Shown: positions 1-43,486 of the stretch, in pieces
Position numbering within the stretch: position 1 is the stretch's first letter
How the letters are laid out: the number at the start of each line of letters is the position of its first letter
Source of the DNA: Catajapyx aquilonaris
Taxonomy: Eukaryota
DNA length: 43,486 nucleotides
Assembly (NCBI GenBank): GCA_000934665.2
Contig: JYFJ02003349.1
Location: 1-43,486, forward strand
Direction: 5' to 3'
Position numbers and translations under genes: made by a program
Notes under the pieces: model-generated
The model's database searches: none
The model's input: the letters and a program-made list of their open reading frames with translations, nothing else
Told to the model about the DNA's origin: nothing

Positions 1-935
1 GCACTCTCCACATGACGATGTCCGAACACGACCAGTTGCCAGGTAACGCCAAAGTCGTTGTTTACACTTGTTATATGCTATTGTGTCCAGCACTGTACAA
101 GCGGCCCAGCCAACCAAGCCCAGCGCGCCCAAATTTCTAGCGTGTGAGAAATCTGCACGCGCAGATTGCCCCAGGAGATCGCATGCGCTGTGCCCTCCTG
201 GGTGGGTGGGGAGGCAATAAGTTGCTCCCAAATTTCTTCGTTTGTGCTGGCCCTTACACTTGTTTGGAAATGTGTCAACCAAAATACCGCAAGAAAATTG
301 ATGATACTGCACCTTAGCAATTGATGGTTAACCTCTAGCTCATAAAGAATATTGATTTTGTAATGTTTCTCCCTCATCACCTAGTAACCCAATGTGGATT
401 ACAGTGGCACGCAGATGTGCTGAAGATATGCTAAATTAAGATGTGGCGTTGATCAAAATCAATGATCTAAATTAAGGGTGTAATGGATGTGGCCTCTCTT
501 GGCTCCCTATGATGATTCATTCAGGTCTGAAATACTCTGCCAAAAGCTGTCATTTTCTGCCCTCTTTATGGGATTTTCAAGCCCTTCTCATATGGAGATA
601 TATGGAAAGGAAAGCTGGAAAACCCCACAAAGACTCACAAACTTGACTTAGGCAGACAAGTAAAAGTCTCTCATGTAGGTACCACCACATATTTTAGCAA
701 GTTTACCAAGAACTTATCTGGAATTGTGTTTTTCCAGCCTTTCCCATAAGATCTTTCTACTACATGAACTCTTCCAGTTTGTACTCATTTACTAGGTGCA
801 GTTATCAATTTAAAATGAGCCGTATTTATTGGGGAAAACCTATGGGACAGACAATGTCGATTGGCAGGAATAACCTTCAAACCTTAGGGAAAATTTGCCG
901 CATGCGCATAATTATGTAACTAGAGGGAGCAGACG

Positions 936-1818
936 TTGCATCATGTGATCAGAACAGAAGAAACTCACTGTACTCGCCTTCCAAGTAGTATCAGCATACG
1001 AGAATGCATTGATAATTCCTGCTCCCATACAGCAAATTCCATCCAAGATATCGCGCAAAAATTGAAATGGGAAGTCCTCAGCAGCCCCACCCCCTGCCCC
1101 CTCCACCCGACCTGTCACCCTGTGACTTTTAGCATTTTTGGCGAACAGAAGCTTTGCCTGGATGCAGATTCCAAATGGATGAAGAAGTGAAGGCCAGAGA
1201 TCGGAATGTGGTTACAGTGACAACCCCATGACAACTTCTATGAGAATACCATTGTACACTTACAAGGGAATGACCAAGTGTCGTCCCCTCCGGTTTGGCT
1301 GAAGCTCGCTTGAGGGGTAAATAATGTCATAAACACAGTAGCGGAAGTCCTAAAAGGCAATGTTTGGTCGTTTACGAGGTATGATCGACATAAATATCTG
1401 AATTTTGGCCGCACGTATGTGTACGGGGTGGGAACGTTGACAGGAGCGTGAGAAAGCAACGTGTAGATGGTCGCATAATACCCGAGCAACGAAAGAATAG
1501 AAAACGAAAAATGTGGCGGGGGGATGGTGTAGGGGATCGGAAAAAAAGGGGATGGGGGGACACTACCACCTTTTGCCTTGCACTTGCCCCTTTTCCCCCC
1601 GACCAGTATACATATGCACGGCCAAAATTCGGATGTTTCTGTCGATCATACCTTGGAAATGACTGAACATTGCCGTTTAGGACTTTCACTACTGTGTTTA
1701 TGACATTATTTACCCCTCAAGCGAATTTCAGCCAAATCGGAGGGGACAACCCTTGGTCATTCCCTTGTTAGTGTCTCCATGGGATAAATGTACAAATCAT
1801 TACAGGAAATACTCTTGA
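936..1818 (+). pseudogene. Degraded mariner transposase C-terminal half, interrupted by a MITE
   Basis: Frameshifted translation gives DNSCSHTA..KLKWEVLSSP..PDLSPCDFSIFG..RFQMDEEVK, resembling the mariner HDNARPH and YSPDLSPCDF motifs. Removing 1263-1770 restores IVHL/VSPWDKCTNHYRKYS*. Confidence 0.8.
1263..1767. mobile_element. MITE with long (about 165 bp) TIRs and TTA TSD, PIF/Harbinger-like
   Basis: CAAGGGAATGACCAAG...CTTGGTCATTCCCTTG with TTA at 1260-1262 and 1768-1770. The flanking mariner reading frame rejoins across it. Confidence 0.8.
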
Positions 1819-2559
1819 AAGAAGGTAAAATGTTATCTTGATATAGCTTAAAAATAAGAAGCTTATGGAAAAATATTGCTTACTATAATAGGCAACTATC
1901 TTGGAACATGCTGTATTTTGATATTTTCTTCTTTTAACTAGCCTCTGTAAGGCCCATTCACACAGCATTCTTTTTCCTCAGCAAACTTTAGAATCTCCTT
2001 TTAAGAATCACATGACAATTACCAAGGAGCTTCTAACACTCGCCTTGGAAAAATAATCTGCTGTGTGAATTGTTTGATTGTTGAGAAATGGATCCATTTC
2101 CCTACAAAATACCCAAACTTTTAATTTTTGCCAGAATTCGGAAATTATGTTCAGACAGGAGAACGGACACACGTCATGAAGGTTGGAAAAAATGAAAAAG
2201 GAAGTAGACAGAACAGAGCTACAATGAGAGTGAACAGCTGCTGGGCACTGATTCACCACATCATGAACTGTAACGTTAATTCACCCACCATTCCCCACAA
2301 TTTGATCAACCCTGGACCCTCAAAAGAGTGCCCCATACCCCCTCCGACTCAGCCCCAAAAATACAGTGAAGGCCTCCCTACAAAAAAGAGCTGAGGAGCA
2401 AGGATCGCAGGATGTGCACAGCAAAAAAAAAAAAAACAAAAAAAAAAACAGCGTGGCATTTTTGTATGGTTTGTTACATTGTTGAAAGGCAGCCAACTAC
2501 AAGACCTCCCAACCCCCACCCGCCCAAAGCTGATTGTGAGAGCCACGAACCCTACGTTC

Positions 2560-3147
2560 CCTTCGCAGAATCGAAACCGGTATACTTACCCCTTGCCTCT
2601 CCTGGTTTACTCCCTCGAGGAGGACCGCCTGTTCAGGGCGTTCTGGCGGATCTAACGGCTGCTACCACACTGCCCAATTCAAACCGCACCGACTGCAAAG
2701 GGACGGGCGGGATGCCGAGGCGGTGAGGGCACTGGGTTTGGGGTAGGCGGGCGGGTGATAAGTGAGTGTTCTATGTGCGACGCTTCAACTAGCTGGCGAT
2801 GGCGTCTCTCCCGTACAATGGGCTACGTCTTGCTCTCCTTGCAGGGATTCGGAGGGGACTAACGGGGGGGAGGGATAGGGATGAAGGGGAATGGAACGAT
2901 GGAAGGCCAGAGCTTAGTGGCGCCACCTACGTAGTGCGGTCCGAGAGGTTCCGGGAAATCCCGAGGTTGCCCGATCAGAAAGCGTGAGATTACGGGGATT
3001 ACAGCAGGACTATTCCTTACTCATGCTTATGATTCACTGGTAGAAGTTCATGCTGTTTTGGAACAGTTTTGCAGTTAGCATATCTTTAAAAAAGGAATTG
3101 GCTACACTGGACTCTGAGGGCTGGGTTTTCTGACGTCACATTTAAAG
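2560..3147. promoter_or_regulatory. CpG/GC-rich probable promoter region of pen-2, possibly bidirectional
   Basis: Local CpG enrichment directly upstream of pen-2; CTCF-core-like TAGGTGGCGC on the - strand (about 2920-2929); strong - strand splice donor at 2589. Confidence 0.35.
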
Positions 3148-3586
3148 ATGGACGTCTCTCGGATGAAAAATGACAAGAAGCTGTATCTTTGCCGTTGGTA
3201 TTACAGAGGTAGGTAGATCCAAAGACTCTAGTTTCATATGCAGTGGTCAGAAAATAATTGATTGTTCCTTGTCACATAGCTGGTTTTGCCTGCCTGCCAT
3301 TCATGTGGTGTATCAATGCAATATGGTTTTTTCTTGAGGCCTTCATGAAGCCACCATACGAAGAACAAAAGGAAATCAAGAAATGTAAGATGTGCAATGC
3401 ACTGTTAATTAGCATGTGTTGCAACTTCTTCTACCTTTAATTGCAGATGTGATTCGTTCAGCTATTGGAGCGCTGATTTGGGCAACAGCACTCATCACCT
3501 GGATTGTCATCTTCCAAACCTACAGGGCAGAATGGGGTGAAGCAGCCGACAGGATTTCATTTATAATACCAACTGGCATTCCATAA
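3148..3586 (+). CDS. pen-2: Gamma-secretase subunit PEN-2 (presenilin enhancer 2); exons 3148-3208, 3280-3384, 3447-3586
   Basis: GT-AG splicing gives 306 nt, 101 aa: [101 protein letters not shown]. This is colinear with PEN-2/PSENEN (KLxLCRxYY, GFAxLPFxW, SFxIPxGxP). Confidence 0.97.
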
Positions 3587-3635
3587 TTGTTTATAGAAAT
3601 TACAAGGTATCAATTTTTTTGTAAAATCAAGCGAT

Positions 3636-3641
3636 AATAAA
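3636..3641 (+). terminator. Probable pen-2 polyadenylation signal
   Basis: AATAAA 50 nt after the pen-2 stop codon. Confidence 0.6.
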
Positions 3642-3716
3642 TCACAAGCCTTTTTACTAATAACTGTCTCTAAAAACACAATCAAAATGGTGTCAGTCTT
3701 CTAAAAATGAGCATGC

Positions 3717-3824
3717 CTATGTTGTGCTTGACAACTTGCGGCCATTGATTCTCTTGAGTTTGTTTCTGGGCAGCCTGTCAAAAAAGAGCAGTCCTGCCTT
3801 TTTCTCCACTGTTTCAGGTGGGAC
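3717..3824 (-). CDS. EndoG: Endonuclease G, mitochondrial; exon 3 (last)
   Basis: Acceptor tcttctcatttttcag, then VPPETVEKKAGLLFFDRLPRNKLKRINGRKLSSTT*, matching the EndoG C-terminus (VPxExIERAxGLLF). Phase 0 fits exon 2. Not present in the ORF track. Confidence 0.92.
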   Translation of the reverse strand, partial: VPPETVEKKAGLLFFDRLPRNKLKRINGRKLSSTT

Positions 3825-4026
3825 CTGAAAAATGAGAAGAATCATATTAAAATTTCCCTGACAAAGTTTATAATCTGCTACAATTGTGGGAATTTAAATG
3901 AGGGGCAAGTTTGGTATTACATAAAAATACGACTGAGTTCCATAAAAAGCTGCCAATTTTTCACTGCACATCTTGAAACACAAGATTGAATTCAGAAACA
4001 TGTTACCAGTAGGCATTAGTCCTGGG

Positions 4027-4395
4027 CAGCCCACGGACACTACCCCTACAGTCTTATCTTATCACCTGCCGGGGCGTTTTGCATGGGGTGCTCACTTGAG
4101 AGCGCCATGAGACCTTTCACTGCTGGATTATGTGGCGACCCTACCGGACTACGGTGAACTTTATAGGTACAAAAGGGAAGCGTTACATTGGGGGACCCAA
4201 CATGGTTGCCAGCGGCCTTGTTGGGCCCACTTGTAGCGGCTTCACTTCTACCTAAGTTCAGCGTAGTCCGGTAGGGTCGCCACATAATCCAGCAGTGAAA
4301 AGCTGTCTCATGGCGCTCTCAAGTGAGCACCTCATGCAAAACACCCCGGCAGGAGATAAGTGGGAGTGACCAGACCTGAGTATTCTGAGACCATG
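4027..4395. mobile_element. Palindromic non-autonomous element with asymmetric ends (CAGCCC...ACCATG), copy 1
   Basis: 8-bp TSD GTCCTGGG (4019-4026, 4396-4403); roughly 100-130 bp internal inverted arms; homologous to 36960-37276 and 37691-38066. Confidence 0.9.
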
Positions 4396-4403
4396 GTCCT
4401 GGG

Positions 4404-4679
4404 CAGCCCCCTGCAACTCCCTATCTAGCCATATGGGGTAGGCCGTGCACTTAGTGAGTCCCCTATCCCCGGATGTGGAGTAGGCCTACTGTACCAAATC
4501 GCATTTGGGTGGCTGGTGCGGTGGATCTGCAAACTGGGGCTGAATGGGAGTTGGCAATTTAGGTACGTTCAGTATGGTTCAGAAGTCATCGGCCCAAATG
4601 CGATTTGGTACAGTGCTCCACATCTGGGGATAAGGGACTTGCTAAGCGCACGCGAAAAGAGAGGGAGTTGCGGGGGCTG
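4404..4679. mobile_element. MITE with CAGCCCCC TIRs and 8-bp TSD (P- or hAT-type)
   Basis: CAGCCCCCTGCAACTCCCT...AGGGAGTTGCGGGGGCTG; TSD GTCCTGGG at 4396-4403 and 4680-4687; extra internal inverted repeats (CTGTACCAAATCGCATTTGGG). Confidence 0.88.
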
Positions 4680-5254
4680 GTCCTGGGATTAAGACAAAAC
4701 TAAGAGACTTGATCACATTTCATATTCATAAACCCTTTTGAAGTTCCTGCTAGTCATAAGGACTACAAATAAATACCCAAGTCCCAATATTAAAAACCAA
4801 TGCGTTAGGAAATATACTACTTTAGGCCTGTTGGGGCCAGTTTAAAAAAATTCAAATTAAGGAGAGCATCTGCAATGATGCATTAGCTGCTACGGATAAT
4901 TGGAGATTTTCTCCTAATTTGTATTTGAGAAACCAGCCCTAAGACCTCCAAGGGGGTCGCGCGTGGCCGCGGTTATATTTATAAATTTAAAAATTACTGA
5001 TATTAAACAGAAATAAAATTAATTTTATAAATCTCATCTCATCATGAAGGTTTTTTCCAACACCTACTAACACTCCGGGGGGGGGGGGGGNTAAAATTAT
5101 CAATCAATTTCATAAATGCAGTGCAATTAACCCTGTACTGCACACATTTAGGATTTTGGGAAGAAAAAAAATTCGAATGCCTTTTTCTCATCATAGGCGA
5201 CATAAGGATGGTTTTTTAAATGTTTTGGTCATCTCTGACCCAATGACGTTGAAG

Positions 5255-5635
5255 TTGCATGGGCTGAGTCAAAAGTCATGGCGAGTATTTTTAAATTCAA
5301 AATCGATAACACATACAGATATGATCTTTGCTAAGTTTTGAAGGTCCGGCGATTACAATTTGATCTGATATATAGACGGCATCCATATCGCAAAGGGGGC
5401 CAGAAAACTAAATGCGATCATAACCCTCACCATTCCACCGCCTCATGCAGCTCGGGGTGGGGGGGTCACGATCCCTTTTCGTTTACCGGCTCCCCTTGAG
5501 ATCTCGGAGCCATCTATATTCCAGTCCAAATTGCATTCGCCGGACCTTACAAACATAGTAATGGTCATATCTGTACATGTTACCGGAACCTTTTGAATAA
5601 AAATACGTACAATGACTTAGGACTCAAACCTCAAG
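5255..5635. repeat. Degenerate long inverted repeat, probable DNA-transposon relic
   Basis: ACAGATATGATC..AAGGTCCGGCGATTACAATTTG pairs with CAAATTGCATTCGCCGGACCTT..GTCATATCTGT. A TTAA|CCC piggyBac-like end lies at about 5127-5133. Confidence 0.55.
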
Positions 5636-5747
5636 CAATATTGTGCCTGTGCCGCCAAAAAATTGTGATGAAATTGTGCTGGCAAATTTAGAATGGCCTC
5701 AAATGGCGACGAGAGAGCTACTCTTGCAGTTTTACACATGCAATTGG

Positions 5748-5905
5748 ATATATATATATTTTGTACCCCGTGCTAGAGCCATGGGCTCTCTTAGGGGGGT
5801 GGGATACCACCATATTTTTTCCTGTCTGGAACTCTTTCTTGCATCTTTACTTTTCCTTATTGGGGATGGGATAGGGACAGAAGGAAGTGGCTGTAGCCGT
5901 ATCGC
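5748..5905 (-). mobile_element. 5'-truncated chimeric SINE (family B body with family A-type tail)
   Basis: GGGATAGGGACAGAAGGAAGTGGCTGT matches the SINE B body; TTAGGGGGGTGGGATACCACCAT matches the SINE A tail; (TA)n tail. Confidence 0.7.
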
Positions 5906-6689
5906 AGGTCATGTGTGCACCTCCTTTTTTCCAGGTCAACCCAGCAGCAGGATTGATTACATGTGTGCTGCTATTGGCAGCTAATATTTTCGATGGCGCC
6001 GAAGTGGGACATTTTACACGTCGCTGCTACGTCATCGCAAAATCACTGCTATTAATCACCGTTATAAAACGACACTTGAAGTTGGTCCACCCTGTATTTT
6101 TTACCGGGGGGGGGGAAAGGAGGAGGGAAAATACAGACCTTCAATGGCCCAGGAAAGGTAAATACTGGACCTTGTCATAAACTAGCTGAATACCCCTGGT
6201 ATAGTACATGCCCCACTTGCAACTCACCTCGAACATAGCACGGTTTTATGTTCCATGGAATTATTTAGTGAAAGGAACATGAATGGATCACGGAAATGCA
6301 TGGAATCTAGGTTCTAATAATTATATGACCCACCTCTATACGTGTTTAGAAGACCCCCTGGACCCAAGGAATCAGGATGCAGTCAGGATTTCCGTAGATA
6401 CCAATATCAGGCATGTGCTATCTGTATTTTCATTATTATAGGCTTCGTTCAATAAGGTCGACATTCGCTTATCTTGAAAATGCAACATTCCGCGGTTTTG
6501 AGTTCCATGATTCAATTGCATCAAACTTATCACAGTGTGTAGGAACAGTGGGCTGAAATACAAACTCTGATTCAGAGGTAAAAACTATGGCCTTGACTAT
6601 TTAAAAAAATTACATTAGGTTGTGTCGGGGACACAAGCTGCAGCATTTGCGGGCTCAACCTACATTATGTTTCACTTTTCTCGACTATA

Positions 6690-6924
6690 ATGGTGGGGGC
6701 ATGCAGGCGCGGATACGTCTTTAAAATCGGATCAAGGGGCATGCAGGCAAACTCGAGCGTTACAGAAAAGTGTTGGTTATAATAGACTGTAATGCTCGAG
6801 TTTGCCTGCATGCCCCCACCATGGGCCCCCTCGCAGGGCCCTGCTGTAACGCTTTTCTGTAACACTTTTATGTAAAGCTCGAGTTTGCCTGCATGCCCCC
6901 TGATCTGATTTTAAAGACGTATCC
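6690..6924. repeat. Interleaved inverted repeats of GGGGCATGCAGGC(AAACTCGAGC)
   Basis: 6711-6758 pairs with 6877-6924, and 6690-6708 pairs with about 6804-6822; four motif copies in total. Confidence 0.8.
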
Positions 6925-7423
6925 ATGTCAAAAACATTACAATCACTTGCCATCCTTCTCTTGGTAACACTAAAGATGCCACTTTTCCTAATGACAGTTA
7001 ATGCAATTACTAGCAATAAGAGCGATGCACTGTGCCATTAAAAAATCACACTTAAATTTTAATGCCAAATACGTTTATTTTATAAAAGATGCCTTTCTAG
7101 TAATGTTTGGAAAAAGTAAGATTACTGGTTCACCTCCGATCTCAAAAAAGCAGTTTATAAATTTCTTTTGTTTCAATTAATATTAGATCTCTACAAGTAA
7201 AAAATTCAGGGTAAGGCTGAAGGCAAATCAGGTTCGGAGGTCATGAAATGTATACTCTGCATTGGCCCTCTAACGGTAAGTAGAAGCTAAAAAACAAACT
7301 ACAGTGGAGCATTGATTATCCGAACAGAGTCTGCCCAGGGGGCGTTCGGATAACTGATTGTTCGGATAACTGATCCGTTATGGAAAAGAAATTGTACTGG
7401 TGCCATAGGAGCATAGGAGCATA

Positions 7424-7473
7424 GGAGGGAGAGGGACAGGGACAGGGACAGGGAGAGGGAGAGAGAGAGAGAG
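7424..7473. repeat. (GGGACA)n/(GA)n purine microsatellite
   Basis: Directly visible. Confidence 0.85.
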
Positions 7474-8518
7474 ATGTTGAAGGGGGTCAATCTGAAGGAG
7501 TTAAGCTTACTGCTTTATTCTGCAAGCTAGCTTGACAGGAGTGAACTTGGATTTAACTTGCCCCACTGTCACATTATGTCAATTTTTACATCTACGGTTA
7601 CAATCAACTGAATGCATAAGAAAATAATAGGGTAACGTGGGGTAATTCCAACATGAAAATTTAGGGTTATTTTTTCTATTCTAGTTGAAATGCAATTTCT
7701 TTTCCTTTCACAATTAAATTTTTTATGAATAAGGCATTTCATTCTCTCACTGGTGTCTACATTTCAGAAATTTTTGAGTAGCACTTTACTGATTTCCAAG
7801 AAGTTGTGGTGGAGACTTTGATTTTCGCACCGTCCAAACTCAGGTAAGGTACAGGAACAGTAACTTCATGAAAATAATCTTTTAGAAGGTTTTAACTCCA
7901 CTTAAATTCATGCAATAGCAACGTAAATTTTTTTTACTTATGATTTACAATTTTAAACAGTGAAATATATTATTGTATAGAACCTTACGAGAGTTTGGAA
8001 TGAACAAAAATCAATGTCTTCACTGTAACTTCCTGAAAATTAGTCAAGTGCTGCCAGAAAATATTGAAATGCAGAGACAAATTGTGAAAGAAATGAAAAC
8101 GCTGATTCATGACAAATTTAATAATGAAAGAAAGAAAAAGTGGACTTAAACTAAAAGGGTGAGAAAAACCCCCTAAATTTTCGTGTTGTATTGCCTCATG
8201 TTGGAATTCCCCCATGCTACCATACTTCAGACTCCAATAAAAATGTAGTGTTTGAAAGTTGTTGTTTTTTTTTCTTATTTTAGGTGATTTCTGATGTACT
8301 GAAGGCTATTTCGACTGATACATATTGTTGGCCCAGAAAATATTTATGCTCTATGTTTTTTTAAAAAAGACATGTACAAATAAACTAAAAAGTGCCATAA
8401 AATGACTTCTATTCAAGCTAAAAGTAGGATTCTTGAAAATTTTTACAGATATCAGGTGCTGCATTTACAGTTTACCCCATCTGGAGTGAATGCAACACTA
8501 ACTGACCATTCCCTATGG

Positions 8519-9603
8519 CAGTGGTTTTCAACCTGGGGTACGCGAACACAATTTAGGGGGTATGCGAAAGATATGGTGCGATGGCTTCCATCTCTACATT
8601 TGTTGGAATCATATTCTGAATTAACACAACACAAAGAATGGTACTCATTCTCATCTTTCTTTTTGCTAAAATTATTATTTCAATGACGATTTATTATATG
8701 CAGAAGCAGGGGCATTTTCTGACTGATGCCACTTTCATTCAGCCCATGCATTGAAACTCAGAAGCAACACGATAGTGTTAACTCAAACAACTGGTTCAAT
8801 TCTACCATTGCGCTTTGCAACATTGGGAAGGATTTGAAAACAAACTCTGGCTGCAGAGGCTGGTCTACCTGGCCTAAAGATTTTCTAGTCTCAACGAATG
8901 CAAGTGGCGGTTTCAAGATATCACCGCCAATATGTTTAATGTGCAAAACAAAATCAAAGGAATTATTTTAAAAATTTCAGTTATGGGAAAGTTGTGTACA
9001 AGGTAGCAACTTTGCTTGCTTTCCAACCATTTCCAACACTCCAAGAATATTTCAAGTGACAGTGGAAGTCAGCATCCAAGCCAACATACATTATTATTAT
9101 TGGAGCACATTAATCAATTGATGCAATAGTTTAGAAATGGTTTTTCAGAGATGGACATGCCAATCAATTGCGTCAGTATTACAGTTTTTTTACTCCTCCT
9201 GAACAGGTCAGTGCAGAATCACGAAAAGATCATCAAAATTTCTATGAATAGGACTTTGAAATTATTTTTGAAAAATTAGAACTTGGGCTGAAAAATGGAA
9301 GACTATCTGGACCTGGCAACCAGTGCAGTGCTCTGAAGTACCTAATACCATTAACTCCAAGCATTAACTACCTAATTATGTGAAGATATTTTTTGCATTA
9401 ACATCCATGAAAACAAAGTCTGTTGAGAAAGACCTCAGGCTTCAATTGGCACCACTTGTAACCATAAGACAGTGTGAAAGAAGAAAGCACACCTGATAAG
9501 TGCCCACAATTACTATTATAAGGTAACAATTAGGAGTAGGGGTACAAACTGTCCTGACATATTTGAAAAGGGGTATGCGACAAAAAAAGTTTGGGAACCA
9601 CTG
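8519..9603 (+). mobile_element. hAT Buster/Charlie-type deletion derivative with transposase remnant
   Basis: CAGTGGTTTTCAACCT...TTTGGGAACCACTG; perfect TSD CCCTATGG (NNNTANNN); frameshifted hAT dimerisation-domain remnant DYLDLATSA..LKYLIP..LCE..ALTSMKTK..VEKDLRLQL at about 9300-9450. Confidence 0.9.
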
Positions 9604-9748
9604 CCCTATGGCATTGCATGTTGTTGGATATGCTCCATATGGGATAATTGCAATCCTATTTTTTATCTGCAATTTTTTATTTTCAGCATAAAAAAATTTA
9701 ATAACACATTGAAAAGAAAAGAGCTCTTCTCCCTTGTGATTTAAATTT

Positions 9749-10081
9749 AAAAAATATATATATAGATACTAGGGCCAAAACGCCCTATTAGGGGGGTGGG
9801 AATACCACCATATTTGGAACCATGTGTATAATTTACAATTATTTAGTCGGTCCACGATTAGGGTAGGTAGGAGGGGATGTGCAAAGTGCAAGTGCAATGT
9901 CGTTGCTTGGTCATTTTGTGAACTCCCCTGGGTGGATTTGTCTAGCGGAAATTTCCACCCGAGACGAAGCCAGAGATGGCCCAACTCTGCACAAGATGAA
10001 GGGGGGAACCCCGGGTCGGGTTTGAACCCGGGTCCTTAACATCTGTGGGCGCATGCGTTACCGCAGCACCACTCCGCCTCC
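9749..10081 (-). mobile_element. tRNA-derived SINE, family A, full length
   Basis: - strand head with A box TGGTGCTGCGG and B box GTTCAAACC; AT-rich tail; imperfect TSD CTTCTCCCT(T/A)GTGAT; related copies at about 10470 and 20642. Confidence 0.85.
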
Positions 10082-10469
10082 CTTCTCCCTAGTGATGTAA
10101 TTTTTGGATTCCATTTTGTGCAATGTTGTACTTCAGAAATGACAAGTTTCCATATGGCAAGCCATATGGTGTTGGAATTACCCCATCTTTCCCTAGCCTA
10201 GTCCATTTTGGGCCATTACTGACAGACTCACGGAAGCTGATGCTGTTGCAATGGCTCTGGATGAAATTTGGGCAGTTGCAGTAAATCCTAAACAAGTTAT
10301 TAACCCTTTGTCTCCCGCTCAATTCTGCACTCTTTGGGTGGGGGTTTTAAAACAGCACCCTAGGTGAAAATCACTGGATCTGGCACCATTGGTTTCGCTC
10401 TTGATTCATGCACAAGATGGGGCTGAAGCGTCTGAGACCTACAAACCTGAGCTGTTGTTTTTTAATTGG

Positions 10470-10770
10470 GTTTAGTGCACCGCCCAACGAGGGGCATCTG
10501 GCACAGTACCTTTATTTTTGCTTATGTTGTACAAGCTGATACAGTTGGTCCTTTTGCCGTAACGTCCGGGTACCGCGAGTGAAGGGGGGGATGAGTGGGA
10601 GGGGATGTGCAATGTGCAGTGCAATGTCATTGCTTGGTCCGAGTGGTTAGTCTCCAGGAATCCCACCCTAGACGAAGCCAGAGACGACCCAACTCTGCAC
10701 GAGATGTAGGGGGGAATGCCCGACACAAACCTGAGTTGAATCTTGAGAAAGCCATATACCGCCTCAAATG
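10470..10770 (-). mobile_element. Diverged SINE family A-related copy
   Basis: Shares GGAGGGGATGTGCAA..GTGCAATGTC..TGCTTGGTC and AGACGAAGCCAGAGA..CCCAACTCTGCAC with 9749-10081. Confidence 0.7.
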
Positions 10771-11950
10771 CTACACACGAGAAGGTGATGATTGTCATCC
10801 TATTGCGACATCTACGCATTTTTTAAAGGCGGCTTCCACCCTTCGAAAAAATCCAAGATAATTCTATATGATTGCCCAGTCCCTCTGATTAATTATGAAA
10901 ACATTAAGTGTCAGTTTAAAATTTTTTAAAGGTCTGGTTTAAAAGGAGGTAATGTGAGCCACCAGGTGCAAAAAAAAAGTGGCTCAGGTGGCAAGAGCAT
11001 CTAGAGCTCGGAGCAGTCCACCCGGCCAATTAGAAGCGAGGCCACTTTCACTGTCGCAATGGCGGCAGGGGAGTTAGCTTACCCTTCACAGATCGTTCTG
11101 ATTTTTTCCCCAGCAAAAAGTAAATTGCAGAATTTCGGGAATTTTTGTGTGGTTTACCCGGTTACCGCTGCACGTCCACTTACCGGGAAATATGCGGCAG
11201 GGAGCTACGTGTATTTAAATTCGTGCAGTAAGTGTTTGGTTAACTATGAATAAGACCGTGCCATTAAAAATATCACATGAGTGGCGTAAACACTCATGAA
11301 TATAACCTTAGGTAACTCTTCTAGTTTCTATGGTGAATGAAATTTCTGTTGGGGTTATACCAGTGAATTTTTAAAAGTTATTTTGGATTATAACGCAACC
11401 AAAATGGCTGTGGGAGACAAAGGGTGGCCTTGTGGGTTAATCCTACGTGAATAACATGGGATCAATCACTTGGTCAGGATTTACCACATTTATGCAACCA
11501 GCCCTCAGTGGCTACACATTACAGGCCACACATGGCAAAAATGTCCAGATAAAGAAAAAAAAATGTGGGCCAAGCTATACTCCATGATGTGCACTTAAGA
11601 ATGGCAGGGACCATTTGATTTTAAAATTTAGCATTGCTGAATGATTGTCAATGAGAGCTTCATTACTACACCTTATGGGGCTGTTCATTTCTTTTCATTA
11701 TAAATAGGTTATTTACAGGGAATTTGTGACATGCAAGCAGTTTCAAATGCCAAAGAAATTACTGTGATTTTTATGATGGCCGAATGATGTCGTCATCCCC
11801 CTCCAATGCCAGGAAGTGTATGTCCATGGCAATAAAAAATGAGCTCTACTGTTACATGGAAAATAAGGTTTTAAAAATATGTGAGCATGGTGCAGTTACA
11901 CGTTTCAAAATTTTCTTTGCCCTTTTCTGTTGAATTTTTGAAACTACACC

Positions 11951-12209
11951 CTGGAGCCTCATGTAAAAACCATGACTTGGCTATTTTGAGATATATTGCA
12001 GGGTTATTACCTGACTTGGTATTTCAAAAGTATGACTTACATGGTTTTTCCCATTGAATATTTTTGTAGGAAAACAAGTTAATGATACATGGTTTGTACC
12101 AGTAGTGGATAGAGCTTGAAATTGCTGGTCCAATGGTGGTAGGTGGTCTACAAGACTACAAATAAAATCCAGGTATCTTGAGTTACATGGTTTTTACATG
12201 AGGCTCCAG
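11951..12209. mobile_element. MITE-like element with 24-bp perfect inverted repeats
   Basis: CTGGAGCCTCATGTAAAAACCATG ... CATGGTTTTTACATGAGGCTCCAG; no clear TSD. Confidence 0.65.
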
Positions 12210-12261
12210 ACAGGAGCTAGTCTAATTCTGGTGTAATGAAATAACATAACAATTTACTAAC

Positions 12262-12740
12262 TCTGAATGATTCAACAGATATTGAATCTGAGATGGCTCT
12301 GTTGGGCATAATGAAAGCATCCATTTCCAGATCACCATTTTTGGCCTCCATCACCATGATCTTGTAAAAGTGTGTGGGTACAGCAACATTATTCTTCCCT
12401 AGGACTTGATAGGTGACATACTTCTTTCCATCAGCCTCCTCCCTTGGTAAGAATAGTGTCCCAGTGCACACATACACATTCTTGTACTCCTTCGTCAGGC
12501 CACGAACATACTTCTCCAGCTGATTCCATGAGTGCCGGTTGAAGCCCACCCCAACCTGAGGAGCTATGTTGGATAACAGGAAGGTCTGGTTACACTCCTT
12601 CTGAGAGGTGCGGTAATTTCCTGCAGCTGCCAAATGTCCACGATCGAAACCAGAACGGAAGTAGTCCTCATTTTCAGACCGGAAGTAGTGGTGCACATCT
12701 TCATCTGGCTGGAACTCACATACGGACCGGTCAACCAGAC
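12262..12740 (-). CDS. EndoG: Endonuclease G, mitochondrial; exon 2 (catalytic DRGH motif)
   Basis: Acceptor ttttcaaag, then (G)LVDRSVCEFQPDEDVHHYFRSENEDYFRSGFDRGHLAAAGNY...TFLLSNIAPQ...NVAVPTHFYK...ESFR, then donor gttagt. Confidence 0.97.
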
Positions 12741-12963
12741 CTTTGAAAACAAGAAGTTCAGGACAATGTTGAAGAGGTGCTTTGTTTTTTCAACAAGTCA
12801 TCACTACTTGCACATGAAATATTTTATGAATACACTAAGGGTGTGGTGCACCAAATTCCGTACAACAAATCTGGCCTTTCACTGCAAAAGATTGTATGCT
12901 CTAGATTTGTTTTATACCGAGTTCAATGCTTCCCACCCTAAAACTTCACATTAAAATAGTTAT

Positions 12964-13045
12964 GACAATGAAAATAATTTCTCAGGAGGAAGAGTTGCTC
13001 CAAGAGGAGCAACTCTTCCTCCTGAGAAATTATTTTTACATTGTC
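12964..13045. repeat. Hairpin with a 31-bp perfect stem and 4-nt loop
   Basis: 12971-13001 is the exact reverse complement of 13006-13036; loop AAGA. Confidence 0.9.
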
Positions 13046-14619
13046 TAGATTATTTGCACAAAATATTAGTAAAAATCATTGCCCATATGTAAAAGAGAGA
13101 TATCTCACTCGTCTGACTCCATCTGCATCTTCCCCACTCTGACTGCCACTTCTAGGCCCACCTGTGATACAGCAGCTAAACAGTTACAACTAAGTCCAGA
13201 AATAAAATTCTAGCATTTGGATTAGGTTTCATCTACCCATGAACCAAATTTGGTTGCCATCAGATGGTCAGGAGAGCCAGAAGATATTCCAAAAAGGACT
13301 ATGCCAGACCTCTTCAGGCCCAACTGTATAGAGCCATGTGCCCCTCTAATTGCCTGATGCAAAGAACTGGACATCTTGTTACTCTATGATCAATGGCTTC
13401 CAAGATGTGTTGTGTTTTGTGGAAGGTGGCAAGAGGTGGCATGACTCAAGGAGCCAGTTTCCAATGTCATCTTCCAATATTAAGAACAGCTTTCATCAGA
13501 AAATTGCAGCAGTTCACAGCAAACACTATCCTGGAACACATCCATTCTCATTGTCACTCCAAGCGACTAAGGTAGTTGTTAAAAAACTCAATTCTTGTAT
13601 GAGAATCTTGCTTTCATTTTATGAGTAACTGATCTCATTAATTCAGTAGCATGTCATTTTAAATTACAGTAAGCTACATCACATATTTTGGTCATAAAAT
13701 ACTCAGGTTGACTCTAGAAACATATTTCTTAGATGCAAAATGAACTACAGTACTTCAGATGCAATGATGTGACATGAAATTTTCACAATAATTTTAGTAT
13801 TTTATCAACTTTTTTTTGTTTTGTTTTGTTTTTTGAGTGGTTAACAGTAACTTTTTTTTAAATAGCTGGATGCAACCTAACGGGTTTCAATGCCAGGCTT
13901 CCAAACCCTAAGCTTCATTACAAACCCAGGCCAGGTACGGTATTGAATGAAAGTCTTGTGCCAACATTGTGTTTTGAAACTCAAGATGTGTCTACATTGC
14001 TGACAAAATGCAACCAAGTGCTTCTCTACGTGCCCAACAACAGTTCATCCTATTGGCACATGCACTAGCTGCCATGAAACAATTTACAATCATGCTTATG
14101 TTGGCTATCATTTTTATCTCAGGTTTGGGCTGAACTGTGAAAAATTCAGGGGGGTTTCAAAACTCGAGATTCCTCCCAAGACTTTGCCAAAATTTTGTTT
14201 GATGCAACACTTTCAAGGGTTTTGAAGGCTGAAGCATGTGAATTTATGTAAAACCTGTGTGTTGTTGCAATCGCCCCTTTTAAAAATATCTTCCTAGGAA
14301 CATGCAGAAAAATTTTTATGCAGTGATTCTGTTGCTGCAATGTGAACCTAGAAAATAGTCCTCTTAACATCTCATAAATTGCAGCACTTCTTATGACGAA
14401 AATATAAAAAAGAAGGAAGTTGGTCAATTTATGCTAGCATTGGCTCAATATGTTACAGGCTGCAAAATAAGCACTCACATGCAAAATAACACACCCTTTT
14501 ATGTTAAGAAGGCATGATTCATGCTCCTCCAAAAGAAAAATATTACTCTCCAACCTCTAGTAATGGTTACAGCAATGTAAAATTTGATAATCACACCAAC
14601 TGGAATAGATCAGCATTAC

Positions 14620-14998
14620 CCTTATCTTTGACCAGTTCCCTAGTAAGATGCTCAAAGACCCAGAAGGCAACCCGATTCTTCCGGTCGTAGGAGACAACGT
14701 AGCCATCCCTTGCCAGGATGTTGTCCACATGGGGAAATCCAAATCGGAGGATCTGTGCTGTCCTGCTAGCACTCTTGGGAGGTTCTGGGGGCACCGACAG
14801 ATCAGTAATCTTCCCAGCCGCTGAGACCATGGTCCACGTACGCATGGATGAAGCAGTACCTGACAGGACCCCACCATCCCTGCCACCAGGTTGAGAGTAA
14901 ACGTGCATCGACTCACTCCACCACCTGCTAGAAGCCAGTCCACCCAACCAGGCGCAAAACCCTACCCCCACGTACTTCCCAAGCAAAGGAACTTTCAT
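14620..14998 (-). CDS. EndoG: Endonuclease G, mitochondrial; exon 1
   Basis: ATG at 14998; ...SRTAQILRFGFPHVDNILARDGYVVSYDRKNRVAFWVFEHLT...; phase-1 donor g|gtaatg fits exon 2. The spliced CDS is 966 nt (321 aa). The exact start codon is less certain. Confidence 0.93.
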
Positions 14999-15291
14999 GT
15001 TCAGCACACGTACTAAACAGTACCTACACAGCAGCTATGCAGCTCAATTCACCATCGTCTTTGCACGATCCACTGCACTCAATAATAGTGTCCTCTTGCT
15101 TCGCATTGAATACAGCGGATATGTTGTAGTACATGCAGCATCGAAGTACGCACATGTACAGTAGCAAACCGGTTAGCCGTCCCTTTCAAATTCTTCATCC
15201 AGACATGCAGCATCTAAGCATGGCCATGCCAAAGTTTTCGGATATGCATTATGCTGTTACCTCTAGTCGGCCTCTAGTACACTGTACTTGA

Positions 15292-15300
15292 CGCCATCTT
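15292..15300 (+). promoter_or_regulatory. YY1/Pho-type motif in the probable EndoG promoter
   Basis: CGCCATCTT about 300 bp upstream of the EndoG ATG, in locally CpG-richer DNA. Confidence 0.3.
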
Positions 15301-15805
15301 TGTTCTAGTTGAAGGTTCTAGTTGGCCCGCACATTTCAAACGTTTCAAACCAAGTGGGGGCGAAAATATTTAAAAAGGGGACATATGCTCTCTGATGGCC
15401 TGCTGAAAGGACCTTATCCTTGTCTGAGGTGGACTGAACTAATGGTGGAAAATATTCGAAGAAAATAGAAAAATAAATACGCGAATTTTCGAAAGCAAAT
15501 TGGAATTTCTAGGACGGCCCACGCAACTAATTCCCCACAGATATTGGCTTATGTAGGTCCACTGTCACTTTTTAAGATTTATAGAGGGTGGATCTCTGCC
15601 CAAGTTGGCACTTTTATAATCAGGTGAGGATGGAGACGAGGAGGATTTGATGGATTAGTTACCCTGGTGATGTAAATAAAGTTGGCATGCAAAGGCATGT
15701 AACCCAGACCCCCCCAGACCTAATGCCGAGTCTGGGCTGGAGTTTGAATGCAGCCTAGGAGTGACTAATCTATCCACTCTTCCCCGTCCCCCCTCTAGGG
15801 GCCTT

Positions 15806-16012
15806 CATCCCGTATCCCGTATCGACGTGCGAGTTCCTCGTATGCGAGTCCTCTTATGCGAGAAAACTTGTACATCGAGACGGAACGGAGGGCCCCTCTT
15901 GTCCCTCGAAAAGGGGATTAAAGTTGAAAATTTTCAACTTTTCCTCTTTCCTCGTATCCGGGCATGCGCAGTTGGCTCCTCGTATGCGAGAATCTCGTCC
16001 GTGGATACCGGC
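15806..16012. repeat. Small CpG-rich element with repeated CCTCGTATGCGAG motif, possible MITE
   Basis: Motif recurs 3-4 times; imperfect inverted ends CCGTATCGACG../..CGTGGATACCGG. Confidence 0.5.
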
Positions 16013-16473
16013 AGACAAACCGAGACAAACACAATAAGGTATGGGATACTGGTACTTATTAATACAAAGAATGTCACCAGGAGAACAATGTACTTTTTCT
16101 ACACGTACCTATTAGCTAAATTTACTGCATTACTTTATGGTTGGTAAGTTTTAATTTTAACATTACTGTATAAGAGGGTAAAAAATTATTTTAATATTAA
16201 TAGTACAGGTATAGCGGTGTATGTATGTTTTGTAGATTTGTATATTATTTTTTAAAGACCTGTGCAACCCCAGGTCCCTATTCAGGCCACTTCATTTGGA
16301 TGGTCATAAATGAACCTTGTTCCAATTATTGGTAGGGTTTCTCATGATTATCTCCAAACACTTACGGATTGACTCATTGACCTCAGACTGTAATCTGCTG
16401 TAATACAAACTGTGATTTATCAACATAAATACACGTAATTCACAAGTTTATTCTCGCTGATTTTGACAATATG

Positions 16474-17655
16474 AGGCTATGTGACGGATGGATGGCCAGG
16501 GAAGAAGCAGCTAGAGCCATCGTGTCAGGTGTTTTGGCAAGTCAGAAATGAACTGGGCATCCAGGAAGACTTACTCGTCAGAGGATGCCGTATCCTGATT
16601 CCGAAAGTACCGGTACTTCGTCAAGACATCCTGTCTCGCCTGCATCAAGGACACATGTTTCAAAAACTCGTAGAAGAGCCCTAGAGTCCGTTTGGTGGCC
16701 AGGATTATCAACTGGAATTGAAGAAATGGTAACGAGAGGTCCCATATGTGCTGAATTCAGGACGAACAGGATGGAGCCACTGATGCCTCGTGCATTTCCT
16801 ACTCGACCGTGGGAGAGAGTGTCACTGGACCTATTTCAATTAAAAGGGACATATTACCTGCTCATCACCGACAACTATTCCCGATATTCGGAAGTTTTCG
16901 GACTGAAGACGACGCGACGCGACGTCCACTGCAGAGATCATTGCTCATTGCCGTGAAACGTTTGGACGATTGTGGCACCCAATTTCGCCAGAGACTTGGA
17001 GCGGAATTTGAAAAATTCATGAGGGAGTTGGGTATCCAGCACACCAGGTCTAGCCCAAAATTTTCCCAGAGTAACGGATTCATCGAAGCTAGTGTAAAAG
17101 CTGTGAAAGCTATGATTAAGAAGACCTGGACCTGTTCACAGTTCTGCTGGCATATAGAACGACTCCAGGGAAAACAGATTTTTCCAGCAGAGTTGAGCAT
17201 GGGACAGAAGATCAGATGTACTCTCCATTCCTTGTCCTCAACTCTTCTCCCCACTACTAGAGATGAAGCGAGTTTGCGCAAGAAAGAAGAGAAATTCCGC
17301 GAGAAGCAGAATATGGACTACGATCGCTGTCATGGAGTTCGCACTTTAAGGCATTTACGTCCAGGAGACCAGGTATGGATTGTTGATCTTCGCCGTGCAG
17401 GGGTTGTGTCTATAGACCTGCTGGGACACCCAGATCCTACTGTATAGACACTGCCTTGGGACCAGTACGGTGGAACCAACACCACCTGATTCCTTCTCCA
17501 AACCTTCAGGTGAGTAACCAGATTCCAGAGGAGGTGAGTGACCACAGACTCGGGACCAGCAGACTCCAGAAGAGGTGAGACCTACATCGGACTCCTACAC
17601 CTATCGGACTCGTTCTGGACGACTTGTGAGGCCTCCTGTCAGGATGGACTTCTGA
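16474..17655 (+). pseudogene. Ty3/gypsy pol fragment (integrase), frameshifted
   Basis: RILIP..LRQDILSRLHQGH / ESVWWPGLS..IEEMV..C (zinc-binding region), PWERVSLDLFQ..YLLITDNYSRY, SSPKFSQSNGFIEASVK, ending TYRTRSGRLVRPPVRMDF*; several frameshifts. Confidence 0.92.
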
Positions 17656-17660
17656 CCTCC

Positions 17661-17782
17661 AGAGAAGGGGGGATTTTGTATAGTTACTAAGTATCCATAG
17701 TAGTGTATTGACATTGTTGATTAAACTTGTTAGATGACATTCCAAAGCCTAGTCGAGTCTTTCCTCCTAACCTAACACAACA
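17661..17782 (+). mobile_element. Polypurine tract and short 3' LTR of the gypsy element
   Basis: PPT AGAGAAGGGGGGA (17661-17673), then about 109 bp TTTTGT...ACAACA (first TG apparently mutated) containing ATTAAA. Confidence 0.65.
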
Positions 17783-17820
17783 CTGGGAAATTATCTCATG
17801 CAAGATGGGTCACCACCAAA

Positions 17821-18331
17821 CTGACAACCAAACTAACTCTTTTTACCCTCCTAAATTTTGAAATTATTTGGATTTTCTAATTCTGCTTGACCTATAGTGT
17901 TGTGCAAACATCACCTCTGCTGCTAATTTTCACGTTAGCAGGGTCAAAATACAAGCCAAAAGGTGATATTCCGAAGCCACAACGCCTTCATCCGGTCGCG
18001 GGTGGCCGAGACTGATATCAGTGATACGTAAATGATCGATTAAACTTGATTCATAAATTGCTACATAAAATAATTGATTTCGAAGAGTGTGAGGTGATAT
18101 TCTACTTGTTCGTGCCACCCTAGAGCGCGCTACAGTCGCGGTGACCAGGGACATGCGACCCACGACCGGCTGCTAGTGTTGTGGCTTCGGAATATCGCCT
18201 TTTGCCTTGTATTTTGACGTGAAAATTAGCAGCAGAGGTGATGTTTGCACAACACTATTGGCCAAGCAGAATGAGAAAATGCAAAAATTTTCAAAATTTA
18301 GGAGGGTAAAAAGAGTTAGTTTGGTTGTGAG
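17821..18331. mobile_element. Compound palindrome: hAT-like MITE (17895-18257) inside an outer hairpin element
   Basis: Inner TAGTGTTGTGCAAACATCACC...GGTGATGTTTGCACAACACTA with 8-bp flanks TTGACCTA/TTGGCCAA; outer arms ACAACCAAACTAACTCTTTTTACCCTCCTAAATTTTGAAA and reverse complement. Confidence 0.75.
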
Positions 18332-18660
18332 TGCTTCTAATTTACATCAGCGCTACAGACTCATTTGCAAACTTGAAGGAACTGGCTACTTTCATCATAA
18401 AGTGTATGTCCCAATGTGGTTTTCCATTAAAAATGCAATCCAACCATCAAGGATGCTCCCATCCTTCTCATGGCACCTATAAGTGATGAACTAAAGCTCT
18501 TTGTGGATCAATGCAATTATTCTGCACAATGGTTTCTTCACACATTCACAGAATTTACTTGTAGCCATGCTTACTGATGAATGATAACTCATTCAAGAGC
18601 TAGCTTTGTGTAAAATCTTTTCTGCGAGATCAAGGAGGTCAAAATAAGCATTCCAGTACT

Positions 18661-18950
18661 GAAGCAGCTTGGTGTAGTGGATATGGAGTCCGCCTGCTAA
18701 TCGGGAGGTCCAGGGTTCGAATCCCGGGGCCGGCGACCCTGACCGTGGTTTTCTGTGGTTTCCCACGGTCCTTCCAGGATAATTCTGGGGTCGTTTCCGT
18801 AACAACAGGCCACAGCCGCTTCCTTCCGTCCCTATCCTATCCCAAAAAGCAAAGTGAAAGCAAAGAGTTCCAGTCAAAACAAAAATTTCCCCCCTAAAGA
18901 GCCGCTGGCTGATAACGGGGTATGAATTATTATTTTTATTTTTATTATTT
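18661..18950 (+). mobile_element. tRNA-derived SINE, family B, full length
   Basis: A box TGGTGTAGTGG, B box GTTCGAATC; body GTGGTTTTCTGTGGTTTCCC..AGGCCACAGCCGCTTCCTTCC recalled as typical of insect SINEs; ATT-rich tail; second copy at 24219-24513. Confidence 0.9.
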
Positions 18951-19564
18951 AATAAACATTCAGTATGCAAGTTCAACATGCCAGTAATAAACTTCACTGC
19001 CCAAGATTACATTTACCTGATCAACTGACAAAAATGAGAAGTTACAGAGTAACCTCTGACTCTTCATCAATCACAGAAAGATTCAGTGTATAAACTATAA
19101 AGGAATCTTAGCCTGTTCTTCCACTCCTTTCCCACTTCCCATGTCACATCCAGTCAGTGAAACGGTGTGTTAGAAGCAGATACTGACAGTGAGCTTTCTT
19201 CAGAGGTAAGTGGCATTTTCCCATGAGATGGATTTATCAGAGCAAGAAATTTGGACAGGTCAATTTGCGCACTTTCAAATCTAAATCAGAATACAAACAT
19301 ACTCAATTTAAGGAGATATACGTAATGCCCAAAGGTAGGGTGGTTGGGATGAGCACGGGTGGAACTCAATATGAACCCATCTCCTTGTGGTGAGTTTCGT
19401 ATTTCAGTCATGTTGATAGGTAATAAAATAAAAATTTCTTACGAGGATGAAAAAAAGTTACGCATTTCAACAATCCATACTGAGACTTTCTTCATCACAT
19501 GCCACCTTTTTTCCCTATTAGATCAAATGACATCCAATTAATGTTGTCCAATCACCATCGACTA

Positions 19565-19693
19565 GGGTGCTTCCTCCATGAATGGGGGGGGACGATGTTA
19601 TTTGGACATTTTATGATTAGATTAGACGAATTAGATAAAATATTTATCTTAATATGACCAAATAATCTGCCCCCATTCATGGAGGAAGCATCC
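19565..19693. mobile_element. Short MITE
   Basis: GGGTGCTTCCTCCATGAATGGGG...CCCCATTCATGGAGGAAGCATCC, flanked by CTA/TAG. Confidence 0.75.
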
Positions 19694-19740
19694 TAGCACA
19701 TCCTAGTTGATGGTTTCATCCAACTCCTCCCCCTCCCACC

Positions 19741-20258
19741 TCATCCTGTCATTGCCTGTCCCCCACCACCTCCTCCTTTCCTCCCCCCACCACCTCCTCC
19801 TTTCCTCCCCCCACCACCTCCTCCTTTCTTCCCCCCACCACCTCCTCCTTTCTTCCCCTTCCCATCCTCCGGGGCAGGACAAAACTGGGTATAGTCAATA
19901 TGGAGGAACTTGAGCTCTTGGTCCCTGTTTTGCATCTCCTTCCCTTCCATCAGGTGCTGTTCGCACAGGGTCTGCAGTTCCCCCCAATCGAGCACCCAGC
20001 TCAGTTCATTCCACCGGGGGCTGGACAAGATTGTCGCGAGGTCGTCACACAAATGCTGAGTTATTCCTAGTTCCTCTGCCTTGAGCACTAGGTTAGGTGG
20101 TGACATGACATCATAGTTCAGGCTCTCAGTCATATGGATCCCTTCAAATAATATCAATGCGTCCAGATTCCGCTTTTTTTTCTGTTGATTGCCACTTGTG
20201 GATTCCACATTCCCAGCACCTTCTTGCGAGTCAGGCTGCTTTCTCTTAGTGCTGAGGG
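19741..20258 (-). CDS. RLF/ZNF292/ZNF654 N-terminal-domain-like protein; last identified exon
   Basis: Acceptor tctttag; phase fits the previous exon; ..LCDDLATILSSPRWNELSWVLDWGELQTLCEQHL..ELKFLHIDY.., then Gly/Lys repeat and TGA. The 3' end is uncertain. Confidence 0.75.
19760..19857 (-). repeat. 24-bp tandem repeat x4, encoding (K/R)KGGGGGG in frame
   Basis: Unit A(A/G)GAAAGGAGGAGGTGGTGGGGGG on the - strand. Confidence 0.9.
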
Positions 20259-20322
20259 CTAAAGAATGCAATATGACTTAGCCAAGGCTGAAACAATGTT
20301 GTTTTCAAATGTGTTCACAAGA

Positions 20323-20387
20323 GTATGGCCATTCGGATATGATACAAAGCAATGTATTTACTTTGTATCATACCTGAATGGCCATAC
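20323..20387. repeat. Short hairpin (about 27-bp stem)
   Basis: GTATGGCCATTCGGATATGATACAAAG / CTTTGTATCATACCTGAATGGCCATAC. Confidence 0.8.
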
Positions 20388-20641
20388 CTTCAAGCTCACC
20401 CTGAATCAGAGTGGGCACACAACATTATACAAACACCAATATTAACTTTTTTGTCTATATGATAGCTCTTAATTTATTTCTTAGAATGGTTCTACACACA
20501 ACTAGGTGCTTGTTACATGCCTCTACAATTCTACATGATTATAACAACCACACATGCCAGGAGGCAATGTTCCAAAAGCACAATGTGCACCTACTATGGC
20601 AATTTCACTACTGTTAAAAGAAACATTATTATAACAGTATT

Positions 20642-20835
20642 TTTTTATATAATTTTTTTATTGTACCCCATTCTCGGGCCTTGGGCCCTTTTTAGGGGAG
20701 TGGAATACCACCATTTTTTGGAACCGTATAATATGATATTATTTAATTATTCCAAGGGTAAGTAGGAGGGGATGTGCAAAGTGCAAGTGCAATGTCGCAT
20801 ATTGGTCATTTTGTGAACTCCCCCGGATGGATTAT
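20642..20835 (-). mobile_element. 5'-truncated SINE family A with 17-bp TSD
   Basis: TSD ATTATTATAACAGTATT at 20625-20641 and 20836-20852; body matches about 9780-9935. Confidence 0.85.
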
Positions 20836-20926
20836 ATTATTATAACAGTATTCAAAATGCCTCTTTAGAAAATGACAGTGGCCATTTGAGGAAGCTTCAC
20901 CAGAAAATTCTCCAAAACAAGCTCAC

Positions 20927-21470
20927 CAGCTGTTGCATTTGGTGAAGATGGAGATGGAATGGTGGTACCGTCTTCTGTGGTTGAGTCACAGATCACTTCC
21001 TCCATTCCATTACAACCAAGGCTTCGTAGCTGCCCTGTGCCACAAACTGGAGGTCCCCTGTCCACAATGCAGCTGTGGGTTGTGCTGTTTACCACATTGA
21101 CCTGCACCACCTTTTCCTCCTTCCTGCCAGTGCTGGTGGCTGCATCTGATACAGTAACTGCTGCCACCATTGTGGCCAGTTTCCCACCGTTCTGTGTCTG
21201 CCCTTGTGCAAGATCTCGCAACTTCTCCAGCCGCTCTCGCGTGGGGTGGAGCGAGAAGGCAGTGAGAACGCACTCTCTACACACCCCAAAATTGTCATGG
21301 AGAAGTTCACCCAGCCGCATGAACCCTTCTGCCAGATGGGCCTCCTCCTTCTGCACAACCTCTCCGTTGTACTTCTTCATCTGCTTCTGCTGCTCCAAGC
21401 TATTGATGTCCCAAGTCAGGCCATGAATGTAAATCTCAATACATAGGGGCTTCACATGCTTCTCTGCAAA
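20927..21470 (-). CDS. RLF/ZNF292/ZNF654 N-terminal-domain-like protein; internal exon
   Basis: tttcag|FAEKHVKPLCIEIYIHGLTWD...LLHDNFGVCRECVLTAFSLHPTRERLEKL...g|gtgagc; resembles the recalled ZNF654 segment CVEICGCALQLD..LPNDLEILRICALSIFFLERS. Confidence 0.85.
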
Positions 21471-21591
21471 CTGAAAGGCAACGAAATTTATGAATGTCCC
21501 CAAGCACAGCACTCTGCGCTATAGAATTGCCACAAAATATTCCACATAACTATTGTAACATAGAGTACTTTGGCAAAGGCCATGCCCAAAT

Positions 21592-21841
21592 GAAGACCTT
21601 GAGGGAAGAATGCTCAAGGTCCACTTTTTGTCAAAAATGAGTTACATATCTCAGAAGATAGTTTCACTAGTGTAGAATATGATGGTTTGGTCATAGTTGT
21701 GGAGTAAGGATCATAAGTCACTATATGGAAAGCCGCAAAAGTGGAATATACAATAGAACCTTATGGGCCTTGGAAATTTAAAATAGGATTATCTCAGTTT
21801 CACCTGAGGTGGACCTTGATCTTTGTTCCCCCTAGGCCTTC
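21592..21841. mobile_element. Degenerate MITE
   Basis: GAAGACCTTGAGGGAAGAATGCTCAAGGTCCAC / GTGGACCTTGATCTTTGTTCCCCCTAGGCCTTC. Confidence 0.55.
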
Positions 21842-22218
21842 AAAAATACAGGGTGTTTCACTAGGTAGTCCACCCAAAGAATCCACTATATTTTTATTAC
21901 CCCTCTACCTAGAAACATGATGCTTATTAGTTTAAAAATTACCTTAGATCATGGGAATGTAGCACCATTTGCAATAAATGCTGGGATTGACCTTCAACAA
22001 CCTCCATATGCACTCGAACGCGACTCGACGCAATGCTCCTTATTATCCAAGGTTCTCTGAACCATATCCTCATAAATGGTCCGGATTGCTGCACCAGGGG
22101 TCAAAATCTTTGGATGCAGGTGCAATTTGCACTCCAAAAGTGTCATTGTGCACTCCAAACTGAGCCTTGGAGTGGAAAGCTTGCACTCCAGTTGGTCCTG
22201 CTTTTTAACATAGCGTAA

Positions 22219-23824
22219 CCCTTTGATGACGGAGTTTTTGAGGGATTGCATTTACCCAGGGCCTGAGTTTTTTTTCCCCCTTTTCAGGAAATTTTATGAC
22301 CTCACCGACTTTCTTGAAATTCGGTGCATTGGTAGCCCACACCAAGGGATGAAAAACGCACCTATAGTAACCTGATAAAAATTACCCTGTGAACCATTTT
22401 TGAAGGGGGCAGAGGACAAATCGGATAATCGCCGGACTTTCCTCGGATTACCCCCTGGATTACTCGAATTACCCCCGGACTACTCTCATACAACCCCCAG
22501 ATTACCCCTCGGACTACCGTGATTACCCCCGGACTACCTATATACGAAGGTGTACCCCTCAGTTGCTTATAGTTACTGGCTCGACGCATATCCTCCTGAG
22601 ACCCGAGAAGAATTGAGTAACGCAATATCAGTTCCTATTGCATTTTCTGAACATGTTCCCAATAAGAAACGAGAAAAAAATTTTAGTTTTAAAATACCGA
22701 CAAAAATGGCGACAAACAACCAATGAGAACATTAGGACCCAATTGGTGCTACAAAAGCAGAACGGATGAAAGCTGAAAATTGAAATACCACTTAATGGAT
22801 CACTCACATAGTGCTCTATCCTCCAAACAATGTTTTTAAAATTTATTTGTGGTATTCGTGGTAGCAATTCCTCTCAGAAGACAATTAGAGATAAATGAAG
22901 TTATTTTTTAACGCCACCACTCCAGGGATGGGGCTTGCTCCTTCCCTTCTTACCCGCTAAAGTGGTACCTTACTATTCTAGATTTCAAAACTGAACTGCA
23001 TAGTGCAAAGCCCACTTCCTTATGGGTGTATAGGTACAGGCACGTAAAGAAAAGTCACACCCATTCAGCTAAAAATGCCATTTTTCGGATGTCCATTTAA
23101 ATGGGCATTTGGTCTCAGGAAGAAAAGAAAATTACCAGTTCTCTACAGCAACAAAGATTGTCACAGAATCATCTTTTCGCAGTTCCTAAGACACATTCCT
23201 TGCGAATCTCAGGACATTAACTGCATTGAGAAAATCGCATTCTAAATATGAGTAAAAAAATAAAACTGATCAGATGAGCGCCTAGCTTCAGCAGCGGAAT
23301 CCGCCATTTTGTCCGCGATTTAATTTTCGCGGCCCAAGCCAGATATTTGACGCTAGGTGGCTACAGCTATTGAGGTCAGATTGTAATCATGGGATTCCAA
23401 CAGATTACAGTTCTGTTGGCATCACTAGTTGGCGCCAAAAAAACTTTTCCAGATGTCCATTTAAATGGACATTTGGTCTCAGGAGGATATAGGAACAAAA
23501 GCAATAAATGCGACCATATAATAATACAATAATGTAATAATGACAGTGTTACAATAATGCAACAATACAATAATGTAATTATAAATAAATAATTAATAAA
23601 TTGGGTCATGAGGTCATTTTGATCAGGTAACTATAGGTGCGTTTTTCATCCCTTGGTGTGGGCTACCAATGGACCGAATTTCAAGAAAATCGATGAGGTT
23701 GGATTTTTTTGAGTTGAAAAATGACCCAAGTTGGCAGGGCAAATCTCAGGACATCATATGATGTCCGTAGACCCTCCAGCAATGTAAGCTCGGACATCAT
23801 ATGATGTCCGTAGGCATCAAAGGG
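22219..23824. mobile_element. piggyBac-like non-autonomous element
   Basis: GTAA|CCCTTTGATG...CATCAAAGGG|TTAA; about 90-bp inner inverted repeats (22299-22387 / 23611-23699); duplicated palindrome GGACATCATATGATGTCC near the right end. Confidence 0.75.
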
Positions 23825-24218
23825 TTAAGGCTAATTCAATGCAAAGTATACATCAGGGTCAGATTTTAAAATAAATAATTTCTATGATATCATGATCTTT
23901 TCTGAAAGCTGAAACTGTGTATTTTTAAATTTTTGAAGTTAACAACACTGTTTATTTCCAATATGGCGGGTATGCAAACTTTGTCCTAAGGCTCCATAAA
24001 AATCTTCATAATTCAACAAGTATGCTATAGTGTTTTTCATACAGTAAACTGGATGAATCCCTATATATATAAAGCTCAATATTTGTACATATGTTTAATG
24101 TATGTCACGCCTAATTAAGCCACTTCCCAGGTACGGAGAGCGCTCAAATTTCTCAGAGCCATGTCTTACATATCACTGACCCCGAGAAAAGTCCCAAACC
24201 CGAACTTTTTTGAGTCTA

Positions 24219-24513
24219 TAATAATATAATAATATCATACCCCATTGAAGCCGTTCTGGCTTTTTAGGGGGGAGATTTGTTTTTTTGGCTGGAACTCTTG
24301 TAAACTTTATTTCGCTTTTTGGGACGGGATAGGGATGGGAGGAAGCGGCTGTGGCCTATTAACTAGGAAACAACTCCGGTATTCACCTGGAGGAACCGTG
24401 GGAAACCACAGAAAACCACGGTCAGAGTTGCCGGCACCGGGATTCGAACCTCGAACCCAGGACCTCCCGATTAGCAGGCGGACTCCATATCCACTACACC
24501 AACCTGCTTCGGT
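24219..24513 (-). mobile_element. tRNA-derived SINE, family B, full length
   Basis: Perfect 16-bp TSD AACTTTTTTGAGTCTA (24203-24218, 24514-24529); B box carries a GGTTCGA duplication. Confidence 0.92.
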
Positions 24514-24698
24514 AACTTTTTTGAGTCTAAGGGGGGTTTTCAGCAGATTTAGCAATTGCCCAGCAACCCTGGCTGTCAACAAGCCCGAAGGATGGATCTG
24601 CCTCTCTCTCACTCATGTTCTACAATAATCAACATTGCATATTCAACAATGAAAGCAATAGAACAACGGGCAGGTTGGCAAGAATAATAATTGCAGTA

Positions 24699-24866
24699 CA
24701 CGTAATAGCAAGGGGGTAATCACTTCGGTACTCCGGTGTACACCTGGGAGTGGTACTCCCTGGTACTCCTCAGGCACCTCACTCTTTATTACTCCGTGGT
24801 ACTCCTTGAATTAGGTACTCCAGTGTACTCTTTTCAGTCGAGTGATTACCCCCTTGACACGTAGGG
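24699..24866. mobile_element. Small TIR element with GGTACTCC internal repeats (CACTA-like)
   Basis: CAAGGGGGTAATCACT / AGTGATTACCCCCTTG; TA flanks; multiple GTACTCC units. Confidence 0.55.
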
Positions 24867-25343
24867 TATTGTAACACTTAACGGTTGGAGTACTTCGGGG
24901 AGTGCCGAGATCAACAATACAGTACTGTACAGTGCATATATCGATAGAAGCTGCCAAAAGGCACCAGGAAACACAGAGGAAAGAAGAGCAGGTAGATACG
25001 TTCGTGTGTTTGGTCTCAGAAGTGTTGGAGTGATGCCTTCATGTTCAGATTGTGTTGTCATCTAATACTTTAAAAAAAAATTCTGATACAAAATTTTCAA
25101 ATGTAATTTTAAAACCGGGGTTAATGCGAAACGGCGTAAAATGGAGCGGCGTAAAACGGGTACTTCCCGCATGGGAAATCTTTCTTGGCCACTTCACAAC
25201 CAGCAAGCTATCATAATATTTCCACGTTATCACAATTTTTCAATTTAAAAATTTGATGATGTCATTTTCAAACCGGCGTTAATGTAGAACGGCGTAAAAT
25301 GGAGGGGTGTAAAACGGGTACCTACTGTATTACTTTGATAATT

Positions 25344-25811
25344 GGACGGTGTTATGCAATAATGCGTCAACCCACGCGAGACCAGTTTTGAGAAAAAGGG
25401 CTTTGAAGGTCATACCTGTGAAATTATTCAGTGTTCTTTTCGGTCATTTATGGCAGAAGTATGCAGATTATTTCACCTGCGTGATTTTAACTGAATGAAG
25501 TAGGATTCTTTAGGCCAGAGGTTCTTAGCCTGGGGTGCCCGCACCTCCAGGGGGTGCGAGGTGGCTTCCCTGGGGGTGCGAGCAAGGTGCACCTCTGGAC
25601 TTAATCTAACCAAGAGCTAATAACTGGTCTAACTTTATGAACGTAATCAATCACCCCTGGTAAAGGGGATGCGACAAGGACCAATATATTGTCTACAAAG
25701 GGGTGCGGAGGCCCTAAAAGGTTAAGAACCTCTGCTTTAGGTGTATGTTCCTGGGCTTGGCTCAATTTTGACATTTTTTGTGGGTTGACCCATTATTGCA
25801 CAACACTGTCC
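25344..25811. mobile_element. Sola1-type MITE (AATT TSD) containing a Buster MITE
   Basis: AATT|GGACGGTGTTATGCAATAATGCGTCAACCCAC...GTGGGTTGACCCATTATTGCACAACACTGTCC|AATT; uninterrupted copy at 36671-36898 has ATAT TSD. An AWWT TSD is characteristic of Sola1. Confidence 0.85.
25516..25734. mobile_element. hAT Buster-type MITE
   Basis: CAGAGGTTCTTAGCCT...AGGTTAAGAACCTCTG; TSD CTTTAGGC/CTTTAGGT; the empty site is visible in the second Sola1 copy. Confidence 0.88.
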
Positions 25812-28678
25812 AATTTTCCCTCCGCTTTCGATCACTTCTGTGTACGTTGACTGACACCAAGTTCAACATATGTAGGCTACCAGACACTACACACGGGTTT
25901 GCTGCTATAAATTAATTAATTAATTACATATTTTGATAATCTACGTATGTAAGGCAAAAAAATAACATCTGTTTGCCTGTGGCAACAAAATTTTGTTGGT
26001 GATTACCATAGAAACAGGCCTGTAAATGGTTTCAAATTTTGCACTTCCCCCAATTTTTTTATCCCAATTTTTTATGTCCCCTCCCCTCAATGTATCTCCA
26101 CCTTGCCGTGGTGGTGGTCTTTCGTTTTCCCATGATCCTGAAGAGCTATGCCGGCGGTAGTTTCGTCTACTGGTAGGGCCGCCCAAGTTGGACAGGTCTT
26201 TGGGATAGGAGACAGACTAAGAGAGATACCAGTCTTTCCTCTCTTCTTTTTCCTCTTTGTTTCTGTCTCCATCTGTCCCACCTTTTTGTATTCTGATAAC
26301 CACATAGCCAGAGTTGCGTGGCTCTTTATTACGCAAACAAACCAGAATTTTTACACCCTTCCAGTGCCTACATATGCAAGGGAATGAGCAGTTTTGTATT
26401 TAATATTGCTTGAGATCTAAGAAGATTTCGGTGTAATTATCCACGCTCTTTTTTCCCCGTGCGAAGAACGGGTACCGCTGCTAGTGTACCATATATTTAT
26501 CTTTCCATTGCAACAACTTATTCAGCATAAAAATTAGCAAGTTTAAATACCATCTTTGTGTGTCATCAAGAGGTGTCATGTAAGTCACAATTTTTTGACA
26601 TTTTAAACATATTTAGCTGTAGTACCAAAATCTAAAAGCTGATATTCATTACCTTCTCACTACACAGCAGTACTCTTCAAATAATAAAAATAATTGTGAG
26701 GTAATATTTGTCTGAACACTGTTATGGCCATTTAATTTTTGTCTTGTAAGTCACGTTTCCGCTTGGATGCCACTGTCACTATTGTTTCCCGGCTGTTAAA
26801 ATGGCACTTGCAGTAGTGGAATGGAAGAAAAAGCAAATGTAATAGTTAAAGCAAGAAGGGAAGTAAGAGCTGTCCTAGATAAGTGCATTGGAAGGCAAAA
26901 AGAAAAGTGTATTTTTTAAAAAAATGGACTTTTAGTGAGAGAGAAGCTTTGAAGGTATAAAATATAGAGTTTGAAAAGCCAACAATGCCAGACAGTTTGA
27001 TCCAAACACAGCTGGAGAATTTGCAGAAGTTGACCATAGAGTTTATCCAAATATTAATATTATATTCATTGGATCAAAGGATATTGAAAGAAGAACAGCT
27101 ACGCTTGATGAAATGTGGACTCCTACTAGAAAAGAAGTTGTTTATTTTCTTGACTAAGAAAATCTCATTATTTCAGTACACTTGGACATTATGAACTAGA
27201 ATATTCTCTTATTTCCAATGCTTCCATTTATGAGTTTGATATTGTTTATTTTTAACTGGACCTATTAAGGTGGAAATGAAGCGACTTGCTAATCAAATGA
27301 GAGTCTAGAATTGGAATGTTAATAAGAAGGGCTAAAATCAGGGAAACATACGCAACCGATGCAGCAGTAAATGCTGTTCAATCCTATGCATTCCATTCGA
27401 ATCTGCGTTTTAAACTCGATTTAATATGGGCCTATTACCGGCTGCAAGTTTTTGTGCGCAGGCGCCATTTACACGACTGCCAACTTAAACATGGTATTTG
27501 GAGGTGTGCTTAATATTTTTTATTTTTGATGGAAATCGATTTAATCCGGTCGTAATTACGAGGTCCCAATTTGTCATGGCATTTTTAAAAGTTTAGTTCC
27601 GAAAGGGGAGCCTGTAGCTCTTCATTTGTGTCGGATTTGGAACACGTTCAGTTGGTACGCGGGTGACAGATAGAAGCGGCAACGCAGCAAATGTCCAGGC
27701 CAATTATCGCGTAGCAATGTGACGTCATTGCCGGGTGGATTCGAATGATTCGATTTTTTTATTATAATTATAACTATATAAACTAATATAACGGTTCTGA
27801 CGTCTGACAAACACCCCCGCCAAACGAAAATCCTGTGTGAGCCATTGTGAAAACCATCATACTAGCTTGCACTCATATTTCGCGGTCGTATGCAACCGTA
27901 TCTCGCTACCGTAAACAACGCTATGTTGCCACGTCCTCACTCGAGTGTAGCAATGTGACGTCACTGGATCATTTTCGGATAGTTTTTCAGCAATACAAAT
28001 TGAAAGAGCACGGTGAGGCAGGTTTTTCTTTTTGCGGTTACGATCAGTATATAATTCCCGACATATTCCACATTAAATTTTAAAATTCTCATTTGCTTAT
28101 CATTTTTTTGTGGACTATTGAAAATTCTGCCATAAGGGCCCATGTTAAATCGCGAACTTCTGAGCCCTCTAGTTCGCTAATTTGCACGGTGACATGTATT
28201 TTTCTTTGCGCCATTGATAAGAGGACACAAAACTGCGTAACATATGTTTTTTTCATAAAATTCTCATTGAGTGACTCTAGCTTCATTTCCACCTTAAAGA
28301 CATTGTAACACAAACTTCTGGTACTCATGCAGCTAATATTCATCCCAGATGTGTAATTTGCCTGCAGAATCTACAAATAATAGTGAATCCACTTTTAGTT
28401 TTACAGATAATAAAGAAGATAACTGGATTGTCATTGAGTGCAAATATAATGGACAGAACTCACTACATGCTTTGTTGGGCAAGTCATACCAATTTATAGA
28501 CCATTTATACACAATCATATAGACTACGTAAATTGTAGTAGCCTACATATACATTCCGCCTTCATGGCATTACATCCCATGACAGGGTGGCCAGCAACGA
28601 CCATCAGGTATCACACCTGGCCATCTCACATGACAATACAATGCATCCACTGCTGTCTACTCAGGTACACACATTATA

Positions 28679-28997
28679 CAGGGTGATTCTCCCGAATGGA
28701 AACCCAAACATTCCTCAATAACTTTTTAACTATGGTATGGTTCCCTATGAAAATTGACTTGTACTTACCTTGTATCATGCAAACAAGGTCTGACTAAAGA
28801 ATATACCGAAAATGGTCCCCTCCAGCATCCAAGAATTTTTAAATGGAAGTCTGCATATTGCCGAAGACTCCTGCAGATTGGCAGCCAGGGATGGAGCATG
28901 ATACAAGGTAAGTGCAAGTCAATTTTAATCGGGAACCATACCATAGTTAAAAAGTTAATGAGGAATGTTTGGGTTTCCATTCGAGAGAATCACCCTG
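28679..28997. mobile_element. Tc1/mariner-type MITE with about 100-bp TIRs
   Basis: TA|CAGGGTGATTCTCCCGAATGGAAACCCAAACATTCCTCA...TGAGGAATGTTTGGGTTTCCATTCGAGAGAATCACCCTG|TA. Confidence 0.9.
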
Positions 28998-29258
28998 TAC
29001 ATGAATTATACATGTTATTATAAGAATTGAAGCCCTGCACATTCTCATGTAGGCCTATCATTTAAATATTTAAATAAAATAACATGTAATAAGAGAGATT
29101 ACTTTGTTTGTGCGCTAAAATCCCAAATTCTTCTCACGAATCTAATCAGAAAGCAATGAGGACAAAAGTGTCGTGTAAGTCACGTTTCAAGTGTCGTGTA
29201 AGTCACGAAAGAAATAATTTATTTCTTGTAGAATTAATAATATAACACCAAGTTTACA

Positions 29259-31125
29259 TCTAATACATATTTCTCGACGTATATCTGTCTGTCTCTCTGT
29301 CTGTGACCTAAACAGATCCATACGGAGGCCTCCACATATGCTCCAGGGGTATCACCAGGGGTAGTTTTTTTACCGGGAAGGTTCTTAGCGCATTGGAATT
29401 GACCTCCGAGGTCATCCTTGGCCACAGGAGGCGAAAAGGACTTTGGAACACTCTTCTAATAATGAGCCATTGGCTGTAAACAACACCTGTCTTGGATTAC
29501 CGGGGCAACCACTGAATGCCCAAGGCCATGAATCGCCCCCTCCCCACTGCCCCCCCTCCCACTACCCTCCACCATCCNCCCCCCCACCATCCCCGTTCCG
29601 TAATAATCAACATTTAACTGTTCATATTTCATTATATTACAAACACAACAAAAAAACACGTTCCCACAGCAACGACGTTCCATCGCGGTCATCAAGCAGT
29701 TCCATAATCTACAGCGGCACATTAGCAAAAAAAAATACGGTAACAATGAAGCCCTTGCCGACGACCTAAACAAACTAGCTTATGCATGGGCAGCATATGG
29801 GGATTCGACATGGCCACGCTTCTGCGGCCGTACGGGCGCAAAAATGATGCAATGGACACAGAAATTACGCCAAAAAATAGGACATGATCTGGCGCAGGGC
29901 ACCTTCGTCGTCATTTTTCCATTTTCGGCCTAGAAGTGACCTTTTCATCGAGTTGAAGTGAAAGGTAAATGGCGTTCCCCAAAAGTCCATTTGAATAACA
30001 TGCGGCAGGAAACGCGACAAAGTCGGGAACGCTTCTGCGCCCATATGTCCACAATTTTAATGCAATCATATCGAGTATGGTACCATATAGTAAAGGCCAA
30101 ACCTTTGCGCAGGGCACCTTCTTCGTGAATTTTTCCAATTAACGGTGCGTTTTGCCACAAAAATTTAAAATTCCCGGTCTCTCAAAAATGCACCTACCGC
30201 ATTTTTACTAATGCGCCGCCTTAACCTTAACGTGGTGGTGGGCCTGGAGTTCTCCAGCGACCCCATAGCTGCCTGCTGGCACAGTCATCCAGGCCAGATT
30301 GGCCATTTTGGGGTTGGGGAATGACTAAGGGCCGGTTGCACCAGTCACGGTATATGAAAAACGGCGGGTTTTGACTCCGGTATACCGCGAGAAGTGTTGC
30401 GCCACCTACGGTTTTTCTAAAACGGCCCGTTCTCCCTCCCATTTACCGCCGGATCCATCTACCCGCCGATCCTGCAGCACAAGTTGCTTATACCGCGGGT
30501 TTATGGTGTTGTCGTGGTTGCGGACTGGTGCTTGGGATTTTGTGTACTGTGTGACACCAGGTGGCAACCCTGCCACATGGTTGCCGTAGATACGAGACGA
30601 CTAGCCATACTTCCATGACGTCACGGATTGCGTCACGGGTGCTGCGATCCAATCAGCGCTCTCCAAAATTTTTGTCCGCTTACGTCTCTCATGAGCCAGC
30701 GTACTACCGAAAACCCCGCGTTTATCTGGACCGGTGCAACGCTATGGAATAAACCCGCGGTTTTTCATGGAATATACCATGTACCCGCGGTGCAGGGTTC
30801 TTCCATATACCGTTCCATATACCGCGACCGGTGCAACCGGCCCTTAGAGAGGTGCCGGTCTTTCAATGCTATTTTACATTTACTGCACAACCTTCAATTT
30901 TTCATTATAAACTTTTGCTGGATTTTTAAGGCGTATTGTGTACTCTCTTACAATCTGACATCCGCAGTTTGGTGTTTGGACTTCATGCCCATGCAATATG
31001 CTCCATGTTACAGGTATGCCAACATTGTATACCCATAATTATTTCAAAGGTTACTACCAAATCAATGACTTACACCTACATGGAAAAGTATTTCATAACC
31101 CGAGCAACGCCGGGTATCCTGCTAG
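29259..31125 (+). mobile_element. Helitron-like non-autonomous element
   Basis: A|TCTAATACATAT start with (CTGT)n; CCCGAGCAACGCCGGGTATCCTGCTAG|T end; bracketed by motifs of the host TTAA element. Confidence 0.55.
30329..30843. mobile_element. Harbinger-like MITE
   Basis: TAA|GGGCCGGTTGCACCAGTCACGGTATATG...CATATACCGCGACCGGTGCAACCGGCCC|TTA; ACCGCG repeats. Confidence 0.8.
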
Positions 31126-32168
31126 TAGAATAATATTTTGATTTGGGTCTTTGAAAATATCCTCAACCCAATAACACTAACATTTATGCATAAATGTGAA
31201 GAATTTTACATTCATATCTGAAGCCTCCATTACCAGTGGCTTTCTTGTCGTGTAAGTCACGAATTCCTTTATATAACTCAAATGAAATGTGCAACTGTTA
31301 AAATCAAAACATTAATGAACACTTAGACACATACTGCCTATTTGTGTTTAAACACCCTTTCCTTACATGCTAAGTTTGTGCTTTACAAAATTAAAAGTTA
31401 GGCATAAACTGAGTGTCATGTCGTGTTAAGTCACGCGTGGAATTAGCCTTAACACAGTAATTAAATATTAAGCACTCCAAGTTAGCAATGTGCACTCCAC
31501 ATGAAAGTCTGGAGTGCGAACTTTGCACCTGGACAAAAAAATTAAAATTCTACCCCTGCTGCACTGATGTTGCTTTCCAAGTCTTCTAATGTTGAGGCTC
31601 ACTGTTGTAAGCACAACTCTTCAAAAATACCCCCATACACTGCTCTTTCGGCAGGTGGAAACAGAATACCCGGTTTCTTGTGACAAAATCTTGATGACTT
31701 TTTCTGTCATTCCAGAAGCCTGTGCTTCACTTTTTCTATTTTTACCTTCCTCTAAAGGAGGTCATCTACCACTGCATTGGTCCAAAACACTTGGTTCACC
31801 AATCCTGACTATTAATGTCGATATGCTGTGGAGGGCTGTCGATAATAAGGAGCGTCGAGTGGCGTTCGAGTGCGTGTAGAGGACGCTGAAGGTCTAGTAC
31901 AGCATATATTGTGAATGGTGCTACATTTCCATGAACTAAGGCGAGTTTTAAACCAAACATCATGTTTCTTGGTAGAGCAGGAAGAAAAATACAGTCGATT
32001 CTTTGGGGGGACTACCTAGTGAAACACCCTGTATAAACATGGCTCTTTCTTCGCATTCATCGAAGCACACACAATAGCATGCAATTCACATTACTTTCCC
32101 ATTTTGTACCAATTAATTAAGTGTAAGGCCCACAACAGAGGTGGAATGAGAAAGATTTTCAGCCTCAC

Positions 32169-32492
32169 CTTTGCAACCAGAACATCGCAGAACAGGTACA
32201 AATGCAGGGAGGACTCAGCAACCAGGATGAGCTTTCGGACCATGGTGAAGAGGGTTTCGGTGGAGACCTCTAGATGACGCTGTACATCCGCCCAGCTCAT
32301 CATGAGCTCCGTGAGATCTTCCTCTATGTCGGGTGTGACCAGTGCTGAAGTCATGAAGAACTGGCTGGCCAGATCTGTTACTTTCAGGCTGTTGTGCCAG
32401 ATGCTGCTCCCAGGGCCCTGGGGTGGAGACTCACAGCGGGACAAGAAGCGCCATACCAGCATGGTCCCTTCCTTTATGCTAAGGAGCTTCAG
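32169..32492 (-). CDS. RLF/ZNF292/ZNF654 N-terminal-domain-like protein; internal exon
   Basis: ttgctatag|LKLLSIKEGTMLVWRFL...LTELMMSWADVQ...VRKLILVAESSLHLYLFCDVLVAK|gtgagg; 324 nt, phase 0/0. Confidence 0.85.
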
Positions 32493-32973
32493 CTATAGCA
32501 ACAAAAAGAATTGAATAGCTATAAAACTTCTGCATTTAAATTTACACATCCTTGAAATTATATTCCAGCATGGCTAAACAACATATAAAATCATGCAAAC
32601 AGCAGCAGATGAGAAAAATTATATTACTCTACTATGCTGAAATGTATTGGGCAATTATTTGTATCCATTCAAACTGATACAGGGACGTAATAGGACATTG
32701 TCAAAATAATAATACAGCTTCCGTGGTCTAACACATACAGGAGAATTTCAATGCTTTATGAGATGGACTAGGCAAGATCATGATTCCCTTATACGGTATA
32801 AAGCCCCTTTCATGTCCTGACATTGACAATGCAATGCTAAAAGTGCCAGTTAGTACAAAGAGGAAGAAAAATCAAGGAGACTAGTAAATTCAATGGTGGC
32901 CCAGAAATATTAACTCTGTTTAAGGGACAAAATGGGTAGTTGTGTCAGTGTAACAGAGAACACGGGTTTGTCC

Positions 32974-33141
32974 ATCTTTGCACATATATAAAGCAGAAAG
33001 TTTCTCTGTATGTATGTATGTATGTATGTATGTCCTGGATACTTAACACACTTCCAAACTACTGAGAGTCCTGAAACTTGGCACACCAATATCTTACTAC
33101 TGATTGAGGGAAAAGTCTGAAAACTGAACTTTTTTGAGTCT
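32974..33141 (+). mobile_element. Helitron-like 5' fragment with (TATG)n
   Basis: Similar to 24058-24218 (ATATATAAAGC..CACTTCC..GAAAAGTC..GAACTTTTTTGAGTCTA); represents the empty site of the SINE at 24219. Confidence 0.55.
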
Positions 33142-33525
33142 AAACACCCAAAATTGAGTCTTTAAAAAATGATGTTTGGTCCCTCATCTGCGGCATCCCC
33201 CCCCCCGCACCACTGCACTGACGGCGCTCCTCCCCTCCCCTCCCCACAACATAGTTTGTGATACCAGTAGAGTGGTGTACGCCTGCATGATGCGAGAACC
33301 TACAGGGTATAAGTAGCACTTTGGCGAACATCTGAAATTCGGACTCTTTACCATTTAAAAGTCAAAAATTCGAGTGTGGGATAAGTCATAGCACTATGCT
33401 TAGAACTATGCAAGACTAAAAGGTCTCAGAAAGTTGTCATCCTCATTGGTTCCTTACCATCTGTCTGAAGTGCAAAAGTGGCGCTCTTGCCCTCGCCAAA
33501 AAACTTTTTGGAACTCGATCACATT

Positions 33526-34095
33526 GAAAGCGTTTACATGGGACTAAAAATCGGTGTAGCTACGGCCGCCTATGCTAGGCGAACCGGTTTACTCCCATGT
33601 AGCCGCTGGGCCTATGGTGGCCCAGCTTTATCTGAGCCAATCAGAACCGGTATCGGCCTCAGCCCAAGCCTTTTGGATCGGGTGGTCTACCTAAGGTGAT
33701 GGCGCTGATTGGCTAGGGAACAGCCCAGGAGGGAAGACTTGCTTCTGAGTGGGCTACCGGGGATAGGCAATAACCATCTGCCGCACAATTAGTCCCCCGT
33801 ATCTCTGGCTTTCTCGAATAAACAGTGCTGGTACTGTACATATATGTAATTCGACTGCCTAATTATCATGGGCAGCCCATGCGGTAGCTGCAGAGTTACA
33901 CATATTGCACATTTTGCTGTGAGGAGCGGTAGGGCCCAGCATGGTGGGCACTATTTTCGGGCGGCTCACCGACCCCTCGGCAGCAAAAGAGTCAGTCCCA
34001 TGTAGCAGTGGCATAAGTGGGAGCAGGCTTTGCGTAGACAGGCCTTGCTTAGGTGGCCTGGGCAGGCCAATTTTTAGTCCCATGTAAACGTACTC
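33526..34095. mobile_element. MITE with ATT TSD (Harbinger/ISL2EU-like)
   Basis: CGTTTACATGGGACTAAAAAT ... ATTTTTAGTCCCATGTAAACG; ATT flanks. Confidence 0.7.
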
Positions 34096-34243
34096 ATTGA
34101 GGACCAGATTTTTTTTTTAAAAGGATTGTGGAAACGGATGATACGTGGCTCCTGTCATAGTGCTCTGATTTGTCCCACACTCGAAAGCAAATTCCTGCAC
34201 TTATCTTAAAAGGCGGAAGCAATACTGAGCATCTGTGTTATAA

Positions 34244-34610
34244 TGGCCGTTTACATGTGGAAACTTTAACATACGATCTGATCGCAAACCAATTTCTGTC
34301 AACCTAAAAATACACAGGTATTTCAAGTAGGCCTACTCGTCCAGGAGACAAGGAGAGTGGACACCGCCACTTGTGACCAACCACCTTCCGGCATCTTGGT
34401 TTTATGATATCACCCAAGTTGGTCTGACTAGAAAGGTCAAAAGGGCTAAACTTTTAGTTTCCGACCAACTGGAAGTTGGATGGTCAACCAGGTTGGAGAC
34501 GGTTGGATGGTTTTCAGATGGGTATCCAACTTCCTATCTTTCTAGTGTATGTTCACGTTGGCAGGTTTGCGACTGGATCGTATGATCAGGATTCCACATG
34601 TAAACGGCCC
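34244..34610. mobile_element. Harbinger-like MITE
   Basis: GGCCGTTTACATGTGGAA..CATACGATC..TCGCAAACC / GGTTTGCGA..GATCGTATG..TTCCACATGTAAACGGCC. Confidence 0.75.
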
Positions 34611-34747
34611 TTTAATTACTTTGACTACACAGGGCACACAGAACACTTTTGACTCCATGAGTGACAGGAACACCATTAGTAACCAATTTACTTCTAGTGT
34701 TACATCCCAACCAATCACTGCACTGCCTACCCTACACCATCACACAC

Positions 34748-34983
34748 CTCATTGAAAACGTCCATGTTCTGCCTCTTCTTGTTCAGCAGGGCAATGTGAA
34801 CGTCCTGGATAACGTACATTTGCTCCTCACTGCATAGCTTTTGGAATGCTCTGTTTTCCATCCTCAAGCACTGCAAGCACATCCTGCTTAACTTCAGGGC
34901 TAAGTCCTCACATCCTGACTCACAGAGCATCTGCAAGCGCATGACTAGTAGGAGTGGGGTCTCCTCCAAGCATAGCTCTAATG
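34748..34983 (-). CDS. RLF/ZNF292/ZNF654 N-terminal-domain-like protein; internal exon
   Basis: cag|..LELCLEETPLLLVMRLQMLCESGCEDLALKLSRMCLQCL...MDVFNE|gtgtgt; resembles the recalled ZNF654 segment LSSENPLFFELRARYLIACERIPEAMALIKSC. Confidence 0.85.
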
Positions 34984-35046
34984 CTGCCGGATATGAGAAA
35001 ATACTTGTTAGGAACTAGCTACTTCAAACTGAGAATCTCAACAGAC

Positions 35047-35261
35047 AGTGCACGTCATCCAATCCATTGCCGGTGAGGACTTCTCTGAGCGTGTTCTTCC
35101 CCCAAGGATCCACCATCAATTCGGAGAGACGCTTACACTGGGAATTAGCTATGGGATGGGTGAAGGATTTAGCACATTGTTCCAGGTATTTCACAAAATG
35201 AGTTTTCACCACCGGATCAAAGTCTTGCCATTCACCACGCAGGACCACGGGGATCGTATCC
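35047..35261 (-). CDS. RLF/ZNF292/ZNF654 N-terminal-domain-like protein; internal exon
   Basis: ttttttgcag|(R)DTIPVVLRGEWQDF...LMVDPWGKNTLREVLTGNGLDDVH, with a PW..xL..VL motif. The donor position is uncertain (weak gtctgt). Confidence 0.8.
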
Positions 35262-35332
35262 CTGCAAAAAAACATTGAAAAATTGCATCATAATATGCAT
35301 CTAACATTTTAAAAAGTATCACATTAACTTAC

Positions 35333-35460
35333 CTATACAGTTTTCCTACATGGGCTGGGAAGTCCTTTTGGCTGTTACACTGGAAAGGCAGTGACAGCCA
35401 ATTACTGTGTGATGCACCCACCACGTTCCAATATTTCTTGTCCGGATCGTCCAAACAGTC
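35333..35460 (-). CDS. RLF/ZNF292/ZNF654 N-terminal-domain-like protein; internal exon
   Basis: cttttcctgctttcag|DCLDDPDKKYWNVVGASHSNWLSLPFQCNSQKDFPAHVGKLY ag|gtaagt; open frame; phase 2 matches the next exon. Confidence 0.8.
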
Positions 35461-35697
35461 CTGAAAGCAGGAAAAGTGGACAAAAAAGTGTCAACTTGTA
35501 AAAAACATACATGATTCAGACAGATTTATATTCACATAAACCCAAAAGCAATCCACCATCAATATCGAAGAGAGCATCTGTAACATTGCCACAATACAGT
35601 AAGTAGTAAGTAAGTATGTTTATTCCCTTTTGGAGTTACATGACTCAGTATTTTGGAAGGAGTCCATACAAAATTACATAAATCAGCTTCACCATTA

Positions 35698-35870
35698 CCA
35701 TTGGCACAGATTATTGGTGCGAATATTGTCAACTGTGATTGTTGAGAAATAAACAACGATTTCAGCTTGTATCTGTGGCCAGTCGACACCTCAATTGCCA
35801 GACTGAAATCGTTGTTTATTTCTCAACAATCACAGTTGACAATATTCGCAACAATAATCAGTGCCAATGG
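35698..35870. repeat. Hairpin with about 70-bp near-perfect arms
   Basis: CCATTGGCACAGATTATTGGTGCGAATATTGTCAACTGTGATTGTTGAGAAATAAACAACGATTTCAG and its reverse complement. Confidence 0.88.
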
Positions 35871-36208
35871 CAACAGCCACAACAACATGTATGATGACGC
35901 AATGGGGCCCTCAAGGCAGATGTGACGTCATGAAACTCCTAAAATCTTAAAGGCGTCGTACGCAAAAACTATGCAAGTTAGCCCAAAACTACTTCCACAT
36001 CCCTATATTAGTTTTGCAAGTCCTATCAGGCTACGTGGCCACTTTCCGCGAGTTTTTGAGCACCCTGTATGCATTTTGTCTTTTTCCAAGAGGTAATAAG
36101 TACACATTATGCAAATCTCTATTAACAGGACCGCCTGTACCAGTACTATCAGTAATAACATTGGCAAAGCAAAATAACAAAATTTAAAATAGGATTCATT
36201 GATTAGGC

Positions 36209-36486
36209 CAGTGGTTTTCAACCTTTTACCAACTGCGACCCCCTAAACAAATTTCCCTAAATGTGCGACCCCCTAAACAAATTTCCCTAAATGTGCGACC
36301 CCCCCCCCCNGTTTCCATAAACGTGCGACCCCCCCCCCCAGCCCCTTCTACAACTGCCCAATTTCCTGAAAACACACTCTGTACGGCCGCAAAAATGGTT
36401 CAATTTACACAGAAATTGCAAAGAAAATAATAATAATAATAACAAAGGCTTACGACCCCCCGCGACCCCCAGGTTGGAAACCCCTG
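36209..36486. mobile_element. hAT Buster-type MITE
   Basis: CAGTGGTTTTCAACCT...AGGTTGGAAACCCCTG; perfect TSD GATTAGGC; GCGACCCC subterminal repeats. Confidence 0.9.
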
Positions 36487-36670
36487 GATTAGGCCCTATG
36501 CTAAAATTAAGAAAATAATATTACATCACAAACATAACATCATTTAATATTTTGTAGTGCCCCACAATGACAACCTCAGAGACTGACAACATCAATAAAC
36601 GCAGTGACCAGTCAACCATCAACAGCCAGTTGCCTGGTCACTAGCTACAATTTTCATGATTTTGTTATAT

Positions 36671-36898
36671 GGAAGGTGTTATGCAATAATGTGTCAACCC
36701 ACAAAACTGTCAAAATTGAGTTAAGCCCAGGAACAATCATATACCCAAAGGATCGTACTTAATTAAGTTAAAATCTGCATACCTCTGCCATAAATGACCA
36801 AAAAGGACACTGAATTAATTTCACAGGTGTGATCTTCAAAGCCCTTTTCCTCAAAACTAGTCTCGTGGGGGTTGACTCATTATTGCATAACACCATCC
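36671..36898. mobile_element. Sola1-type MITE (ATAT TSD)
   Basis: Inverted homolog of 25344-25811 without the Buster insertion; ATAT flanks. Confidence 0.85.
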
Positions 36899-36949
36899 AT
36901 ATCATACAGACTGTTATCACAACAACTCCCTACAACACATGTCATAGTA

Positions 36950-37436
36950 CAGTGTTGGACAGCCCCCGGACACTACCTCTACGTTCTTATCTTATCGCCT
37001 GCCGGGGCGTTTTGCAGGAGGGGCTCACCTGAGAACGCCATGAGACCTCTCACTGCACTGTTATGTGGCGACCCTACCGGACTACGCTGAACTTTATAGG
37101 TACGAAAGGGAAGTGCTTCCCTTTTGTACCTATAATAAAGTTCAGCGTAGTCCGGTAGGGTCGCCACATAACAGTGCAGTGAGAGGTCTCATGGCGTTCT
37201 CAGGTGAGCCCCTCCTGCAAAATGCCCCGGCAGAGGGTAGGTGGGAGTGTCCAGACCTAAGTATTCCATGACCATGGTGTTGGACATAAATCGAAGCATA
37301 CTGCCAGCGACATTTTCCGAAGCAGCAGAAAAAGGACTCTTGCTCACCCGACTTGAAGTATCCTTATCGTCAATTCCTTCTTCTGCCGCTTCGGAAAATG
37401 TCGCTAGTAATATGCCTCAATTTATGTCCAACACTG
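36950..37436. mobile_element. Tc1/mariner-type MITE whose left TIR is interrupted by palindromic element copy 2
   Basis: TA|CAGTGTTGGA[insertion]CATAAATCGAAGCATA...TATGCCTCAATTTATGTCCAACACTG|TA. Confidence 0.85.
36960..37276. mobile_element. Palindromic asymmetric-ended element, copy 2 (central deletion)
   Basis: TSD GTGTTGGA (36952-36959, 37277-37284); near-perfect hairpin centred near 37114. Confidence 0.9.
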
Positions 37437-37690
37437 TACTTCCACGCAAAATGTTACCATATTGCAATCTTGACCCACAAAGCCAAGTGTAAATCACTGC
37501 ATGCACATACCTCCACAGTGTAAACAAACAGACTGCACCTGCATATCTAAATTATCTGTACATGCTCCAGATGCACAAAATTCAAAAGCATCTTCACACA
37601 GACATGCAAATAAACATTTTACAGTCAATTTTCATAACAACCATTGCAATAGGACTGGTACACAGAGACAATCTCAGGGATAGTCCAAAC

Positions 37691-38066
37691 CAGCCCACGG
37701 ACACTACCCCTATCTTCTGGGCTTATCACCTGCCGAGGGGTTTTGCAGCGGGTGCTCACCTGAGACCGCCACGAGACATTTCCCAGAGCATTTATGTGGC
37801 GACCCTATCGGACTAAGGCTGAACTTTACAGGTACGAAAGGGGAGGGCTACATTGGGGGCCCCAACATGGCCGCCGGCGGCCATGTTGGGCCAGCATGTA
37901 GCGCTTCCCTTTCGTACTACCTATAAAGTTCAGCCTTAGTCCGGTAGGGTCGCCACATAAATGCTCTGGGAAATGTCTCGTGGCGGTCTCAGGTGAGCAC
38001 CCACTGCAAAACCCCTCGGCAGGGGGTGGGTGGGGAGTGACCTAACCTGAGTCTTCTACAACCATG
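37691..38066. mobile_element. Palindromic asymmetric-ended element, copy 3
   Basis: TSD GTCCAAAC (37683-37690, 38067-38074); central perfect 30-bp palindrome CCCAACATGGCCGCCGGCGGCCATGTTGGG. Confidence 0.9.
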
Positions 38067-38089
38067 GTCCAAACACACTGCAGGCTTAC

Positions 38090-38249
38090 CTGGATTGTTT
38101 CCTGACCACCACTGTAATCGAATATAGACATATAAAGCGAATCACAGGCTTTTTTACACTTACTATAAGGGTCATTCAAATTAAAACAACACAAGGTCAT
38201 AGCAAATTGAAGGGTTTGGTACAAAGACCAGATAAGTCCACTTTTGTTA
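38090..38249 (-). CDS. Candidate upstream exon of the RLF/ZNF654-like gene
   Basis: Pyrimidine tract plus aag|, open frame NKSGLIWSLYQTLQFAMTLCCF...GQETIQ|gtaagc; phase 0 fits the next exon. Confidence 0.45.
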
Positions 38250-38946
38250 CTTTCGAGAAAACAAAGAAAACTGAATTACCTGCTAATTTTTTTAAATGTT
38301 TCTAATTATAATTTTTTTCTTTAATAGGGGGATACTGAAGTCTGTAGTGAACTGTAGTGCAAAGCACACTTCCTTGTGGGTGTATAGATAGAGGTGTCAC
38401 CATTGCTGAGTAAGCCATAGTCTTTTGCAACATTTCGTTAGTCTTGCGAAACCTTTTATGTAACATGTTAAACTATTTTTCATGCGTCATCGTATGATGC
38501 AAAGGTACCCTTCAATTTGACCGTATCGTCGTTAAATACGAAATGCGTCATCTAATGTAGAGCTACTAATGACGCATTTCAGCACATTAAAACGAACCGT
38601 ATCTAATTGAAATGGTATCGGTAGTGTCAGGTGTCCCAATGTACGTCAATAGGCATCTGCGTGCGTCATTGGAAACCGTCATAAAGTAGTTAACACGTGG
38701 AAGTTAAGTATAAAAGACCAAGTTTGGGCTGTCTTAGCAGCAGAGATCCTCCAAGGCACACCATGGCCAAACTCAGCACTTGGCAACATTCTCCCTCTCA
38801 CAGGACGTCCACGCCACGTAAGTTTACAACAAGTGTCCTTAGTACTCAAACAGTGTTAAACACTTATGCTTTTCAATAACGATTGTTAGCAAGCACATTT
38901 TTAGTGCTCATTTATTCCTTGAATAAATATCAGTTGTTATTCTTAC

Positions 38947-39002
38947 CTGTATACATTTCATTCTCACCCTGCTCCACAGAATAACTTTAAAGTCGACTGA
39001 AC
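38947..39002 (-). CDS. Candidate upstream exon of the RLF/ZNF654-like gene
   Basis: tag|..SVDFKVILWSRVRMKCIQ|gtaaga; phase 0 fits the exon at 35460. It may be partly UTR with start MKCIQ. Confidence 0.4.
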
Positions 39003-39305
39003 CTACCATTAAATAAATAAATAATGTCGATGACAGAGGAACTCAAAGAAAAGTTACAGCCTTTTTTTTTTTTTCCAGATATCCTCAAATGAGAACATTA
39101 GGTATCTAGAGGCTCTTAGTGGAGGGCATGACAGGTCTGATTTTTGAACCCAAAAAATGCAGAATGGTCCCAAGATGTCAGAAACACCCATAACTCATTT
39201 TCGGCTAAATGTGGACTTAACCTGTTTTTGCACCAAACCTTTCAATTGCTGAATGAGGGTCTTGTGGCATATTCTCCACAAAACAAAGGTGGTACCAATA
39301 ATGCA

Positions 39306-39875
39306 CGAGGGCGAATCAAAAAGTAATTGACCACTTTTTAAATTCCGAATCTTCACAACAGAAACTGAAACCAAGACATACATATGAAAGGGCAAGTCTT
39401 TCTCTAATTTTAGACATAGTCACCATACACTTTGGTGCACTAGTCCCACTGGGACACTAGTTTTTCCATCATGCACCTGCAGAAAAAAGGGTCAGGATGG
39501 CTGGGAAGCTACTGGCGACAGCCTCTGTCACGTCCTCGTTATCACTGAAGTGCTGACTGGCCAGGTGCTTCTTTCATTGGTACCAAATGATGGTCTTAAC
39601 CACCATCTCTTTGAACCAAAAAAGAAGTACTGGCTTGTCATGACCTCAGCGACTCGAGGAAATGTCTGGAAAGCCAGTGGCGGATGGTCTCTTTCATTTC
39701 CTTGATGTTGCTGAGGTCTTGACAAGCCAGTACTTCTTTTTTGGTTCAAAGAGATGGTAGACTATGGTTAAGACCCTCATTTGGTACCAATGAAAGAAGC
39801 ACCTGGCCAGTCAGCACTTCAGTGACAACGAGGACATGACAGAGGCCGTCTCCACTCGCTTCCCAGCCATCCTGA
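39306..39875 (-). mobile_element. Mariner 3' end with foldback inversion of the transposase remnant
   Basis: TIR CGAGGGCGAATCAAAAAGT; - strand reads LASQHFSDNEDVTEAV..PFFC..MEKLVSQWD*CTKVYGDYV; 39492-39665 is inverted at about 39694-39875. Confidence 0.8.
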
Positions 39876-40269
39876 TGTGGTACCAAATATTTTTCTAAAT
39901 CCTCTGATTGGAACAATACGCGTCACGGAAACATGATTCGTATTACTTCTGAACGACTTTGGTCCTTTCAGGAGCACAAAAAAATACTCCTCAAAAAACC
40001 AAACATGCCTCTGAAGGAATAGGCCCAAAAAGTCCCGAAATTACTGCAAAAAGTTCAAAAACTATCCCAAAAAAGACCAAATAGGCATGAAAAGTCGCAA
40101 AAAGGCATAATAGGCAAAATAGTTCCCAAAACCACGAAATAGGCCATTTTAGGCACTATAAAACCTACAGTTTCCACATCCTGCACTTATGAAACGGATA
40201 GATCTCTTCACAAAACCATCCCAACTGTTAAGGAACTAAATAGGCATTTGCCTAAAAATCTGGACTCTA

Positions 40270-40780
40270 ATTATGACACACTGACACTGGCCATTCGATC
40301 ACTCGACACAGTGGCAGTGTGCCTTTGTTCAGGACCCCTCATCAAAAAGATCATCCAGTCCAATATGGAATTAATGAATATACGTTGATTAGCTTGCTGC
40401 AATCCGTTTTTGAATCATGGAAGGTGTCGGCAGTACTGAAATCCATCCACTGCATGTCTTTGTCATGTGTTAGAGCCTGGAATAAGCAGTTTGCATTCCA
40501 TGGCCTGGAATCACCGCACCGGTCAATGACAACCACCCCTCTTGGAACCGCTTACTCCAGGCTTTAACATGTGACTGAGGCATGCAGTAGATGGATTTCT
40601 GTACAGCCAACACCTTCCACAATTCAAAAATGGGTTGCAGCAAGCTCATCAAATTCGTTGTTTCCATATTGGACTGGATGGTCTTTTTCATTGGGGGGGG
40701 GGGGNGGGGGGGGGGGGTCCTGAACAAAGACACACTGCCACTATGTCCAGTGATTAAATGGCCAACTGTCAGTATCATAA
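40270..40780. repeat. Long foldback element with about 230-bp arms
   Basis: TGGCCATTCGATCACTCGACACAGTGGCAGTGTGCCTTTGTTCAGGACCCC... / ...GGGGTCCTGAACAAAGACACACTGCCACTATGTCCAGTGATTAAATGGCCA. Confidence 0.85.
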
Positions 40781-40784
40781 TACT

Positions 40785-40970
40785 ACGAGGGCGAATCAAA
40801 AAGTAATTGACCACTTTTTAAATTCCGAATCTTCACAACAGAAACTGAAACTAAGACATACATATGAAAGGGCAAGTCTTTCTCTAATTTTAGACATAGT
40901 CACCATACACTTTGGTGCACTAGTCCCACTGGGACACTAGTTTTTCCAATCACCTGCAGAAAAAAGGGTC
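40785..40970 (-). mobile_element. Second, near-identical mariner 3' end fragment
   Basis: TA|CGAGGGCGAATCAAAAAG...; direct repeat of 39306-39492. Confidence 0.85.
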
Positions 40971-41490
40971 CATTGTGCAAGTGGAAGCTGGCTATAAGCG
41001 CTAGATTCCAGAGCAAGTGATACTTGCTTGCACTTTGTCTTTTGCCCAAGTTTCGTGATTTCCTGTCAGTTTATCGTTGTTATTCGGTTTTTGCTAGGTT
41101 TGTGACTTTATGTTACTATACTTTACTATAGCCTACTGTGCTTTAGGCCTATAAAATTATTCTAGCTTTTTTTTATTTTCCTCCATACGCCCAAAAAAGT
41201 AAAAATTTTGTGCCTATTTGAGGTTTTTCGTGCCTATTTCGGGGTTTATCGTGCCTAAAAATCCGGACTCTAGTCATAACACTAGTATCCGGAGCTTTCG
41301 TCCCCGCAGTTTCGCCCCCGGAATATTCGCCCCATTTACATATGCCACTCGGAGAGACACACGCCCCAGCTCTCGACTAGAGTAGTCGTCTGTTTTTCCG
41401 CTCCGTAATCCAGTGAAATCGGGTGGTTTTCCCCATATCCCTCAACGACATTTGGTCTTGGCGAACAATACCTTAGATGCTTAGAACAAG

Positions 41491-41977
41491 ATGGCCACGC
41501 TGACCGCAGCCGAACTCATAATGCCCTAGAGTCACTCAAGAAGGACCTAAGGTCGGAAATTGGACAAGATCAGGCAAAGTGCTCAACTGAACTCTCCGAA
41601 AAATGGGAGGCCAGTCTAGCCCCCAAGAACGAATTCACCACGGACCGCAAGGTAATCAAGGAACTAAAGGAAGAAAATTAACATCTCCCCGAAGAAGTCG
41701 ATTACCTAAACAACAGAGCAATACAACTAGAAAAGCACTCCAGGCTGTCCAACCTAGTCTTCTACGGTGTAACCGATGTTCAAGGTGAAACTTGGGAAGA
41801 CTCTGAGCACAAAGTAGCTAGCCTACGTAAAGTGATTGGTGATTTTGGCCTTCACCCTTCCCCGGACATTGTCGAGTTTCAACGAGTACATCGCCTGGGT
41901 CAAAGGGTTGGGAGCAGAGCGACTACTGCTATGTTTCTGAGATATAAAGATAAAAATGAGATCCTGCACAACGCACG
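41491..41977 (+). pseudogene. Non-LTR retrotransposon ORF1 remnant (coiled coil plus RRM, L1/L2/CR1-type)
   Basis: IKELKEEN*HLPEEVDYLNNR..NLVFYGVTDVQGETWEDSEHKV..EFQRVHRLG..AMFLRYKDKNEILHNAR; stops and frameshifts. Confidence 0.8.
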
Positions 41978-42238
41978 TCAGAGGTTCCAGCCTCAGCATC
42001 AGCGAGGATCAGTATCCGCTTATATCCCCCTCGATTTGCCCCCGTGCCGATGCCATCCACCCCCCAGTGTCATCTGCCTCACCTTCTTGTTGACTGGGTG
42101 AGAAGCTCTTTCTGCACACGAGGGCATGACTTGCGCACACGGATGGTACCCAGTACTCGAGACAAACGACGGAAAGGAGTGAGATGTCTGACGGACACAC
42201 AGACACACCGTGGGGCCCACACACACACACACACACAC

Positions 42239-42504
42239 CCATGTTATAAAGTGCTATCCTTGTGAGGGTCTGGCAAAAATAAAAATTTAAAACTAACCTA
42301 ACCTAACCTAACCTACAAAATACACACGAAATTTTGGTGACCTATTTTTTCACAGTAAAAAGGAGGTCTTGGTTTGATTTTCCGCCATCCTTGTGAGGAC
42401 TGTGTACGTTATGAGGGCCTGAAAAAAGTCCTCGTAAGGTTTTCGGTCCTCACAAGGATAGGAAACTTGCGAAAAATATCCTCACAAGGATAGCAATGTC
42501 TGAC
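42239..42504. mobile_element. (CA)n-flanked element with subterminal inverted repeats and internal (AACCT)n
   Basis: TGCTATCCTTGTGAGG / CCTCACAAGGATAGCA; CA tracts on both sides. Confidence 0.75.
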
Positions 42505-42515
42505 CACACACACAC

Positions 42516-42851
42516 TCTTGTCTTGACTAAGGCGTGGGGACGGACATTGATCACTTTTCACTGCGAGTGTAAACTGACCTAACCTAACCTAACCTAACCT
42601 AACCTACCCTACCCTACCTAACCTACCCTACCCTAAGTAACCTAGGCTGAGAAAAATTGACTTTTGTGAAACCCTACAAATGAAAATAGTGGGGGCATGT
42701 CCCCACTAATTTACACATGTCCCCACTGTAATGGTACACTTCGCGTGTGTGAGACTGTGGGGACCGACAAATGTCCCCACAATTGGAACTGGTCCCCACA
42801 GCTACAGTAAAACCACAGACTTCCGTCCCCAGACCTTTGTCAAGACCTGAT
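42516..42851. mobile_element. Second (CA)n-flanked element with the same architecture
   Basis: GTCTTGACTAAGGCGTGGGGACGGA / TCCGTCCCCAGACCTTTGTCAAGAC; GTGGGGAC/GTCCCCAC repeats; internal (AACCT/ACCCT)n. Confidence 0.75.
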
Positions 42852-43204
42852 CACACACACACACACACACACAAACGCACTAGGATTAGACGACCGTTAC
42901 AGCAGGAAACCGGATGTGCACACTTGGCAACGGTGTCAGGCCACGTGTGGGGAAATTAGGGGGCACGGGCGCACGGCAGCAGTGCCCCCGCCAAGTTCTC
43001 GCCGCACTGCCGGACCACCTTTACCCGACACAACTCACGTCATTTTGATCCCCTCGAATCTTCGCACTGGTGAACATAGGTGGCTTCAAAAATTTTATTT
43101 GGGTAGATAAAAATCGATTAAAAATAATGCCCCCTTACTTCCATGTTCACATCTCTTTTCATTTCCGACTTAAAAAATCCTAAAAACTCCCGAAACGGCC
43201 AAAA

Positions 43205-43350
43205 AATGACACTCACTGACTGACTCACTGATCATTAAAATTATACGGCACTTCCAGTGGTCCTAGGATGCTGAAATTTGGTATGCTGGTAGAGCTTGTC
43301 AAACAAACATCAGAATAAATCTGAAAACGGCACTTTTTCGAGTCAAAATG
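43205..43350 (+). mobile_element. Helitron-like fragment
   Basis: CTCACTGACTGACTCACTGATCAT..CACTTCC..CTGAAATTTGGTATG, recalled as typical of insect non-autonomous Helitron 5' regions. Confidence 0.45.
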
Positions 43351-43486
43351 CTTTTTAAAAAAATATTTTCACGAAGTCTGCTGCTGCTGACCAGATGCGG
43401 CATTTTTACCACGGATTACTTTTTACTTTGAAATTCCAGTTATGCTGGTGCTCCTCCTGCCTTCCCCACGTTCTCAGTTCTCATCT

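Follow-up and report, generated by a model that had tools for sequence, protein, structure and literature searches.

A family of MITEs with unlike ends in Catajapyx aquilonaris, probably a non-autonomous member of the P superfamily

The DNA analysed here, which we call the window, is a stretch of 43,486 nucleotides from Catajapyx aquilonaris (assembly GCA_000934665.2, contig JYFJ02003349.1, positions 1 to 43,486 of the forward strand), and it carries three copies of a short palindromic element, family A (Table 1). A sequence-only reading of the window had described a mobile element with exact 8-bp TSDs and non-matching termini. Such duplications are indeed found at all three copies, and the left (L) and right (R) tips have only 2-3 matching positions among the first 8 and 5-6 among the first 24. 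The long inverted repeat lies inside the element, as that reading had it, with a DNA fold at z = -20.9. In copy 2 the arms (36999-37097 and 37135-37233) are 99% complementary, while those of copy 3 lie at 37729-37834 and 37918-38023.

Table 1. Family A copies, their parts and the elements that adjoin or enclose them, in window coordinates.
Feature	Position	Strand	Description
Family A copy 1, MITE	4027..4395	+	369 bp, non-coding, unlike CA..TG tips; Rfam search without match
Left 8-bp TSD of copy 1	4019..4026	+	GTCCTGGG
Left (L) tip of copy 1	4027..4034	+	8 nt, then directly GGACAC at 4035-4040
Internal palindrome of copy 1	4058..4360	.	two subterminal arms of ~100 nt flanking a hairpin-rich centre
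Shared motif of copy 1, right side	4366..4371	-	GGTCAC variant, 24 nt inside right tip
Right (R) tip of copy 1	4372..4395	-	24 nt; inward CAT-GGTCT-11 nt-GGTCT
Right TSD of copy 1	4396..4403	+	also left TSD of adjoining family-B element
Family-B MITE	4404..4679	+	matching CAGCCCCC tips, 8-bp TSD, sub-TIRs 40 and 27 nt from tips
Third copy of the TSD	4680..4687	+	GTCCTGGG
MITE with TA flanks	36950..37436	.	CAGTG..CACTG ends; left TIR split by copy 2
Family A copy 2	36960..37276	+	317 bp; TSD GTGTTGGA at 36952-36959 and 37277-37284
Family A copy 3	37691..38066	+	376 bp; TSD GTCCAAAC at 37683-37690 and 38067-38074

Copy 1 stands head to tail with a MITE of a second family, B, and the pair is accompanied by three copies of one TSD (4019-4687); since the three duplications are identical, they imply two insertions into one target site. 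Contigs built from reads of the source sample end exactly at 4027. In all four runs, contig depth to the right of family B (4720-4932) is about half of that to the left of copy 1 (16 versus 28 in X1), and the right-hand side may be heterozygous. Copy 2 lies within a MITE that we take, from its ends, to be Tc1/mariner-like. The intact right TIR of this MITE carries the 8-mer of copy 2 once and is in effect an empty site, so that the boundary of copy 2 and its target duplication are confirmed within the window itself. Two further elements, at 8519-9603 and 36209-36486, have matched CAGTGG/CAGGGG tips and TA-centred 8-bp TSDs and are presumably hAT-Buster-like. The window is also dense with other palindromic MITE-like elements, for example at 1256-1774, 5304-5585, 17820-18332, 28677-28999 and 39492-39875.

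The statement that the two ends share only CA needs correction. In all three window copies both ends contain GG(A/T)CAC, starting at a depth of 8 nt from the left tip and of 24 nt from the right one. The 24-nt position recurs in 61 of 77 right-end candidates, some of which are spurious matches. The right tip itself, read inward, consists of CAY, a 5-mer, 9-11 nt and the same 5-mer again; in copy 1 this direct repeat, at offset 16, occupies 4392-4388 and 4376-4372. Over 61 ends the self-match of the right tip peaks at offset 16, with 74% identity versus 45% at the next offset. The repeat is kept through a double change of GGTC to GGTT (two copies of one subfamily; copy 3 has GGTT in both halves), shows a wobble-compatible change (T-G) in 14 of the 61 ends, and is retained with a loop shorter by 2 nt in four copies, and the four variants of the right tip share one layout. 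Shuffling produces a run of 5 in 1.5% of cases (p = 0.015), and the changes that speak for the direct repeat include few independent ones. At the left tip a direct repeat was looked for and none is there.

When the commonest right tip is aligned with the beginning of the Drosophila P TIR (sequence from PMC11368186), 15 of 22 columns match, with a single gap (shuffle p = 0.013), and the right tips of the three window copies give p = 0.015-0.057 as against ~0.9 for their left tips; the comparison is post hoc and modest, and we take it as supporting only. At 4357-4364 a P THAP site is matched in 7 of 8 positions, no more than chance would give, and we made no use of this match. The two arms of a copy are slightly closer to each other than arms of different copies are (0.90 versus 0.86, p = 0.03), and a copy's own arm is its closest arm in just 9 of 38 copies.

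How general are the unlike ends? In the 286-Mb assembly (20,583 contigs) exact matches to the 15-nt left tip number 852, compared with 1 for a control, and a 34-nt right-end pattern has 128, compared with 0; the latter had 0 matches in a metagenome collection. The sequence-only reading had left room for most genomic copies having matching TIRs, yet all 30 of the copies fetched by similarity carry one left-type and one right-type end, and all 30, selected as they were, measure 362-380 bp. Family A is short, non-coding, uniform in size and high in copy number, as befits a MITE. Among 78 loci (L001-L078), a non-random sample picked for resembling copy 1 or for matching the end patterns exactly, there are 69 left-right pairs, 40 with an exact 8-bp TSD, 14 with one mismatch and 15 with at least two. 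The last group, some of which are nested mispairings, was excluded before the target logo was made, leaving 54 sites. Among the longest exact duplications at these 54 sites, a length of 8 occurs 40 times and lengths of 7 and 9 never. We conclude that family A is a genuine, abundant, transposed class II element with stably different ends.

Unlike ends combined with subterminal inverted repeats occur in DINE-1/HINE elements, and family A recalls them in both respects. It could on that account be a rolling-circle (Helitron2/DINE-1-like) element, or a structured retroposed RNA, rather than a cut-and-paste transposon. However, the TSD is fixed at 8 bp, the ends are CA..TG, and there is neither an A-rich tail nor an Rfam match; the TSD census largely refutes this reading, which we consider very improbable indeed. 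Longer copies (481-1311 bp) were considered as a source of the interior of a master, but most of the additional sequence consists of palindromic inserts nested in them, and it is shared in no more than two pairs of copies. In some loci (L005/L035, G000:C1283; L043, G000:C65) family A copies are inserted, in either orientation, in the right-end tail of other copies, and this tail contains a good P-type target site.

The 54 target sites give the logo W-T-R/GTCnnGAC/Y-A-W, with the TSD between the slashes. Its strongest columns lie outside the TSD, at -3 (A/T in 48 of 54, p = 7e-7) and at +3 (50 of 54, p = 2e-8). The TSD had been said to start with GT, which turns out to be a preference only: G1 and T2 each occur in 28 of 54 sites, as does A7. 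For the P element, Linheiro and Bergman (PMC2577343) describe a 14-bp palindromic target with its highest information at the outer positions. Scored against natural-insertion matrices for P and hobo (PMC3276498, file S6, with two columns of zero counts omitted), 46 of the 54 sites favour P over hobo, the single hAT matrix compared, against a background of 47% of random 14-mers from the window. The target profile correlates at 0.84 with P and at 0.51 with hobo. Family B behaves in the same way, with all 5 of the 5 sites scored favouring the P matrix.

These numbers bear directly on the possibility that family A is a non-autonomous, Ds-like hAT element with degenerate TIRs, whose transposase would bind subterminal repeats. 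An 8-bp TSD, a start with CAG and a GT..AC tendency that recalls the hobo and Hermes motifs would all be at home in a hAT element, and the genome has 134 matches to the hAT dimerisation domain (counted as domain matches). Yet the nTnnnnAn TSD of the hobo type is not seen, T2 and A7 each reaching 28 of 54 where the hobo matrix has ~78%, and both the outlying position of the strongest columns and the lead of the P matrix tell against it. Hobo is not the only hAT pattern to consider: Buster-type hAT elements have a TA-centred TSD. The central TSD columns of family A carry only 0.02-0.09 bits, so that no TA-centring appears, and the Buster-like MITEs of the same window differ from family A in their matched tips as well as in their TA-centred TSDs. 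We regard a hAT origin as improbable.

Fish Zisupton elements have subterminal repeats, and a non-autonomous Zisupton/KDZ element would be another way to account for family A. Zisupton and Dileera make 8-bp TSDs, and Kyakuja, with 7-bp TSDs, has CA..TG termini and no TIRs (Kojima 2025, PMC12730594), much as family A does. The transposase of that group is a different one, and here neither KDZ nor CxC5 gave a match in the genome, in two insensitive searches that were also without hits in control genomes. Moreover, the target motif is P-like, on matrices that cover P and hobo only. This reading seems to us slightly less probable still than the hAT one.

The sequence-only reading had pointed to P or hAT, and P fits better, on the target matrices and the TSD census, with hobo as the only hAT comparison. 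Features of the P superfamily that family A displays are a TSD within the 7-8 bp range, a P-like 14-bp palindromic target and CA..TG termini. The matching TIRs of 13-31 bp that characterize canonical P and Pdre are absent, with agreement at 5-6 of 24 positions, but on our analysis their lack excludes the canonical P type only and not the superfamily. Although it had been argued that P elements normally need matching TIRs, BuT5 and its master, with 3-bp TIRs plus sub-TIRs, are a published exception (PMC3698922), and because of them matching TIRs cannot be required of the superfamily. We propose, with a probability of about 0.7, that family A is a non-autonomous MITE of the P superfamily that moved by cut-and-paste in trans, a probable rather than a proven membership.

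BuT5, from the Drosophila repleta group, is the closest parallel. According to Rius et al. (2013; PMC3698922), this MITE measures ~1 kb, makes 8-9-bp TSDs and has TIRs of 3 bp together with sub-TIRs of 16-17 bp; the same ends are found on its master, a divergent P element. Like BuT5, family A is non-coding and homogeneous in size, has its inverted repeat set inside and makes a TSD in the 8-9-bp range; both are driven by the P superfamily, which for family A is probable only; and BuT5 copies are ~93% identical, with similar values for family A. In contrast to BuT5, for which a master is known, family A is ~370 bp long, is nearly all palindrome and has a TSD of strictly 8 bp, and whereas the BuT5 sub-TIRs are placed nearly symmetrically, ending 32 and 30 bp from the tips, the motif of family A is offset by 16 nt between its ends.

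With the P element of D. melanogaster, family A shares the 8-bp TSD and the 14-bp palindromic target that is strongest outside the TSD (Ghanim et al. 2020, PMC7776569; PMC2577343), a CATG-type tip that resembles its right end, and an internal site whose spacing differs between the two ends (9 and 21 bp in P; PMC7776569). However, P has perfect 31-bp TIRs, while the tips of family A have only CA in common and its spacings differ by 16 nt. Galileo and 1360, also of the P superfamily, have long inverted repeats, a foldback structure and a P-type target preference, but differ in a TSD that is 7 bp in most cases and in long repeats that extend as far as the tips, as has been shown for Galileo (PMC4168063, PMC3276498). 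In the literature covered, outside which lie most subscription papers and Repbase Reports, we found no P element with tips offset as in family A. Family A is best described as a variation on a known theme, the P-driven MITE with nearly lost TIRs, and the part that differs is the placement of the motif at 8 versus 24 nt.

Does the genome contain a P element that could serve as master? There are 87 matches to the P-type RNase-H domain of P transposase. Among ~60 of these loci, read with up to 4.5 kb of flank, no coding element with family A ends was found, and family A is represented there only by short inserted copies. Two coding P elements, L143:1269-8415 (G000:C2409) and L144:1481-6841 (G000:C6561), do have unlike CA..TG tips, and each has an exact 8-bp TSD (GCTCTGAC and GCTGTTAC, respectively). 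They belong to one P clade, with coding parts that are 72% alike; in both, the 5' side of the gene starts with CAGGGGGGTG(C/A)AACT and the other end is the complement of CACAGA. The proteins of this clade carry P-type RNase-H and GTP-binding domains, and a sister copy with damaged tips, L131 (G000:C2299), has a frame of 945 codons with THAP, RNase-H and GTP-binding domains, whose homologs are P-type proteins, from insects wherever the source is named. The 5' tip of the L143 family occurs six times in six different flanks, while the L143 3' tip has a single occurrence in the assembly, and in loci of 9 kb CA..TG pairs with an 8-bp repeat often arise by chance. Each asymmetric coding P family rests on one whole insertion and on the mutual agreement of the two. 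By eye, the left tip of family A and the 5' end of L143 agree at only 7 of 15 positions, which is under Repbase's 11-position rule. On this evidence, P elements without TIRs probably exist in this genome, and this is not a demonstration that they move family A.

Several further observations concern these P elements. In the L143, L144 and L131 elements a short motif near both ends is repeated in direct rather than inverted orientation (by eye). Three of the six 5' ends of the L143 family lie at a distance of 97 bp from the end of a contig, a sign that young copies may have been collapsed, and a further such 5' end, L224, runs on for only ~300 bp without a 3' end. A set of 80 metagenome loci of the L131 clade yielded no usable termini: 43 are flanked on both sides, end motifs gave no match, and TSD-like pairs often arose by chance. 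One P-type element, L210 (G000:C5796:3500-12009), has long inverted ends that contain an L-L foldback form of family A, and L210 and L204 both hold another family A copy at the same interior position. L137:2254-6052 (G000:C2376), also of the P type, combines long matched TIRs with a frame of 879 codons and is flanked by an exact 8-bp TSD.

How did the ends of family A come to be unlike? The element had been called hybrid-ended, and within the P superfamily this can be made concrete: in an element with two CAGCCC tips, as in family B, one tip would have been replaced by 24 nt from a P element with CATG tips, and amplification of this chimera would have followed. Such an event is compatible with P membership, as it concerns origin only. 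By eye, 9 of the first 11 positions are indeed the same in the left tip and in the family B tip, the right tip does resemble the canonical P TIR, and the right end does hold the good P target into which other copies have inserted. On the other hand, a donor family carrying CATGG tips on both sides did not turn up, the lone candidate (L031) having two TSD mismatches, and the four variants of the right tip all keep one layout. Moreover, the same genome holds coding P elements that are unlike-tipped as well, and because of these the asymmetry may be native. We consider the hybrid origin rather unlikely, if clearly less so than the hAT and KDZ readings.

Returning to family A as a P-superfamily MITE, we can ask whether its two end types are interchangeable. 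Exact TSDs occur in 0 of 6 same-end pairs as compared with 40 of 69 left-right pairs (Fisher p = 0.008, on a small sample), and most same-end pairs are rearranged or nested copies. Neither same-end form holds up as a mobile subfamily. For R-R, three of four cases have a left tip outside, and the TSD of the resulting left-right unit has one mismatch in L040 and L078 and three in L033; L031 is the sole R-R pair that may be a transposed unit, with its two TSD mismatches. For L-L, one case is two nested copies and the other a foldback with inverted flanks. It had been supposed that the transposase tolerates different ends and reads internal sites. Different ends there are, but the data lean towards both types being required and not merely tolerated, and one end of each type may thus be needed; the reading of internal sites is plausible, as both ends carry one motif at different depths.

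The Drosophila P element offers a framework for how such ends might be handled. Its TIRs are separated from the binding site by spacers of 9 and 21 bp, the cut is staggered by 17 nt, and the transferred strand loops out, doubles back and pairs with the 5' part of the other strand, as laid out in PMC7776569. By analogy, family A would have been spread in trans by a THAP/RNase-H/GTP-binding transposase, with its TIRs reduced to CA..TG. The GG(A/T)CAC motif and the outer arms would be putative transposase-binding sites, and a transposase of the P clade would pair the short-spaced (8-nt) with the long-spaced (24-nt) end, as in Drosophila P. Given P membership, we would put the odds that binding and pairing work in this way at roughly even.

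A more tentative step concerns the right tip, which might be cut with a long P-type stagger and refold on its 5-nt direct repeat. With 16 nt looped out, the right end would gain the geometry that is native to the left end, namely an 8-nt tip followed by the motif. That the right tip uses the offset-16 repeat for doubling back is a suggestion that we rate as less likely than not, and the same arrangement would result from an old insertion of 16 nt or from the capture of a tip. Taken together, these considerations raise the speculative possibility of a P lineage without TIRs that follows an obligate two-end rule, with the motif at 8 versus 24 nt, and whose two ends would be processed by different routes in one transpososome; the 8/24 rule may be likened to the 12/23 rule of V(D)J recombination.

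It had also been suggested that family A remains mobile, which our data do not support. Among 42 full-length copies, a thin sample of the family, identity to the nearest neighbour has a median of 94.5% and reaches 96.1% at most, and no joint that skips a family A element was seen in the contigs from four runs of one sample, contigs that show presence only and bear little on polymorphism. Family A was amplified in the past and is probably old.

What would these ends mean for the P superfamily more generally? P transposase pairs differently spaced ends and refolds each tip, and the origin of that structure is stated as unclear in the discussion of it in PMC7776569. If the two-end rule is true, only the long end keeps the tip repeat for the looped-out donor structure of the P type. 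If, on the other hand, no P master exists, family A is one more unclassified MITE with an 8-bp TSD. MITE finders based on TIRs would miss or misfile such elements, and a target-site profile can classify them. Hundreds of copies with unlike tips, together with coding P elements that are themselves unlike-tipped, are ready substrates for asking which features of the tips matter.

Follow-up and report, generated by a model that had tools for sequence, protein, structure and literature searches.

The window, the whole stretch of 43,486 nt analysed here, contains three copies of a short mobile element in which sequence variants are mirrored: both arms of the interior palindrome carry the same variant within a copy, and the copies differ from one another. 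This mirrored-variant pattern is real and statistically solid, and arm-to-arm copying is the best reading of its origin. We judge it slightly better than an even bet that the element is a non-autonomous cut-and-paste MITE, probably hAT-like, that obtained its mirrored interior by templated copying from arm to arm in source lineages, and that the arms then decayed independently.

Mobility, repetition and coding content of the element

Copies were sought by blastn of each copy against the 43,486-nt window only. Within the window the family consists of exactly three copies (c1, c2 and c3), all on the + strand and 317–376 bp in size. Their positions, and those of two neighbouring elements, are as follows.

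4019–4026, unstranded: left target-site duplication of c1, GTCCTGGG; same letters as 4396–4403
4027–4395, + strand: c1 (copy 1), 369 bp; left terminus CAGCCCACGG.., right terminus ..GACCATG; long central palindrome, degenerate
4396–4403, unstranded: right target-site duplication of c1, which doubles as the left duplication of the neighbour E′
4404–4679, + strand: E′, the element adjoining c1, 276 bp; terminal inverted repeats CAGCCCCCTGCAACTCCCT.. / ..AGGGAGTTGCGGGGGCTG
4680–4687, unstranded: third GTCCTGGG, directly after E′
36950–36959 (stub) and 37277–37434 (remainder): M2, an inverted-repeat element interrupted by c2
36952–36959, unstranded: left target-site duplication of c2, GTGTTGGA; same letters as 37277–37284
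36960–37276, + strand: c2 (copy 2), 317 bp; without the central palindrome tip of ~54 nt found in c1 and c3
37277–37284, unstranded: right target-site duplication of c2, located in the M2 terminal repeat that c2 interrupts
37683–37690, unstranded: left target-site duplication of c3, GTCCAAAC; same letters as 38067–38074
37691–38066, + strand: c3 (copy 3), 376 bp; central palindrome intact
38067–38074, unstranded: right target-site duplication of c3; matches 37683–37690

The interval 36960–38066 is bounded by the start of c2 and the end of c3. The left terminus of E′ matches that of c1 at 16 of the first 26 nt.

All three copies are flanked by perfect 8-bp target-site duplications (8/8 nt in 3/3 copies), the letters of which differ between copies. 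Removal of c2 together with one 8-mer in silico produces a 21-nt string that is the reverse complement of the other end of M2, and this restored terminal repeat is as good as an empty site. From the three perfect duplications and the one reconstructed empty site we conclude that the element is mobile, as the first-pass annotation of this DNA had proposed.

Read-derived evidence consisted of de Bruijn contigs assembled from four runs; all belong to one sample, which is probably the one behind the assembly. In runs X1, X3 and X4, 40–47 contigs per run among the matches listed start to fit at position 36960 and carry unlike DNA before it, at the family boundary. Both junctions of c3 are crossed by exact contigs, spanning 37389–37717 in four runs and 38042–38256 in three runs among the matches listed. 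The summed word depth in run X1 amounts to 8,500–50,000 over the element, compared with 72–74 in the unique bins at 37494–37635. Summed word depth is no copy number and gives a rough figure from one sample; on this scale the family is highly repeated, with roughly hundreds of copy-equivalents at a likeness of at least 80%, or ~10^2–10^3 times the unique-bin depth.

No Pfam family was found in any of the 12 frames (at least 75 aa) that overlap the elements or their immediate neighbours, and no transposase domain in the other 113 open frames of at least 75 aa in the window. By these searches the element lacks recognisable coding capacity. No Rfam family matched within the window at gathering score, the best sub-threshold match in the element being of microRNA-hairpin type (26.7 bits, 70 needed). 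tRNA genes numbered zero and the element has no tRNA-like part. A described RNA family, be it a microRNA precursor or a SINE or other tRNA-derived element, was rejected on the grounds that covariance-model matches at gathering score and a tRNA-like head are both lacking. A 24-nt pattern that matches all six arms in the window had no exact match in metagenome, viral and genome contig collections, and we found no literature on this particular family.

Predicted hairpin structure

Each copy can form one long imperfect hairpin over nearly the whole element, and this hairpin is predicted to be very stable. Single-stranded DNA folds reach −152.5 kcal/mol for c1, −160.9 kcal/mol for c2 and −183.5 kcal/mol for c3, corresponding to z values of −20.9, −28.5 and −31.9 against shuffles; the earlier description of the element as hairpin-forming agrees with these folds.

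In the three-element alignment, the hairpin starts with an unpaired 5′ tail of 8 nt, CAGCCCAC, and finishes with an unpaired 3′ tail of 24 nt that ends in ACCATG. The outer helix is short (columns 9–19 paired with 346–355), and 8 of its 9 pairs are invariant. An invariant inverted motif, GGACACT.CC, is located 9–19 nt from the left end and 25–35 nt from the right end. Between the outer helix and the interior duplex, 12 nt bulge out on the left side and none on the right, and the interior duplex itself pairs 2 × 100–140 nt. The boundary between core and unpaired ends, the 12-nt bulge, the unequal tails and the symmetry axis are common to c1, c2 and c3.

At the far end of the hairpin, c1 and c3 possess an extra palindromic tip of ~54 nt on a common axis, which is missing symmetrically from c2. 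The centre of c1 is strongly degenerate, with 23/41 aligned positions alike. Instability of palindromes at the hairpin tip would probably account both for the symmetric tip loss of c2 and for the scrambling at the centre of c1.

Variants mirrored between the arms of a copy

We aligned the six arms of the three copies (n = 3) with MAFFT and compared them over a core of 101 columns, CCTGCCG..TGAACTT. The paired arms and the variable block discussed below are located as follows.

4119–4127, + strand: variable block of c1, ACTGCTGGA; mirror at 4288–4296
36999–37097, + strand: left arm of c2, paired core, 99 nt, 99% complementary to 37135–37233
37052–37060, + strand: variable block of c2, ACTGCACTG; mirror at 37172–37180
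37135–37233, + strand: right arm of c2, paired core, partner of 36999–37097
37729–37834, + strand: left arm of c3, 106 nt, 97% complementary to 37918–38023
37783–37791, + strand: variable block of c3, CCAGAGCAT; mirror at 37961–37969
37918–38023, + strand: right arm of c3, partner of 37729–37834

Within a copy, the arms agree at 93/97 core positions in c1 (with a 3-nt indel in addition), 95/97 in c2 and 96/98 in c3, i.e. at 95.9–98.0%, whereas the 12 comparisons between copies give 77–86/97 (79.4–88.7%). Core divergence is thus 2–4% between the arms of a copy versus 11–21% between copies. The core contains 16 mirrored columns, in which both arms have the same letter within each copy and the copies differ, and 11 columns in which a single arm of one copy deviates. 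Side-specific columns are absent from the six-arm core alignment.

The same signal is obtained from predicted pairs. Of 143 pairs in the three-element alignment, 19 are altered on both sides, compared with 0–2 when the partners are slid by 1–3 columns and with 7.5 ± 2.0 in shuffles, none of which (0/500) reaches 19. Pairing is maintained in 97.1% of the cells in predicted pairs.

The outer ~38–42 nt behave differently from the core: between copies they are 76–87% alike on the same side, versus 34–54% between sides. Maximum-likelihood trees of the three copies accordingly group the core arms by copy (support 96 for c3 and 68 for c2) and the outer ends by side (support 100 for the right-end clade).

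Constant and variable sequence alternate within the arms. The 16-nt constant block TTATGTGGCGACCCTA occurs six times in the window, three times per strand and once per arm, against an expected count of 0.01 from 100 shuffles. Eight of the 16 mirrored columns are packed into the 12 columns just before it (p ~0.0009, for an interval size picked post hoc). At arm-alignment column 136, a 1-nt insertion is mirrored in the two arms of c3. The 9 nt at columns 100–108 form a block that adopts three unrelated states, ACTGCTGGA in c1, ACTGCACTG in c2 and CCAGAGCAT in c3, and each state is perfectly mirrored. A fourth state of this block is present in one of the read-derived contigs. A transversion is present in 10 of the 15 mirrored substitution columns, including CG to GC and UA to AU swaps; the transversion excess of the mirrored changes has a p value of 0.027 with the block and of 0.28 without it. 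Wobble intermediates are absent from the inside of the 9-nt block.

We searched for a donor of the block. Apart from the block's own mirror, no block 7-mer or 8-mer has a second direct or inverted copy inside its own element, where two isolated 6-mer matches were the only hits. The possibility that the c3 block is the c1 block swapped between arms was dropped, the likeness being limited to CCAG and a few letters.

The first-pass annotation had described most of this layout. The arm variants it quoted are in place in c1, c2 and c3, and its statement that arms are closer within than between copies is confirmed by the identities above. The constant blocks (TTATGTGGCGACCCTA in 6/6 arms), the variable duplex segment between conserved blocks and the asymmetric ends all hold, and the arm tree, which it had asked for over all genomic copies, groups the core arms by copy on the three copies of the window. 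Its suggestion that the variable segment might match other loci found no counterpart: 24-mers around the variable block have no match elsewhere in the window at up to five mismatches other than the family's own arms.

One-arm changes and the age of the insertions

Substitutions confined to one arm are transitions in seven of eight cases, three of them at CpG; the observed/expected ratio of CpG in the window is 0.57. Most of the family depth lacks both the 3-nt insertions in the right arms of c2 (37132) and c3 (37915) and the letters that stand in one arm only, namely 37223 and 37234 in the right arm of c2 and 37808 in the left arm of c3. These private one-arm changes are ordinary post-insertion lesions that were left uncorrected.

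For c2, the contigs contain reciprocal pairs of other letters at 37022 G>T/37210 C>A, 37035 A>G/37197 T>C and 37049 C>T/37183 G>A. These pairs mean only that the letters of c2 are minority letters of the family, and contigs built on shared words leave mirroring in other copies unproven. At three c2-specific sites the summed depth of the c2 letter in run X1 is ~1,100, 180 and 120, compared with ~35–70 for a single copy, which weakly hints that other copies share those letters.

Since all three 8-bp duplications are still perfect, the insertions should be young relative to the 11–21% divergence between copies. Taken together, intact duplications and private one-arm changes place homogenisation, if there is any, in the source lineage or in transposition and not in the resident copies. 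The earlier claim that the arms are actively homogenised therefore divides into two parts: arm-to-arm copying at the origin of the copies agrees with the data, whereas an ongoing process in resident copies is doubtful, as private one-arm substitutions and 3-nt insertions persist.

Origin of the mirrored interior

Arm-to-arm copying would account for the pattern as follows. To judge from the three copies, c1, c2 and c3 would derive from three diverged source lineages, in which the interior palindrome would have been kept self-complementary by one arm repeatedly templating the other. Copying could proceed by template switching or by hairpin-primed synthesis, either in replication or in gap repair at the donor site, and a single event could transfer substitutions, indels or multi-base blocks to the opposite arm. 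For the outer helix and the unpaired termini, presumed to be transposase sites, inheritance would be by side, without rebuilding from one arm. After insertion, the arms of the resident copy would decay independently via point mutation and slippage.

Such a mechanism is plausible and already published in outline. Template switching in replication is described as making and repairing hairpin stems and as producing multi-base compensatory changes (PMC8794818). For MITEs, Izsvak et al. 1999 proposed that amplification involves a newly made strand that folds back on itself and acts as template for its own extension (as presented in PMC8268682).

Selection on pairing is the first alternative to be considered. 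If the hairpin, as RNA or as single-stranded DNA, were needed for transposition or some other function, the mirrored differences would be independent compensatory mutations that selection had fixed in the active lineages, and no copying would be required. The 97.1% of cells that pair and the 19 covarying pairs are compatible with this explanation, and frequent compensatory changes are described for the hairpins of bacterial REPINs (PMC3116915). With the block left out, divergence between copies amounts to 8.0–13.6% in the core and to 16.2–21.2% in the unpaired ends, a difference that is not significant (Fisher p 0.14–0.22); lower core divergence is nevertheless the direction expected of purifying selection on pairing. 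Several observations favour copying over pairwise compensation: (i) the mirrored 1-nt insertion and the three-state mirrored 9-nt block, neither of which is reasonably explained by independent point mutations in pairs, (ii) the many double changes with transversions on both sides (CG to GC or UA to AU, for instance), which have no wobble route, and the absence of wobble intermediates inside the block, (iii) the clustering of the mirrored columns and (iv) the loss of the c2 tip symmetrically about the axis. The lack of any Rfam family at gathering score also speaks against a required hairpin. As sole cause, selection on pairing is thus unlikely, and it may act as a filter on top of copying.

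A second alternative assigns homogenisation to the resident copies themselves, the arms of which would go on being converted against each other, through mismatch repair of a cruciform or hairpin or through gene conversion within the element. Old copies too would then be symmetric, and most of the divergence between copies would have arisen after insertion. Arm-to-arm conversion is established for large palindromes and serves as a precedent, and arms that are 96–98% alike in copies that differ by 11–21% are what conversion in place would leave. The three perfect 8-bp duplications argue for young insertions instead, and each copy has retained private one-arm transitions, to which private 3-nt insertions are added in c2 and c3. 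Further points against it are the degenerate centre of c1, alike at 23/41 positions, and, as weak evidence, the c2 letters at three sites that are deeper than one locus. Homogenisation in place is not supported for these copies, although a slow process would be compatible with three of them; we regard it as a doubtful explanation of the pattern.

Less probable still are repeated births, in which the palindrome of each sublineage would have been newly made by inverted duplication of half of a diverged, non-palindromic progenitor. Repeated births would yield mirrored, lineage-specific variants without any maintenance, and the inverted repeats of Galileo are described as extending by the copying of one side onto the other (PMC3573991); they would, however, need to reproduce the same core boundary, 12-nt bulge, unequal tails and axis in all three copies, which makes them very improbable.

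That the pattern is an artefact of assembly or polishing, with real arm differences collapsed because the arms were handled as alleles of one path, is the least credible explanation: the window is a draft with 4 N, palindrome arms share words in a de Bruijn graph and the read-derived data, being de Bruijn contigs of one sample, are unable to separate arms, yet each copy retains 2–4 substitutions and a 3-nt indel in the core or just inside it, a collapse would have to erase ~10–17 differences per copy and spare these, three separate loci display one pattern with different letters, and both c3 junctions are confirmed by exact contigs, so that even partial arm collapse by the assembler is unlikely.

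Arm-to-arm copying in the source lineages thus remains the preferred reading, and its extent along the element can be delimited. Termini, bulge and unequal tails are common to the copies and cluster by side, which confines copying to the interior and argues that the whole element was not regenerated from one half. For the same reason whole-element fold-back synthesis is at odds with the unequal unpaired tails, which cluster by side. A more far-reaching version would have the palindrome regularly rebuilt from one arm during propagation, between conserved blocks, with the 9-nt hypervariable duplex as a cassette, overwritten in a single step and immediately mirrored; we consider this version a long shot. 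If it were true, the family would serve as a natural archive of templated synthesis between arms in an animal genome, and if the hairpins were in addition transcribed, it would be a generator of diversified perfect-duplex small-RNA precursors.

Relation to known elements

By sequence features the element behaves like a palindromic MITE and is probably hAT-like. Fixed-length duplications in 3/3 copies, small size without coding and high repetition with shared boundaries were all found, and like other palindromic MITEs the element is small, non-coding, repeated, flanked by duplications and able to fold over almost its full length into a single stem-loop. The hAT-like assignment is based on the 8-bp duplication and the CAG terminus and on nothing further. 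The 8-bp duplication is present in 3/3 copies and in E′, and the left end reads CAG, as in non-autonomous hAT elements; in contrast to these, the terminal inverted repeat is minimal, and no hAT transposase domain was detected in the window. The termini CAGCC.. and ..CCATG share only CA, the long interior being the inverted repeat.

The terminal consensus of hAT elements is YARNG and their target consensus nTnnnnAn. The left end CAGCC and the right end CATGG (reverse complement) are each one position off the terminal consensus, and the target consensus fits one of the three targets, namely GTCCAAAC, and neither GTCCTGGG nor GTGTTGGA. P, Merlin and other superfamilies also make 8-bp duplications, and the element may come from one of these.

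Several described systems share part of this behaviour, and we compared their features with those of the element. Relative to the fold-back model for fish MITEs (Izsvak et al. 1999, as presented in PMC8268682), the element differs in that its tails of 8 nt and 24 nt are unequal and cluster by side. Similar arm behaviour is known from the Foldback-like Galileo of Drosophila: its inverted repeats are described as differing from subfamily to subfamily and as 98–100% identical within a single copy, and chimeric copies are recognisable by divergent repeats (PMC3573991). Galileo is kilobases long, its terminal repeats are themselves repetitive inside, its duplications measure 7 bp and its transposase is of P type (PMC3573991), whereas the element here measures ~0.35 kb and has no tandem sub-repeats. 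A Foldback element was rejected, as Foldback repeats consist of tandem sub-repeats and Tandem Repeats Finder reported no array inside 36960–38066.

REPINs resemble the element as hairpins in which conserved blocks enclose a variable segment or spacer, compensatory changes are common and the tail is asymmetric (PMC3116915). They are described there as bacterial, ~70–110 nt long and mobilised via single-stranded DNA by the HUH-type tyrosine RAYT without duplication (PMC3116915), in contrast to the 8-bp duplications of the eukaryotic element. The window looks eukaryotic by gene content, in which an exon with a DNA/RNA non-specific endonuclease domain (E 1.8e-45) is included. Target-site duplications and eukaryote-like gene content led us to reject a REPIN or IS200-IS605-type element. 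Helitrons and Helentrons make no target-site duplication, insert between A/T or T/T and have 5′ TC and 3′ CTRR ends; a derivative of these was rejected in view of the 8-bp duplications and of the ends CAG.. and ..CATG.

Quasi-palindrome template switching is comparable at the level of mutation, one event giving a perfect stem with multi-base compensatory and clustered changes (as described in PMC8794818; see also PMC5453318). It differs as a general mutational process that involves no element; its action here would be deduced from the pattern, and our search found no block donor. Made1, from which mir-548 genes derive, is likewise a palindromic MITE that would give a long perfect hairpin if transcribed (PMC1784062). 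Made1 / mir-548 are MITE-derived small-RNA genes, whereas the present element is known as DNA sequence alone and its best Rfam microRNA match stays at 26.7 bits versus 70.

The element is thus a well-documented example of a known phenomenon and no new kind of element. The claim that it is undescribed holds at most for this family: palindromic MITEs, the fold-back model, Galileo and REPINs are precedents in print for the kind, and it is the family alone that is at most new. How palindromic MITEs keep up near-perfect hairpins amid sequence drift is still debated, the proposals being that a folded intermediate is under selection, that synthesis proceeds by fold-back or that template switching repairs the hairpin. 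The present family is unusually clean in layout: some blocks do not vary, a single short duplex is hypervariable, the ends evolve by side, and the copies apparently number in the hundreds. This layout and the many copies mean that a census of arm pairs against copy age could separate the models.

Other palindromes in the window

At least 15 other long palindromic elements are present in the window, none with a second copy there, and inverted-repeat pairs of at least 30 nt that lie within 400 nt of each other number 24 in the window.

Target-site use by the palindromic elements

We compared the borders of c1, the first of the three palindromic MITE-type copies (c1, c2 and c3), with those of E', the inverted-repeat element adjoining it on the right:

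4404–4679: E', 276-bp inverted-repeat element

The 8-mer GTCCTGGG occurs three times between nucleotides 4019 and 4687, to the left of c1, at the junction of c1 and E', and to the right of E'. One 8-mer thus lies at all three element borders, and therefore c1 and E', which are different elements, used an identical 8-bp target. The left termini of both begin with CAGCCC, and 16 of their first 26 nucleotides are identical; the arrangement is re-use of a target by two distinct elements with related left termini.

The target-site duplications of all three copies, GTCCTGGG (4019), GTGTTGGA (36952) and GTCCAAAC (37683), begin with GT, extended to GTCC in two of them, and this common start may represent a target preference (n = 3). 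In two of the three cases the insertion point is in, or adjacent to, the end of another inverted-repeat element. The element split by c2, M2, is itself palindromic:

36950–36959 and 37277–37434: M2, palindromic element with its terminal repeat interrupted by c2

Its 60-nt arms are 88% complementary. The M2 family is more repeated than that of c1–c3, with a summed word depth, which is not a copy number, that reaches about 100,000 in run X1, and no mirrored pairs, that is, variants present in both arms, were found among the listed deviations of M2 from its family majority.

Variation within the c1–c3 family

One family member, represented by a contig of run X3, carries 28 other letters in place of window positions 37016–37078. 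In this replacement the variable block, the 9-nt core segment that differs between c1, c2 and c3, takes a fourth state, and the TTATGTGG block, which is constant elsewhere, is altered. A palindromic tip of ~54 nt is present in c1 (region 4170–4250) and c3 (region 37838–37917) and missing from c2 (region 37100–37135), where the deletion is symmetric around the hairpin axis. Nucleotide 37107 is joined to 37838 in one contig per run, which suggests a family copy with c2-like arms that kept the tip.

Other features of the window

At least 15 more long palindromic elements with short spacers occur within the 43 kb, with arms of 45–177 nt that are 76–96% complementary; no second copy of any of them was found within the window. 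Examples are:

1256–1774
17820–18332
28677–28999
35695–35873
39492–39875
40385–40652

The remaining features are a tandem repeat, coding exons and sub-threshold domain matches:

36234–36340: tandem repeat, 30-nt unit, 2.3–3 units, terminal C-run with an N
12220–12789, minus strand: exon, DNA/RNA non-specific endonuclease gene (Pfam PF01223, E = 1.8e-45)
14594–15034, minus strand: another exon of this endonuclease gene (PF01223, E = 3.9e-4)
20868–21518, minus strand: frame, weak match to the Rlf-like zinc-finger TPR domain (PF25580, 18.4 bits, cut-off 27)
32094–32492, minus strand: frame, weak match to the same domain (PF25580, 20.0 bits, cut-off 27)
16552–16953, plus strand: integrase-like fragment, zinc-binding (H2C2) match below threshold (24.1 bits, cut-off 25.5)

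The two PF25580-like frames, both below cut-off, match consecutive parts of the domain; they may belong as exons to a single large gene, upstream of which c2 and c3 would lie. The integrase-like fragment is probably a retroelement remnant.
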